64,000 nt of DNA from assembly GCA_047602405.1 (NCBI GenBank), contig JASGHJ010000002.1, forward strand, positions 2,976,001 through 3,040,000, read 5' to 3'. Positions 1-64,000 of the stretch are shown one piece after another. Position 1 is the first letter of the stretch. Each line of letters starts with the position of its first letter. Position numbers and translations under genes: made by a program. The DNA comes from Anaeromyxobacteraceae bacterium. GTDB taxonomy: Bacteria > Myxococcota > Myxococcia > Myxococcales > Anaeromyxobacteraceae. Below the pieces are notes generated by a model. That model worked only from the letters and a program-made list of their open reading frames with translations. It ran no database searches and was not told the origin of the DNA.

Positions 1-453
1 GAACGCGGCGAGCACGCCCGGCGAGTCGAGCCGGAGCGCGTCGAGGAGCACCCACTCGCCCGGCGGCTGCCCGGTCACGGCGAGCGAGAGGCGGGCGACG
101 GCCGGCGGGAGGGGATCGGTGCGGAACCGGAGCGCGCGCCGGGCCGTGCCGCCCCGCCCCTCCGCCACCACGGTCACCTCGTGCTCGGCGTCGGCCGCGA
201 GGCCGAGCACGGTCACGCCGGCCCGGTCCCCGACCACCGCCACGTCGGGCGTCCGGCGCGCCGCGCCGCCCTCGGTCCACTCCACGTGGACCCGCTCCGC
301 GGCGGGCGCCCGCACCTCGACCCTCCTGCCGAGCACCGTGCGCGGGAGGGTCGCCGCGGCCGCCTCCTCCACGCGCGGCCGCGCCGGATTGTCGCACGCG
401 GCGAGGAGGAGCAAGGTCAGGAGGGCGGGGAGCGGCCGGCGCGCGGGGAGCAT
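1..453 (-). CDS. Lipoprotein, 5' part only (runs off window); possibly arylsulfotransferase-like N-terminal Ig/Fn3 region
   Basis: Manual translation from ATG 453: MLPARRPLPALLTLLLLAACDNPARP...RFRTDPLPPAVARL...; lipobox LAAC; not in ORF track because it has no stop in the window. Confidence 0.6.
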   Translation of the reverse strand, partial: MLPARRPLPALLTLLLLAACDNPARPRVEEAAAATLPRTVLGRRVEVRAPAAERVHVEWTEGGAARRTPDVAVVGDRAGVTVLGLAADAEHEVTVVAEGRGGTARRALRFRTDPLPPAVARLSLAVTGQPPGEWVLLDALRLDSPGVLAAF

Positions 454-511
454 CGAGAAGGCGTGGCCATGGCGGTGCCCCGGAGCAACGGCGTGGGCGG
501 GCCCTCCACGA

Positions 512-545
512 ACGCGAAAGCCCCCGCTCGCGCGAGGGCTTCCGT
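512..545 (-). terminator. Probable intrinsic terminator downstream of tRNA-Cys
   Basis: Minus strand AAGCCCtCGC-gcga-GCGgGGGCTT followed by TCGCGTTC. Confidence 0.5.
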
Positions 546-558
546 GAGACGTCCTGAG

Positions 559-631
559 AGGCACCGGGCGGAGTCGAACCGCCGAATGGCAGATTTGCAG
601 TCTGCTGCCTTACCAGCTTGGCGACGGTGCC
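559..631 (-). tRNA. tRNA-Cys (GCA), CCA not encoded
   Basis: Reverse complement GGCACCGTCGCCAAGCTGGTAAGGCAGCAGACTGCAAATCTGCCATTCGGCGGTTCGACTCCGCCCGGTGCCT: acceptor GGCACCG/CGGTGCC, anticodon loop CTGCAAA, TTCGA T-loop, U discriminator. Confidence 0.97.
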
Positions 632-704
632 AGGGCGGCGAGAGGTCGTAGCAAAGGCCTGCCCTGGGGTCAACCGCAACGGGGCGGATCGCCTGTCGCT
701 CCCG

Positions 705-1169
705 TCACCTCCGCTCCGAAACGAGCGCCCGCGCGAACGCGAGGTCGTCGGTCGTCTGGCGGAGGCGCCGCGCGAGGGAGGTGGCGAGCGCGCGGTAGAC
801 GTGGTGGCCGGCCTCGTGGTCGCCGTCGAGCACGGCCCGGAGCTTCCCGGCGCGCAGCACGAGGAGGTCGGTGCGCTCGGAGGCGGTCACGGTGGCGGAG
901 CGCGGGGCGTCGTCGAGCAGCGCCGCCTCGCCGAAGTGGCTGCCCGGGCCGAGCACGACGACGTCGTGCGCGCCGCCCGCCTTCTCCTTGTGCACCTTGC
1001 AGCTCCCGCTGCGGATGACGAAGAGCGCGTCGGACGCGCGGTTCTCCTGGACCACCGCCTCGCCGGGCTGGGCCGTGACGGACTCCGCGGCCTGCGCGAT
1101 CCGCTTGAGCGCCGTGTCCGGGAGGTCCTTGAAGAGGTAGGTCGCCTTGAGCTGCTTCACCGCGTCCAT
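705..1169 (-). CDS. Stand-alone cyclic nucleotide-binding domain protein
   Basis: LFVIRSGSCKV...GSHFGEAALLDDAPRSATVTA phosphate-binding cassette; no HTH. Confidence 0.9.
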   Translation of the reverse strand: MDAVKQLKATYLFKDLPDTALKRIAQAAESVTAQPGEAVVQENRASDALFVIRSGSCKVHKEKAGGAHDVVVLGPGSHFGEAALLDDAPRSATVTASERTDLLVLRAGKLRAVLDGDHEAGHHVYRALATSLARRLRQTTDDLAFARALVSERR

Positions 1170-1300
1170 GCGAGCTCCGGGTCAGGGGTGCGGTCGAGGC
1201 TACAGGCAGGAGGCACGGCGCGTCCTCGCCTCACCCGGGTTACGGCGAACCGCGGTGCCCGGGCCGGTTCACGACGCAGGGTGTTAGAGGCGCGTACCCT

Positions 1301-1756
1301 TCAGCGCGCGCGCACCGCCGCCCGCGCCACCCGCACGCCGCGGTCGCGCAGCGCCTTCACGAGCGCGGGCAGCTCCGCGGCCGCCACGCGCGCGAGCGCC
1401 GGCGCGGGCCGCAGCACGAGCTCCACCGCCGCGCCGGGGGCGGGCCTCAGCTCCACCGAGAGCGCGCGCCCGAGGTCGAGCGAGAGCCCGGGCGTCTGCG
1501 CCCGCAGCGCGGCGGTCACCGCGACCGGCAGGATCCGCACCGCGGCCCGGAGCGACGCGGCCTCCTTCGCCGGGGAGAGGCCCTCGGGGGCGACGTTCCC
1601 GGGGTCCCGGCCCGGCCCTGCCGGCGGGGCCTGCGCCCGCGCCGCCTTCGACGCGGCGTGGAGCGAGCGCGAGAAGGCCTGCCGGGGCCGCGCGAGGCGC
1701 CTCGCGGCGTCCGCGGCCGCGGGCGACGTCGTCATGGCGGGCTCCGCGCGAGGCAT
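1301..1756 (-). CDS. Hypothetical protein, C-terminus resembling FliK/T3S4 length-control domain (start uncertain: 1768/1756/1735)
   Basis: Ala/Pro-rich N-terminus then LSVELRPAPGAAVELVLR...ELPALVKALRDRGVRVARAAV; sigma54-like promoter upstream. Confidence 0.5.
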   Translation of the reverse strand: MPRAEPAMTTSPAAADAARRLARPRQAFSRSLHAASKAARAQAPPAGPGRDPGNVAPEGLSPAKEAASLRAAVRILPVAVTAALRAQTPGLSLDLGRALSVELRPAPGAAVELVLRPAPALARVAAAELPALVKALRDRGVRVARAAVRAR

Positions 1757-1767
1757 GGCCGGCGTCA

Positions 1768-1785
1768 TTGCACGCGCGGTGCCGG
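1768..1785 (-). promoter_or_regulatory. Putative sigma54 -24/-12 promoter
   Basis: Minus strand CGGCAC-CGCGCG-TGCA, GG-N10-GC spacing, just upstream of the 1301-1756 gene. Confidence 0.55.
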
Positions 1786-1942
1786 CGCGCGGCCCCCGTG
1801 CTCTCGCGGGGTTGCGGAGCTGGGCGCGCGGCGCGAGCGTCCGCGCCGCGGCCTCCCGGTCCGCGGCAGATCCTTCCGGCCGCTCGCCCGTTCACGAGGC
1901 AGAGCGACACCTCTCTCCCTCTCGCCTCGCCGGAGCCCGCCG

Positions 1943-3259
1943 ATGAAGTCCGCCATCGCCCTCGCCCTCGCCGCCCTCGCCGCCGCCCCCGCGAAGCTCC
2001 CGCTGCCGCCGGCTCCGGCCCCCGATCCGTTCCCGCGGGTGGTGGAGCGCGTCGCCGGCATGGTCGGCGACGGCGAGGCCCAGCGCCTGGCCTCGACCCA
2101 CGGCCTCCAGCTCCTCGACGTCACCTGGGAGGACACCGGCCGCTGGCAGGGCTCGGCGCTCGGCCCGAACATCTCCGACGTGACGCTCGAGGTCGTGTCC
2201 GGCGAGCAGGACGCCGAGCGGCTCGCGCTCATGCCGGTGCTCCGACTCCCGAACTTCACCGACCGGACCGCCGACGTGAGGCTCGACCGGATCTTCCTCA
2301 AGGTCGGCAACGCGCGCGCCCCCCGGCGGGCAGGGGGTGAACCACCGCTCGAGACGATCTCCTTGCGCGACTACCTCGCCGACCCGGCCCGCTGGCTCTC
2401 GAGCCCGCTCGACGGCCGGATCAAGGGCGGCTCGCTCCTCGCGCCGCGCGACACGCACGCGCTCGTCTCCGCCCAGGCGGCGTTCCTGCCGGTGCCGAGG
2501 CAGGGCCAGGCGACCTTCCACCCGGTGATCTTCAACTACCAGTCCACCCGGGGGAACCCGGCGGTGCTCACGCTGCTCGTCACGCGCCAGGGCACCTCGC
2601 TCACCGTCGTCGACAACGCGCGCGACTCGGTCCGCGGCAGCTGGGGCCAGCGGCTGTTCTTCGACGCGGACGGGCAGCGCGCGCCGCTCACCGCCGAGCG
2701 GCTCTCCGACGTCGTCGCGAACGGCCGCACCGCGAACGGCGAGGCCGCGGCGTCCCTGGGCGAGGACGCGAACCTGCTCATGCTCGTCCAGGTCCCGCTC
2801 CGCCACCGCGAGCCGGAGCGGCGCGCGCAGGCGTACCTGGCCGCGCCCGCGGCGCCCATGGCGTCGGGCGCCGTCGCGAAGGAGGAGCAGAAGTCGGACC
2901 TCGAGGTGGCGGTGCTCGGCCACGGCCCGCTCCAGGGCCCGTTCACCGAGCTCGCCGGGCTCGAGGTCGAGCGCGACCCGCGCTTCCCGATCCGCGTGAC
3001 GGTGCAGTTCTACCAGGCCACCGCGACCGGCAAGGTCACCGGCGAGCAGATGGCCCACCTCGCCTCGATCGTCGAGAAGGTCTACGCGAAGGGCGACCAC
3101 GTCGGCTCGCTCGTGGTCCCCGGCCCGCGAGACGCCGCGCGCCCGACCGCCTGGGACGGCACCTCGCCCGCGCCGAAGGAGGTCGCGTGGTGGGACTTCC
3201 CCGGGCTCGTCGAGCGCTGGCGGATGCGCGGCCGCACGCCGCCGGCCGGGATCCGCTGA
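1943..3259 (+). CDS. Exported hypothetical protein
   Basis: Signal peptide MKSAIALALAALAAA; globular sequence with TWEDTGRWQGSALGPNISDVT, FHPVIFNYQS, RDPRFPIRVTVQFY; strong GC3 bias. Confidence 0.8.
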   Translation: MKSAIALALAALAAAPAKLPLPPAPAPDPFPRVVERVAGMVGDGEAQRLASTHGLQLLDVTWEDTGRWQGSALGPNISDVTLEVVSGEQDAERLALMPVLRLPNFTDRTADVRLDRIFLKVGNARAPRRAGGEPPLETISLRDYLADPARWLSSPLDGRIKGGSLLAPRDTHALVSAQAAFLPVPRQGQATFHPVIFNYQSTRGNPAVLTLLVTRQGTSLTVVDNARDSVRGSWGQRLFFDADGQRAPLTAERLSDVVANGRTANGEAAASLGEDANLLMLVQVPLRHREPERRAQAYLAAPAAPMASGAVAKEEQKSDLEVAVLGHGPLQGPFTELAGLEVERDPRFPIRVTVQFYQATATGKVTGEQMAHLASIVEKVYAKGDHVGSLVVPGPRDAARPTAWDGTSPAPKEVAWWDFPGLVERWRMRGRTPPAGIR

Positions 3260-3491
3260 GCCCCGGTTCCGGTGCGGAACCAGGAGACGGCCGCTCGTTG
3301 CGTCTCCTGGAGGCGTGGCCGATGGGACGCCTCACGGGGTCTCTCCGCGAGGCGTCCGGGAAACGTGGAGACGTGGTGCGGAATGGCCGATCCCAAGGTC
3401 AGACCACAGCTTCTCGCCAGCTCGGCGCTTCCACCATCCATCCCCGACCGAGGCGGAACGCCTGCTGAAACTTCGGGAGGACGACGCGGGC

Positions 3492-4802
3492 TCAGCTCCG
3501 GTAGTCGGCGTTCTCGGTGACGTACTCGTGGGAGAGGTCCCCGCCGAGCACCTCGAACGCCTCGCCACCCATCCCGATCGCGATGCCGATCTCGACCCGG
3601 CGCTCGTGGGGTGGGTGGTGGATGGGGGGCACGAAGTTGCCGCCCGGGCCGGGCGCGCTCTCGTAGAGCTCGGCCGCCTTCATGTGCCGGAAGAGCCGCT
3701 CCTCCTTCTCGCGGTCGAGCCGCATCGCCCCGCCCTCGAGCACCACCTCGCCGCCCACCGTCATCCGCACCTTCGCGGGATCGAGCGGCACGCCCTCGGC
3801 GCCGGCCCACTTGCCCACCGCGCAGAGGAGCCGGCCGACGTTCGGGTCGTTGCCGCACACCGCGGCCTTGAGGAGCGGGGAGTTCACGACCGACTTCCCG
3901 ATCGCGCGCGCCTCGGCGCGCGTGCGGGCGCCGGTGACCTCCACCCGGAGCACGTGGTGCACGCCCTCGCCGTTGCGCACCACGTCCTCGGCGAGCCCGC
4001 GGCAGACCTCGCGGAGCGCCGCCTCGAAGGCGCCGGGCGGCGGCGCCGGGCGGCGGCCGGAGGAGAGGAGCGCGACGGTGTCGGAGGTGCTCGTGTCGGA
4101 GTCCACCGAGATCGCGTGGAAGCTCTCCTCCACCGCCGCGTCGAGCGCGGCCCGGAGCGCCGCGCGGGGCACCGCGACGTCGGTGAGGAGGTAGACGAGC
4201 ATCGTGGCGAGGTTCGGCTCGATCATGCCCGCGCCCTTCGCGATCCCGACGACGCTCCCCTGCCCCACCGCCGCGCGGCGGATCTTGGGGTAGAGGTCGG
4301 TCGTCACGATGCCCTCCGCGGCGGGGAGGATCGAGCGCGGCTGGAGCGCCGAGACGGCGGCCGGCAGCGCGGCGAGCATGGCGTCCACCGGGAGCCGCCA
4401 GCCGATGACCCCGGTCGAGGACGGCAGCACCTCGCCCGCGCCGAGGCCGAGCAGCTCCGCCGCCCGCGCGGCCACCCGCTCGGACGCGGCGACGCCCTCC
4501 GGTGCGCACACGTTCGAGACCTTCGTGTTCACCACCACCGCGCCGAGGGCCGGCGCCTCGCGCAGCCGCCGGCCCACGAGCACCGGCGCGCCCGGGAACG
4601 CGTTCGTCGTGAACTTGAGCGCGAAGTCCGGCGTCGGGCGGTCGAGCGCGATGACGGTGAGGCGCATGCGCGAGCGCTTCGGCGCCTCGACGGGGTCGAA
4701 CTCGAGCTCGGTCGTGCCGACCCTGAAGCCCTCCGGGAGCGCCGCCTGCGACTCGAGCCACGCGCGGTGCGCCTCCCGGGAGGCGAAGGAGAGCGAGGTC
4801 AT
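3492..4802 (-). CDS. argJ: Bifunctional ornithine acetyltransferase / N-acetylglutamate synthase
   Basis: SSTGVIG, TTDLYPK, GIAKGAGMIEPNLATML, SVDSDTSTSD, GNDPNVGR, DLSHEYVTENADYRS. Confidence 0.95.
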   Translation of the reverse strand: MTSLSFASREAHRAWLESQAALPEGFRVGTTELEFDPVEAPKRSRMRLTVIALDRPTPDFALKFTTNAFPGAPVLVGRRLREAPALGAVVVNTKVSNVCAPEGVAASERVAARAAELLGLGAGEVLPSSTGVIGWRLPVDAMLAALPAAVSALQPRSILPAAEGIVTTDLYPKIRRAAVGQGSVVGIAKGAGMIEPNLATMLVYLLTDVAVPRAALRAALDAAVEESFHAISVDSDTSTSDTVALLSSGRRPAPPPGAFEAALREVCRGLAEDVVRNGEGVHHVLRVEVTGARTRAEARAIGKSVVNSPLLKAAVCGNDPNVGRLLCAVGKWAGAEGVPLDPAKVRMTVGGEVVLEGGAMRLDREKEERLFRHMKAAELYESAPGPGGNFVPPIHHPPHERRVEIGIAIGMGGEAFEVLGGDLSHEYVTENADYRS

Positions 4803-4918
4803 GGCGCATGACTACCACGGCGCCGGCGCCGGTGGCGGCGCGGGGCCCCTTCGAGCGGGCTCGCGCGCGGCCGCCGGGCGCCGCAGCGTTCGCGAGGACG
4901 GACGGAGGGGGACAGCCC

Positions 4919-6424
4919 ATGGCGAGGTGGATCTGCGGAGCCGCGGCGGCGGCCCTCGTGGCGGCGTGCGTGCTCGGGTGTGGCGGCGGGAAGTCCCCGC
5001 ACCGCGAGCCGGGCACCACGGAGCCCCCGCCGGTCACCGCGCCGCCCGCTGCCCAGCCGCCCGTCACGAGCGGCGCCTTCCGGTTCTACGGCCCGCCTCA
5101 GGGCGTGACGGGCGACGTCGCGGACGTCTCCGCCGACGAGGGCGGCAACGTCTGGGTCGCCGCGGGCACGCACGTCCTCGTCCGGCCCGCCGGCGCGCGC
5201 GACTTCACCGCGCTCGACCTCGACGCGGCGGGGGTCTCGGCGACCTGCCACGACGAGGCGGAGGTGAAGGTCGCCGCGCCGGCCAGCGCGGCGAGGCCCT
5301 GCCCGGCCATCTCGGTGGCGGGGCTCGACGCCGGGCGCGCGATCGTGGGCACGCGGGGCGTCGGCACCGACGGCGACGACGACGCGACCTGGGCGACGCG
5401 CTCCGGCGGCGCCGACGTGCTCCGGCTCGACGCGCTCGCGACCCCGCCCCGCGTGGAGCGCGTGCGGCACGTCCTCGTGGCCGCTCCGCCCGGCGTCGCG
5501 TGCGAGGAGTGGGACAACTCCAATCCCTCGGTGCCCCGCAACACGAGGTGCAAGGACACCTGGGACGGCTCGATCTGGGCCAGCGGCCGCCTCAAGCTGA
5601 GGCAGGTGCAGCGCATCGTCGTGAACCACGACCGCAGCCGGCCGCTGTCCTACCTGGACGCCTACCTCGGCGGCACGCACGCCTCGCTCGCGATCCTCGC
5701 GGCCCACCCGGAGGACCGGGGCATGGCGGACACGAGCAAGGAGGATCCCGAGTGGACCGACACGCGCGGCGTCTGGGAGCACCACCACCCGGACGTGTGG
5801 CGCGGCTCGAGCTTCCTGACCGGCTCGGCCTGGGGCCTCGCGCTCGACCCGGTGTCGAACGTGCCCTGGTACACGAACGGCTTCCGCATCGCGAGCCTGC
5901 AGGACTACGCCTCGCAGCGCGCCCCGACCGCGGTGGGTGCGTGGTGGGGCGATCAGGTGCCCGGCGGGGAGCACCTGTGGATCTGGGCTCGGGAAGCGGA
6001 TCCGGCCGATCCCGCTCGAAACGACGGCTCGCAGGCGCTGGCGTTCTGCCCGGACGGCACTTTGTGGGTGGGGTCGGAGTCCCATGGGCTCGCGCGCGTG
6101 CGACTCGATCGGACCAGGCTCGAGGACCTCATCGCGGGCTACACGATCGAGCGGATCCCCGTGCCCGAGGGGGCGGGCGGTGCGCTCGCCGTCGCGTGCG
6201 ACCCGGCCGACGGGTCGGTGTGGGTGGGCTTCGCCTGGGGCGGCTTCGGGCGGTGGAAGGACGGGTGGCGCACCGTGCCAGCGCAGCAGGACGTGCCGGA
6301 ATTCGCGCGTGGCCCCGTGCGTTCCATCCAGATCGACGCCGGGTCGACGCCGAGGACGGTCTGGATGGCCCACCTCGCCTCCAGGCTCGGGCCCGCCGGG
6401 ATCACGGCCTATGACGGACCGTGA
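4919..6424 (+). CDS. Lipoprotein, probable beta-propeller
   Basis: Signal/lipobox ...AACVLGCGGG; propeller-like repeats DEGGNVWVA, PDGTLWVGS, ADGSVWVGF. Confidence 0.75.
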   Translation: MARWICGAAAAALVAACVLGCGGGKSPHREPGTTEPPPVTAPPAAQPPVTSGAFRFYGPPQGVTGDVADVSADEGGNVWVAAGTHVLVRPAGARDFTALDLDAAGVSATCHDEAEVKVAAPASAARPCPAISVAGLDAGRAIVGTRGVGTDGDDDATWATRSGGADVLRLDALATPPRVERVRHVLVAAPPGVACEEWDNSNPSVPRNTRCKDTWDGSIWASGRLKLRQVQRIVVNHDRSRPLSYLDAYLGGTHASLAILAAHPEDRGMADTSKEDPEWTDTRGVWEHHHPDVWRGSSFLTGSAWGLALDPVSNVPWYTNGFRIASLQDYASQRAPTAVGAWWGDQVPGGEHLWIWAREADPADPARNDGSQALAFCPDGTLWVGSESHGLARVRLDRTRLEDLIAGYTIERIPVPEGAGGALAVACDPADGSVWVGFAWGGFGRWKDGWRTVPAQQDVPEFARGPVRSIQIDAGSTPRTVWMAHLASRLGPAGITAYDGP

Positions 6425-6636
6425 TCCGCGTCACGTTCCGTGACCTCCCGGCTCTCGCGCGCTGCGACCTGCACGTCCCCGGACCGGACCCAGGGTTCGA
6501 TTCCGCCGGAGGGAGGAGCGTCCCGGGACGCTTTCCCGTCCGTAAACGGGCAGTGTGACTGTAAGTGGTACCGTACCTTCTGCGCGCCCCGAAAGAGACC
6601 ATGTGACGGCCTCCACGCTGCGATAACCATCCGCGC

Positions 6637-6846
6637 ATGGACCTCCTGACTCGATTCGCCGGCAACGTTCGCAGGCTGCGCGCCAAGAAGAAGCTCAGCC
6701 AGAAGGCGCTCGCCGACAAGATCGGGATCTCGGTCTCGTACGTCTCGATGCTCGAGCGCGGCCAGCGCTCGCCGCCGCTCGAGACCATCGAGAAGATGGC
6801 GAAGGCGCTCGGCGTCCCGCCGGGCGCGCTGCTCGGCGGCCGGTAG
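6637..6846 (+). CDS. XRE-family HTH transcriptional regulator
   Basis: NVRRLRAKKKLSQKALADKIGISVSYVSMLERGQRSP. Confidence 0.93.
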   Translation: MDLLTRFAGNVRRLRAKKKLSQKALADKIGISVSYVSMLERGQRSPPLETIEKMAKALGVPPGALLGGR

Positions 6847-6873
6847 GCCGGCCGCGCACCGTCCTCCGAGATC

Positions 6874-7848
6874 GTGATCTCGCTCGCCGCCGCGCTCGTC
6901 CTCGGCACGTTCAGCATCGTCGCCGCCGATCCCGCCACCGGGCAGCTGGGCGTGGCGGTGGAGTCGAAGTTCCCGGCGGTCGGCGCGATCGTCCCCGCCG
7001 CGAAGGCCGGGGTGGGCGCCGTCGCCACCCAGGCCGCGGCGAACGTGGCCTGGCGGGCCGACGCGCTCGCGCTCCTCGCGCAGGGGCTCTCGCCCGAGGA
7101 GGCCGTGCAGCGGCTCGTCCAGGCCGACGCGGGCCGCGACGACCGCCAGCTCGGCCTCGTCGACGCGAAGGGCCGCGCGGCGAGCTTCACCGGCAGCCGC
7201 TGCCCCGACCACGCGAGCTCGATCGTCGGCGACGGCTTCGCCGTGCAGGGCAACATCCTCGCCGGCCGCGCGGTCGTGGAGGCGGTCGCGCGGGCCTACC
7301 GCGAGGCGCGCGCCGCCGGACGGCCGCTGGCCGAGCGCCTCCTCGCCGCGCTCGAGGCGGGCCAGGCCGCCGGCGGCGATCGCCGCGGCCAGGAGAGCGC
7401 CGCGCTCTACGTCGTGAAGCCCGGCGGCGGCTACGGCGGCGAAGGCGACGTCTGGGTGGACCTGCGCGTCGACGACCACCCGCGCCCGATCCAGGAGCTG
7501 CGCCGCCTCTACGTCGAGGTGCACCAGCTCTACTTCGGCGAGACGAAGGCGACCGTGAAGCTCGAGGGTGAGGTCGCCGCGGAGGTGCGCCGCCACCTCG
7601 CGTCGGTCGGCTACCCCGCCGGCGCGGCGGCCCCCGCGGCGCCCTGGGATCCGGCGAGCCAGCAGGCGCTCGAGGACTGGGCCGGCTTCGAGAACCTCGA
7701 GATGCGCGTGAAGAAGGACGGGCGCCTCGACGTGGTCGTCCTCGACCGCCTGCGCGCCGCCGCCCGGGCCGGGGGGAAGGCCGCGGCGAAGGAGCAGCAG
7801 GGAGCCGGGAAGGCGGGCGCCCCGGAGCGGGACGTCAGGAAGAAGTAG
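6874..7848 (+). CDS. DUF1028 (Ntn-hydrolase-like) protein with C-terminal peptidoglycan-binding-like domain
   Basis: TFSIVAAD...GAVATQA, FAVQGNIL, GGDRRGQESAAL, DLRVDDH, GFENLEMR. Confidence 0.88.
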   Translation: MISLAAALVLGTFSIVAADPATGQLGVAVESKFPAVGAIVPAAKAGVGAVATQAAANVAWRADALALLAQGLSPEEAVQRLVQADAGRDDRQLGLVDAKGRAASFTGSRCPDHASSIVGDGFAVQGNILAGRAVVEAVARAYREARAAGRPLAERLLAALEAGQAAGGDRRGQESAALYVVKPGGGYGGEGDVWVDLRVDDHPRPIQELRRLYVEVHQLYFGETKATVKLEGEVAAEVRRHLASVGYPAGAAAPAAPWDPASQQALEDWAGFENLEMRVKKDGRLDVVVLDRLRAAARAGGKAAAKEQQGAGKAGAPERDVRKK

Positions 7849-7872
7849 CCGGGCTCCGCGGTTCACCCTCTC

Positions 7873-8712
7873 ATGCCGGCGCGGTTCGGGCGTAGACACT
7901 TCCTCGGGGGCGCCGCGACCATCGCGGCCGCGGGCGCGCTCGGCGCCTTCCCCCGCCTCGCCGAGGCGGACGGGCGCGCGGTCCGCCCCGAGCACGTCAC
8001 CTTCCTCGTGCCCGGGCTCGACCCCGCCCACGACGGCCTCAAGGTCGCGCAGCTCTCCGACGTCCACGTGGGCCCGCGCACGCCGGCCGAGACCGTGCGC
8101 GAGGCGATCGACCTCGCGAACGCGTTCGAGCCCGACCTCGTGGTGCTCACCGGCGACTACGTCTGCCACCACCGGCGCGAGGTCGACCTCGTGCGGGAGC
8201 TCCTCGGTGGCCTCGAGGCGCCGACGTTCGCGGTGCTCGGGAACCACGACGTGTGGGTCGACCCCGCGGGCACCGCGGACGCGCTGCGCGGCTGCGGGCA
8301 CGAGGTGCTCGAGAACGCCTGGACCGAGGTGTCGCTGCGCGGCGCGCCGCTGCGCCTCGTGGGGATCGGCGACCGCATGACCCACCGCGACGACGTCGAG
8401 CGCGCCGTCCGCGGCCTGCCGGCCGGCGGCTCCTCCCCGCTCGTGCTCGCGCACGGCCCGAAGACGGCCGACCGCGTCCGCGCCCTCGGGCGGCCCGCGC
8501 TCTGCCTCTCGGGCCACACGCACGGCGGCCAGATCAACCTGCCGATCGTGACCCCCATCCTCTTCGCGGCGATCCACGAGCCCTACGTCCGGGGCCGGTA
8601 CCGGCTGGGGGACGTGCAGCTCTACGTGAACCGGGGCGTGGGGATGAGCGGCGTGCGCGTGCGCGTGAACGCACCCCCCGAAGTGACGCTCGCGACCCTG
8701 CGCGCCGCCTAG
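7873..8712 (+). CDS. Metallophosphoesterase (YkuE-like) with Tat-like signal
   Basis: GRRHFLG; SDVH, TGDY, LGNHD, LAH, SGHTHGGQ. Confidence 0.92.
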   Translation: MPARFGRRHFLGGAATIAAAGALGAFPRLAEADGRAVRPEHVTFLVPGLDPAHDGLKVAQLSDVHVGPRTPAETVREAIDLANAFEPDLVVLTGDYVCHHRREVDLVRELLGGLEAPTFAVLGNHDVWVDPAGTADALRGCGHEVLENAWTEVSLRGAPLRLVGIGDRMTHRDDVERAVRGLPAGGSSPLVLAHGPKTADRVRALGRPALCLSGHTHGGQINLPIVTPILFAAIHEPYVRGRYRLGDVQLYVNRGVGMSGVRVRVNAPPEVTLATLRAA

Positions 8713-8736
8713 CGACCGGGGCCTATACTCCCGGGC

Positions 8737-10479
8737 GTGACCGCCTCCGCCCTCGCCGCCGCGCGCGCCTCCGCCCCGACCTCCGACACCCGCGCGCTCG
8801 ACGCGGCGGTCGCCCGCCTGGGCGAGGCGGCGCCCGCGTGGGCGAGGGCGCCGCTCACCGAGCGGATCGCGCTTGCCCGCTCGATGCTCGCCGGGATCGA
8901 CCGGGTGGCCGAGCGCTTCGCGCGGGCCGCCTGCGACGCGAAGGGCATCCCGTTCGACGCGCCCGCCGCCGGCGAGGAGTGGCTGGGTGGGCCCTACGTG
9001 ACGGCCCGCTTCCTCCGCCAGGTCGTCCGCACGCTCGAGGCGCTCGCGAGCGACGGCGCACCGCCCATCCCCTCGGTCGAGGAGGGGCCCGACGGCCGCG
9101 CGGTCGCGAAGGTGTTCCCCTCGGTCTGGACCGACGTCGTCCTCCTCTCCCTCGTGCGCGCCGACGTACGGTTCCAGGAGGGCGTGAAGGCGGGCGAGGT
9201 GCGGGAGCGCGCCGCCCCGTTCCACCGGCACCGCGACCACGACGGCGTGGTCTCGCTCGTGCTCGGGGCCGGCAACATCAACTCCATCCCGCCCACCGAC
9301 GCGATCCAGAAGCTCTTCCACGAGGGCAAGACCTGCCTCGTGAAGCTGAACCCGGTGAACGCCTACCTCGGGCCGATCCTCGAGGACGCGTTCCGGGACG
9401 CCGTCGCGCGGAACCTCCTCGCCTTCGCCTACGGCGGCGGGGACGTGGGCGCCTACCTCGTGCAGCACCCCGGAGTGGGCGAGGTGCACATCACCGGCGG
9501 CGAGCGCACCCACCAGGCGATCGTGTGGGGCCCGCCCGGCCCCGAGCGCGACGCCCGCCTGGCGCGGAACGCGCCCCTCCTCACGAAGCCCATCACGAGC
9601 GAGCTCGGCTGCGTGTCGCCGACACTGGTCGTGCCGGGCGACTGGGACGACGCGACGCTCGCGTTCCAGGCGGAGAGCGTCGCCGGGATGGTGACCTACA
9701 ACTCCGCCTTCAACTGCACGAGCGCGCGCATGCTGCTGACGCCGCGCGGCTGGAAGCTCCGCGAGAGGTTCCTCGGGCTCGTCGAGGCGGCGATGGCGCG
9801 GACCCCGGCGCGCCGGCCTTACTACCCGGGCGCCCACGACGCCTACGCCCGCGCGACCGCCGGACGCGAGGACGTGCGGAAGGTGGGCGGGGGCGCCCCC
9901 GCCGCCGGAGACGGGGGCACCCTGCCCTGGACGATCGTGCGGGGCCTCGACGCCCGCGCGCCCGACCCCGCGTTCGCGGAGGAGCTCTTCTGCCCGGTCC
10001 TCTTCGAGGTGCCGATCGGCGGCGAGGACCCCGCGCAGTACCTCGCCGAGGCGGTGGCGTTCTCGAACGACCGGCTCTTCGGGACGCTCTCGGCGAACGT
10101 GATCGCCCACCCGCGCTCGCTCTCCGACCCGGCGGTCGGCCCGCTCGTCGAGCGCGCGCTCCGCGACCTGCGCCACGGCACCGTCGCCGTGAACTGCTGG
10201 ACCGGCTATGCGTTCGGCTTCGGCACGACGCCCTGGGGCGGCTTCCCGGGCGCGACGCTCCGGGCGCCGCAGAGCGGGCTCGGGGTGGTCCACAACAACC
10301 TCATGCTCGACGGCGTCGAGAAGGCCATCATCCGGCACCCGGCGCGGCACCTCGTGAAGCCGCCCATCTTCCCGAGCCACCGCACGACGCACCTCCTCGG
10401 GCGCCAGCTGACGCGCCTCGAGTCGAGCGGCTCGCTCGCGACCCTCCTCCCGATCACCGGCGCGGTGCTGCGGTCGTAG
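8737..10479 (+). CDS. Aldehyde dehydrogenase family protein
   Basis: LVLGAGN, VKLNPVN, VHITGG, TSELGCVSP, FNC catalytic Cys, EELFCPV. Confidence 0.88.
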   Translation: MTASALAAARASAPTSDTRALDAAVARLGEAAPAWARAPLTERIALARSMLAGIDRVAERFARAACDAKGIPFDAPAAGEEWLGGPYVTARFLRQVVRTLEALASDGAPPIPSVEEGPDGRAVAKVFPSVWTDVVLLSLVRADVRFQEGVKAGEVRERAAPFHRHRDHDGVVSLVLGAGNINSIPPTDAIQKLFHEGKTCLVKLNPVNAYLGPILEDAFRDAVARNLLAFAYGGGDVGAYLVQHPGVGEVHITGGERTHQAIVWGPPGPERDARLARNAPLLTKPITSELGCVSPTLVVPGDWDDATLAFQAESVAGMVTYNSAFNCTSARMLLTPRGWKLRERFLGLVEAAMARTPARRPYYPGAHDAYARATAGREDVRKVGGGAPAAGDGGTLPWTIVRGLDARAPDPAFAEELFCPVLFEVPIGGEDPAQYLAEAVAFSNDRLFGTLSANVIAHPRSLSDPAVGPLVERALRDLRHGTVAVNCWTGYAFGFGTTPWGGFPGATLRAPQSGLGVVHNNLMLDGVEKAIIRHPARHLVKPPIFPSHRTTHLLGRQLTRLESSGSLATLLPITGAVLRS

Positions 10480-10507
10480 GCAATCCGTCGGCCGGAACGC
10501 CGGCCCC

Positions 10508-10570
10508 GGTCACCCGGACCCGGGCCACGGTCGTGCGGACCCGGGCCGCCGTCATCCGAAACCGAGCCGC
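10508..10570. repeat. Three degenerate 21-bp tandem units in intergenic DNA
   Basis: ggtcacccggacccgggccac / ggtcgtgcggacccgggccgc / cgtcatccgaaaccgagccgc. Confidence 0.6.
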
Positions 10571-10612
10571 CGCCTCGACACGGACCTGGGGTGATGCTTT
10601 ATCCTGGCGTCC

Positions 10613-11104
10613 GTGAAGAGCTTCCTCATCTCGTGGCTCGCGAGGCGGTACGCGGGCGGGGACCTCGCGGCCTTCCAGGCCGACCACCCGGGCGAGTGGC
10701 TGGTCTGGGAGGCGGGGCCGTGGCGGCCTCCCGCCTCCCGCCGCGAGACGATGTCCTCCGGGCCCGGCACGCGCCTGCTCGCCGCCGGCGAGTCGCTCGC
10801 CATCCTGCTCGAGCCGAAGGTGTCCGGCGCCCGCGAGGTCCGCCTCGGCCGCTCCGCCGAGAACGACCTCGTGGTCGACGACGGCACGCTCTCCCGGGCG
10901 CACCTCGCCTTCGCGAAGGACGCCTCGGGCCTCTGGACCGCCCGCGACGTGGGCTCGTCGAACGGCTCGCAGCTCGAGGGGAAGCCGCTCCTGCGCCACC
11001 CCACCCGGCTCGAGAGCGGCGCGCGCCTCGAGGCCGGCGCGGTGCACCTCACGTTCTACGACGCGGGCGGGATGTACCTGCGCCTGCGCGGCGCGCAGCC
11101 TTAG
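10613..11104 (+). CDS. FHA domain protein
   Basis: LGRSAENDLVVDDGTLSRAH...DVGSSNGS. Confidence 0.9.
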   Translation: MKSFLISWLARRYAGGDLAAFQADHPGEWLVWEAGPWRPPASRRETMSSGPGTRLLAAGESLAILLEPKVSGAREVRLGRSAENDLVVDDGTLSRAHLAFAKDASGLWTARDVGSSNGSQLEGKPLLRHPTRLESGARLEAGAVHLTFYDAGGMYLRLRGAQP

Positions 11105-11124
11105 GCAGGGACACCGCCGCCGCC

Positions 11125-11610
11125 TCAGCCCGGAGAACGCAGCGCGTCCCGGAGCGCGAGCCGCGCCTCCCGGCGCACCTTCGCGTCGCGCTCCCGGCGG
11201 CGCTCCTCCTCGGTCTCGGCGAGGAGCGGCGGGACCGGCGTCTTCTTCCCGTCCCTGAGCGCCACGAACGTCAGGTAGGCGTCGCAGCAGCGGACGCGCG
11301 CGCCGGTGAGCGGGTCCTCGTCGTCCACCGTGACCTCGATCTCCATCGAGGTCGTGAACACCGCCGTCACCCGCGCGGTGAGCACCGCCATGTGGCTCAC
11401 CCGCACCGGCGCGACGAACGAGAGCTGGTCGATCGACGCCGTGACGACGGGCAGGCGGGCGTGGCGCATGGCCGCCATCCCGGCGGCGAGGTCGATCCAC
11501 TGCATCACCATGCCGCCGAACGCGGTGCCGTGCCCGTTGGCGTCGCCGGGCATCACGAGGTGGGTCACGTCGACGCGCGAGGCGGAGGCGGGCTTGCCGG
11601 TCCCGGACAT
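11125..11610 (-). CDS. Acyl-CoA thioesterase (hotdog fold, YciA-like)
   Basis: MPGDANGHGTAFGGMVMQWID, VVTASID, YLTFVAL. Confidence 0.92.
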   Translation of the reverse strand: MSGTGKPASASRVDVTHLVMPGDANGHGTAFGGMVMQWIDLAAGMAAMRHARLPVVTASIDQLSFVAPVRVSHMAVLTARVTAVFTTSMEIEVTVDDEDPLTGARVRCCDAYLTFVALRDGKKTPVPPLLAETEEERRRERDAKVRREARLALRDALRSPG

Positions 11611-11710
11611 GGGGCCTGTTTACCGCGCCGGGGCCGCCGGCGCGAGGGCCCCTGCGCGCGACAGCCCCCCGGAGTAGGATGCCCGTCCCGCAACTCCCGG
11701 AGACGCCCCC

Positions 11711-12529
11711 ATGCCGCTCGAAGTCACCCTCATCGACTACGCCCGCGACCCGCTCTCGAAGCTCTACGGCGCCTACCGCACCTGCTACACGCCGAAGACG
11801 CCGGGCGAGGTCTGGGGCGAGATCCGCGAGGGCAAGATCACGCCCGAGTCGATCCGGGAGTTCATCGGCGAGCGGCTCAAGACCGGCCACGCCTCCCCGC
11901 TCGAGCAGGTCGTCTTCTGGTTCGGCATCTCCGGCGTGTCGCGGGCGCTCAGCCACCAGTTCGTCCGGCACCGGATCGGCATCAGCTTCGAGCAGCAGTC
12001 GCAGCGGTACGTGAAGTACAAGGAGGAGCGGCTCGACTACGTCATGCCGAAGACCTGGGAGAAGGTCCCCGGCATGGCCGACGCGTACGACCGCCTCATG
12101 CGGGAGATCACCCGCGTCTACGAGGACGCGCTCGCGAAGGGCATCCCCGCCGAGGACGCGCGCTTCGTGCTCCCGAACGCCACCCCCACCAACTTCCAGG
12201 TGATGGTGAACTTCACCGAGCTGCTGCACATTGCCGACCTCCGGCTCTGCTGGCGCGCGCAGTGGGAGATCCGCCACATGGTGGCCCAGATGCGGCGCGA
12301 GGTGATGAAGGCCATCCCGGAGATCGGCGGGTACCTGCAGCCGAAGTGCGGCGACAAGCGCACGGGCTACTGCGACGAGCCCCGCAAGGAGTGGGAGAAG
12401 TGTCCGCTCGGGAAGGTGCGGCCGCACAAGGAGCAGATCCTCGAGGTCTTCCGGGAGTACCGCTCGGGGAACCTCGTGCCGCTCGGCGAGAACCACCTCC
12501 GCGAGGTCGAGGACGCGGGGAACGAATGA
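11711..12529 (+). CDS. thyX: FAD-dependent thymidylate synthase
   Basis: GHASPLEQ, SHQFVRHRIGISFEQQSQRY (RHRx7S), EDARFVLPNA, AQWEIR. Confidence 0.95.
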   Translation: MPLEVTLIDYARDPLSKLYGAYRTCYTPKTPGEVWGEIREGKITPESIREFIGERLKTGHASPLEQVVFWFGISGVSRALSHQFVRHRIGISFEQQSQRYVKYKEERLDYVMPKTWEKVPGMADAYDRLMREITRVYEDALAKGIPAEDARFVLPNATPTNFQVMVNFTELLHIADLRLCWRAQWEIRHMVAQMRREVMKAIPEIGGYLQPKCGDKRTGYCDEPRKEWEKCPLGKVRPHKEQILEVFREYRSGNLVPLGENHLREVEDAGNE

Positions 12530-15042
12530 TCGGCGCCGGCCGGGTCGCGGCGCTCGCCAGCCTCGCGGGGCTGCTCGGCCTGGCGTCGTGGCCGGGGCCC
12601 GCCGCCGCGCAGGTCGCGGCGGTGCTCGAGCGCGAGGCGGGCGGGCTCGGCGGGGTGCCGGTGACGGTGCCGGGCGTCGCGGCGGCCGAGGAGGCCACCG
12701 CGATGGCGGTGAACCCGGCCGGCCTCTCGCTCCTCGGCGGGCAGCAGATCGCCTGGCAGCACGAGAGCGGGCTCACGCCCGGCTCCCGCGGCGACGCGCT
12801 CTTCGTCGGGCAGCCCTTCGGCGCGGTGGGCCTCGGGCTCGGGCTCGAGTGGATCCGGCCGGGACACCCCGGCGGCGGCGACCGCTGGCGGAAGACCACC
12901 TTCGGGCTCGCGCTCGGCGGGCCGGTCCTCGGCCTCGGCGTGAACTGGAACTGGTACGCCTCGCCCGACCGCGCCATCGACCACGCGGAGAGCTGGGACG
13001 CGGGCCTCGTGCTCCGCCCCTGGCGCCACGTCTCGCTCGGCCTGTCGGCGATGAACCGGGACCTGAGGGTCGGCGGCGCGCGCCTGCCGATCCGGTACGA
13101 CGCCGGGCTCGGCGTCCGCGTCTGGCGGGACAGCCTCACCCTCACCGCGGACCTCGTGGGCGACGACGACCGGAAGGACGGCCTGCGCGCGACGCACGCC
13201 GCGGTGGGCGTCGGCCTCGAGCACCCGTCCGGCGTCGGCCTGTCGGGCCAGCTGCAGGTGCCCATCCGCGACGGGGTCCCGGGCGGCACGCTCGGCGTCT
13301 TCGCGGTGACCTGGAACGGCGGCCACGCCGGGCTGTCGGCGGGCGGCCACCCGGGCTCGGGCTGGCTCGGGGGCGCGCGCCTCTCCACCGAGCGCTACCC
13401 GTCGGCGACGCCGCTCCGGCGGGTGCCCGCGCTCGACGTCGACCGCGAGCTCGAGCCGCGCACCTTCCTCGTCTGGGAGATTGGCGACCGCGACCGCTGG
13501 GGGGCGCTCCTCGAGAAGCTCTCCCGGCTGCGCGACGACCCCGAGGTGGGCGGCCTCATCCTGAAGCTCCCGGGCAGCCTCGATCTCGGCGGCGGGCGCG
13601 CCGAGGAGCTCCGGCAGGCCGTCGCCGGCGTCGCCGCGCGGCACCCGGTCCTCGCGTACCTGGACGGCGGTGACACGCGCGGCTACTGGGTCGCCTCCGC
13701 GGCGACGGCGGTCGCCGCGGTGCCCGGCTCGACGCTGTTCGTGACCGGCCTCGGCCGCTCGCGGCTCTACTTCAAGGACGCCCTCGCGCGCCTCGGCATC
13801 GCGGTCGAGGTCGTGAAGGTGGGCGCCTACAAGAGCGCGACCGAGCCGCTCGTCCGGATGGAGTCGTCGCCCGAGGCCCGCGAGGCCGAGGACGCGCTCC
13901 TCGACGACGTGTACGGCCGGCTCGTCGGCGACCTCGCCGCCGGCCGCAAGCTCGCCCCCGAGAGGGTGCGCGCGCTGCTCGCGCAGGGCGTCTTCACGGC
14001 CGAGGACGCGAAGGAGGCCGGGCTCGTCGACGCCGTGCTCTGGCCCGACGAGCTCGAGGCGTGGGCGCGCGCGCGCACGGGCGCCCGCGCCTCGCTCGGC
14101 GCGTACGTGCCGCCGCTCGATCGCGTCGCGCGCCGGTGGGGGCCGCGGCCGGTGGTGGAGGTCGTCCGCGTCGAGGGCACCATCGCGAAGGGGCGCACGC
14201 GCAAGGTGTCCGGCGCCGGCCTCGCGGGCTCCGAGAGCGTCTGCGCCGACCTCCGGCGCGCCGCCGAGGATCCCGCCGTGCGCGCCATCGTGCTCCGCAT
14301 CGAGTCGCCCGGCGGCGACGGGGCCGCCGGCGATTCCATCTGGCGCGAGGTCTCGCGCGCCGCGAAGAAGAAGCCGGTCATCGCCTCGATGGGCGACGTC
14401 GCGGCGAGCGCGGGCTACCTCGTCGCGGCGCCGGCCACCGCCATCGTGGCGGAGCCCTCCACCATCACCGGCTCCATCGGCGTCTTCGCGGTGAAGCCCG
14501 ACCTCTCGGGCCTGCTCGAGAAGCTCACGGTCCGGCGCGAGACGGCGCTCCGGGGCGAGAACGCCGACATCACCTCCGTGCTGAAGCCCTTCAGCCCCTC
14601 CGAGCGCGCCGCGGCCCAGAAGGCCATCGACGCCTTCTACGCCTCCTTCGTGCAGAAGGTCGCCGAGGGCCGCGGCCTGCCGCGGGCGGACGTGGAGGCC
14701 ATCGCGGGCGGGCGGGTGTGGTCGGGGAAGGCGGCCCGCGAGCGGCGCCTCGTCGACCGGCTGGGCTCGCTCGAGGACGCGGTCGCGCTCGCCCGGGAGA
14801 AGGCCGGCCTCGGCCCGGACTCCGGGGTCCTCGTGCGCCGGGGCGGCGACGTGGGCGTGGGCCTCGCCGCGGGCCCGCTCGCCGCGATGGCACGCACGGT
14901 GCCCGCGGTGGACGCGCTCACGCGGGCGGCGGCCCTCGTCCCGGAGCTCTCGGCCCTGGCCGTGCTCTCCGAGCTGGGGCCGGTGCTGGCCATGCCGGAG
15001 GAGTGGGTCGTTCCCGGCCTGGCAGGTCCCGCCGCCCCGTGA
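12526..15042 (+). CDS. sppA: Signal peptide peptidase SppA (S49) with N-terminal beta-barrel-like extension
   Basis: ATGA overlap with thyX; GAYKSATEP, IESPGG, SMGDVAASAGY, TITGSIGV, GGRVWSG. Confidence 0.9.
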   Translation: MIGAGRVAALASLAGLLGLASWPGPAAAQVAAVLEREAGGLGGVPVTVPGVAAAEEATAMAVNPAGLSLLGGQQIAWQHESGLTPGSRGDALFVGQPFGAVGLGLGLEWIRPGHPGGGDRWRKTTFGLALGGPVLGLGVNWNWYASPDRAIDHAESWDAGLVLRPWRHVSLGLSAMNRDLRVGGARLPIRYDAGLGVRVWRDSLTLTADLVGDDDRKDGLRATHAAVGVGLEHPSGVGLSGQLQVPIRDGVPGGTLGVFAVTWNGGHAGLSAGGHPGSGWLGGARLSTERYPSATPLRRVPALDVDRELEPRTFLVWEIGDRDRWGALLEKLSRLRDDPEVGGLILKLPGSLDLGGGRAEELRQAVAGVAARHPVLAYLDGGDTRGYWVASAATAVAAVPGSTLFVTGLGRSRLYFKDALARLGIAVEVVKVGAYKSATEPLVRMESSPEAREAEDALLDDVYGRLVGDLAAGRKLAPERVRALLAQGVFTAEDAKEAGLVDAVLWPDELEAWARARTGARASLGAYVPPLDRVARRWGPRPVVEVVRVEGTIAKGRTRKVSGAGLAGSESVCADLRRAAEDPAVRAIVLRIESPGGDGAAGDSIWREVSRAAKKKPVIASMGDVAASAGYLVAAPATAIVAEPSTITGSIGVFAVKPDLSGLLEKLTVRRETALRGENADITSVLKPFSPSERAAAQKAIDAFYASFVQKVAEGRGLPRADVEAIAGGRVWSGKAARERRLVDRLGSLEDAVALAREKAGLGPDSGVLVRRGGDVGVGLAAGPLAAMARTVPAVDALTRAAALVPELSALAVLSELGPVLAMPEEWVVPGLAGPAAP

Positions 15043-15454
15043 AGCGGCGTGGGCGGGGTTCCGGGGGTTTCGGGGCCCCCCGCCCGGCCACCCCATTGAC
15101 GGAGCAACTTCCGCCCGAACGGCTTTTTTGCTATGGATCGGGTTGTCGGGACACCGCGAGGGCTTTAGGTTTGACCGCGGACCCGCACCGGGGCGTGTTC
15201 GGCACGCCCGGAGTATCCAGCCCCTGGCTACGAAACGCCTGGACGCCGCCCTGTGTCTCCTTGAAGGCAGAGGCGAGTGCCAGTGACGATGCCGGGGCCG
15301 CGTGACGCGGGCCACCGCCGCTGCATCTCAGCCAAGCTGAATCTCAGCGAAGCAGCAGCAGCACAGCACGAGCCGCGACACGCGCACCCAGACGCGACGA
15401 AGGGCGCGCCAGGAGGACCCGAGAGGTCCCCGGGCCGGAACAGGCAGACACAGC

Positions 15455-16879
15455 ATGAACGAGCACGAAGAGACCCCCTCCGCGGTCGCGGGTGGGGCCC
15501 CGCAGCAGAGCATCCCGGCGCAGGCCGGGCCGGCCGGCGGCGACGACGGGCAGCAGCCCGGCACCGCGAACGGCGCCCCGGGCGCCGGGGGCGGGCGCCG
15601 CAGGCGCCGCCGTCGCGGGCGCCGCGGACGCGGGAACCAGCCCGGCCAGCCGGGCCAGGGCGGGAGCCCGCAGCTCGTGGGCCCGGGCGGCCAGCCCGGC
15701 CCCGCGGCCCAGGTGAACGGCGCCCAGGGGGCCGTCGCGGGCTCGCAGCAGCAGGCGCAGCCGGCCCCGCAGGGCTCGCCCGAGGTGCTCGAGGAGGTCG
15801 AGGGCATCCTCCAGTTCGAGGGCAAGGGCAACGGGTACCTCCGCGACCCGAAGAAGAGCTACCTGCCGCAGCCCTTCGACGTCGAGGTCCCGCGCTGGCT
15901 CGTGGACCGCATGCACCTGCAGCCCGGCCTCCACGTGAAGGGCCAGGCGGCGAATCGGAACATGAAGCGGGTGCTCGCGAAGATCGACGCGCTCGAGGGC
16001 GCCGACCCCATCGCCGTCGCCCGCCGCACCCACTTCCAGAACCTCACCGCGACCGACCCCACCGAGCGCCTCGTCATGGAGACGAAGGGCGACGAGATGA
16101 TCGGCCGGGTGCTCGACCTCATCGCGCCCATCGGCCTCGGCGCCCGCGGCCTCATCACCTCGCCGCCGAAGGCCGGCAAGACCATCATGCTGCAGCGGAT
16201 CGCCCAGGCGATCACGACGAACCGGCCGGACGTGCACCTCACGGTGCTCCTCGTGGACGAGCGCCCCGAGGAGGTCACCGACATGAAGCGGAACATCCAG
16301 GGCGAGGTCATCGGCTCGTCCAACGACCGCCCGACCGAGGAGCACCTGCACGTCGCCGAGATGGCCCTCGAGCGCGCGAAGCGCCTCGTCGAGGGCGGCA
16401 AGGACGTCGTCATCCTGCTCGACTCGATCACCCGCCTCTCGCGCGCCTACAACAAGGAGGTCGAGTCCTCCGGCCGCACGCTGACCGGCGGCGTCGACTC
16501 CCGCGCGCTCGAGCGCCCGAAGCGGCTGTTCGGCTCGGCCCGCAAGGCCGAGGAGGGCGGCTCGCTCACCATCATCGCGACCGCGCTCATCGACACCGGG
16601 TCGCGCATGGACGAGGTGATCTTCGAGGAGTTCAAGGGCACCGGCAACATGGAGGTGGTGCTGTCCCGGCAGCTCGCCGAGCGGCGCATCTTCCCCGCCA
16701 TCGACATCGGCGCGTCCGGCACCCGCAAGGAGGAGAAGCTCTTCTCGACGAAGGAGATCGAGAAGGTGCGGCGCCTCCGCGGCGCGCTCGCCTCGCTGAA
16801 GCCGGTCGAGGCCATGGAGCGGCTCCAGAAGAAGCTCGCCGAGTTCGACACGAACGACGAGTTCCTCCAGAGTTTCTGA
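15455..16879 (+). CDS. rho: Transcription termination factor Rho with low-complexity N-terminus
   Basis: SPPKAGKT, VLLVDERPEEVTDM, LLDSITRL, IFEEFKGTGNME. Confidence 0.97.
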   Translation: MNEHEETPSAVAGGAPQQSIPAQAGPAGGDDGQQPGTANGAPGAGGGRRRRRRRGRRGRGNQPGQPGQGGSPQLVGPGGQPGPAAQVNGAQGAVAGSQQQAQPAPQGSPEVLEEVEGILQFEGKGNGYLRDPKKSYLPQPFDVEVPRWLVDRMHLQPGLHVKGQAANRNMKRVLAKIDALEGADPIAVARRTHFQNLTATDPTERLVMETKGDEMIGRVLDLIAPIGLGARGLITSPPKAGKTIMLQRIAQAITTNRPDVHLTVLLVDERPEEVTDMKRNIQGEVIGSSNDRPTEEHLHVAEMALERAKRLVEGGKDVVILLDSITRLSRAYNKEVESSGRTLTGGVDSRALERPKRLFGSARKAEEGGSLTIIATALIDTGSRMDEVIFEEFKGTGNMEVVLSRQLAERRIFPAIDIGASGTRKEEKLFSTKEIEKVRRLRGALASLKPVEAMERLQKKLAEFDTNDEFLQSF

Positions 16880-16894
16880 GTCTCAGGGGGGCCC

Positions 16895-16941
16895 TCCCTC
16901 GACTCCGGCCCGCTTCGCGGGCCTACGCTCGGGATGAGCGG
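16895..16941. repeat. REP-like palindromic repeat, copy 1
   Basis: TCCCTCGACTCC-GGCCCGC-ttc-GCGGGCC-TACGCTCGGGATGAGCGG; matches 18347 and 42304. Confidence 0.85.
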
Positions 16942-17117
16942 CCCCCCTCCCCTGGATCGGCTCCGCCTGGCCGCGGCCGTCTTCGCGGCCGCGGCGGAGG
17001 CTTCGCTGAGAAGCGGTCCGGTCGCACACCCTCCCACCACCCGATGGCGGACCCCGTGTTCGTGGGGGGTCACCTCGGGTGTGTCCGCTCGCGGCACCGC
17101 GCTAGGATGCCGGGCGG

Positions 17118-18329
17118 ATGACCGCCCCCTCGCCTGCCGGCTCCCCGGCCCCGCTGCCCCGCGTGGTCGTCGTCGATGACGACGAGCTCATCGTCCGGGC
17201 CCTCAGCCGGATCATGGAGCTCGCGGGCTTCGAGCCGCGGGGCTACCTGTCGCCCCAGGGCGCGCTCGAGCACCTCGAGGCCGACGCACCGGTCGTCATC
17301 ATCGCCGACTACATGATGCCGGGGATGGACGGCATCGAGTTCCTGAAGCTCGCGCGCCAGAAGGTGCCCGGCACGACCCGGATCCTCTGCACCGCCGCCG
17401 AGGACTTCCGCGTCGCGCTCGAGGCGGTGAACTCCGGCGAGGTCTACCGCATCGTCGCGAAGCCCTGGCACCAGGGCGAGGTCGTCCAGATCGTCCAGCA
17501 GGCCGCCGAGTCGGCCCGGCTGCGCGCCGAGAACGAGCGCCTCAACCGCGAGCTCCGCCAGTCGAACGGCGAGCTCGAGTCGGCGAACGGGAAGCTCCAG
17601 TCCGCGAACGAGCAGCTCCGCGGCGTGAACGTCCGGCTCGAGGAGATGGTGAAGGCGCGCACCGGCGCCCTGCTCGAGGGGCTGATCTCCGCGCTCGACT
17701 ACCGCGACGCCGAGACCCAGTGGCACTCGCGCCGCGTCTCGCTCTACGCCCGCCGCCTCGCGCAGGCCGTCGGCGTGCGCGGGCCCGAGCTCGACATCAT
17801 CGAGCACGGCTCGCTCCTGCACGACATCGGCAAGATCGGCGTGCGCGACCACGTGCTCCTGAAGCCCGGCCCGCTCACGCCCGAGGAGTGGGACGAGATG
17901 AAGCGCCACCCCGAGCTCGGGTGGGCGCTCTGCCAGCGGGTGGACTACCTGAAGCCGTCGTCGATCATCGTCCTGCAGCACCAGGAGAAGTGGGACGGCA
18001 CCGGGTACCCCTCGGGCCTGAAGGGCGATCACATCACGCTCGGCGCGCGGATCTTCCACATCGTGGACACCCTCGACGCCATCACGAGCGACCGCCCCTA
18101 CCGCAAGGCGAAGCCGCTCTCGGTCGCGCGCGCGGAGATCCTGCGCTGCGGCGGGACGCAGTTCGACCCGAAGCTCGTCGAGGCGTTCCTCGCCGTGCCC
18201 GACGACGAGTGGGAGCGGATCCGCCTCGACGTCGAGCAGGCGGCGATGCTGTCCGCCGAGCTCGCCGAGAACTCGCCGAAGGCCACCGACGGCCTCATCC
18301 GCGTGCTGCGCGGGACGCTGCCGGTCTGA
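17118..18329 (+). CDS. Response regulator with HD-GYP phosphodiesterase domain (RpfG-like)
   Basis: REC VVDDD...ADYMMPGMDG, coiled coil, HSRRV, LHDIGKIG, HQEKWDGTGYP, SDRPYRK. Confidence 0.93.
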   Translation: MTAPSPAGSPAPLPRVVVVDDDELIVRALSRIMELAGFEPRGYLSPQGALEHLEADAPVVIIADYMMPGMDGIEFLKLARQKVPGTTRILCTAAEDFRVALEAVNSGEVYRIVAKPWHQGEVVQIVQQAAESARLRAENERLNRELRQSNGELESANGKLQSANEQLRGVNVRLEEMVKARTGALLEGLISALDYRDAETQWHSRRVSLYARRLAQAVGVRGPELDIIEHGSLLHDIGKIGVRDHVLLKPGPLTPEEWDEMKRHPELGWALCQRVDYLKPSSIIVLQHQEKWDGTGYPSGLKGDHITLGARIFHIVDTLDAITSDRPYRKAKPLSVARAEILRCGGTQFDPKLVEAFLAVPDDEWERIRLDVEQAAMLSAELAENSPKATDGLIRVLRGTLPV

Positions 18330-18346
18330 GTTTCACGGGGGGCTCG

Positions 18347-18393
18347 TCCCTCGACTCCGGGCCGCTGCGCGGCCCTACGCTCGGGATGAACGG
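18347..18393. repeat. REP-like palindromic repeat, copy 2
   Basis: TCCCTCGACTCC-GGGCCGC-tgc-GCGGCCC-TACGCTCGGGATGAACGG. Confidence 0.85.
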
Positions 18394-18689
18394 GACCCCA
18401 CCCCGGCAGCAGACCGATCGGCGGCGCAGCCGGCGATCGCGCCGGGCGCCGCATCGCGCCCCATGCGCTCCACCGGTGGCGTAACTTCCGGGGCCTGCGG
18501 CGGGTGGGCTCGGTTCGACTCACCCGCCTACGTGCGGGCCGTCGACCCGACGGGTGAACCCAGAATCCGTGAGGTCATTCTCCGGTGATGTCCCTGCAGG
18601 GACGTCCAGGCCCGCCGGCGCGAGCGCTCTCCGATTTCACGAACCGTGATTGTCGGCCAGCTGCCGCGCAGACGTCTGCGCCGCGCCCC

Positions 18690-20132
18690 CTACTCCAGCT
18701 CCACCGCGAGCAGCTCCGCGGTCTCGCCCTCGCGCACCTGCACGGTCGCGCTCGCGCGCCGGCCGTCCGCGGTGCGGAGCTCGATCCGGTGCGGCCCGAT
18801 CGGCACGAACAGCGCCCGCGCCTCGCCGGCGACGAGCGCCGGGGCGCGGTGGACGCCGTCGAGGTAGAGCTCCGCCGCCGAGGTCGCCTGCACGACGAGC
18901 CGGCCCCGCGCCGGGCCCTGCTCCCCGATCGCCGAGGCGGTGCCGGTCCGGGCGAGGACGAACGCCGTGCCGCCCGCGAGGACGAGGAAGATCACCGCCG
19001 CGAACGCGGCCGCCCGCCGGCGCGCGCGGCGGACGCGCGGGGGCGCGGGACGGGCCACCTCCCCGGCCGCGGCCGGCGCGGGGGCCGGCGCCGCCCCGGG
19101 CTCGAACCCGGGCGGCACCACGACCTGCCTCGTGGGCTCGTGCGGCAGGACCTCGTCCACGACGCCCTTCGGCAGGGCCTGCGCGCGCTCGAGGCGGTCG
19201 AGCTCGGCGCGGAGCTCGGCGGGGAAGCACCGGGCCATGAGGCGCGCCATCGCGGGCGGCTCGCCCGGCGGCGAGCCGGCGTGGGTCCAGGGCACGAGCG
19301 CGTCGCGGAGCTCGCTCGCCCACGCCCAGCGCCCCTCGGGCTCCCGGGCGAGCGCCTTCATGACCACCGCCGAGAGCGCCGCGGGCACCGCCGGGTTCCG
19401 GGCGCTCGGCGAGGGCACGTCGGCGGCGCGCACCTTCTCCATCACGGCGAGCTCGGACGGCCCGGCGAAGAGCCGCTCGCCGGTGAGGAGCTCGTGCAGC
19501 ACCACCCCGAGCGCGAAGACGTCCGAGCGCCGGTCCACCGGGAGCCCGCGCACCATCTCCGGGCTCATGTACGCGAACTTGCCGCGCAGCACCCCGGCCC
19601 GCCGCCGGGTCCGGATCGAGGCCTCCGCGATGCCGAAGTCGATGACCCGCACGCCGCCGTCGAAGCCCACGAGCACGTTCGCGGGCGAGACGTCGCGGTG
19701 CACGATGCGGAGCGGGTTGCCCGCTCCGTCGCGCTTGCGGTGCGCGTGGTCGAGGGCGTCGGCGACGCGCCAGCCGAGGTAGGCGACGAGCGGGACGGGC
19801 AGCCGCTCGCCCCGCGCCCTGAGGCGCGCGGACAGCGCGCGCAGGTCCTTCCCGGCCACGTACTCGAGCGCGATGAAGTAGGCCTCGCCGATCTTCCCGA
19901 GCTCGAGGATCGGCGAGATGCCGGGGTGGTCGAGCTGGGCGACGAGGCGGGCCTCGTCGAGGAACATCGTGAGGAGCTCCCCGTCCTCGGCGAGCGTCGG
20001 CAGGATGCGCTTCACCGCGCAGGGCCGGGCGTCGCCCCCGTCGCGGCGGGCCGCCACGAACACCTCGGCCATGCCGCCGATCGCGATGCGATCGAGCAGC
20101 CAGTACCGGCCGAATGGGATGGGCTCACGCAT
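18690..20132 (-). CDS. Membrane Ser/Thr protein kinase with C-terminal PEGA-like domain
   Basis: IAIGGMAEVF, AVKRIL, HRDVSPAN, DFG, GKFAYMSPE; TM helix; AELYLDG...GPHRIEL. Confidence 0.93.
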   Translation of the reverse strand: MREPIPFGRYWLLDRIAIGGMAEVFVAARRDGGDARPCAVKRILPTLAEDGELLTMFLDEARLVAQLDHPGISPILELGKIGEAYFIALEYVAGKDLRALSARLRARGERLPVPLVAYLGWRVADALDHAHRKRDGAGNPLRIVHRDVSPANVLVGFDGGVRVIDFGIAEASIRTRRRAGVLRGKFAYMSPEMVRGLPVDRRSDVFALGVVLHELLTGERLFAGPSELAVMEKVRAADVPSPSARNPAVPAALSAVVMKALAREPEGRWAWASELRDALVPWTHAGSPPGEPPAMARLMARCFPAELRAELDRLERAQALPKGVVDEVLPHEPTRQVVVPPGFEPGAAPAPAPAAAGEVARPAPPRVRRARRRAAAFAAVIFLVLAGGTAFVLARTGTASAIGEQGPARGRLVVQATSAAELYLDGVHRAPALVAGEARALFVPIGPHRIELRTADGRRASATVQVREGETAELLAVELE

Positions 20133-20242
20133 CGGACGCGGGGTCCAGGCCGCGGGGGCGGCGGGACCGGGGCACCCTCCCGGCAGCACGTCGAGGTCGG
20201 GGGCCGACACCACCGGGCCCCGCCCTCGGCTATTGTATCGGA

Positions 20243-20584
20243 ATGGCCACGACCTGTTACGGATGTGGCGCGACGCTCCGGATCGACGGTCCGGTCGGTC
20301 GCCGCAGCGTCTGCCCGCAGTGCGACGCCGACCTCCACACCTGCCACAACTGCCGCCACTACGACGAGAGCGCGGCCCACGAGTGCCGCGAACCCCAGGC
20401 CGACCACGTCGTCGACAAGGACGGGGTGAACGCCTGTGACCTCTTCCAGCTCGGCGACGGCGCCTCCCGCCGCCGGAAGAGCTCCAGGACGGCCCGCAGC
20501 CAGCTCGCCGCGCTGTTCGGCGAGGCGGCGCCGGAGGAGGAAGATCCGAAGGATGCGCTCGAGGCGCTGTTCCGGAAGAAGTGA
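20243..20584 (+). CDS. Small Cys-rich (zinc-ribbon) hypothetical protein
   Basis: CYGC, CPQC, CHNC, EC, NACDLF; C-terminal LEALFRKK. Confidence 0.8.
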   Translation: MATTCYGCGATLRIDGPVGRRSVCPQCDADLHTCHNCRHYDESAAHECREPQADHVVDKDGVNACDLFQLGDGASRRRKSSRTARSQLAALFGEAAPEEEDPKDALEALFRKK

Positions 20585-20659
20585 GCGCCGGGCACCGCGC
20601 GCCGATCCTGAACGGCTCGACCGTGGGTCCGGTGGGCGGGCGCCCTCCGCCTCGCCCGT

Positions 20660-20992
20660 TCAGCGTCCCGGCGACGGGTGCGTCTCTGCGTGAACCCACC
20701 CGAGGTAGCGCTCGGCGCCCGCGTCGACTGACAGTGCGAGCACCTCGGGGACCTCGTACGGGTGCAGCGCGAGGACACGCTCCTGGAGTGCGTCCAGGCG
20801 GTCCCGGGTCGTCTTGAGCACGAGGAGCGCCTCGGGCTCGTCGACCACCTTCCCCTCCCAGCGGTAGATGGAGCGGACGCCGGGCACCACGTTCCCGCAC
20901 GCGGCGAGCCGCTCCTCCACCACCGCCCGGGCGAGCTCCGCCGCCCGCTCCGGGCTCGGCGCCGTCACGAGCACCACGAGCACGTCGGTCAC
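20660..20992 (-). CDS. cutA: Divalent cation tolerance protein CutA
   Basis: RLAACGNVVPGVRSIYRWEG, HPYEVPEV; GTGA overlap with upstream gene. Confidence 0.93.
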   Translation of the reverse strand: MTDVLVVLVTAPSPERAAELARAVVEERLAACGNVVPGVRSIYRWEGKVVDEPEALLVLKTTRDRLDALQERVLALHPYEVPEVLALSVDAGAERYLGWVHAETHPSPGR

Positions 20993-22134
20993 AGCCCCTC
21001 CGCCCGGGCCACGAGCTCGCGCATGATCTCGCTCGTGCCGCCCGCGATGGTCATCACCCGCACGTCGCGCCACGCCCGCGCCACGTCGCTCTCGAGCACG
21101 TAGCCCATGCCGCCGTGGAGCTGCATGCAGTCGTAGGCGACCTTCTGCGCGAGCTCGCAGGCGAACAGCTTCGCCATCGAGATCTCCTTCACCGCCACCT
21201 CGCCCCGGGCGAAGAGATCGCAGGCCCGGTAGGTGAGCCAGCGCGCGGCCTCCACCTGGGTGCGGTCGTCGGCGAGCCGGTGGCGCCAGGACTGGAAGCT
21301 CCGCACCGGCCGGCCGAACGCGGTGCGCTCCTCGCCGTACCGGAGCGCGCCCTCGAGCATGAGGTCCATCGCGGCGACCGCCTGGATCGCCGCGACGAGC
21401 CGCTCGCCCTGGAAGTTCTGCATGATGTGGGCGAAGCCCTGGTTCTCCTCGCCCAGCAGCCAGCGCGCCGGGACGCGGCAGTCCTCGAAGAAGAGGACCG
21501 CCGTGTCGGAGGACGGCAGCCCCACCTTCTCGAGCTTCCTCGAGACCTGGAAGCCCTTCACGTCGGTCGGGAAGAGGAGCAGCGAGATGCCGCCGTACCC
21601 CGGCTCGCCGGTGCGGACCGCCATGGTCAGGAAGTCCGCGCGCGCGCCGTTCGTGATCCACATCTTCGAGCCGGAGACGACGAGGTCGTCCCCGTCGCGC
21701 ACGGCCGAGGTGCGGATCGCCGCGACGTCGCTGCCGGCGTCGGGCTCGGAGATGGCGAGCGCCGCCACCCGCTCGCCGCGGACGGCGGGGGCGAGGAACT
21801 CGCGCTTCTGCTCCTCGGTGCCGAGGTCGTCGATGACCGGGATGGCCATCTCGCCGTGCACGAGCATGCCGGTCGCGAGGCCGGCGTTCCGGCAGCGGGC
21901 GAGCTCCTCGGCGTAGGCGACGACGTACCACCAGTCGAGGCCGGAGCCGCCGTGCGCCGGGCTGCGGCGGATGCCGAAGAAGCCCAGGTCCCCGAAGGTG
22001 CGGAAGAGCGAGCGCGGGAACTCCCCGCGCTCGTCCCACTCCCGCGCGTGCGGCGCGAGCTCCTGCTCGACGAAGGCCCGGACCGTGCGCCGGAACGCCT
22101 GGTGGTCGTCGGTGAAGGGCTCGAAGCCGGCCAT
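20989..22134 (-). CDS. Acyl-CoA dehydrogenase
   Basis: ISEPDAGSD, GSKMWITNG, QLHGGMGY, IAGGTSEIM. Confidence 0.95.
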   Translation of the reverse strand: MAGFEPFTDDHQAFRRTVRAFVEQELAPHAREWDERGEFPRSLFRTFGDLGFFGIRRSPAHGGSGLDWWYVVAYAEELARCRNAGLATGMLVHGEMAIPVIDDLGTEEQKREFLAPAVRGERVAALAISEPDAGSDVAAIRTSAVRDGDDLVVSGSKMWITNGARADFLTMAVRTGEPGYGGISLLLFPTDVKGFQVSRKLEKVGLPSSDTAVLFFEDCRVPARWLLGEENQGFAHIMQNFQGERLVAAIQAVAAMDLMLEGALRYGEERTAFGRPVRSFQSWRHRLADDRTQVEAARWLTYRACDLFARGEVAVKEISMAKLFACELAQKVAYDCMQLHGGMGYVLESDVARAWRDVRVMTIAGGTSEIMRELVARAEGL

Positions 22135-22156
22135 GGCCGTGCCCCCGTCGAAGGGC

Positions 22157-22711
22157 CTACTTCCCGAGCATGGCCTGCTTGAGGCCCTCGTCCGCCGGCT
22201 CCTTGCCGAGCCAGTTGAGGAAGAGCGCGTCCGCGAACTCCTTGCCCTCGACGGTGACCGGCGCGCCGCCGGCGGCCGACACCGTGGTGCCCTGGCCGGG
22301 CACGTAGGTCACGGTCATCTCGCCGTTCTCCTTCATGTCGACGAGCCCCTTCTCGAGGACCTTCAGCTTCTCGATCAGGGCCGCGAGCCCGGGGCCGGCC
22401 GAGTTCTTCTCGAAGCCCTCCTTGTACGCGTCGACGATCTGCTTCTTCGTCACGTCGCGCAGGAAGACCATGCGCACCCGCTTCGGCGCGTCGGCGGCCA
22501 CGATGGCGGCGGCGTCGCCGCTCGGCGCCGCGAGGTACAGGCCGCCCGCGTAGACCTTGATGATGAACTTCTTGCGGATCCCGGCCCCGTTGAGCTTCAG
22601 GGCCTGGCCGGCCACGTCGACCGTGTCGGCGAACTCCACGTCGGCGACCTTCTTCGCGGACGCGGGCAGGGCGAGGGCGAGGGCGGCGAGGGCGACGGCG
22701 AGCTTCTTCAT
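22157..22711 (-). CDS. Exported chalcone isomerase-like family protein
   Basis: Signal peptide; LKLNGAGIRKKFIIKVYAGGLYL; FADALFLNWLGKEP. Confidence 0.88.
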   Translation of the reverse strand: MKKLAVALAALALALPASAKKVADVEFADTVDVAGQALKLNGAGIRKKFIIKVYAGGLYLAAPSGDAAAIVAADAPKRVRMVFLRDVTKKQIVDAYKEGFEKNSAGPGLAALIEKLKVLEKGLVDMKENGEMTVTYVPGQGTTVSAAGGAPVTVEGKEFADALFLNWLGKEPADEGLKQAMLGK

Positions 22712-22822
22712 GGGACACCATCCGTGAAGGGGTGAGAGGCCCGGGGACTGTACCCCGCCCGCGTGCGGGCCGAGGATCCCCTGGCGGGTTGGACGTTCGT
22801 GGGGGCGTGCGGATTCAGCAGG

Positions 22823-22852
22823 CTCGTGGTTCGACAGGCTCACCACGAACGG
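22823..22852. repeat. Short REP-like palindrome related to copies 1-3
   Basis: CTCGTGGTTCGACAGGCTCACCACGAACGG; same TCGAC..GCTC..GAACGG scaffold without the inner hairpin. Confidence 0.7.
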
Positions 22853-22868
22853 GAGGATCCCGGACCCG

Positions 22869-23813
22869 TCAGGGCGGCGGCGCGGAAGGGGCAGGCGCCG
22901 TGCGGGTGCTCCCCAGGACGGTGCCCCAGGCCACGCCCGCCACGCCCACCACCGCGCCCACGAAGGCGAGCGGCGTGACCGCCTCGCCGAGGACGAGCGC
23001 GCCGAGCGTGACCTGGGCGATCGGGGTGAGCTGGAGCCAGGCGGCCGCCTCGGGGACCGACAGCGCGCCGTACGCCTCGGTCATGAGCACCTGCGCGACG
23101 TACGCCGCGACGCCCATGGCGACCGCGAGCGCCCACGCCCGCGGCGCGGTCGGCCAGGCGCCGAGCGCGAACGGCAGCGCCACCGGCAGGCCGCCGAGGC
23201 AGAAGTAGAAAAAGATGGTCGCGGCGTTGTCGGTGCCGCGCATCGCGCGGATGGTGACCGCCGAGATCGCCGCGAAGACGGCCGCCCCGAACGCGAACGC
23301 CTCCCCCGGCCCGACGTCGAGCCGGAGCGAGCCGCCGCCGAGCACGAGCGCCACGCCCGCCGTGGCGACGAGGAGCGCGAGGACGAGGTGCACGGTCGGC
23401 CGCTCGCCGAAGACCCGCACCGCCATCAGCACCGCGAAGACCGGGAACAGGTTGTAGAGCATCCCGGCCTCGCCGGCCGGGATGCGCTCGAGCGCGAGGA
23501 AGTAGAGCACCACCACGATGCCGCCGGAGATCCCGCGCTGCCAGAGGAGCCGGCGGTTGTGCGGGCGGTAGAGGCCGGGGCGGATCCGGAAGGACGCGAG
23601 CGAGATCGCCGCGCCCACGACGAAGCGCAGCACCGTGAGCTGGCCGGCGTCGAAGCGGCCCGCCGCCGGCACCGAGGGGCGCGACAGGAGCCGCGCGAGC
23701 ACCGCCATGACCGCGAACGCGACGGCGGAGCCGACCAGCATGAGCCGGGCCCGCCACCGCGCTGCGGGGTGCCCGCCCGCGCCGGCGGGGTGCCCGCCCG
23801 CGGCGGTGGTCAC
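22869..23813 (-). CDS. DMT/EamA family transporter
   Basis: About 10 TM helices; LYFLALERIPAGEA, MTEAYGALSVPEAA; GTGA overlap. Confidence 0.9.
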   Translation of the reverse strand: MTTAAGGHPAGAGGHPAARWRARLMLVGSAVAFAVMAVLARLLSRPSVPAAGRFDAGQLTVLRFVVGAAISLASFRIRPGLYRPHNRRLLWQRGISGGIVVVLYFLALERIPAGEAGMLYNLFPVFAVLMAVRVFGERPTVHLVLALLVATAGVALVLGGGSLRLDVGPGEAFAFGAAVFAAISAVTIRAMRGTDNAATIFFYFCLGGLPVALPFALGAWPTAPRAWALAVAMGVAAYVAQVLMTEAYGALSVPEAAAWLQLTPIAQVTLGALVLGEAVTPLAFVGAVVGVAGVAWGTVLGSTRTAPAPSAPPP

Positions 23814-24748
23814 GGCTCCTCCGCCGGGAGCCCCGCCGCGAGCGCCGCCCGGCGCGCGTCGGCGCGGGCGCGCGGCCGGAAGCCGAGCACGCTCCCCCAC
23901 ACGATGCCGGCGACGCCGAGCGTCACGCCGAGCACCGTGAACCCCGTGAGCCGCTCGCCGATGAGGAGGCCCCACGCGAAGCTCGCGATGGGCGTGAGCT
24001 GCTGCCACAGCGCCGCCTCCGGCACCGACAGCGCGCCGTACGCCTCGGTCATGCAGAGCTGCGCGCCGAACGCGACGATCCCGACCCCGCCCGCGGCGAG
24101 CCAGGCCGGGCCGGAGGCGGGCCAGGCGTGGAGGCCGTACGGGAGCGAGGTGACGAGCCCGCCCACCGCGAACGCGAAGAAGATGGTCGGCGCGTTGTCC
24201 GTGGCGCGCAGCGCGCGGATGGAGGTCACCGCGACGCCGCCGCAGATCGCCGAGAGCACCGCGATCCCCTGCCCCACCCCGAGCGAGAGGTGCAGCTCCG
24301 GGCCGCCCACGACGAGGAACACGCCCGCGGACGCGAGGAGGAGGCCGAAGGCGAGGTGCAGCGTCGGCCGCTCGTCGAGGACGAAGATCGAGGCGAGCGT
24401 CGCCCAGATCGGGAAGGTGTTGTTGATGAGGGTCGCCTCGCCCGCCGAGATCCGCTCGATGGCGAGGAAGTAGAGGAGGGCCGCGAAGCCGCCGAAGAGG
24501 CCGCGCGTGACGAGGAGCCCCTTCTTCACCGGCCGGAAGGTGCCGGGGCGCCCCACGAAGATCGCCGCGACGAGCCCGAGCCCCACCGTGAACCGGCAGA
24601 GCGTGACCTGGCCACCGTCCATCCCGCCGCGGGCGGCGAGCTTCGCGAGGATGGCGGACAGCCCGAACAGCACCCCCGCCCCGAAGAGGAGCAGCCGGGC
24701 GCGCGCCCGCCCGCCACGGTGCTCGGGATCCAGGGAGAAAAACGCCAT
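23810..24748 (-). CDS. DMT/EamA family transporter (tandem paralog)
   Basis: LYFLAIERISAGEA, TDNAPTIFF, MTEAYGALSVPEAA. Confidence 0.9.
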   Translation of the reverse strand: MAFFSLDPEHRGGRARARLLLFGAGVLFGLSAILAKLAARGGMDGGQVTLCRFTVGLGLVAAIFVGRPGTFRPVKKGLLVTRGLFGGFAALLYFLAIERISAGEATLINNTFPIWATLASIFVLDERPTLHLAFGLLLASAGVFLVVGGPELHLSLGVGQGIAVLSAICGGVAVTSIRALRATDNAPTIFFAFAVGGLVTSLPYGLHAWPASGPAWLAAGGVGIVAFGAQLCMTEAYGALSVPEAALWQQLTPIASFAWGLLIGERLTGFTVLGVTLGVAGIVWGSVLGFRPRARADARRAALAAGLPAEEP

Positions 24749-24845
24749 GAGATTCCGGGCGGGTCTACCAGAACTGCACCCGCCGAGGAAGGGCGCGCCT
24801 GTACATATGGCCAGCGTCGGACCCGGGCGTTAAGGTCCCCCCTCC

Positions 24846-27739
<2,894 letters not shown>

Positions 27740-27743
<4 letters not shown>

Positions 27744-28871
27744 AGAGGAGGCGCAGGCTCACCCTCGTGGTGTCGGTCCTCCTCGGCCTCGCCGTGGGCG
27801 TCGCCGGTGTGAAGGTGGGCCAGGCCTTCGGCGCGCGCCCCACGGCAGCCGCGGACGGGGCCGCGCGGGCGCACCCCCTCCTCCTCTCCGCCCTCGCCCT
27901 CCTCGGCACCTACCTCGCGCTCCTCCTCCACGAGGCCGGCCACGTCCTCGGCGGCCTCTCGCAGGGCTTCCGGTTCCTGTTCCTCGCCGCCGGCCCGCTC
28001 TGGCTCGAGCGCGGGCCCGGCGGCCGCGGCCTCGCGGTGCGGCTCAACCGCATCCCGGCCACCTGGGGCGGCGTCGCGGCCTGCGTGCCCCTCGACGACC
28101 GCGCCATCGTGCGGCGCATGGCGGTGCTCGCGGCCGGCGGCCCGGCGATGAGCCTCGCCCTCGCGGCCGGCGCCTGGGCCGCCGCCCGGGCGGTGGCGCC
28201 GGGCACCGGCCTCGCGGTCGTGCTCGGCGTGACCGCGCTCGCCTCCGGCCTCTTCTTCCTCGCGACCGCGCAGCCCTTCGGCGCCGGCGGCGGATTCATG
28301 AGCGACGGCGGGCGCCTGCGAGCGCTGCTCTCTGGCGGCCCCCGCGCCGCGCGCGAGGCGGCCCTGCTCTCCCTCACCGCCGCGAGCACCGCCGGCGTGC
28401 GGCCGCGCGCGTGGCCGGAGCAGGCCGTGCGCGATCTCGCCGCGCACGCCGACGGCGGCGCGATGGACCTGGGCGCCGCGATGCTCCGCTACTCCTGGCA
28501 CCTCGACCGGGGCGACGTCGCCGCGGCCGAGGCCGACCTCGCGGCAGCCCGCGCGAAGGCCGAGGTGAGCGCGCTCGCGCGCGACGCGCTCGCGACCGAG
28601 GCGGCGTGGTTCGAGGCCGCCGTGAAGGGCGACGCCGCGCGGGCCCGGGCCGCGCTCCCGGCGAGGGCCGGCGCGCTCGTGGAGGCCTGGCAGTGGCACA
28701 GGGCCCGGGCAGCGGTGCTGCTCGCGGAGGGCGACCGGGAGAGCGCGGGCGCGGCGCTCGCGCTCGCCACGGCCGCGCTCGAGAAGCCGCGGTTCCAGCG
28801 CCCGAGCGTGATGGACCGGGAGACGGTGGCCGCGCTCGGGGAGAAGCTGGGGCTGGCAGTTCGGCGCCTGA
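27740..28871 (+). CDS. M50-like membrane metallopeptidase. As sequenced it reads to 29149; the probable true stop is TGA 28869-28871, one frame away
   Basis: LLLHEAGHVLGG, AAGGP, SDGGR; GTGA overlap with uvrA; hairpin directly after 28871. Confidence 0.75.
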
Positions 28872-28873
28872 GC

Positions 28874-28917
28874 ACGCCCCTGGAGGGCCATCTCCGGAGA
28901 CGGCCCTCAGGGGGCGT
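28874..28917. terminator. Inverted repeat between convergent genes (same arms as 53889-53927)
   Basis: ACGCCCCTGGAGGGCC-atctccggagac-GGCCCTCAGGGGGCGT. Confidence 0.6.
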
Positions 28918-28935
28918 CCGACCGCGGGCTGGAGC

Positions 28936-29403
28936 TCAGGGTGGGGGCCTCGGCTCCGCGCCGAGCGCCCGGGCGAGCTCCCCGACGTCATCGATCACCC
29001 AGCGGCCGTCCTCCCTCACCATCTGGAAGAAGATGAGCTTCTTTTCGAAGTTGAAGAAGAAGGCCTGGACCACCGCGTGGTCGGCGGTCTGTGAGAGGAC
29101 CTTCACCTTCAGATCGGCCAGGATCTTGTGTTCGTTCCAGACGTCCTGAGCCTCGATGAAGGGGTCGACGTCGAGGACGAGGTCGCCCGCGGCCTGGTCA
29201 CGGTCCATCCTTTCGAGCGCCGCGATCATCCGCCGGCTGAAGAGCTTGCCCCGGTGCTTGCGGTTCAAGGGGTCGAGGGCCTTCGGGTTCGCGAGGGCCG
29301 CCCTCTCGATCCGGTACGCCTCCCGCACCGCCGCGGTCGGGTCGTCGGCCTTCCCCGCCCCGGCCGCAGCAACCAGCGCGGCCACCACGAGCGCGACGCT
29401 CAC
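28936..29403 (-). CDS. Exported DUF3828 (YbjP/YqhG)-like protein
   Basis: Signal peptide; LDVDPFIEAQD; MVREDGRWVIDDV; GTGA overlap with PLD gene. Confidence 0.75.
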   Translation of the reverse strand: MSVALVVAALVAAAGAGKADDPTAAVREAYRIERAALANPKALDPLNRKHRGKLFSRRMIAALERMDRDQAAGDLVLDVDPFIEAQDVWNEHKILADLKVKVLSQTADHAVVQAFFFNFEKKLIFFQMVREDGRWVIDDVGELARALGAEPRPPP

Positions 29404-30902
29404 GCGCCCTCCCCCTTCGCCGCCGCCGCCTCCCGCTCGAGCCGCGCCTTCTCGCGCGCCTCGCGGCGGATCCGCCTGCCGCGCGCGACGAGGCCGATCG
29501 CGAACCACAGGACGATGCCCGCGAGCGGCCAGGCGATGGCCTGCGGCACGAGCACCGCGAGCGCGACCACCCCGGAGAGCAGGGCGGCCGCGACGAAGAT
29601 GAGGCCGGTCTCCGCCGGCCCGAGCACGCGGCTGCCGCCGATGGCGGCGCCGACGGCGCGGCCGAGGCGCAGGGCGCCGGCGGCGGAGACGCCGGAGCCC
29701 TCGCGCGGGCGCCGCCCGGGCGGCCGGATCCGGCCCAGGCGCACGGGGCGCACCCGCCGCGCGCCGAGCACGACCTCGGTCGCGTTCTCGAGGTCGGCCT
29801 CGTAGCAGTCCTCCATGCACCGCGCGAAGCCCTCGTCGTCGACGGCGACGTCCATCTCCCAGTTCGCCATCCAGGAGGAGACGTTCAGGTTGGAGGAGCC
29901 CACCCGCGCCCAGCGGCCGTCGGCGACCGCGGTCTTCGCGTGCAGCATCGAGCCCTTCCACTCGAAGATCCGCACGCCCGCCTCGAGCAAGGGCCGGAAG
30001 CCCGCGACCGAGAGCCGCTTCACGACGACGAGGTCGCTCTCGCCGGGCACGAGCACCCGCACGTCGACGCCGTCCGCCGCGGCGGCGCGGAGCGCCTGCA
30101 CGTAGGCGGCGTTGCCGACGAAGTAGGCGTCGGTGATCCAGAGCGTGCGCCGCGCGAGCGCGGCGAGGAGCTGGTCGAGCCGGAACACCCCGGAGGTCGC
30201 GGGCTCGGTCGCGATCACCCGCAGGGCCACGTCGCCGCACGGCGCGAGCGCCTCGCGCGCGGGGAACGCACCCGGCGGGAGCGGCGGGCCGGCGTGCGAC
30301 CAGGCCGAGGCGAACGCGCGGGAGAGGTCGGCCACCGCCGGCCCGCGGAGCTCCACCCCGGAGTCGCGCCACGGCGCGACGCCCTGCGCGGGGTCGCCCT
30401 CCCACCGCGCCGCGATGCAGAGCCCCGCGACGAAGCCGATCCGCCCGTCGACGGTGATGGTCTTCCGGTGGTTGCGCCCGATCCAGCCGAGCGGGCTGTC
30501 GAGCCGGGGCGGGTTGAACGCGCGGACCTCGCCGCCCGCGTCGCGCAGCGGACGCCAGAAGGAGCGCGACGCCTCGCCGAGCCCCCCGAGCCAGTCCTGG
30601 AGCACGCGCACCGCCACGCCGGCGCGGGCGCGGGCCGCGAGCGCGTCGCGGAAGCGCTCGCCCAGCCGGTCCTCCGAGAAGATGTAGGCCTCGACCGAGA
30701 CGCTCTCCCGCGCGCCCTCGATGGCCGCGAGCCACGCCGGGAAGTTCTCGCCCGCGTCACGGAGCAGCCGGACCGCGTTGCCGCCGACGAGCGGCGCGCC
30801 CGCGGCGCGCGAGAACGCCTGGTCCGCGAGCGTGCGCAGCGAGCCGCCCGGCGCGCGGGCGATCGAGGCGACGGCGCCATGGGCGGGGGCCGGAGCGGGC
30901 AC
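29400..30902 (-). CDS. Cardiolipin synthase-type phospholipase D family protein
   Basis: Two HKD motifs: RNHRKTITVDG and MLHAKTAVADG...GSSNLN; WRDSGV. Confidence 0.92.
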   Translation of the reverse strand: MPAPAPAHGAVASIARAPGGSLRTLADQAFSRAAGAPLVGGNAVRLLRDAGENFPAWLAAIEGARESVSVEAYIFSEDRLGERFRDALAARARAGVAVRVLQDWLGGLGEASRSFWRPLRDAGGEVRAFNPPRLDSPLGWIGRNHRKTITVDGRIGFVAGLCIAARWEGDPAQGVAPWRDSGVELRGPAVADLSRAFASAWSHAGPPLPPGAFPAREALAPCGDVALRVIATEPATSGVFRLDQLLAALARRTLWITDAYFVGNAAYVQALRAAAADGVDVRVLVPGESDLVVVKRLSVAGFRPLLEAGVRIFEWKGSMLHAKTAVADGRWARVGSSNLNVSSWMANWEMDVAVDDEGFARCMEDCYEADLENATEVVLGARRVRPVRLGRIRPPGRRPREGSGVSAAGALRLGRAVGAAIGGSRVLGPAETGLIFVAAALLSGVVALAVLVPQAIAWPLAGIVLWFAIGLVARGRRIRREAREKARLEREAAAAKGEGA

Positions 30903-30936
30903 GGGATCCGATCGTGCCCTGCGCCGGCCGGGTTGG

Positions 30937-31662
30937 CTAGAGGTTGTCGCGGGTGGTGCAGTCGTGCTTCACGTCGAGGTTGCTCTTGACCTTGTCGGTG
31001 AACCAGTCGGAGCCCACGCGCTCACCGCCGGTCACGAGGTGGCCCTGGGCATCCCGCGGCCGGGCGAGGAGCTCGTCCCGGATCGCCTGCTCCGCCCCGC
31101 GGACCGGCAGCGTCGGGCCGACCACGTGGACGAGCGCGTGGCGCAGCTCGTCCCCCGCGTCGCCGACGAGGTGCGCGCGCGCCGCGACGGCGCCCTCGGT
31201 CCGGTAGTAGCCCTTCCGCCCGAGGCCGTCGCCGGTCCACGACTCCACCTCGACCGCGAGCGCGCCCGCGCCGGCGGGGGACGCCGCGAGCCACAGCCAC
31301 ACCTCCACCGGCGGCGCGCCGCGCGCGATCGCGGCCGCGACGCCCTGCTCGAGCGTGGGGGCGGCGACGCCCTCCACCACCGTCACCTCGAGGGACGGCT
31401 CGCGGCGCAGCTCCCGGGCGAACGCCTGCGCGAGGGCGCCGCCGTCCACGCCGGCGAGGCCCGCGGCCACCTGCGCGGGCAGCACGGCCACCGCGAGCGG
31501 GGCGCCGGGCGCGCGGCGCGGCGCGGTCGCGAGCCGGTTCGAGAGCTCCCGGAGCGCCGCGGCGTCGAGGACGCCGGAGGTCGCAGGCGCGCCGGCGACC
31601 CGGGAGGTCGAGGCGCAGCCCGCGAGGACGAGCGCGGCGGCGAGCGTGGCGCGGCGGAGCAT
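30937..31662 (-). CDS. Hypothetical lipoprotein
   Basis: Lipobox LVLAGC; GGAGG upstream. Confidence 0.7.
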   Translation of the reverse strand: MLRRATLAAALVLAGCASTSRVAGAPATSGVLDAAALRELSNRLATAPRRAPGAPLAVAVLPAQVAAGLAGVDGGALAQAFARELRREPSLEVTVVEGVAAPTLEQGVAAAIARGAPPVEVWLWLAASPAGAGALAVEVESWTGDGLGRKGYYRTEGAVAARAHLVGDAGDELRHALVHVVGPTLPVRGAEQAIRDELLARPRDAQGHLVTGGERVGSDWFTDKVKSNLDVKHDCTTRDNL

Positions 31663-31847
31663 GGTGTTCCCTCCAGGTCACCGGAGTCTGCCCCTGGACC
31701 GGGCCTGCGGACAACCGGCCCGCAGCGACCCGGACTTCACCGGCAGCGGGCGGGTCCCGAGGCCGCGGCGCGGGGCCGCGGCCGCCCCCCGGATGGAGCC
31801 ACTTCCCGGGTTGCGCCGCGCCGCCCGGGACCCGACGATGGACGGAC

Positions 31848-33971
31848 ATGGCCACCCGAAGCTCGCTCGCCCGGAAGCTCCTCTGGACCCTCGCCGGCCT
31901 CGTCGGCCTCGTCGTCGTCCTCGTCGCCGCGGTCCTCCTCCTCCTCGACTCGGACGCGGTCGCGAAGCGCGCCGTCGACCTCGTCATGCCGAAGGTCTCG
32001 GCCGCGCTCGGCCGCGAGGTGAAGCTCGCGCGGGCGAAGCTCGACCTCTTCCCCGAGACGCGGGTGGCGCTCGAGGGCTTCTCGGTGGCCGGCCGGCCGG
32101 GCGAGCCGGAGCTCGTCACGCTCGACGCGCTCCGCCTCGAGCTCGCGCTGTGGCCGCTCGTGCGCTCGCTCGGCAAGGAGCTCGAGATCCGCGAGATCGT
32201 CCTCGCCCGGCCGACGATCGCGCTCGTGAAGGGCAAGGACGGCACCTGGAGCTACGAGGGGCTCGGGCAGGGCCCGGGCGCGAAGGCGGAGGAGCCCGCC
32301 ACCGCGCCGTCGTCGGGGGGCGCGGCGCCGGCGGTGGCGGTCCGCACGTTCCGCATCGAGAAGGCCGCCATCAAGGTCGTCGACCGCTCGCAGGGGAAGG
32401 ACGACGCCGGGATCGCGCTCTCCGAGCTCGACCTCGAGGCCCACGAGGTCGGCGTGGGCCTCCCGCTCTCGGCGACGCTCCAGGCCGCGCTCGCCTCGAA
32501 GACCCAGAACCTGCACGCGACCCTCTCCGTCTCGAAGGTGCCGGGCGCGATCCCCGCGCGGCCGGAGGACTGGCCCACCCTCCAGGGCACGCTCGCGATC
32601 GGCCCGCTCGCGCTCGACCGCTTCCGCGCGCTCTTCCCCGCCCATCTCGCGACGCTCGTGCGCGGCGGGACCGTGAAGCTCGACGCGCGCCTGTCGACGC
32701 GCGAGGACCGTGCCTACCGGATCGAGGGCGACGGCCAGCTCGCCGACCTCCGGCTGCGCGGCCAGGCCGCCTCCGGCCGCTTCCGCGCCACCGCGACCTG
32801 GTCCCCGGCGGCGCCGGGCCAGGCGCGGGTCGACCTCGCCGACCTCGCCGTGCGCGGTCCCGGCGTGGACCTCGGCGGCAACGCCTCGGTCGAGACCGAG
32901 CCGATGCGCGCCTGGTTCGTCGTGACCGGGCCGCTGCTCGACCTCGACGCGCTCATGGGCGTGCTGCCCGAGAGCGAGCCCACCCCGCCGCCCGCGCCCG
33001 GCGAGGATCTCGTCCCGGCGAGCACCCGCGGCCAGCTGCGGGAGACGGCGCTCCGCGGCCAGGTGGCCATCCAGGAGGTCCGCTCGGGCGGGCTCACGCT
33101 CACCGACGTGAAGGGCAAGGTGTCGCTCCAGGGCGGCGTCATGACGCTCGACGAGCTCACCGCCGCGCTCTTCGGCGGCCGGGTGGAGGCCTCCGGCACG
33201 AAGGTCGACCTCGGGAAGAAGGAGCCGACCTGGACGCTCGCGGCGAAGCTCGCCGGGCTCGACGTGAAGCAGGCGATGACGGCGTTCTCGCCCGGGAAGG
33301 TCGCCCCGCTCGAGGGCAAGCTCGACGGCACCGTGAGCGTGGCCGGCGCCGGCATCGACTGGGCCGCCATGCGCGACCGGCTCGACGGCTCGACCTCGCT
33401 CGGGATGAAGGAGGGCGCGCTCGTCACGACCGACGTGGGCGACAAGGTGCTGGGCGGCCTCTCGCAGGCGCTCTCGGCGGCCGGCAAGGGCGGCGCCGCG
33501 GAGAAGCTCTCCGGCGCGAAGGGCGGCCGGACCGAGTGGAAGGACCTCGCGGGCGACTTCGCGATCACCGAGGGCGCGCTCGTCGCGAAGAAGCCGGTCG
33601 CGTTCCAGAGCGGCGCCGGCGCGGTGACCCTCGGCGGCAAGATCGGCCTCGACGGCAAGCTCGGCCTCGAGGGGCAGGCCGCGGTGCCGAAGGCGGTCCT
33701 GGGCGCGCGGCTCGAGTCGCTGAAGCTCCCCGCCGCGCTCCCTGCGACGCTCGTGGTCCCCATCGGCCTCGGAGGGACCCTGGGTTCACCCTCCGTCGAG
33801 GTGGACGCCGGGAAGGCGGTGGGGGGGCTCCTGAAGGGACAGGTGGGCGCCGCGAAGGCCGCCGCGACCGAGAAGGCCAAGGAGGAGGCCGCGAAGGCCG
33901 CCGACCAGGCGAAGGGCGCCGCGAAGAAGGCGCTCGGCGGGGCCCTCGATCGTCTGCGCCAGAAGAAGTAG
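31848..33971 (+). CDS. AsmA family protein
   Basis: N-terminal TM anchor, LGREV, LALWPL, PTIALVK..DGTWSY; beta-taco repeats; AsmA-like C-terminus. Confidence 0.85.
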   Translation: MATRSSLARKLLWTLAGLVGLVVVLVAAVLLLLDSDAVAKRAVDLVMPKVSAALGREVKLARAKLDLFPETRVALEGFSVAGRPGEPELVTLDALRLELALWPLVRSLGKELEIREIVLARPTIALVKGKDGTWSYEGLGQGPGAKAEEPATAPSSGGAAPAVAVRTFRIEKAAIKVVDRSQGKDDAGIALSELDLEAHEVGVGLPLSATLQAALASKTQNLHATLSVSKVPGAIPARPEDWPTLQGTLAIGPLALDRFRALFPAHLATLVRGGTVKLDARLSTREDRAYRIEGDGQLADLRLRGQAASGRFRATATWSPAAPGQARVDLADLAVRGPGVDLGGNASVETEPMRAWFVVTGPLLDLDALMGVLPESEPTPPPAPGEDLVPASTRGQLRETALRGQVAIQEVRSGGLTLTDVKGKVSLQGGVMTLDELTAALFGGRVEASGTKVDLGKKEPTWTLAAKLAGLDVKQAMTAFSPGKVAPLEGKLDGTVSVAGAGIDWAAMRDRLDGSTSLGMKEGALVTTDVGDKVLGGLSQALSAAGKGGAAEKLSGAKGGRTEWKDLAGDFAITEGALVAKKPVAFQSGAGAVTLGGKIGLDGKLGLEGQAAVPKAVLGARLESLKLPAALPATLVVPIGLGGTLGSPSVEVDAGKAVGGLLKGQVGAAKAAATEKAKEEAAKAADQAKGAAKKALGGALDRLRQKK

Positions 33972-34113
33972 ACCCGCGGCACGGGGACCCAAGAGGGTGG
34001 TCCCGAGTTGAGGCAGACTAGGGCTCGACCGGTTACCGGTCTCCCTGGTTGAGCGCAGTTCAGTTCACCTGCACCGCTTCACCGGAAGTCCACCCCCCAA
34101 GGAGAGCCATCGC

Positions 34114-34626
34114 ATGCGCAAGCTTCTCGTCGTCGCCGCCGTCGCCTTCTTCGCCGTCCCCGCGTTCGCCCAGGTCAAGGGCGCTGGGAAGTACGGCACC
34201 GCCGGCTGCGGCCTCGGCTCGATGATCTTCGCCGACCAGCCCGGCATGGTGCAGATCTTCGCGGCCACCACGAACGGCACGTTCGCCAACCAGACCTTCG
34301 GCATCACCTCCGGCACGCTGAACTGCGGCTCCGGCATGATGGCGATGGGCACGAAGAACTTCGTCGACGCGAACCGCGAGGCCCTCGCGAAGGACATCTC
34401 CCGCGGTCAGGGCGAGGCCATCGGCGCGCTCACCGTGATCAACGCGTGCGAGGACTCCTCGAAGGTCGGGGCGGCCCTCCAGGCGCAGTTCAAGTCGATC
34501 TTCCCGACGGCGCAGGCGACCAACGACGAGGTCACCGCGGCCATCCTGAAGACGCTGACCGATCCGGCCGTCGGCTGCGGCAAGATCTCGATCTCGGGCG
34601 GCTCGACGCCACCTTCGTGGTACTGA
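34114..34626 (+). CDS. DUF3015 family exported protein
   Basis: YGTAGCGLGS, TNGTFANQTFGITSGTLNC, DISRGQGE. Confidence 0.88.
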   Translation: MRKLLVVAAVAFFAVPAFAQVKGAGKYGTAGCGLGSMIFADQPGMVQIFAATTNGTFANQTFGITSGTLNCGSGMMAMGTKNFVDANREALAKDISRGQGEAIGALTVINACEDSSKVGAALQAQFKSIFPTAQATNDEVTAAILKTLTDPAVGCGKISISGGSTPPSWY

Positions 34627-34635
34627 GGAGCGCGG

Positions 34636-36570
34636 ATGACCCGATCGGTCGCCGCGCTCCTCGTCTTTCTGGCCGCCGCCGTGCCCGCCCTCGCCGGCGC
34701 GGCGCCCGCGGATCCCGCTTACCTCTCCGAGCTCGTCGCGCGCGCGCGCGAGCGGAAGCTCGCCGACGACGTCGGCTGGCTCCGGCTCGGCCACTGGCGC
34801 GCGCGGCCCCTCGGCGGCTGGAAGAGCGAGATCGACGGCCGGGACTTCTTCCTCGCCGCGGACGGCAAGACCGACCCCGCCGCGGAGCTCGAGGCGACGC
34901 TCGCGGGACTCCTCGAGGGGGAAGCCCGGCCGGACGAGCTCTCGAACGCGCGCTGCAGGTTCCCCGGCCGCGAGGCGTTCCTCGCCGCGCGGCTCGGCCT
35001 CGACCCCGCCCGCCTGCCCGAGCGCGCCTGCCCGAGGCGCGACGAGTTCCTCGGGCGCGTCGCCCCGCGCGCCGTCACCTACGTCTTCTCGTCCTACTAC
35101 CTCAACAACCCCGCCTCCGCGTTCGGCCACACGCTGCTGCGGCTCGACCGCACCGGGACCCTCCGGCAGGGCAAGGACGGCGAGCTCCTCGACTACGGCG
35201 TCGACTTCTCCGCGAGCGTCGACACCTCGAACGCGGTCCTCTACGCGGCGAAGGGGCTGCTCGGGCTCTTCCGCGGCGAGTTCAAGGCGTACGCGTACTA
35301 CTACAAGGTCCGCCAGTACGGCGACTACGAGTCCCGCGACCTCTACGAGTACGAGCTCGCGCTCGAGCAAGCCGAGGTGGACCTCCTCGCGAAGCACGTC
35401 TGGGAGCTCGGCGGCACCTTCATCCGCTACTGGTACCTCGACGAGAACTGCGCCTACCACCTCCTCGGCGCGCTCGAGGCGGCCGCACCGCGGCTCGAGC
35501 TCCTGCGCTGGCTGGGCAAGGCGGTGGCCCTCCCGTCCGACACGGTGCAGGCGCTCTTCCACAACCCCGGGCTCGTGCGGCGCGTGCACCACCGGCCCTC
35601 GGTGCGCACGCAGTTCCGGGCCCGCGCCGCGGGGCTGCGCGGCGACGAGCCCGCCCTCGTCGAGGAGCTGGCCCGGAACGCCGCGACGCCGATCCCCGAC
35701 GCGCTGACGCCCGACCGCAGGGCCGCCGTGCTCGACGCCGCCGCCGACCTCCTCGACCTCAGGAACGCCCGCGCCGTGCTCGCCGGCACCGACCGGAAGG
35801 TCCTCGACGCCCGCCAGCTCCTCCTCACCCGGCGCGCCGAGGTGCTCGCGCCGAGCCCGCCGCTCGTCCTGCCCGACTCGTCGCTCCGCCGCCCGGAGGC
35901 CGGGCACCGCTCCGTCCGCGCGGGGCTCGGCGGCGGCGTCACCGACGCCCGCGGCGGCTACGCCTCGCTCGACCTCCGCCTCGCGCTCCACGACCTCGCC
36001 GACCCCCCCGACGGCTACCCGCCCTCGGCGCAGATCGAGTTCCTCCCGGTCCGGCTGCGCTTCTACCCCGACGGCCGGCGGGTCGAGCTCGACGACGCCT
36101 CGATCGTGCGCGTCTACGCCGTGAACCCGCTCGACCGCTTCGACCTCCGGCCGTCCTGGCGCATGCGCGCCGGCGCCACGACCCTGCGCGACGGCGGCTG
36201 CAAGGGCTGCCTCGTGGGCGCGGTCGAGTTCGGGGCGGGGCCGGCGGTGACCGACGTGCTCGGCTTCGCCGACGCAATCCTCCTCGCCGACACGGAGGTG
36301 CTCTCCGGGCCCGGGCTGGCCGGGATCCGCGACGCGCCGGTGCGGGCCGGGCTCGGGCCCACCGGGATCCTGCGCCTGCGGGCGGGCGCGCGCGCGACCT
36401 TCCTCGCCGAGGCGCGCTGGCAGTGGCTCCCCGAGGCCACGCCGCGCACGACCCACTCGCTCGCGGGCACGCTGCGCCTCCACCTGGGCCGCGACCTCTC
36501 GCTCGCGATCGAGGCGCGGAAGACCCCGGGCGACCGGGAGCTCGGCGGGGCGGTGCTGGGGTACTTCTGA
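34636..36570 (+). CDS. DUF4105 (Lnb-like) protein: permuted papain-like His/Cys domain plus C-terminal beta-barrel
   Basis: NNPASAFGHTLLR, ESRDLYEYEL, YWYLDENCAY; ends GAVLGYF. Confidence 0.88.
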   Translation: MTRSVAALLVFLAAAVPALAGAAPADPAYLSELVARARERKLADDVGWLRLGHWRARPLGGWKSEIDGRDFFLAADGKTDPAAELEATLAGLLEGEARPDELSNARCRFPGREAFLAARLGLDPARLPERACPRRDEFLGRVAPRAVTYVFSSYYLNNPASAFGHTLLRLDRTGTLRQGKDGELLDYGVDFSASVDTSNAVLYAAKGLLGLFRGEFKAYAYYYKVRQYGDYESRDLYEYELALEQAEVDLLAKHVWELGGTFIRYWYLDENCAYHLLGALEAAAPRLELLRWLGKAVALPSDTVQALFHNPGLVRRVHHRPSVRTQFRARAAGLRGDEPALVEELARNAATPIPDALTPDRRAAVLDAAADLLDLRNARAVLAGTDRKVLDARQLLLTRRAEVLAPSPPLVLPDSSLRRPEAGHRSVRAGLGGGVTDARGGYASLDLRLALHDLADPPDGYPPSAQIEFLPVRLRFYPDGRRVELDDASIVRVYAVNPLDRFDLRPSWRMRAGATTLRDGGCKGCLVGAVEFGAGPAVTDVLGFADAILLADTEVLSGPGLAGIRDAPVRAGLGPTGILRLRAGARATFLAEARWQWLPEATPRTTHSLAGTLRLHLGRDLSLAIEARKTPGDRELGGAVLGYF

Positions 36571-36575
36571 GACGA

Positions 36576-36603
36576 GAACGGCCGCCCCTCGGGGCGGCCG
36601 TTC
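36576..36603. terminator. Perfect hairpin between convergent genes
   Basis: GAACGGCCGCCCC-tc-GGGGCGGCCGTTC. Confidence 0.7.
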
Positions 36604-36604
36604 G

Positions 36605-36640
36605 GTGCAGCGACGCTGTGCAGCGACTCCGTGCAGCGAC
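36605..36640. repeat. GTGCAGCGAC x3, 13-bp period
   Basis: Copies start at 36605, 36618 and 36631. Confidence 0.75.
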
Positions 36641-36656
36641 GACCAGCGGACGGCGG

Positions 36657-36914
36657 CTACGTCGTCTTCTTCTCGTCCTTCTTGTCGCCGTGGTGGCCGC
36701 ACTTGCAGCCGGCGCCGCACTTGCACTCCTTGCCCGCGGACTTGCAGCCGCAGTCGGCCGGCTTCGCCTTGTCGTCCTTCTTGTCCTTCTCGTTCTCGGC
36801 CATCTGCTTCTTGTGGGCCGGGCAGTTCTTGCAGCCTTCCTCCTCACCGGCGAAGGCGGGGGCGGCGGCGACGAGGGCGAAGGCGGCGAGGAACGCGAGG
36901 GCGAGCTTCTGCAT
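36657..36914 (-). CDS. Small exported Cys/His/Lys-rich metallothionein-like protein
   Basis: Signal peptide ending APAFA; CKNC, CGC, CKCGAGCKCGHH; AGGAG RBS. Confidence 0.75.
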   Translation of the reverse strand: MQKLALAFLAAFALVAAAPAFAGEEEGCKNCPAHKKQMAENEKDKKDDKAKPADCGCKSAGKECKCGAGCKCGHHGDKKDEKKTT

Positions 36915-37059
36915 GGGCGGTTCTCCTTCGGAGGCGCCCGGGAGGCGCCGACGGGTGGAACGGGAAGCCTAGGCGGACCTCGTGCTGCGGGTCAACCGGG
37001 CGCCCGCCATCTCTGGGTCCCCCCGGCGAGGGAGCGATGTGCCTACATTCCCACCCCGC

Positions 37060-38248
37060 ATGCCCGACCTCGATCCCGACCGCCTCCTCGCGCTGCTCCG
37101 CGACCCGCACACGGAGAGCCTCGAGATCGCGAAGCTCGCCGGCGTCCCGCGCGAGGAGGCGGGGCGCGCCTCGCGGCTCCTCGCGCAGCTCACCCGCGCG
37201 AAGCCCGACGAGGTCGCGTCCTTGCCGGGCCCGCTCGCCGCCGCACTCGGCCGCGCCGCCGCCTCCGCGGGCCGGGCCGACGTGCTCGCCGCCCTCGCCG
37301 GCCACGCCGCGAAGGAGGTCGCGAAGGAGGCGAAGCGCGGCCTCCACCTCCTGAGGACGCGGGGCGTGCAGGTGCCGGAGCTCCCCGCGCCCGCGACGCC
37401 CGCCCCCGCCCCGGCCCCCGCGGAGCCGCCGCCGCCCGGCCTCGCGTCGGCGCCGGATGGCCACGGCGAGCGCGGGCTGTGGCTCCTCAGGCCCGTGCCG
37501 GGCAAGGGCTACGAGATCGCGCAGGCGGTCGTCTCCGACGTGCTCGGGCTCGTCGAGCTCTCGGTGGGCGTCCTCTCGAAGAAGGAGTGGCGCGCCTTCG
37601 CGGCGGGCCTGAAGGAGCGCGGCGCCGGCATGGCGATCTGCGAGCTCCCCGCAGGCCGGGTCCAGGCGCTCCTCCAGGCGGCGCGGGCGCTCAACGACGC
37701 CTCCGGGCAGCGGCTCCCGGAGGGCGCGGACCTCTGGCTGTCGCGGCTCGGCCCCGCGCCGGCGGCGCCCGAGGAGCCGCCGCGCCCGGCGCTCGCGCCG
37801 CTCCCGCCCGACGAGGAGGCCCGGGCGCTCGCGGCCTCCGGCGACCTGCACGCGACGCCGATGTTCCGGGGCTGGCTCGCCGACGAGGCGCACCTGCGCG
37901 CGGTCGCGGCCCGGCTCGACGAGGTCGCGGTCTCGCAGCTGTACGTGGACGAGCGCCAGCGCGCCGAGCAGGCCGACCGGATCGTCGCCGAGGCGGCGGA
38001 GGCCTGGCTCGAATCCGGCCGCTCGCGCGCGGCTCGCCTCGCGCCTCGCGGCCGCGGCCGAGCTCCTCGACCGCACGGGCGACGCGGCGCGCGCCGCGGT
38101 CGCCGCCGCCGTCGCGCGGGCGGCGGAGGCGGGCCGGCCCGCGGCGGCCGTCCCGTTCCTCCGGGCGCTCGTCGAGAAGGCCTTCCCGGCCCGTCCCCCG
38201 AGGGCCCGGGCGCGGCGCCGGGCCGAATTGACCCAGGCATCACGCTGA
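37060..38248 (+). CDS. Conserved hypothetical alpha-helical protein; +1 frameshift at 38012-38013
   Basis: Removing one A gives WLDPAARARLASRLAAAAELL...VPFLRALVEKAF to TGA 38246-38248 with normal codon bias. Confidence 0.75.
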
Positions 38249-38253
38249 GATAG

Positions 38254-38688
38254 GTGAAGCGGCTCATGCCGCCTCCGCCGGGCCCATCCCCGACCGTCGA
38301 CGTCGTCATCCTGCTCCCCGGCGACCGCGTCGTGCTCGTCGAGCGGAAGTACCCGCCGCCGGGGTGGGCGCTGCCGGGCGGCTTCGTCGAGATCGGCGAG
38401 ACGTGCGAGGCCGCCGCGGTGCGGGAGGCGAAGGAAGAGACCGGCCTCGACGTGACCCTCGTCGACTTCGTCGGGCTCTACTCCGACCCCCGGCGCGACC
38501 CGCGCCACCACACGGTCGGCGCCGTCTACCTCGGCCGGGCCGACGGCGAGCCCGCCGGCGGCGACGACGCGGCCCAGGCGCGCGCCTTCCGCTGGGACGC
38601 CCTGCCCGGCCCCATCGCCTTCGACCACGCCGAGATCCTCCGCGACGCGCGCAGGCTCGTGCTCACCGGCGCACGCAGGCTCCCGTGA
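38254..38688 (+). CDS. NUDIX hydrolase (start may be ATG 38266)
   Basis: GGFVEIGETCEAAAVREAKEETG; YSDPRRDPR; AGGDDA; FDH. Confidence 0.93.
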   Translation: MKRLMPPPPGPSPTVDVVILLPGDRVVLVERKYPPPGWALPGGFVEIGETCEAAAVREAKEETGLDVTLVDFVGLYSDPRRDPRHHTVGAVYLGRADGEPAGGDDAAQARAFRWDALPGPIAFDHAEILRDARRLVLTGARRLP

Positions 38689-39245
38689 CCGCGCTCGGCC
38701 CCGACGACCGCGCGGCGCTCCTCGGCATCGCCCGGGCCGCCGTCCTCGCGCACCTCGGCCGCGGGTCCGCGGCCGCACCTCCCGCGTCGGGGCCGCTCTC
38801 CGAGCCCCGCGCCGCGTTCGTCTCGGTCCACGTCGCGGGCGACCTGCGCGGCTGCATCGGCACCTTCGCGGCCGATCGCCCGCTCGCCGAGACCGTGGCG
38901 CGCGTCGCCGTGCAGGCCGCGAGCGAGGACCCGCGCTTCCGGCCGCTCGCGGCCGCCGACCTCGACGGGCTCGTGGTGAGCGTCTCGGCGCTCGGCCCGC
39001 CGCGGCCGGTGCCCGCCGTCGAGGACCGCCCTGCGCTGCGCGTCGGCGAGCAGGGCCTGCTCGTCCGCCGCGGCTGGCACCGCGGCGCGCTCCTGCCGAA
39101 GGTCGCGGTGGAGCAGGGCTGGACCGCGAAGGAGTTCCTGAAGCACGCCTGCCTCAAGGCGGGGCTGCACGCCCGCGCCTGGGAGGAGGCCGAGACGGAG
39201 GTGCTCGTGTTCGAGGCGGAGGAGTTCTCGGAGGGGGCGGCGTGA
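38685..39245 (+). CDS. AmmeMemoRadiSam system protein A (AMMECR1 family)
   Basis: AAFVSV...LRGCIG, EDPRF, GALLPKVA, CLKAG. Confidence 0.92.
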   Translation: MTALGPDDRAALLGIARAAVLAHLGRGSAAAPPASGPLSEPRAAFVSVHVAGDLRGCIGTFAADRPLAETVARVAVQAASEDPRFRPLAAADLDGLVVSVSALGPPRPVPAVEDRPALRVGEQGLLVRRGWHRGALLPKVAVEQGWTAKEFLKHACLKAGLHARAWEEAETEVLVFEAEEFSEGAA

Positions 39246-40297
39246 GCACGGCCCTCGCCATCGTCGCGGCGGTCCTGGGCGTGTCGCTGCTCATCGTGGT
39301 GCACGAGCTCGGGCACCACCTCGCGGCCCTGCGCTCCGGCATGCGGGTCGAGCGCTTCAGCGTGGGCTTCGGGCCGGTCGTGACGTCCTTCCGGCGCTGG
39401 GGCACCGAGTTCGCCATCTCGGCCCTGCCGCTCGGCGGCTACGTGAAGATCGCCGGCATGGCGCCGGGCGACGAGGTCGCCCCGGACGACCCCGCCTCCT
39501 ACGCGAACCAGCCCGCGTGGCGGCGCTTCGGCGTCATCCTCGCCGGGCCCGCCATGAACTACGTCACCGCGGTGGTGCTCGCCGCGGTGCTGCTCGCGAC
39601 CATCGGCCTGCGCGGGCCGGACGCCTCCGCCCGGGTGGGCACGGTGCTCGCCGGCTGGCCGGCGGCCGAGGCGGGCCTGAAGACCGACGACCGGATCCTC
39701 TCCGTCGACGGCGCGCCGGTCGCCGACTGGGCCGCGCTCGTAGCGCGGTTCCAGGGGAGCCCGGGGCGGCCGCTCACCCTCGAGATCGAGCGCGGCGAGG
39801 GCGCCGCCGCGACCCGCACCACCGTCGTCCTCACCCCGCGGGACGTGAAGGGGCGAGGCCGGGTGGGCGTGGGCCAGGGGGCGGCGCTGCAGCGGGAGGC
39901 CGGCCTCGCCGCCGTGACGTCCGCCTTCGCCCGCACGAACGCCTTCGCGCTCGCCCAGCTCGCCGCCTTCGGCGCGATCTTCAAGGGCGCGCAGGGCGCC
40001 GAGCTCTCCGGGCCCATCGGGATCGCGCAGCAGCTCGTCTCGGGCGCCCGCGACGGCGCCGCGCCGTTCATGGCGCTCGTCTGGCAAATCTCGATCGTGC
40101 TCGCGATCCTCAACCTGCTCCCGGTCCCCGCCCTCGACGGCGGGCGGCTCGTGTTCCTGCTCATCGAGATGGTGACGCGCCGCCGGGTGAACGAGCGGGT
40201 CGAGAGCGTCGTGCACTTCGTCGGGTTCGTGCTCCTCGTCGCGCTGCTCCTCGGCGTGACGGTGTTCGGCGATCTCGCGCGCCTGCTCGGGAGGTAA
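39242..40297 (+). CDS. rseP: RseP-type site-2 zinc metalloprotease with PDZ domain
   Basis: HELGH, FSVGFG, PLGGYVK, AGPAMN, LNLLPVPALDGGR. Confidence 0.92.
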   Translation: MSTALAIVAAVLGVSLLIVVHELGHHLAALRSGMRVERFSVGFGPVVTSFRRWGTEFAISALPLGGYVKIAGMAPGDEVAPDDPASYANQPAWRRFGVILAGPAMNYVTAVVLAAVLLATIGLRGPDASARVGTVLAGWPAAEAGLKTDDRILSVDGAPVADWAALVARFQGSPGRPLTLEIERGEGAAATRTTVVLTPRDVKGRGRVGVGQGAALQREAGLAAVTSAFARTNAFALAQLAAFGAIFKGAQGAELSGPIGIAQQLVSGARDGAAPFMALVWQISIVLAILNLLPVPALDGGRLVFLLIEMVTRRRVNERVESVVHFVGFVLLVALLLGVTVFGDLARLLGR

Positions 40298-40303
40298 GCC
40301 GCC

Positions 40304-40957
40304 GTGGCCGTCACCATCCTCTACTTCGCCGCCGCCCGCGAGGCCGCCGGCATGGCCCGCGAATCCCTCGCGCCCGCGCCGGCCACGGTCGGCGCGCTCC
40401 GGGCCGCCCTCGCGGCGGCGCACCCGCCGCTCGCGCGGATCCTGCCGCGCTGCCGCATCGCGGTGGACCAGGCGTTCGCCGCCGACGACGCCCCGCTCCG
40501 GGACGGCGCCGAGGTCGCGCTCGTCCCGCCGGTGGCCGGCGGCGCGCCCGTGTTCCGGGTCGTGGACCGCCCGCTCCTGCTCTCCGAGGTCGTCGACGCC
40601 GTCTCGGGCGTGGGGCTCGGCGGCATCGTGACCTTCACCGGCACCGTGCGGAACCACGCCCACGGCCGCAAGGTGCTGCGCCTCGAGTACGAGGCCTATG
40701 CCGAGATGGCCGAGCGGACGCTCGCCGGCATCGGCGCCGACGTCGCGAAGGAGCACGGCGCCGAGGTCGCGATCGTCCACCGGGTCGGGGTCCTCGAGCC
40801 CGGCGAGGCGGCGGTGGTCATCGCCGCCGCCGCGGCCCACCGCGGGCCCGCCTTCCGGGCCTGCGAGGCCTGCATCGAAAAGCTCAAGGCCGACGCCCCC
40901 ATCTGGAAGCGCGAGGTCTACGAGGACGGCACCGAGTGGGTGGGGCTGGGGCCGTAG
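40304..40957 (+). CDS. Fused molybdopterin synthase MoaD-MoaE (MoaX-type)
   Basis: ILYFAAARE...VALVPPVAGG then GGIVTFTGTVR, LEYEAY, HRVG, APIWKRE in one ORF. Confidence 0.93.
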   Translation: MAVTILYFAAAREAAGMARESLAPAPATVGALRAALAAAHPPLARILPRCRIAVDQAFAADDAPLRDGAEVALVPPVAGGAPVFRVVDRPLLLSEVVDAVSGVGLGGIVTFTGTVRNHAHGRKVLRLEYEAYAEMAERTLAGIGADVAKEHGAEVAIVHRVGVLEPGEAAVVIAAAAAHRGPAFRACEACIEKLKADAPIWKREVYEDGTEWVGLGP

Positions 40958-40982
40958 TGCTAGGCTGGGCCCCGGCTCCCCC

Positions 40983-41345
40983 ATGAAGGTCCTCATCGCC
41001 GACGACGACCGCCTCATCCGCGCCATGGTCTCCGACCTGCTCACGGAGCTGGGCCACGCGTTCGTGGTCGCCGAGAACGGCAACGAGGCCGTGGCGCTCG
41101 CCGCCCGCGAGGCGCCGGACGTGCTGGTCCTCGACTTCCTGATGCCCCGGCTCTCCGGCCTCGACGCCCTGAAGGCGATCCGCGCGGCCGGCAACACCGC
41201 ACCCGCGATCCTGCTCTCCGCCATCAGCGACGCCTCGGTGCGGGCGGTCGAGGGCGCGGCGCAGGTGGAGGTCGTCCTCGAGAAGCCCGTGACGAAGAAG
41301 GCGCTCGAGCGCGCCCTCTCCCGCGTGAAGGGGGAGGCCCGGTGA
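40983..41345 (+). CDS. Single-domain response regulator
   Basis: VLIADDD, LDFLMPRLSG, LEKP. Confidence 0.9.
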   Translation: MKVLIADDDRLIRAMVSDLLTELGHAFVVAENGNEAVALAAREAPDVLVLDFLMPRLSGLDALKAIRAAGNTAPAILLSAISDASVRAVEGAAQVEVVLEKPVTKKALERALSRVKGEAR

Positions 41346-42301
41346 GGCTGCGCACCCGGCTCATCGTGGTGGTGGCGCTCGCGGCGACGCTGCCGGCGCT
41401 CCTCCTCGGCGGCCTCGTCGGCACCGCGCACGTGCCGGTGAAGGCCGCGACGCTCGTCGCGCTCGCGCTCGCGCTGGGCGTTTCGATCGTCCTCGCCTTC
41501 TGGGTCGCCCGCTCGGTCCTCGCGCCGATGCGCGAGGTCGTGACCGGCGCGCTCGAGATCGCCGGCGGCCGGTTCGGGCGGGAGGTGCCGCTGCGCGGCA
41601 AGGGCGAGCTCGCCGACCTCGCGTACGCGTTCAACCACATGTCGCGCGAGCTCGCGTCCTACGACGCCGAGAACCGCGAGCTCATCGCGAAGCTCGAGCG
41701 CGGCTACCTCGAGACCATCCGCGCGCTCGCCGGCGCGATCGACGCGAAGGACCCGTACACCCGCGGCCACTCCGACCGGGTGGCGGCGCTCTCGGTCGAG
41801 ATCGGCCTCGAGCTCGGGCTCGAGCCCGCGGTGCTGCGCACCCTCGAGATGGGCGGCATCCTCCACGACATCGGCAAGATCGGGATCCCCGACGTCGTCC
41901 TCGGCAAGCCCGGCACCCTCGACCCCGAGGAGACCGAGCTCATGCGCACGCACCCGCGCGTGGGCGCCGAGATCATCCAGGGCGTCGAGTTCCTGAAGCA
42001 CGCCCTCCCCTGCGTCCGGAACCACCACGAACGCTGGGACGGCGGCGGCTACCCGGACGGCCTCGCCCGCACCGACATCCCGCTCGTCGCCCGCATCGTC
42101 AACGCCGCCGACACCTGGGACGCCTGCACCACCGAGCGCCCCTACCAGCGCGCCATGGCGTCCGACGAGGTCTTCGAGATCCTCGCGCGCCTGCGCGGCA
42201 AGCAGATCGATCCCGAAGTCCACGACGCCCTCGTGCGCGTGCTCCGCCGGCGCGAGGACCATCCGACCCCGAGCCCGGCGACGCCGGCCTCGGCGGCGTA
42301 G
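41342..42301 (+). CDS. Membrane HAMP + HD-GYP phosphodiesterase
   Basis: Two TM helices, GELADLAYAFNHM, DAKDPYTRGHS, LHDIGKIG, HHERWDGGGYP. Confidence 0.93.
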   Translation: MRLRTRLIVVVALAATLPALLLGGLVGTAHVPVKAATLVALALALGVSIVLAFWVARSVLAPMREVVTGALEIAGGRFGREVPLRGKGELADLAYAFNHMSRELASYDAENRELIAKLERGYLETIRALAGAIDAKDPYTRGHSDRVAALSVEIGLELGLEPAVLRTLEMGGILHDIGKIGIPDVVLGKPGTLDPEETELMRTHPRVGAEIIQGVEFLKHALPCVRNHHERWDGGGYPDGLARTDIPLVARIVNAADTWDACTTERPYQRAMASDEVFEILARLRGKQIDPEVHDALVRVLRRREDHPTPSPATPASAA

Positions 42302-42303
42302 CG

Positions 42304-42352
42304 TCCCTCGTCTCCGGGCCCGCTTCGCGGGCCCTACGCTCGGGACGAACGG
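42304..42352. repeat. REP-like palindromic repeat, copy 3
   Basis: TCCCTCGTCTCC-GGGCCCGC-ttc-GCGGGCCC-TACGCTCGGGACGAACGG. Confidence 0.85.
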
Positions 42353-42374
42353 AGGGGCCGCGTATACTCAGTGG

Positions 42375-42791
42375 ATGCCCCACCTCGCGTTCGAGCTGAA
42401 CTTCACGCCGTCCGCCCAGGAGAAGCGCGCCTTCGCCGCGGAGGCGGTGCGGATCTTCGCGGAGGTCATGGACACCGGGACCGACCACGTGGCGGTCACG
42501 GTGCGGACGTACGCGCCGGAGGACCTCACGTTCGGGCGCGCGGCGGCGAGCGGCGGGCGGACCGCGTTCCTCGACCTCGACCTGAGGAAGGGGCGCACGC
42601 CCGAGCAGAAACGGCGGCTCTCGCTCGCGTACATCGACGCGCTCGCCTCGCGGTTCGGGGTCGCCCGGGAAGCGGTGTACGTGATCCTGACCGAGCACGA
42701 CGGCCCGGACTTCCAGCTGTCGGATCGGGTGCTCCCGTCCTGGAGCCCGGGCGAGGATCCGCTCCGCGATCCGCCGGCCGACGGGCCCTAG
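42375..42791 (+). CDS. Tautomerase superfamily protein (two beta-alpha-beta units)
   Basis: Pro-1 (MPHL), GRTPEQKRRL, VYVILTE. Confidence 0.85.
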   Translation: MPHLAFELNFTPSAQEKRAFAAEAVRIFAEVMDTGTDHVAVTVRTYAPEDLTFGRAAASGGRTAFLDLDLRKGRTPEQKRRLSLAYIDALASRFGVAREAVYVILTEHDGPDFQLSDRVLPSWSPGEDPLRDPPADGP

Positions 42792-43072
42792 CGCCGCGAC
42801 CGCTCGAGCCTGGCGACCTCGCGGCGCGCCACGAGCAGGCTCGTGCCGTGGATCTCGACGTAGAGCCGGGCCGCGAGCGCGCGCTCGCCGCGGGCGAGCT
42901 GGGCGTCGACGTCGGCCATGCTCGCCTCGCCCTCCGCCGGGAGCACGCCCTGCTCGCGCAGGCGGTCCAGCCGGCGCTCCTCGCGCTTCATCGCCGCCTC
43001 CAGGATCCAGACCGCGACCGCGATGAGCGCGATGCCCACGACGAACCCGATGATCGCTCCGACGAGGCCCAT
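42788..43072 (-). CDS. Small membrane-anchored hypothetical protein (L7/L12 C-terminal-like helical tail)
   Basis: TM helix then GERALAARLYVEIHGTSLLVARREV. Confidence 0.6.
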   Translation of the reverse strand: MGLVGAIIGFVVGIALIAVAVWILEAAMKREERRLDRLREQGVLPAEGEASMADVDAQLARGERALAARLYVEIHGTSLLVARREVARLERSRR

Positions 43073-43233
43073 GCGAACCCGGGAGGACACCACGGGGCCG
43101 CCCGGAAGAAAAGCTCGTTCCGGGAGCCGATGTAGGTGCCCCACAGGGAGGTCCCCGAGCCCTGCTTGAACCGGACTCCTCGTCCCTTCGCGGACTTGCG
43201 CCTTCGCGCCCATCGCGTAGGCTCGGGGGCTGA

Positions 43234-44871
43234 ATGGGGGTCCAACGCACCGCGGCGCTCCTCGCGCTCCTCCTCGCGGCGCCCGTCCGCGGCGACGATC
43301 CCGTCGCGCGCGCGTTCGATCCGGATCCCGTCCGCTCCGCCTTCTCGATCCACGGCGACCTCGCGGTCGAGACCGCCGGCGTCGCCGAGCCCGGCGACTG
43401 GTTCCTCGCCGCCCGGCTGCAGTGGGTCGAGGGGCTCCTCGCGCTGAAGCTCGGGCCGGAGAAGGACCAGCTCCTCTCCTCGCGGCTCCAGCTCTCCCTC
43501 GGCGGCAGCCGCTCGATCGCGCTGCCGCTCGTCGGCCGCGCCGAGGTCGGCGTCGACCTCCCCATCGCGCTCTGGCAGCGCTCCGACTTCTCGCTCCTGC
43601 GCGAGCAGGGCGTGACCGGCGCGCTGCTCGATCCCATCGCGGCGTTCGCCCTGGGCGACCTGCGGCTCGGCGGGAAGGTGCCGGTGCTCCGGGCCGAAGC
43701 GACGCGGCTCGGGCTCGGGATCGCGGCGGTCGCCGAGCTGCGCCTGCCCACGGGCAACAAGCAGGCGTTCACGGGCGACGGGCTCGCCTTCCTGCCGTCG
43801 GCCGTCGCCTCCCGCGCCTTCGGCAAGCTCCGGCTCGACCTGCAGGCCGGCTACCACGCCCGGCCGCAGGGCCAGTACGCGCAGCTGGTGGTTCACGACG
43901 GGTGGACGGGCGGCCTCGGCGCCTCCCTCGCGCTCCCGCCCACCGCGCGCGTGCAGCGCTGGGAGGGGCTCGCCGAGGTGACCGGCTTCTGGCCGCGCGG
44001 CCTCACCGACGCCGGGGCCCGCTACCGCGCGGCGCTCTCCGGCCGCCTCGGCGTGCGCGCGGAGCTCGGGCCGCACACCGACCTCGAGGCCGGCCTCGGC
44101 ACGGGGCTCGGCGGCGCGGGCTACGGCCGCGAATCCTGGCGGGCCTTCGTCGGGCTCCGCTTCCGCCCGCCGCCGCCCGGCTGGACGCCGCCCCCCGCGC
44201 CGACGCCCCCGCCCGCGCCGCCCGCGATGGGCCCGCCGCCCCCGCCGGTCTCGACCCAGGCCGCGCCGGTCGAGGGCTCCGACGACGATCACGACGGCGT
44301 GCTCGTGCCGCTCGACCTCTGCCCGAACGAGCCCGGCACGCTCGAGACCGACGGGTGCCCGGACCGCGACAAGGACGGGATCCCGGATCGCGAGGACAAG
44401 TGCCCCGACGAGCCCGGCCCGGCGGTGAACGACGGCTGCCCGGTCAACGAGGACGAGCCGCTCGTCGAGATCGAGACCCAGAAGCTCACGCTGCGCGACG
44501 CGATCCAGTTCGACTTCGGCAAGGACACCATCAAGCCCGAGTCCGACCGCATCCTGAACCAGATCGCGACCCTCCTCTCGCAGAACCCGGAGGTGAAGCA
44601 CATCCGGGTGGAGGGCCACACCGACAACGTCGGCTCGCGCAGCTACAACGTCGACCTCTCGCAGCGCCGCGCCGCCTCGGTCGTGAAGGCGCTCGTCGCC
44701 CGCGGCGTGAAGCGCGGCGTGCTCTACCCGAAGGGCTTCGGCTTCGACCGGCCGGTCGCCGACAACGCGACCGCGCTCGGGCGCGCGAAGAACCGCCGGG
44801 TCGAGTTCGTGGTCGTCGACGCGTCGTCCCCCGACGCCGCGCCGGCGGACGAGCCGGCCCCGAAGCCTTGA
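43234..44871 (+). CDS. OmpA family protein: beta-barrel + Pro linker + thrombospondin type-3 repeats + OmpA domain (TraB-like architecture)
   Basis: GDLRLGGK; DDDHDGV..DLCP, DRDKDGIPDREDKCP; IQFDFGK, VEGHTD, LSQRRA, NRRVEF. Confidence 0.92.
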   Translation: MGVQRTAALLALLLAAPVRGDDPVARAFDPDPVRSAFSIHGDLAVETAGVAEPGDWFLAARLQWVEGLLALKLGPEKDQLLSSRLQLSLGGSRSIALPLVGRAEVGVDLPIALWQRSDFSLLREQGVTGALLDPIAAFALGDLRLGGKVPVLRAEATRLGLGIAAVAELRLPTGNKQAFTGDGLAFLPSAVASRAFGKLRLDLQAGYHARPQGQYAQLVVHDGWTGGLGASLALPPTARVQRWEGLAEVTGFWPRGLTDAGARYRAALSGRLGVRAELGPHTDLEAGLGTGLGGAGYGRESWRAFVGLRFRPPPPGWTPPPAPTPPPAPPAMGPPPPPVSTQAAPVEGSDDDHDGVLVPLDLCPNEPGTLETDGCPDRDKDGIPDREDKCPDEPGPAVNDGCPVNEDEPLVEIETQKLTLRDAIQFDFGKDTIKPESDRILNQIATLLSQNPEVKHIRVEGHTDNVGSRSYNVDLSQRRAASVVKALVARGVKRGVLYPKGFGFDRPVADNATALGRAKNRRVEFVVVDASSPDAAPADEPAPKP

Positions 44872-44931
44872 AGAAGCTCAGCCTTGAAGAAGCTCAGCCT
44901 TGAAGAAGCTCAGCCTTGAAGAGCCTCAGCC
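44864..44931. repeat. 16-bp tandem repeat AGCCTTGAAGAAGCTC (3 perfect + 1 degenerate copy) at the ompA/HAD junction
   Basis: Perfect copies 44864-44911; AGCCTTGAAGAGCCTC 44912-44927. Confidence 0.92.
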
Positions 44932-44948
44932 GCGAGGAAGCGCCCGCC

Positions 44949-45572
44949 GTGAAGAAGCTCACCGTCTTCGATCTCGACGGCACCCTCGTCGACTCGGCCG
45001 CCGACCTCCACGCGTCGGTGAACCACGCGCTCGCGGCGGTGGGCCTCCCGCTCCGCACGCTCGAGGAGGTCCGCGGGTTCGTGGGCGAGGGCGCGCGACG
45101 CCTGCTCGAGCGCGCGGTCGGCCCCCGCCTCGACCTCCTCGAGCCGGCGCTCGCCGCGTGGGAGGTGCACTACGCCGCGCACATGCTCGACCGGACCCGG
45201 CTCTACCCCGGGCTCGAGGACGAGCTCGCGCGGGCGGGGCGCACGCTCGCCATCCTCACCAACAAGCCGGGGCCGGCCGCCCGGCACATCGTCGAGGGGC
45301 TCGGGCTCGGCCCCCGGTTCGCGGCGGTGGTGGGCGGCGGCGAGGCGCCCCGCAAGCCCGACCCGGCCGGCCTGCTCGCGCTCATCGCGCGGCTGGGCAG
45401 CACGCCCGCGGGGACGGTGTTCGTCGGCGACAGCGTGGTCGACGTGCAGACCGCCAGGAACGCGCGGGTCCCGGTCGTCGCCGTGACGTGGGGCTTCGGC
45501 CGGCGCGAGGACCTCGCCGGCGCCGACGTCCTCGCCGATCGCGCCGCCGAGCTCGCGCCGTTCCTGCGCTGA
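44949..45572 (+). CDS. HAD hydrolase, phosphoglycolate phosphatase-like (alternative start TTG 44916)
   Basis: VFDLDGTLVDS, LTNK, RKPDP, FVGDS..D. Confidence 0.92.
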   Translation: MKKLTVFDLDGTLVDSAADLHASVNHALAAVGLPLRTLEEVRGFVGEGARRLLERAVGPRLDLLEPALAAWEVHYAAHMLDRTRLYPGLEDELARAGRTLAILTNKPGPAARHIVEGLGLGPRFAAVVGGGEAPRKPDPAGLLALIARLGSTPAGTVFVGDSVVDVQTARNARVPVVAVTWGFGRREDLAGADVLADRAAELAPFLR

Positions 45573-45650
45573 GCCGCGGGGCCGGGGCCGCCGCCCCCGC
45601 GCCGGGTCCGGAAAATGGCCCGCCTCCCCCTGGGGTGGTATCGCTCGTCC

Positions 45651-45983
45651 ATGTTCCGGCTCCTCCTGAAGCTCGCGCTCGCCGGCGCCTTCCTCTTCGC
45701 CCTCTGGACCTGGGTCCCGCTCGGAGGCCGCACGCTCGCCCAGCGCTGGCGCGCCGCCGCGACCCCCATGGACTTCGTCCGGGGCGGGCTCGCCGACGCC
45801 GGCGTGGGCGGCGACGCGGCCGAGCACGAGAAGCCGCGGACGTCGCCGCAGGCCCGCGCGGGCGGGAGGTCGCGGGTGGACGCCGCGTCGCGCGAGCGCG
45901 CCCCGGAGCGCGTCACCGAGGCCGAGCGCCGGGCGCTCGATCGCCGGCTCGCCGACGAGCTCGCGCGAGACGGCCAGAAGTAG
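45651..45983 (+). CDS. Small membrane-anchored hypothetical protein
   Basis: MFRLLLKLALAGAFLFALWTWVPLGGRTL...TEAERRALDR. Confidence 0.65.
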   Translation: MFRLLLKLALAGAFLFALWTWVPLGGRTLAQRWRAAATPMDFVRGGLADAGVGGDAAEHEKPRTSPQARAGGRSRVDAASRERAPERVTEAERRALDRRLADELARDGQK

Positions 45984-46085
45984 CGAACACCGTACGGAGC
46001 CGGTCGCCCGCGCGCCTTGCCGGCGGGTGCGAGCCGTCCCCACCCTGTGATCCGGGGCCCGCGCACGCGGGCGGGGGGAGGACGG

Positions 46086-47186
46086 ATGGGGGCGTGGCTC
46101 CACGCGCTCGGGCTCGCGGCCGCGCTGGCGGCACCGCCCGACGCGCCGTTCTGGCGCGAGGCCGTTCCGCAGCCGGCGGCGATGGCGCCGCCCGCGGCGA
46201 CCGCCGGCGGCCTCCCCGAGCTCTCCCGCATCGCCCGGGAGGCGCTGCCCTCCGTGGTCGGCGTCACGACCACCCAGGGCCGCCCGCCCGGCGCCACCGA
46301 CGCGCAGCTCCGCGAGCTCCTCGACCGGCTCCACGACGGGCCGCGCAAGGGGGTCGGCTCGGGCTTCGTCATCCACCCGGACGGCTGGGTCCTCACGAAC
46401 GCGCACGTGGTCGAGGGCGCGGACCGGGTGGAGGTCGACGTCTCCGGCCGCACGCTCGAGGCGCGCGTGGTGGGCCTCGACTCCGAGTCGGACATCGCGC
46501 TCCTCAAGGTCGACCCCGACCGCCCGCTGCCCGCGCTCGTGCTCGCCGACTCCGACCGGCTCGCCATCGCCGACTGGGTGATGGTCATCGGCAGCCCCTT
46601 CGGGCTCGTCCGCTCCGTGACCTTCGGGATCGTGAGCCAGCTCGGGCGCAGCGACGTCTCGCCGGTGGGACGCCCGGGCTCCTACGAGTTCGTGCAGACC
46701 GACGCGTCGATCAACCCGGGCAACTCGGGCGGCCCGGTCCTCAACCTGCGCGGGGAGGTCGTCGCGATCGCGACGGCGGTGAACGCGACCGGCCAGGGCA
46801 TCGGCTTCGCGGTGCCGATCAACATGGCGAAGGCGGTCCTCGGGCAGCTGCGCGCGTCCGGGAAGGTGGTGCGCAGCTGGCTCGGCCTCGCCGTGAAGGC
46901 GCCGGAGCCCGAGGGCGAGGGGCTCGTGGTGACCGAGGTCGACGCCGCGGGCCCCGCCGCGGGCGCGGGGCTCAAGGTCGGCGACGTGATCACCGGCTTC
47001 CAGGGGCGCCCGGTCGCGACGCCGGCGCGGCTGCGCTGGTTCGTGTCGACCGCGGGCGTGGGGCGGGCGATCGAGCTGCGGGTGCGCCGGCCCGGGCAGC
47101 CGGACCGCACCGTGCGGGTCGGGCTCGTCGCGACGCCGTCGGGCGAGGAGGTCCGCGCGCAGGCACGCCAGGCCGCCGGGCCGTGA
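46086..47186 (+). CDS. HtrA/DegP-like trypsin serine protease with PDZ domain
   Basis: GSGF, TNAHVV, SDIALL, QTDASINPGNSGGP. Confidence 0.95.
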   Translation: MGAWLHALGLAAALAAPPDAPFWREAVPQPAAMAPPAATAGGLPELSRIAREALPSVVGVTTTQGRPPGATDAQLRELLDRLHDGPRKGVGSGFVIHPDGWVLTNAHVVEGADRVEVDVSGRTLEARVVGLDSESDIALLKVDPDRPLPALVLADSDRLAIADWVMVIGSPFGLVRSVTFGIVSQLGRSDVSPVGRPGSYEFVQTDASINPGNSGGPVLNLRGEVVAIATAVNATGQGIGFAVPINMAKAVLGQLRASGKVVRSWLGLAVKAPEPEGEGLVVTEVDAAGPAAGAGLKVGDVITGFQGRPVATPARLRWFVSTAGVGRAIELRVRRPGQPDRTVRVGLVATPSGEEVRAQARQAAGP

Positions 47187-47223
47187 GCCGGGGCCGCGCG
47201 CGAGCGCGGGGTGGCGCGGTCCT

Positions 47224-47259
47224 CCGGGGGCGGCCGGCACGCGGCCGCTAGAGCACCGG
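47224..47259 (-). promoter_or_regulatory. Candidate bacterial SECIS element
   Basis: After UGA (47262-47260): 11 nt, then GCGGCCG-CGUGC-CGGCCGC stem-loop with GU in the loop; lower CCGG/CCGG pairing possible. Confidence 0.6.
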
Positions 47260-47743
47260 TCAATTCTCGACGACCGTGCTCCGGAGGAATCGGGTACCCA
47301 CTCGCGAGGCAGTCCGCCTCCGAGCGGAGCGTGTTCGGGGCGTAGTCGCGCGGGACCACCACGTAGTTGAAGAGCCAGAGCGGGCTGTACTTCTCCATGC
47401 CCGGCACCGAGTCGTAGATGTTGTACTGGCCCGGGACGCGCTCCGGCTCGCGCACCGGCTTCCCGTCCGGGCCGAGCTCCACCGCGTACACCACCTGGTA
47501 CTCCATCGCGACCTTGAGCCGCGCGGGATCGACGTCGAGCTCGCCCTGCTCGATCGCGTAGACGATCTTCCCCTCGAACCAGACCCGCTCGACCTCGAGC
47601 CGGTACGGGTTCGAGTAGGTCAGGGTCGAGGTGCCGTCCGCGCGGTAGGCCCCGGCCCGGGGCGCGGGGCCGGGCGTGCCGCCGTCGATCGACCAGACGC
47701 CCTCCTCCTCGCCCGGGGTGACGCCGCCATCGTGCTCGCTCAT
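47248..47743 (-). CDS. Hypothetical protein, candidate selenoprotein (164 aa after correcting +1 frameshift at 47288-47289)
   Basis: ...YDSVPGMEKYSPLWLFNYVVVP...SEADCLASGYPILRSTVVEN-TGA-PVL-TAG. Confidence 0.7.
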
Positions 47744-47799
47744 GGCGGGCAATCTGGCCACCGGCCCGGGCCTTCACCACCCGCGGCGCGCCGGCCCGC

Positions 47800-49077
47800 T
47801 CAGGGGACGAAGTAGAACGACCGGCGGCGGACGAGCGCGGTCGTGACGAAGGCCTCCCCGTCGACGCCGTCGATGCGGGCCTCCACGAACGCGCTCGCCG
47901 CGCCGATGCCGGCCCAGGTCGTGTCGAGGTCGAGGAAGCGGACCTCCGCCGACTCGGTGATGGTGGCGTAGCCCGCGGGCGGCGCCTCGAAGCCGGCGAA
48001 CCAGGTGGTCGTCCCGGGCGACGCGCTCCACTCGAGCCGGAGCGGCCCCGCGGCGCTCACCGTCTCGAACTCGGCGGGCTTCTCGACGGAGAACTCGGCC
48101 GGCATCGTGAAGACCCGCCCGCGGGAGGTGTTCGCGGCGGTGACCGAGACGAGCACCTGCCCGCCGGGGCGGACGAGCGCGGTGTCGGCCTCCGACAGGC
48201 GGAAGGCGCCCCAGCCGGCGTCCCAGGGGATGCGCCGCCCGTTCACGCTCACGACGGCGTCGGGGTACGAGGAGACCGCGAGGCTCGTGACCCGCAGCTC
48301 CACCTGGAGCCGCGTGCCGTCGAGCGCGACGGTCCCGTCGTAGCCGAAGCCGGGGGGGCCGTCGGAGGGGAGCTCGCCGGAGAGGCCGCAGACCGGATCG
48401 AGGAGGAACGTGAGCCAGCCCGCGAGGCAGACGAAGGCGTCGTAGACCGGGCCGCCCTCGGTGAGCGAGAGCCGCACGCGCGTGTCGAGCGGGACGACCG
48501 CGGCGTCGTCGGCGCCCGCCGCCTTCACGAGGTTGAGCCCGGGCGAGAGGCCGGTCCCGGCCGGCTGCGCGCGGTCCACGTAGACGAGCGCGAAGGTCGA
48601 GGCCGGGTCGCCGAGCAGCGAGGACCCGATGATCCGGTCCACCGGCTTCCCGTACCGCGGGATGGGCGCGAGGCGCCGGTCGCCGTCGAGGTCCTGGTAG
48701 GCGAGCAGCACGCCGAACGCGCCGCGCCCGAGGAGCCCCTCGCCGAGCGGCGCGAGGGCGGCCGCGGGCGGCGGGCCGTAGAGCGGGAAGCGGAAGTCGA
48801 CCGGGAAGGTGCCCTCGGCCTCGACCTCCTCGGTGACGATCGCCGGGGGCGCGTCCGCCGCGGACGGATCCGCCGCGGCGAGCCACTGCGGGTACCAGGC
48901 GACCGCGAGGCGCACGGGCCCCTTCACGTCCACGCCGGGCGCCGGGACCATGCTGCCCGAGAGCGCGCCGAGCGGGACGCCGCGGTAGCTCGCGTCGACC
49001 AGCCGGTCGCCGCAGGCCGGGAGGAGGACGGCGAGCGCGAGGGCCAGGGTGAGGGGGTGGGACGCGCGGTTCTTCAT
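47800..49077 (-). CDS. Hypothetical lipoprotein, last gene of the ECF/caspase operon
   Basis: Lipobox LLPAC; YQDLDGD Ca-binding-like loop; starts immediately after the caspase stop. Confidence 0.8.
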   Translation of the reverse strand: MKNRASHPLTLALALAVLLPACGDRLVDASYRGVPLGALSGSMVPAPGVDVKGPVRLAVAWYPQWLAAADPSAADAPPAIVTEEVEAEGTFPVDFRFPLYGPPPAAALAPLGEGLLGRGAFGVLLAYQDLDGDRRLAPIPRYGKPVDRIIGSSLLGDPASTFALVYVDRAQPAGTGLSPGLNLVKAAGADDAAVVPLDTRVRLSLTEGGPVYDAFVCLAGWLTFLLDPVCGLSGELPSDGPPGFGYDGTVALDGTRLQVELRVTSLAVSSYPDAVVSVNGRRIPWDAGWGAFRLSEADTALVRPGGQVLVSVTAANTSRGRVFTMPAEFSVEKPAEFETVSAAGPLRLEWSASPGTTTWFAGFEAPPAGYATITESAEVRFLDLDTTWAGIGAASAFVEARIDGVDGEAFVTTALVRRRSFYFVP

Positions 49078-50667
49078 CTAGAGCCTCCACCCCAGCCCCG
49101 CGCGGACGCCGCGCGTCGCGGCGGCGCCGGCGTCGCGCTCGGTCGGCAGCGCCGTCCACATGAGCTCCCCCATGAACCACCCGAAGAGCGCTCCGGGCAG
49201 CGGGACCTCGAGGCCGGCGGTGAGCCCGGCGGAGAGTCCGAGCGCCCGCCGCAGCGGGAGCGGCCCCACGCCGAAGGTGTCCCGGATTTCCCGCTCCCGG
49301 GCCCGCACCGGCCGCTGCTCGACGCCGGCGACCTCGACCGCGAGCCCGAGGTGCGGCACGACCGGCCACTCGAGCCACCGGTACCCGGCCGCGAGGCCCA
49401 GGCCGAGCCGGCGCTCGTCGACCGTGAGCTCCACGCCCGGGTAGCTCGCCGCGCCGGCGCCGATCGTCGCGAGCGCCCACCACGGCCCCGCCGTGTGCCG
49501 GTAGCCGGCCGCGCCGGCCCACCGGGAGCCCGTGCCTGCGAGCGGCGAGGTCTGCACCGCCCCGAGCACGACGACCGCCGCGTTCCGCACCGAGAGGTAC
49601 CCGCCCTTCACGGCGACCTCCTGGTAGCGGCGCCAGGCGAGCTCCTGGTCGCGGACCTCGCGCTCGCCGCCGAAGGGCAGCTCGAGCTCGAGGAGCCCGG
49701 TGCTCGCGCCCGCGCGCTTGCGCACGAGGTACCGACCGGGCGGGACCGCGAGGCGGAGCGGCTTCCCGGCCGGCTTCTCGACCTCGGCGACGACGTCGGG
49801 CCTGGGCTGGCTCGCGACGACGTAGCGGCCCGAGAGCGCGGCCGGGAAGACGAGGGCGCTGTGCGCCTGGACGGGCTCGGTGAGGACGAGCTCGCCGCTC
49901 CCGGCGAGGTCGAACGCGAACGCCGGGTGCTGCCCGGCGCCGGCCGCGCCCGCGACCGTGCGCCGGTAGGCGTAGGCGTAGACCTCCGAGAGCGAGACCC
50001 GGCCGTCGCCCTCGACGTCGGCGTCGCCGCGCAGGCCGGTCAGGAGGTGGTGGGTGAAGAGCGAGCCCTTGAGCGAGTCCCACTCCTCGCTCGACTCGCC
50101 CGGCCCCGACGACGAGATGAAGACCTCGCCGCGGACCGGCAGCTGCTCGAGCGAGACCGCGAACTCCGGCCCCGGCCGCGCGCCCTTCCGCCGCGCGAGC
50201 GCGCCGGACTCGCACGCGTCCACGACGAGCACGGTGACGCGGGCCCCGGCGTCGCGCGCCGCCTCGCGGAGGTCGGCGAGGGCGAGCCGGCTGCCGCCCA
50301 GCCGGAGCACGCCGTCCTTCGCGTGCGACGAGACGTAGACGAACAGCACGGCGTCGTCGCCCGCCGCGCGGAGCTCCGAGATGCGGCCGGCGAGCTCGCT
50401 CAGGCGCTTTCGCACCTCCCCCGCCTCCCGGTCGAGCACCACGAGCGCCCGGTCCGGCCGGACGCCGCCGAGCTCGACCAGCACCTGCCGGACCCGCTGC
50501 GCGTCGTCGTCGGCGTAGGAGAGGACCGGGTCGTCGGGCTCGCCCACGTTCGCGCCGACCGCGAGCAGGAGCCGGTGCGTCGCCGCGCGGGCCGGGGCCG
50601 CCGCCCCCACGCCGGCGGCGACGAGGAGCGCGGCGAGGAGCGCGCGCGACGGGGAGGAGGAGCTCAC
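49078..50667 (-). CDS. Exported caspase-family (peptidase C14) protein with C-terminal beta-barrel-like domain
   Basis: Signal peptide; LSYADDDA, FVYVSSHA (His), VVDACESG (Cys), SLFTHHLLTGLRGDAD..GDGRVSL; ends RAGLGWRL. Confidence 0.88.
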   Translation of the reverse strand: MSSSSPSRALLAALLVAAGVGAAAPARAATHRLLLAVGANVGEPDDPVLSYADDDAQRVRQVLVELGGVRPDRALVVLDREAGEVRKRLSELAGRISELRAAGDDAVLFVYVSSHAKDGVLRLGGSRLALADLREAARDAGARVTVLVVDACESGALARRKGARPGPEFAVSLEQLPVRGEVFISSSGPGESSEEWDSLKGSLFTHHLLTGLRGDADVEGDGRVSLSEVYAYAYRRTVAGAAGAGQHPAFAFDLAGSGELVLTEPVQAHSALVFPAALSGRYVVASQPRPDVVAEVEKPAGKPLRLAVPPGRYLVRKRAGASTGLLELELPFGGEREVRDQELAWRRYQEVAVKGGYLSVRNAAVVVLGAVQTSPLAGTGSRWAGAAGYRHTAGPWWALATIGAGAASYPGVELTVDERRLGLGLAAGYRWLEWPVVPHLGLAVEVAGVEQRPVRAREREIRDTFGVGPLPLRRALGLSAGLTAGLEVPLPGALFGWFMGELMWTALPTERDAGAAATRGVRAGLGWRL

Positions 50668-51440
50668 GGGGCCTTCCTCAGGCGCAAGGTGGAGACGGTG
50701 CAGCCGTCGCAGGCGAGCACGGGCTCGGGCCGGCGCGCCTGGGCGCGGAGGGCCTCGAGGAGCGGCGCCGCCTCGAAGGGCCTCGTCGAGAAGACCGCGA
50801 AGACGAACTCCGGGCCGGGCGCGTCGTCGAGCACGACGGAGCCGGGCAGGAACTCGCGCTGGCCCGCCTTCTGCGGGGCGGCCGCCCCGGCGCCGTAGGG
50901 GTGGAGCACCGCGGCGGCGCCGCGGCCGTCGAGCTCGAGCACGAGGAGGAAGCCGTCCTGCGGCGCCTCGTAGGAGAAGCGCAGCGCGTCGCCCGCCCGG
51001 ACGACCGCGTCGTTCGCGGCGAGCTCCGGCGCGCCCTGCCCGCCGCGCGCGACCGCGACGCGGAAGCCGTCGCCCTTGAGCGTGACCCCGGGGGACGTGG
51101 CCGGGCCGCCGAGGAGCCGCGGCGCGATCAGGGCGACGAGCGCGAGCGGGAGGGCGAGCCCGAGCGCGGGCACGAGGCGGCGGAGGAGCGGAGGCCGCGC
51201 CGGGGCGGCCGCGGCGCTCGCCTCGCGGCGCTCGAGCTGGCGCAGGAACCGGTCCGCGGGCCGGGCCCGGCGGAAGGCGTCGGCCTCGGCGCGGAGCGCC
51301 TGGAGCTGGGCCGCGCAGGCCTCGCAGCCGGCGGCGTGGGCCTCGACGCCGGGCGGCGCGGCCTCGCCGGCCGAGAGGGCCTCGAGGACGGCGGCCGGCG
51401 GACACGCCGGGCCGCGGACGGAGGGAGGGATCGGGCTCAT
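50664..51440 (-). CDS. Zinc-binding anti-sigma factor with TM helix and DUF4384-like periplasmic domain
   Basis: HAAGCEAC (HxxxCxxC); TM; TLKG; GDALRFSY, LPGSVVLDDAPGPE. Confidence 0.85.
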   Translation of the reverse strand: MSPIPPSVRGPACPPAAVLEALSAGEAAPPGVEAHAAGCEACAAQLQALRAEADAFRRARPADRFLRQLERREASAAAAPARPPLLRRLVPALGLALPLALVALIAPRLLGGPATSPGVTLKGDGFRVAVARGGQGAPELAANDAVVRAGDALRFSYEAPQDGFLLVLELDGRGAAAVLHPYGAGAAAPQKAGQREFLPGSVVLDDAPGPEFVFAVFSTRPFEAAPLLEALRAQARRPEPVLACDGCTVSTLRLRKAP

Positions 51441-51943
51441 GGCGTCATGCGCTCCATACCCTGCGACCACAGCTCCCGCACCCGCTCCTCGAAGCGCTGC
51501 AGCTTCTTGCCGATGGTCTTGCGCGAGTAGCCGGTGCGCTCGGCCACCTCCTCCTGCGTGTAGCCGTCGAGGTGGTGGAGCACGCCGATCTCCCGGGTGA
51601 CGGGGTCGAGGTCGCGCAGGGCGGCGCCCACGAGCGCGCGGCGGTCGGCGTCGGCGGGGTCGCCGGCGCCGCGCCGCTCGGCGGCCTCGAGGTCGTCCTC
51701 GCCGGCGACGGGCTCCTTGCCCCGGCGCTGGAGGAGGTCGAAGGAGACGTTCCGGGCGATGGTGTAGAGCCAGGAGAGCGTGGAGCCGTCGGTGGACGGG
51801 CTCGCGCCGAGCCGCTTGACCCTGAGGAAGGTCTCCTGCAGCGCGTCCTCGGCGTCGGCGGCGTTGCGCAGGAGCGCGAGGCACCGCCGGTGCACGAGGT
51901 AGCCGTACTGCTGGTAGAGCTGGGCGAACTTGTCGTCGTCCAT
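51437..51943 (-). CDS. ECF sigma factor
   Basis: DAEDALQETFL, SWLYTIARN, LDGYTQEEVAERTGYSRKTI; ATGA overlap with anti-sigma. Confidence 0.93.
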   Translation of the reverse strand: MDDDKFAQLYQQYGYLVHRRCLALLRNAADAEDALQETFLRVKRLGASPSTDGSTLSWLYTIARNVSFDLLQRRGKEPVAGEDDLEAAERRGAGDPADADRRALVGAALRDLDPVTREIGVLHHLDGYTQEEVAERTGYSRKTIGKKLQRFEERVRELWSQGMERMTP

Positions 51944-51971
51944 GTCCGCACGGTGGCTCCTCCGATCGTCT

Positions 51972-52000
51972 GGACCGGAGGACGGCCTCTTCCTGGGAAC
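51972..52000 (-). promoter_or_regulatory. Putative ECF autoregulatory promoter GTTCCCA-N16-CGGTCC
   Basis: Upstream of the sigma gene RBS (GGAGGA); same motif on + strand at 52067. Confidence 0.7.
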
Positions 52001-52066
52001 CCCTTTCCAGGAGCGCCCCACCTGTAGCGTTCAATCGCTCCGGTCGGGTAGAGCCCGAACAGGCCT

Positions 52067-52095
52067 GTTCCCACGATTTCGAGCCGGCCCGGTCT
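52067..52095 (+). promoter_or_regulatory. Putative ECF target promoter GTTCCCA-N16-CGGTCT
   Basis: Ends 7 nt before ATG 52103; matches 51972-52000. Confidence 0.7.
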
Positions 52096-52102
52096 GCCGG
52101 GC

Positions 52103-53867
52103 ATGACCCACCACACCACCCACCGGCTGCTCCCGCTGCTCTCGCTGGGCCTCGCGCTCGCCGCCTGCGGCGGCCGTGACCCGGCCCCCACCCCCCTCCC
52201 GGTCGAGCCCGTCGAGCGCGTCGTCGACGTGCAGATCGACCCCTCCGAGGTCACCCTCGAGGTGGGCGAGACCGTCACGCTCGCGGCGCTCGTCACCACG
52301 GAGAGCGTCGAGCCTGCCCTCGGCGCCCGCGCGCTCGCGGCGGCGAACGATCCCGAGGTGACCTGGGCCTCCTTCTCCTCCCACGTCGCCGCCGTCGCCG
52401 CCGACGGGACCGTCACCGCGGTCGCGCCGGGCTCGTCGCTCGTGACCGCGACCGCGGGTGGCATCACGGCGCAGGCCACCGTGACCGTGCGCGACCCGGT
52501 GGTCGCTCCGCCGCCCATCGCCAGCGTCGAGGTCTTCCCGGCGACCTTCTGGCTCGAGGTGGGCCAGACGCGCGCGCTCCAGGCGGTCGCCTTCGACGCC
52601 AGCGGGGGCGTGGTCTCCGGCGCCGAGCTCACCTGGTCGTCCCTCGACCCCTACGTCGCGATCGTGGGCGAGGACGGCGTCGTCACCGCGCTCTCCGCCG
52701 GCCAGGCGACCCTGGAGGTCTCCGCGGGCGACGTGACCGCGACCGCGGAGGTGACCGTCACGAACGTCACGGACCCGGGCCCCGGCACGGTCGCCCGCGT
52801 GGAGCTCTCCGAGACCGTGCTCGCGCTCGCCGAGGGCGACGTGCGGGTCCTCACCGCGACCCCGGTCGACGCCGTGGGCGCGCCCGTGACCGGCCTCGCC
52901 GTCCGCTGGCAGACCTCCGACGAGGGCACCGTGTACGTCACCCCCGGCGGCGAGGTGCGCGCCGTCCGCGCCGGCGCGGCCGCCGTGACCGCGACCGTGC
53001 ACGGCAAGGTCGCGACCGCGAACGTCACCGTGACGCTGGAGCTCGACTCGGACCTCTTCTTCGAGGCGTTCTCGGCGGCGGCGGGCAAGTACGAGTGGCG
53101 GTCCCGCGACGTGCGCGACGCCGCGGCGTCCGACGTCGTCGTCATGGCCGGCGGCGCCGTCGAGGGGCGGCCCGTACCCTCCCCGGCCGGCGACCGGATC
53201 GCGTTCACCATGAACTCCGGCCTCAACCCGGCGCACCAGCTCCGCGTGGTCGACCTCCGCCGCCAGACGATTCTGGGTCCTCGACCTCCCTGGCGACGTC
53301 CTCGACGCCGCGTGGTCCTGGGACGGCGCGCACCTCGCGTTCGCGCTCCGGACGCCGGGGACCGGGCTCGACGTCTGGACCGTCCGCGCGGACGGCTCGG
53401 ACGCCCGGAACCTGACCGCCTCGCTCGGCGCGGCCTCGAACGAGACCCAGCCGACCTGGGCGCCCGCGGCGATGGGCAAGCTCGCCTTCACCCGCACGCT
53501 CGACGGCGCCTCCAGCCTCTGGACCGTCGACGCCGACGGCGCGAACCCCACCCGGCTCACGAACGGCCTCGCCGACGCCGATCCGGCCTGGTCGCCCGAC
53601 GGCAGCTCGATCGCCTTCCAGCGCTCCTCGATCGCGATCTTCGGCGACCTGTTCTTCGTGTCGCCCACCGGCGCCATCCAGCGCAGCCTGGTCGGCCGCA
53701 TCGGCATCCAGGGCCGCCCGGCGTGGTCGCCCGACGGCGCGATGGTCGCGTTCGTCGACGACCACGACCTCGCGACGGTCCGCAAGGACGGTTCGCTCGT
53801 CGCGAGGCGCACCTTCGACGCCGAGGCCACCGCGGAGACGCGGCCGGGGTGGCTGAAGAAGCGGTAG
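52103..53867 (+). CDS. Lipoprotein with three Ig-like (Big_2) repeats and a TolB/PD40 propeller; +1 frameshift at 53271-53272
   Basis: LALAAC; VTWAS..VAAV..DGTVTAV x3; corrected frame QTIWVLDLPGDVLDAAWSWDG...PAWSPDG joins the 53472-53867 ORF. Confidence 0.85.
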
Positions 53868-53888
53868 GCAGCCATTCCTGGGAGTGAA

Positions 53889-53927
53889 CCCTGGAGGGCC
53901 ACCGCGTGGCTGGCCCTCCAGGGGCGT
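53889..53927. terminator. Inverted repeat after the Ig/TolB gene
   Basis: CCCTGGAGGGCCA-ccgcgtggc-TGGCCCTCCAGGG followed by GCGTTTC. Confidence 0.65.
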
Positions 53928-54015
53928 TTCGAGGGTCGCAGGACGATCTGCCGCGCATCACGGCCCGCGGGGCTGCGCCTCTCATGTACGGGCGGAGAGA
54001 ACGGAGGAGGTCCCG

Positions 54016-54432
54016 ATGGCCATCCAGGCGAAGCGGGTCGTGGGCGGCGGGCTCGTCGCCGGGCTCGTGATCTGCGCGAGCGCGGCGCTCATGGTGCCGG
54101 TGGTCGGCGACGAGATGGCGGCCGCGCAGGCCGCGCGCGGCGTGCCGCCGATGGGGCCGGGGGCGATGGCATTCTTCTTCGTCTTCTCGCTCTCGCTCGG
54201 CGTGCTCGTGGTCTGGCTCTACGCGGCGCTCCTGCCGCGGTTCGGCCCCGGGCCGCGCACCGCGCTCCTCGTGGCCATGATCCTCTGGTTCCTCACGAGC
54301 TTCTCGTCGAGCGCCGCGAACGTCGCCTACGGCTTCATGCCGCTCGGCCTCACGGTCGTCGGGATGACCTGGGGGCTCGCCGAGCTCGTCCTGGCCGCGC
54401 TCGTGGGCACGAGGCTGTACCGGGAGGCGTGA
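54016..54432 (+). CDS. Four-TM hypothetical membrane protein
   Basis: GGAGGAGG RBS; WLYAALLPRFGPGPRTAL; GTRLYRE. Confidence 0.8.
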   Translation: MAIQAKRVVGGGLVAGLVICASAALMVPVVGDEMAAAQAARGVPPMGPGAMAFFFVFSLSLGVLVVWLYAALLPRFGPGPRTALLVAMILWFLTSFSSSAANVAYGFMPLGLTVVGMTWGLAELVLAALVGTRLYREA

Positions 54433-54437
54433 GACAC

Positions 54438-54471
54438 GAAGGCCCCGGTCGCTCGCGCGGCCGGGGCCTTC
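54438..54471. terminator. Bidirectional hairpin between convergent genes
   Basis: GAAGGCCCCGG...CCGGGGCCTTC. Confidence 0.7.
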
Positions 54472-54497
54472 TCACCTCTGGAGCAGGTGCGCCGGAC

Positions 54498-55622
<1,125 letters not shown>

Positions 55623-55720
55623 GCTGACCTTCCCTTCTGAGCGATGAGGTGCGTGGGACTGCATCGTGCTGATTCGACTGTGCCGCTTGCAGGCGGTGCT
55701 GCGGTTGACGCGGCCCGTGT

Positions 55721-56641
55721 TCACCCGCCGGGGAAGAACGGCTTCCCCAGCGAGGCGGGCATGTTGAGCCGGATCCAGAGCGGGTTCCGGGAGATGAGGA
55801 CGAGGACCACCACCGTCGAGAGGTACGGGAGCATCGCGAGGAACTGGTTCGGCACCTGGACGCCCTGCGTCTGGAGCGCGAACTGCAGCATCGTGACGCC
55901 GCCGAAGAGGTACGCGCCGAGCAGCACGCGCGCCGGCCGCCAGGTGGAGAAGACCGTGAGCGAGAGCGCGATCCACCCGCGCCCGCCCACCATGCCCTCG
56001 CTCCAGAGCGGCGTGTAGACCGTGGAGATGTACGCGCCGGCGAGGCCACAGAGCGCGCCGCCCACCACCACCGCCCCGAGCCGGATCCAGCGCACCGGGT
56101 AGCCGAGCGCGTGCGCGGAGGATGGCGACTCGCCGACCGAGCGCAGCACGAGCCCGGCGCGGGTCCGGTAGAAGAACCACGCCGTCGCGCCGACCATCGC
56201 GATGGTCAGGTAGACCATCCAGTGCTGGCGGAAGAAGGCCTCGCCGACCCAGGGGAGGTCGCGCAGCCCCGGCACGCCGACGATCTCGGTCTCCACGATC
56301 TTCTTCCCGACGTAGTCGAGGCCGACGAAGGCGGAGAAGCCGTTGCCGAAGAGGCTCATGGCGAGGCCGGTCGCGTACTGGTTCGTGTTGAGCCAGATGA
56401 CGAGCCAGCCGAACGCCGCCGCGGCCACCGCGCCCGCGAGGACGCCCGCGCCGAGCGCCATGCCCGTGCTCGCGGTGTGGAACGCGACCGCGAAGCCGGT
56501 GACGGCGCTGATGAGGAGCATGCCCTGCGCGCCGAGGTTGAGGATCCCGGCGCGCTCGTTGATGACCAGGCCGAGCCCGGCGATGGCGAGCGGGGTGCCG
56601 GCCGAGAGCGTGGTCGCGACGAGGCTCGCGAGCTGGTTCAC
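55721..56641 (-). CDS. Nucleoside ABC transporter permease
   Basis: NERAGILNLG, GLVLRSVGE, GRGWIAL, MLPY. Confidence 0.92.
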   Translation of the reverse strand: MNQLASLVATTLSAGTPLAIAGLGLVINERAGILNLGAQGMLLISAVTGFAVAFHTASTGMALGAGVLAGAVAAAAFGWLVIWLNTNQYATGLAMSLFGNGFSAFVGLDYVGKKIVETEIVGVPGLRDLPWVGEAFFRQHWMVYLTIAMVGATAWFFYRTRAGLVLRSVGESPSSAHALGYPVRWIRLGAVVVGGALCGLAGAYISTVYTPLWSEGMVGGRGWIALSLTVFSTWRPARVLLGAYLFGGVTMLQFALQTQGVQVPNQFLAMLPYLSTVVVLVLISRNPLWIRLNMPASLGKPFFPGG

Positions 56642-57753
56642 GGCGCGGCCCCCTCCGCCCGGGCGGGCCGCGGCGCCGCCCGGACCGGCCGGTCGAGCAC
56701 GATCCGGTAGTGGATGAGCGTGTCGAAGGCGAGCAGCGACACGAGGAGGACGCCCTGGAACACGCCGCTCACCGCCGAGGGCAGGCCGACGCGCGACTGG
56801 GCGAGCTCGCCGCCGCGCATGAAGGCGGAGAGGAGCACGCTGCCCAGGATGGCGCCCAGCGGGTGGAGGCGGCCCACGAACGCGACGATGATCGCGGTGA
56901 AGCCGTAGCCGGAGGCGACGTGGGGCGTGAGCTGGTTCATCGGCCCCGCGACCTCGAAGCCGCCCGCGACGCCGGCGAGGCCACCCGAGACGAGGAGCGT
57001 GGTCCAGACCGCGCCGCGGGCCGAGAAGCCCGCGTAGCGCGCGGCCGCCGGGGCCGGGCCGCCGACCTGCAGCTGGATGCCGCGGTAGGTCCGGTAGAGG
57101 AAAATCCACATCGCGACCGCCGCGACGAGCGCGACCGCGAAGCCCCAGTGGAGCCTCAGGCCCGGCACCACCCGCGGCAGCTCGGTGCCCGACGCGAAGC
57201 TCATGGTCTGGGGGAAGTTGAACCCCATCGGATCCTTCCACGGCCCGAAGACGAGCCAGGAGAGGAAGAGGTCCGCCACGTAGACGAGCATCAGGCTGAC
57301 GAGGATCTCGTTCGTGTGGAAGCGGTCGCGCAGGAACGCGACGATCGCCGCCCACGCCGCGCCGCCGGCCGCGCCGGAGAGGATGACGAGCGGGAAGAAG
57401 GCCCAGCGCCCGACCGGGATCTCCGCGGTGGTCACCCAGAGCGACAGGCCGCCCGTCGCGATGGCGCCCATGAGGTACTGCCCCTCGGCGCCGATGTTCC
57501 AGACGTTCGCGCGGAAGCAGAGCGCGAGGCCGATGGCGGTGAGGACGAGCGGCGTGCACTTGAGCGCCAGCTCCGCGAGCTCGCGCCGGCCGTGGAACGG
57601 CTCGACGAGGAACATCGAGAGCGCGCGGACGGGGTCCTTGCCGAGCGCGGCGAAGAGCACGCCGCCGACCAGGATGGTGAAGAGGATGGCGACCGCCGGC
57701 GAGAGCACGCTCCACTTGCCGGAGGGGAGCTGGCGGGCCTCGAGGCGGATCAC
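56638..57753 (-). CDS. Nucleoside ABC transporter permease
   Basis: WNIGAEGQ, NEILVSLML, GYGFTAIIVAFVGRLHP. Confidence 0.92.
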   Translation of the reverse strand: MIRLEARQLPSGKWSVLSPAVAILFTILVGGVLFAALGKDPVRALSMFLVEPFHGRRELAELALKCTPLVLTAIGLALCFRANVWNIGAEGQYLMGAIATGGLSLWVTTAEIPVGRWAFFPLVILSGAAGGAAWAAIVAFLRDRFHTNEILVSLMLVYVADLFLSWLVFGPWKDPMGFNFPQTMSFASGTELPRVVPGLRLHWGFAVALVAAVAMWIFLYRTYRGIQLQVGGPAPAAARYAGFSARGAVWTTLLVSGGLAGVAGGFEVAGPMNQLTPHVASGYGFTAIIVAFVGRLHPLGAILGSVLLSAFMRGGELAQSRVGLPSAVSGVFQGVLLVSLLAFDTLIHYRIVLDRPVRAAPRPARAEGAAP

Positions 57754-59306
57754 GGGGTCACCTGCTCGCCGCCGGGCGGCGGGGGCTGGACCGGCTGGGA
57801 GCCCGGGCCGCCGGGCCACAGGCCGCTCATCCACTCGCCCACCTGCTCGACCGTGGCCTGCTCGGCCGGGATGGAGGGCGAGAGCCGCCCCTTCGCGATC
57901 ACGTAGAGCCGGTCGGCGATGGCGAAGAGCTCCTCGAGCTCCTCCGAGACGAGCAGCACCGCGCAGCCCGCGTCGCGCAGCGCGAGGAGCTCGGCGCGGA
58001 TCTGGGCGGCGGCGCCGACGTCGACGCCCCAGGTCGGCTGCGCGACCATGAGCAGCTTCGGCACCGCGTCGAGCTCCCGGCCGACGATGTACTTCTGCAG
58101 GTTGCCGCCGGAGAGGCTGCGCGCGACCGCGCCCGGGCCGGAGGCCTTCACCCAGTAGCGCCGGATGACGCCGGTCGCCTGCTCGCGCAGGGCGCGCCGG
58201 TCGATCCAGCCGAGGGCGCGCAGCGCCTCGTTGCGGGTGAGGAGCAGGTTGTGGGCGAGCGAGAGCGAGGGCACCGCGCCGCGCCCGAGCCGCTCCTCCG
58301 GCACGAAGTTCATGCCGAGCTTGCGCCGCTGGGCCGCGCCGAGCCGGCCGATGGCCTTGCCGAAGAGCCGGACCGCGCCCTCCTCGGCGCGCGGGTCCTC
58401 GCCGGACAGCGCCGCGAGGAGCTCCTGCTGGCCGTTGCCCGACACGCCCGCGATGCCGGCGATCTCGCCCTGGCGGACCTCGAGGGAGATGCCCTCGAGC
58501 GGCACCGCGAAGCGGTCGAAGCGCGCGAGGTGGAGATCCCGCACCTCGAGCGCGACGTCCCCGAGCTTCGCGGGCTTCTTCTCGATGCGCGGCGGCTCCG
58601 CGCCGATCATCAGCCGGGAGAGGCTGGCGGTCGTCTCCTGCGAGGGGTCGCAGGTCGCGACGACCTTCCCGCCGCGCAGCACGGTGCAGCGGTGGCACAG
58701 CGCGCGGATCTCGTCGAGCTTGTGGCTGATGTAGAGGATCGAGACGCCGCCCGCGGCGAGCTTGCGGAGCGTGACGAAGAGCTTCTCGACGGCCTGCGGG
58801 GTGAGCACCGAGGTCGGCTCGTCGAGGATGAGGAGCCTCGGGTCGGCGAGCAGCGCCCGCACGATCTCCACCCGCTGCCGCTCGCCCACCGAGAGCACGT
58901 GCACCGGCTTCGCGGGGTCGAGGTCGAGGCCGTACTGCGCGGCCTTCTCCTCGATGCCCCGGACCACCGCCTCGAGCGGCACCTTGCGCGAGAGCCCGAG
59001 CCAGACGTTCTCGGCGACGGTGAGCGTGTCGAAGAGCGAGAAGTGCTGGAACACCATCGCGATGCCGAGCGCGCGCGCCTCGTGCGGGCTCTTGATCTGG
59101 ACGGGCCGGCCCTCCCAGCGGATCTCCCCGGCGTCGGGGTGGACCGCGCCGTAGACGATCTTCATCAGCGTCGACTTGCCCGCCCCGTTCTCGCCGAGGA
59201 TGGCCTGGATCTCGCCCGGTGCGACGGTGAGCGACACCTCGTCGTTCGCGGCGAGGTCGCCGTAACGCTTCGTGACGCCCAGGAGCTCGAGGCGGGGAGC
59301 CGACAT
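57750..59306 (-). CDS. Nucleoside ABC transporter ATPase (two ABC domains)
   Basis: GENGAGKST, QRVEI, LDEPT, SHKL, LSGGNLQK, QPTWGVD. Confidence 0.95.
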   Translation of the reverse strand: MSAPRLELLGVTKRYGDLAANDEVSLTVAPGEIQAILGENGAGKSTLMKIVYGAVHPDAGEIRWEGRPVQIKSPHEARALGIAMVFQHFSLFDTLTVAENVWLGLSRKVPLEAVVRGIEEKAAQYGLDLDPAKPVHVLSVGERQRVEIVRALLADPRLLILDEPTSVLTPQAVEKLFVTLRKLAAGGVSILYISHKLDEIRALCHRCTVLRGGKVVATCDPSQETTASLSRLMIGAEPPRIEKKPAKLGDVALEVRDLHLARFDRFAVPLEGISLEVRQGEIAGIAGVSGNGQQELLAALSGEDPRAEEGAVRLFGKAIGRLGAAQRRKLGMNFVPEERLGRGAVPSLSLAHNLLLTRNEALRALGWIDRRALREQATGVIRRYWVKASGPGAVARSLSGGNLQKYIVGRELDAVPKLLMVAQPTWGVDVGAAAQIRAELLALRDAGCAVLLVSEELEELFAIADRLYVIAKGRLSPSIPAEQATVEQVGEWMSGLWPGGPGSQPVQPPPPGGEQVTP

Positions 59307-59335
59307 CGGTGAGGGGAACCTTCTACACGACTGCT

Positions 59336-59385
59336 GTGCCGTGCTGCGCGACTTCGTGCCGTGCTGCGCTACTTCGTGCCGTGCT
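59336..59385. repeat. 20-bp tandem repeat duplicating the 3' end of gpt
   Basis: GTGCCGTGCTGCGCNACTTC x2 plus a half copy. Confidence 0.8.
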
Positions 59386-59950
59386 TGATCGGGGAGACGA
59401 ACCGGTAGTCGATGTCCCAGGGGAAGTAGATCCACTTCTCCTGCTTGAACTCCTTCACGAACGTGTCAACGATCGGGCGGCCCAGCGGCTTCGCGTAGAG
59501 CGTGGCGAAGTGGGCCTTCGGGAGCTTCTTGCGGACCGCGGCCGCGGTCTTGCCCGTGTCGACGAGGTCGTCGATGAGGAGCCAGCCCTCGCCGTCGCCC
59601 TCCACGCCCTTCAGCCAGCGCAGCTCGCCCTGCTGCTGCTCGGCCTGGCCGCCCTCGCCGGCGCCGTAGGAGACGATGCAGACCGTGTCGATGAGCCGGA
59701 TCTCGAGCTCGCGGGCGACGAGCGCCGCCGGGACGAGGCCGCCGCGGGTGATCGCGATGATGCCCTTCCACTCGCCGAGGCCGTGCAGCACGCGGGAGAG
59801 GTAGCGCGCGTCCCGGTGAAGCTCGGGCCACGAGATGACGATCTCGTCCTTGTACGGGGAGCCCGAAACGCCCTCACCCGCCTCGCCAGCAGCCGCCTCG
59901 TCGTGTCCCGAGGAGCCGCCGGCGGTCGGGTCGTTCGACCGTTGCGCCAT
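59369..59950 (-). CDS. gpt: Xanthine-guanine phosphoribosyltransferase
   Basis: AITRGGLVPA, IDTVCI.SY, IDDLVDTGKT, WIYFPWD. Confidence 0.93.
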   Translation of the reverse strand: MAQRSNDPTAGGSSGHDEAAAGEAGEGVSGSPYKDEIVISWPELHRDARYLSRVLHGLGEWKGIIAITRGGLVPAALVARELEIRLIDTVCIVSYGAGEGGQAEQQQGELRWLKGVEGDGEGWLLIDDLVDTGKTAAAVRKKLPKAHFATLYAKPLGRPIVDTFVKEFKQEKWIYFPWDIDYRFVSPIKHGTK

Positions 59951-60219
59951 GGACCCTTCTAGGCACTCCGTCTGACACGGACACCCGTCCCGGCCTGCGG
60001 CCTTTCGTCACGCTCCCCCGGTCCGCGAAGACGGAGTTTTCCGCCCCGAGGTGTACGTGCGCGTGGGAGCCGGGCCTGCCCCGGACCCTATGTAAGTATC
60101 TGGAACGAAAGGGCTTTCAACCCGATGGCGGGTTGCGAGGGCCTGCCCCCCTGCACCATGGTGCGGTGTCAGGAGCGCCGGGGGCATCCACTTCGCCCGG
60201 CCCCGAAGGTCCCGAACCC

Positions 60220-62295
60220 ATGAACGCCCGCCTTGCCGCCTCGCCCGCCCTCCTGCTCGCCGTCGTGACGGCCTGCGGCATGCGCCCGGGGACGCCCTCC
60301 CCCCTCGCCGATCCGGCCCCGATCACGACGAGCGCCTCGGTCCCGGCGAGCGCGAGCGCCGCGAACACGGCGGTCACCTGGTCCGTGACCGGCGGCGGCA
60401 CCGTCGACGCGACCGGCAAGTACACCGCCCCGGCCTCCGCGGGCGTCTTCACGGTCGTCGCGAAGAGCGTGCAGGACACGACGAAGACCGGCCAGGCCCA
60501 GGTGAACGTCGTGACCGGCGGCGGCGGGGGCAGCTTCGACCTCGGCGCCGAGCGCGGCACCACCTGGAAGCCCGGCGTGACGCTCAACGGGGGCATCCCG
60601 GTCCGGAACACGGTCTGCGCGACCGTGAACGCCTCGACCTACGGCAACGGCACCCAGGAGGCCTCGAACGGCATCGAGGCCGCGATCGCCGCCTGCCCCG
60701 CCGGCCAGGTCGTGCAGCTCTCCGCGGGCACGTTCCTCGTCAACAACTACATCCTCGTGAACAAGGGCATCACGCTGCGCGGCGCGGGCGCGGGCCAGAC
60801 CATCCTCCAGAAGACGAACGGCGCGAAGGCCTGGCAGGACGCCGCGGCCGACTACCAGCCGATCATCGTCGTCGGCTCGCAGCGCTGGGGCGGCCCCGAC
60901 GACGCGACCTCCACGAACCTCACCGCCGACGCGGTGAAGGGCGCCTTCACCGTCACGGTCGCCTCCGCCTCCGGCCTCGCGGCGGGCCAGTACGTGCTCC
61001 TCGACGAGCTCTCCGGCGCGCAGTGGATGACCGACCCGCTCGGCCGCGGGAAGATCTGGGCCTCGCCCGACTGGCGCGTGACCTGGGGGCTGCACAACCC
61101 GTCGCAGCAGACCGACGACCCGCTCACCGCCACCACCCCCACCGGCGGCGACGCGGCCTCGTGGTTCTGCCGGCGCGACCGCCCCACCAACGAGATCAAG
61201 GAGATCGCGAGCGTCAGCGGCAACACGATCACCTTCACGACGCCGATCCACATCTCCTACCGCACGAGCCACACCGCCCAGATCACCCGGTACACCGGCG
61301 CCGAGGCCCACGTGAAGAACGTCGGCATCGAGAAGCTCACCGTGACCGGCGGCTCCGACGGCGCGCTGCGCTTCGAGCGCGCGGCGATGTCCTGGGCGCG
61401 GAACGTCGAGGTCACGATGTGGCTCGGCGAGGGCGTCGCCATCAACCACTCGTTCCGGGTGGAGCTCCGCGACTCCTACATGCACGACGGCGCCTGGCCG
61501 TCGCCGGGCGGCGCGGGCTACGCCATCAGCTTCGCGAACGGCTCCTCCGAGATCCTCGTCGAGAACAACATCTCGATGCTCGCGAACAAGGTGATGGTGG
61601 CGCGCTGCTCCGGCGCGGGCTCGGTGTTCGGCTACAACTACGTCGACGCCGGCTTCATCGCGTACTCGGAGGGCTGGGTCGAGGTCGGCCTCAACGCCTC
61701 GCACATGGTCGGCCCGCACCACGTGCTGTTCGAGGGCAACATGGGATGGAACTTCGACAGCGACAAGACGCACGGCTCGTCGGTGCTCCACACCATCTTC
61801 CGGAACTGGCTCAAGGGCTCCCGCAAGTCCTTCGTCAACGGCTCGACCGGCCACACCATCGACGACTACGCGCAGGGCGGCAACGGCCCGCGCCGCGCCG
61901 CCGGCGCCGCCGCGTACTCGTACGGCATGAGCTTCGTCGGCAACGTGCTCGGCGAGCAGGGCAAGATGGCGGGCTGGGTCTACGAGGCGAACCACGCCGG
62001 CGGCATGGACGACAAGACGATCTGGCTGCTCGGCTGGGACGACTGGAGCCCGCAGCCGTACGACGCGACCGTCATCACGACCACGCTCCGCTCCGGCAAC
62101 TGGGACTGGCTCCAGGCGAAGCAGACCTGGCACGACGGCACGCCCGCCCCGCTGCCGGACTCGATGTACCTCGCCGCGAAGCCCACCTTCTTCGGCGCGA
62201 ACACCTGGCCGTGGGTCGACCCCACGACCGGCGTGACCTACACGCTGCCGGCGAAGGCCCGCTACGACGCGGGGACGCCGAACCTCGTGCCATAG
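60220..62295 (+). CDS. Lipoprotein with Ig-like domain and pectin-lyase-like / GH55-like beta-helix
   Basis: VVTAC; VTWSV..GTVDATGKYTAP; IAACPAGQVVQLSAGTF, GITLRGAGAGQT; HHVLFEGN. Confidence 0.82.
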   Translation: MNARLAASPALLLAVVTACGMRPGTPSPLADPAPITTSASVPASASAANTAVTWSVTGGGTVDATGKYTAPASAGVFTVVAKSVQDTTKTGQAQVNVVTGGGGGSFDLGAERGTTWKPGVTLNGGIPVRNTVCATVNASTYGNGTQEASNGIEAAIAACPAGQVVQLSAGTFLVNNYILVNKGITLRGAGAGQTILQKTNGAKAWQDAAADYQPIIVVGSQRWGGPDDATSTNLTADAVKGAFTVTVASASGLAAGQYVLLDELSGAQWMTDPLGRGKIWASPDWRVTWGLHNPSQQTDDPLTATTPTGGDAASWFCRRDRPTNEIKEIASVSGNTITFTTPIHISYRTSHTAQITRYTGAEAHVKNVGIEKLTVTGGSDGALRFERAAMSWARNVEVTMWLGEGVAINHSFRVELRDSYMHDGAWPSPGGAGYAISFANGSSEILVENNISMLANKVMVARCSGAGSVFGYNYVDAGFIAYSEGWVEVGLNASHMVGPHHVLFEGNMGWNFDSDKTHGSSVLHTIFRNWLKGSRKSFVNGSTGHTIDDYAQGGNGPRRAAGAAAYSYGMSFVGNVLGEQGKMAGWVYEANHAGGMDDKTIWLLGWDDWSPQPYDATVITTTLRSGNWDWLQAKQTWHDGTPAPLPDSMYLAAKPTFFGANTWPWVDPTTGVTYTLPAKARYDAGTPNLVP

Positions 62296-62357
62296 CGAAC
62301 GAGGTGCCAGCAGCCCGGCCGCCGCGCCCCGGCCCGCCCGGGCCGGGGCAGTGAAGC

Positions 62358-64000
62358 TCAGGGCACGTCGTTCGGCGTGCCCGCCTCGAGCCGCGCGCGC
62401 GCCGGGAGGACCCCGGTCCTCCCGGTCGCCGGATCCACCCAGGGCCACGGCGCGGCGCCGAAGAACGGCGGCTTCGCCGCGAGGTAGAGCGAGTCGGGGA
62501 GCGGCCCCGGCACGCCCTGCTCCCAGGACTGCCTCGCCTGGAGCCAGTCCCAGTTGCCCGCGCGCAGCGCGGTGGCCGCGACGCTCGGGTCCCACGGCTG
62601 CGGGGAGGCGTCGTCCCAGCCGAGGAGCCAGATGCTCGGCTTTCCCATCGCGTTCCGGCCGGCGCCCTCGTAGACCCAGCCGTCCATCTTCCCTTGCTCG
62701 CCGAGCACGTTCCCCACGTAGTTCATGCCGTAGGTGTAGGCGCCCGCCCCGGCGCAGCGCTTCGGGCCGTTCCGCTTCGAGGCCGCGTCGTCGACGACGT
62801 TGCGGGTCTGCGGGTTCGTGAACGGCCGGCGCACGCCGCGCAGCCAGTTGCGGAAGACCGTCATCCGGGTCGAGGAGCCGTGGGTCTTGTCGCTGTCGAA
62901 GTTGAAGCCGTCGTTCCCCTCGAAGAGGACGTGGTGCGGGCCGACCATGTGCGACGCGTTGAGGCCGACCTCGATCCAGCCCTCGCTGCCGAGGATGAAG
63001 CCGCCGTCGGCGTAGCTGTAGGCCACCACCGAGCCCGCGCCGGCGGAGCGCGCCACCATGACCTTGTTGGCGTTGACGAGGACGTCGTTCTCGACGAGCA
63101 CCTCGGCGGAGCCGTTCGAGAGGGAGAGTGCGTACCCGGCGCCGCCCGGCGACGACCAGGCGCCGTCGTGCACGTACGAGTCCCGCACCTCGACACGGAA
63201 CCCGTGCGTCACGGCGATGCCCTCGCCGAGCCAGCGGCTCACCTCGACGTTCCGCGCCCAGCACCGGGCCGCCGCCTCGAAGCGGAGCGCGCCGTCCGAG
63301 CCGCCGAGGAGCGTGAGCGCCTCGACGCCGGCGCCCCGCACGTGCGCAGAGTCCCCGGTGAAGCGGACGAGCTGGGCCTCGCGCTCGACGCGGTAGTCGG
63401 TGTGGAGCGGGGTCGTGAAGGTGACGGCGTCGCCCGCGACGCTCGCGACCTCCTTCACCTCGGCGATGGGCCGGTCGCGGCGCGAGAACCAGGCCGCGGC
63501 GGGCCCGCCCGTCGGCGTCCCCGGCTCGAGCGGATCGTCGGCGCTCCAGCGCGGGTCGTGGAGCTGCCAGGTCACGCGCCAGTCGGGCGCCGCCCAGACC
63601 TTGCCGCGGCCGAGCGGGTCGGGCATCCAGCGCGCGCCGGAGCGCTCGTCGAGGAGGACGACGTCCCCCGCCTTCACGCCCTGGAGGCCGGCGACGCGGA
63701 TCGCGGTCGCCCCCTTCGCGCCGTCCGCCTGGAGCGGCCGGGCCGTCGCCTCGTCCGGCTTCGGCCAGCGGCTCGGGCCCACCACGAGGAGCGGCTGGGC
63801 GTTCCGGGGCTGGTAGCTCAGCATGACCGCGCCGTCGGTCTTCTCGAGGAGGGTCTTGCCCGCCCCGGCGCCGCGCAGCGTGATGCCCTTGCCGATCCGG
63901 ACGAGGTGGTCGACCACGAACCGCCCGGCGCCGAGCTGCACGACCTGCCCCTCCGGGCAGCGGTCCACGGCGGCCTGGATCGCCGCGGACGCGTCCTCGC
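62358..64000 (-). CDS. Beta-helix protein, paralog of 60220-62295 (5' end beyond window)
   Basis: GITLRGAGAGKT, EGWIEVGLNASHMVGPHHVLFEGN, FDSDKTHGSS, LPDSLYLAAKP shared with the neighbouring gene. Confidence 0.85.
   Translation of the reverse strand, partial: EDASAAIQAAVDRCPEGQVVQLGAGRFVVDHLVRIGKGITLRGAGAGKTLLEKTDGAVMLSYQPRNAQPLLVVGPSRWPKPDEATARPLQADGAKGATAIRVAGLQGVKAGDVVLLDERSGARWMPDPLGRGKVWAAPDWRVTWQLHDPRWSADDPLEPGTPTGGPAAAWFSRRDRPIAEVKEVASVAGDAVTFTTPLHTDYRVEREAQLVRFTGDSAHVRGAGVEALTLLGGSDGALRFEAAARCWARNVEVSRWLGEGIAVTHGFRVEVRDSYVHDGAWSSPGGAGYALSLSNGSAEVLVENDVLVNANKVMVARSAGAGSVVAYSYADGGFILGSEGWIEVGLNASHMVGPHHVLFEGNDGFNFDSDKTHGSSTRMTVFRNWLRGVRRPFTNPQTRNVVDDAASKRNGPKRCAGAGAYTYGMNYVGNVLGEQGKMDGWVYEGAGRNAMGKPSIWLLGWDDASPQPWDPSVAATALRAGNWDWLQARQSWEQGVPGPLPDSLYLAAKPPFFGAAPWPWVDPATGRTGVLPARARLEAGTPNDVP

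Follow-up and report, generated by a model that had tools for sequence, protein, structure and literature searches.

The 64-kb window analysed here (the whole stretch of DNA, 64,000 nucleotides) contains on its minus strand an open reading frame that begins with an ATG at 47743, translates as M...SGYP down to 47291 and continues to 46682, antisense to a convergent trypsin/PDZ (HtrA-like) protease gene on the plus strand (46017..47186; Pfam/NCBIfam scan; context only). This agrees with a first-pass annotation, which had taken the frame as real protein up to SGYP and as spurious beyond it. The locus therefore raises the question of where the encoded protein ends, and whether a TGA that comes into frame once a single base is removed is a stop codon or a codon for selenocysteine (Sec). 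The favoured reading, with a probability of roughly 0.8, is that the gene encodes a 164-residue selenoprotein ending in Asn-Sec-Pro-Val-Leu and made in a SelB-dependent manner, that the shifted frame probably reflects a mistake in the assembly, and that the product is likely a redox enzyme acting through its terminal selenol.

Reading frame of the gene and quality of the assembly

All parts of the gene lie on the minus strand. Residues 1-151 (47291..47743) comprise an acidic N-terminal arm followed by a single DUF7482-like repeat, with neither a signal peptide nor an encapsulin tag, and the window copy is an untagged, presumably cytoplasmic form. The frame is then shifted by an extra base within 47286..47290, at a would-be GATC, the position of which is ambiguous (a T at 47289/47288 or a C at 47287/47286). 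After a one-base frame shift the DNA reads (F/I)LRSTVVEN-TGA-CCG-GTG-CTC-TAG. This consists of the last strand ..LRSTVVEN (47263..47289), which agrees with the ends of 119 of 120 homologs, the UGA at residue 161 as the predicted Sec codon (47260..47262), and Pro-Val-Leu with the true stop TAG (47248..47259, with the TAG at 47250-47248). A candidate bSECIS upper stem-loop is found at 47230..47248, almost wholly past the stop codon.

Directly upstream and co-oriented lies a lipoprotein-like ORF (47800..49077) without Pfam or NCBIfam match, which is not among the recurring neighbours of the relatives and serves as context only. Further upstream, the minus strand of the window holds a cluster at 49078-54000 with an ECF sigma factor (51437-52021), an anti-sigma-like DUF4384 protein, a caspase-like protein and an Ig-repeat lipoprotein. 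The minus-strand ORFs 49078-51405 and 52103-53887 also look frameshifted.

The earlier proposal that removal of one base at about 47288-47289 restores the LRSTVVEN-UGA-PVL frame is confirmed by P0003, a protein 97% identical to the window protein that is in frame through the site (...SGYPILRSTVVEN). Comparison of the source assembly with a complete genome of the same genus (G007) over 20 stretches showed that 15 of 136 orthologs are frame-changed, and that 77 genes alignable at ≥78% DNA identity contain 11 isolated 1-nt gaps, nine of them insertions, a frameshift rate that rests on this one genome pair. In the alignment, read by eye, eight of the 11 gaps are located at GATC, where most consist of an A or T written twice, and the remaining three fall at GCTCTTC-like sites; the window site shows the same one-letter doubling at GATC. 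This pattern resembles methylation-linked errors of long-read sequencing. The affected genes include PheS-like and DnaK-like ones, which we take to be housekeeping genes. On these comparisons, an assembly error is the likely source of the frameshift and, with good confidence, the living cell has an intact gene. More generally, single-base indels occur in the coding DNA of the source assembly at a rate of about one per 10 kb, for the most part as letter doublings at GATC with some at GCTCTTC-like sites, and other calls of frameshifts or split genes in this genome deserve caution, such as an EF-Tu-like match with an internal TAA and split formate dehydrogenase matches.

The UGA codon and the downstream hairpin

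The homolog search yielded 1,022 proteins at E ≤ 0.001. The best 120 of these all terminate at the same Asn (119 as 'EN' and one as 'TN'), and public gene calls end every one of the 120 at the Asn before the TGA, so that gene callers do miss the putative Sec tail, as anticipated. At the DNA level, the 80 top-ranking loci were examined from each of two sets, 105 loci in genomes and 339 in metagenomes; four of these 160 stop at a contig edge and 156 are informative, with downstream DNA. The codon after the Asn is TGA in all 156 informative loci, and the three residues past it are PVL (114), PVI (27), PVV (9), PVF (5) or PLL (1). The second stop varies between TGA (66), TAG (59) and TAA (31). All four codons are used for both Pro and Val in the tail, and this synonymous variation indicates that the tail is conserved as protein, while the occurrence of TGA as an ordinary second stop in 66 of the 156 loci implies that these genomes do not reassign TGA. 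The in-frame UGA is thus conserved in 156/156 loci together with coding sequence of the form P-V-[LIVF] beyond it, apart from the single PLL, and the prediction that relatives would keep TGA, Pro-Val and the hairpin holds. One Chloroflexota genome (G151) carries two copies of the gene (L008 and L046), both with TGA-PVL and the hairpin.

The hairpin in the window has a perfect 7-bp stem (GCGGCCG at 47248-47242 and CGGCCGC at 47236-47230, minus strand) around the loop CGTGC (47241-47237), exactly as first described. The first base of the stem is also the final base of the TAG, 11 nt past the UGA, which places the element mostly beyond the true stop, again as proposed, and the loop lies 18 nt past the UGA. 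The bSECIS consensus model, as given in PMC13188914, has a loop of 3-9 nt, a stem of 4-16 bp, a G in the first two loop positions, a distance of 16-37 nt from the UGA and an MFE ≤ -7.5; the window hairpin, with its 5-nt CGUGC loop, 7 bp, 18 nt and predicted folding energy of -13.2 kcal/mol, lies within these ranges. The three formate dehydrogenase UGAs of the source genome show the same geometry, with stems of 6-7 bp and GGUCU or AGU loops 18-19 nt downstream, and of the 89,127 TGA triplets in that genome only 900 (1.0%) are followed at such a spacing by a GU-loop hairpin of ≥6 bp. A search of Rfam gave 0 matches at E ≤ 1.

The spacing and GU loop that had been noted in the window recur among the relatives. 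Of 132 distinct downstream sequences, 119 contain a stem of ≥6 bp capped by a G(G/U) loop, compared to 5% of shuffles, and in 125 of the 132 the distance from UGA to loop is 17-20 nt. The loops fall into the classes GGUC (56 sequences) and CGUG(C/A/U) (57 sequences). The loop is closed by C-G in 130 of the 132 distinct relatives and by G-C in the window, where the stem seems to lack one base pair relative to the family consensus. Covariation was assessed on 75 distinct hairpins with a C-G-closed loop of both types, plus the hairpin of the window, whose row is misaligned in the alignment (A5). Two-sided changes occur at six of the seven pairs in each loop class. The covariation amounts to 0.62 and 0.37 for the two classes, against 0.17 and 0.14 when shuffled and ≤0.11 when slid, and 0 of 500 shuffles attain the score, although these figures are not probabilities, since the sets are loop-selected and their members related.

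The source genome contains selA, selB and selD above the cut-off as well as tRNA-Sec, as required for the first-pass interpretation, and its selD itself contains a TGA. Among 50 carrier genomes tested, selA was detected in 47; of the three misses, one (G176) has selB and tRNA-Sec, and in two carrier MAGs (G152 and G196) no selA, selB or tRNA-Sec was found over the cut-off. Since the selA background is high (152/201 Chloroflexota and 82/121 Actinomycetota, a few unpublished genomes being counted in each), the co-occurrence with the gene adds only little.

Taken together, the conserved UGA, the conserved tail, the covarying hairpin, the Cys in distant relatives described below and the complete Sec machinery make insertion of Sec at the UGA highly probable, and they support the original suggestion of a Sec-containing member of an uncharacterised family. 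Every feature of bacterial selenoproteins that can be tested computationally, namely UGA, Cys homologs, bSECIS and sel genes, is present. In the proposed mechanism, a SelB-GTP-Sec-tRNA complex would bind immediately beyond the stop, at the GU-loop hairpin, and decode the UGA as Sec, and the ribosome would stop three codons after the UGA. Failed insertion of Sec would give a product that is only four residues shorter. Because the stop lies four codons past the UGA, the SECIS would be free of coding constraints.

Several other explanations for the locus have to be weighed. If the TGA were a true stop and the hairpin a terminator or another 3' RNA element, the public gene calls, which end at the TGA in 120 of 120 listed homologs, would be correct, and the location of the hairpin between convergent genes in the window would be in keeping. 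This is very unlikely, as the first stop is invariably TGA and the second is not, the P-V-hydrophobic tail is conserved as protein, and the Cys of relatives aligns to the TGA. In addition, a U-rich tail follows only 1 of the 132 hairpins, a terminator scan found no terminator-like site at the window locus, and the spacing from the UGA is conserved, so that the hairpin is unlikely to be the mere terminator that the first-pass annotation had considered. A conserved tail reveals read-through alone and not the inserted residue, and two of the 50 carrier MAGs are without detectable Sec genes; readthrough of the UGA as Trp or Cys, or by leaky termination, nevertheless has hardly any probability, as TGA is not reassigned in these genomes and the hairpin agrees with both the bSECIS model and the formate dehydrogenase elements of the genome itself. 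It is also improbable, if less so, that the family consists of selenoproteins and the window copy is a real pseudogene with a true frameshift. Searches of 36 same-genus and 90 same-family genomes did not find the gene, and no close copy turned up in 300 same-phylum genomes, which suggests sporadic acquisition and makes the decay of a recently gained gene possible; the loop-closing pair of the window hairpin is atypical, and read cover is essentially nil at 47248-47351, including the frameshift site, in four of the 13 listed DNA sequencing runs with a small share of the source organism, no RNA run being listed. However, a like one-letter doubling at GATC recurs in the housekeeping-type genes of the same assembly, and the remainder of the gene matches an intact protein at 97% identity and has a GC3 of 0.98.

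Cysteine relatives, predicted fold and possible function

An exhaustive search for relatives gave 235 representatives, of which the best 150 were examined. The distant relatives reached, among the matches listed, are exported, tandem-repeat proteins, and at least 43 of the 65 longer relatives scanned exceed the cut-off of Pfam DUF7482 (PF24298). The distant repeats with an (N/D)-x-P tail have Cys at x in 84 of 103 cases, and the N-C-P Cys of the DUF7482 relatives aligns to the UGA, in accordance with the first-pass annotation, which had mentioned proteins ending in N-C-P-V. The Cys is replaced in the other 19, so it is not strictly essential there. Two proteins (P0244 and P0267) have a single repeat, share the LxYNNP arm with the family and end in NCPVL. 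The window protein and P0003 do not match DUF7482 at its gathering cut-off of 27.5 bits, and the best score among six homologs tested is 16.3 bits; the window family is a distant relative of DUF7482 and not a member by Pfam's rule. No mention of DUF7482 was found in the literature searched, and the present family would provide it with a first functional clue, in that the N-C-P cysteine would be a reactive site. In same-order genomes, lipoproteins of 400-480 aa (L003-L007, L242 and L245) contain a degenerate DUF7482-like repeat with a YSPFW motif and without the N-C-P tail.

The named carrier records are mostly Chloroflexota and Actinomycetota MAGs, and the named cluster members are hypothetical proteins and one peptidoglycan-binding protein. 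A search for longer homologs gave only two proteins and was uninformative. Divergent members of the family have signal peptides, twin-arginine-like leaders (by eye) or a peptidoglycan-binding domain, and one of these (L204) has TGA-PVI-stop in its DNA together with a GU-loop hairpin of 7 bp. Three proteins (P0153, P0177 and P0243) with an N-terminal peptidoglycan-binding domain and the same terminal Asn are probably cell-wall-anchored Sec forms. Encapsulin aside, the loci of the relatives share no universal gene neighbourhood, and the recurring neighbours (cysS-RNA methylase and genes that we take to be SufB-like and sucC-like) look like lineage synteny. In ten loci (L009, L014, L022, L034, L092, L100, L103, L104, L107 and L122), with named records from Actinomycetota, a co-oriented and presumably SufB-like gene directly precedes the family gene.

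The AlphaFold model of P0003 without the tail has a pLDDT of 76 and is mostly beta, with Asn160 at the end of the final strand. Foldseek found no match for this model in the PDB at E ≤ 0.001, a PDB sequence search (query A4) gave 0 matches, and the ESM Atlas contained no usable match for P0003 or P0168. A thioredoxin-fold or glutathione peroxidase-like protein is not indicated, as the family has no CxxU, UxxC or UxxT motif and the mostly-beta model is without PDB match. The invariant Gln106, Trp123 and Asn160 may shape a site for peroxide- or thiol-directed redox catalysis, a tentative assignment with slightly less than even odds. If they lie close in space in the present protein, these Gln, Trp and Asn residues would resemble those around the Sec in glutathione peroxidases. 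A redox role is favoured by the retention of a reactive Cys or Sec across a very divergent family, the Cys forms of which are sometimes fused to cupredoxin (3/65), PQQ-propeller or kelch domains. It is further favoured by the tagged relatives discussed below, since Family 1 encapsulin cargos largely handle peroxide and iron stress.

The main rival to the redox role is the binding of a soft metal (Cu, Hg or similar) by the terminal selenol together with Met116 and Cys145, by which the protein would sequester or ferry the metal and the tagged forms would store it in the shell. The cupredoxin fusions in 3 of the 65 Cys relatives are compatible with this, as are the twin-arginine-like leaders of divergent members, which suggest export in a folded and possibly loaded state, and the frequent service of encapsulins in metal homeostasis (PMC11126975). 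However, the family conserves no His, only one subfamily has Met116 and Cys145, and no metal-resistance gene was identified among the recurring neighbours, so that the metal-binding role is unlikely. A related proposal, already made in the first-pass annotation, paired the Cys of the EADC motif (C145) with the Sec, either as an obligatory selenenyl-sulfide or as a metal pair. Its premise stands for the closest proteins, as C145 is invariant in the best 120 of 1,022. The position is replaced by Val or Ile in TGA-PVI and hairpin members from four genomes (L178, L179, L208 and L204), 18 of the 30 single repeats that end at N and were scored lack C145, and none of the 56 N-C-P relatives scored has Cys at the position, which aligns there with a Val/Ile/Leu helix position. 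Because C145 is replaced in members with UGA and hairpin and is never Cys in the N-C-P relatives, an obligatory pair is improbable, and in the predicted structure a strand of eight residues would separate C145 from the Sec position. At most, C145 may be the resolving Cys of one, cytoplasmic, subfamily of the proposed redox proteins.

Encapsulin-tagged relatives and relation to known systems

A subset of the family bears a (L/F/W)TVGSL peptide at the N-terminus, after which comes a linker rich in Pro and Ala. Two peptides of this kind, LTVGSL and FTVGSL, are known from structural work as Family 1 tags (PMC11126975 and bioRxiv 10.1101/2025.09.13.676036), which are typically C-terminal (the latter source); known Family 1 cargos include ferritin-like proteins, peroxidase and rubrerythrin (PMC11126975). 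The neighbourhood survey found encapsulin genes near 12 loci. After deduplication, an encapsulin lies within the locus in 11 of 146 loci, all 11 of them tagged, compared to 0 of 128 untagged loci. In 79 whole genomes, PF04454 is present in 11 of the 12 tagged genomes, two of which share one protein, compared to 0 of 67 untagged genomes; the tagged genome without PF04454 has a degenerate tag (MTVGQL). All 12 tagged genomes contain selA. The tagged gene and the encapsulin gene are usually arranged head-to-head, in differing flanking contexts. A quick tree requires five changes of the tag, at least two of them forced by strong branches, and places the tagged proteins near the base of the core group, so there may have been one old association with several joint losses instead of independent gains.

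The tagged relatives thus combine a [LF]-x-[VI]-G-S-L peptide on a flexible terminus with co-occurrence of PF04454, as Family 1 cargos do. For the window copy neither a targeting peptide nor an encapsulin gene was found, PF04454 being undetected in the source genome, which is 98% complete. The putative link to encapsulins, which concerns the relatives and not the window copy, is well supported by these sequence patterns. A search of five encapsulin genomes with the LTVGSL pattern gave, besides the family, only internal or non-coding matches (7 of 15 inspected), and was weak in that it missed three of the five family genes. One locus (L221, G334:C288) contains a 3' gene fragment (N-TGA-LVL, with a mismatch in the hairpin) beside a partial encapsulin match and looks like a decaying cassette. 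The layout of Sec and SECIS leaves no room for a C-terminal tag, which would explain the N-terminal tag of these relatives. There is a somewhat better than even chance that this is an uncatalogued selenoprotein family with a PDB-unmatched fold in soil Chloroflexota, Actinomycetota and others, with the tagged branch being a dedicated Family 1 encapsulin cargo, a selenoenzyme inside a nanocompartment whose tag is N-terminal because Sec and SECIS fill the C-terminal end.

Comparison with existing catalogues makes a new selenoprotein family very likely. Among the 119 families in Table 1 of PMC13188914, none is assigned to DUF7482 and none lists N-U-P-V; the supplements of Haft and Tolstoy 2025 and Deng et al. 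2026 could contain the family, although PMC13188914 tabulates the Haft and Tolstoy families. The selenoprotein models of NCBIfam (release 20) match 0 of 61 aligned members at E ≤ 0.1 and 0 of 4 at E ≤ 1. The literature compared also took in deep-Sep (PMC12013277) and BSepDB (PMC13326102), and in the literature searched no work connecting encapsulin cargo with Sec was found. If the favoured reading is correct, gene callers cut four residues, the likely active one among them, from a family of over 1,000 protein clusters (1,022 at E ≤ 0.001, some portion of which would be Sec forms). The family would then extend the selenoproteome beyond known redox folds and connect selenium recoding with encapsulin compartments, and both claims lend themselves to direct tests in E. 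coli, since the encapsulin cassette has only two genes and the SECIS is short and non-coding.

With respect to known systems, the window family resembles the DUF7482 relatives in the common G..YS.LW...N-C-P-V repeat. Those relatives are mostly exported, have two to four tandem repeats and contain Cys, whereas the window family has a single repeat, an N-terminal LxYxNP arm and a predicted Sec. The tagged relatives carry the same [LF]TVGSL peptide as EncB/C/D of M. xanthus (LTVGSL) and as Q. thermotolerans (FTVGSL), with PF04454 adjacent or co-occurring. They differ from Family 1 cargos in the N-terminal position of the tag, the mostly head-to-head genes and the nature of the protein, a putative selenoprotein with a fold unmatched in the PDB. 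The recoding signal is that of the bacterial Sec system, as in the formate dehydrogenase alpha subunit, with an in-frame UGA, an upper stem of 6-7 bp and a small apical loop with G/GU 17-20 nt downstream. Unlike in formate dehydrogenase, the Sec would be fourth from the C-terminus and the SECIS located in the 3' untranslated region instead of the coding sequence. This near-terminal layout is unusual and not unique; other small families, such as SaoC Cys-Cys-COOH and KCU-star, also have Sec near the terminus and the SECIS downstream. Both are listed in Table 1 of PMC13188914, and the catalogued prokaryotic families of that source share with the present one the Cys/Sec pair, the SECIS and the truncated gene calls.
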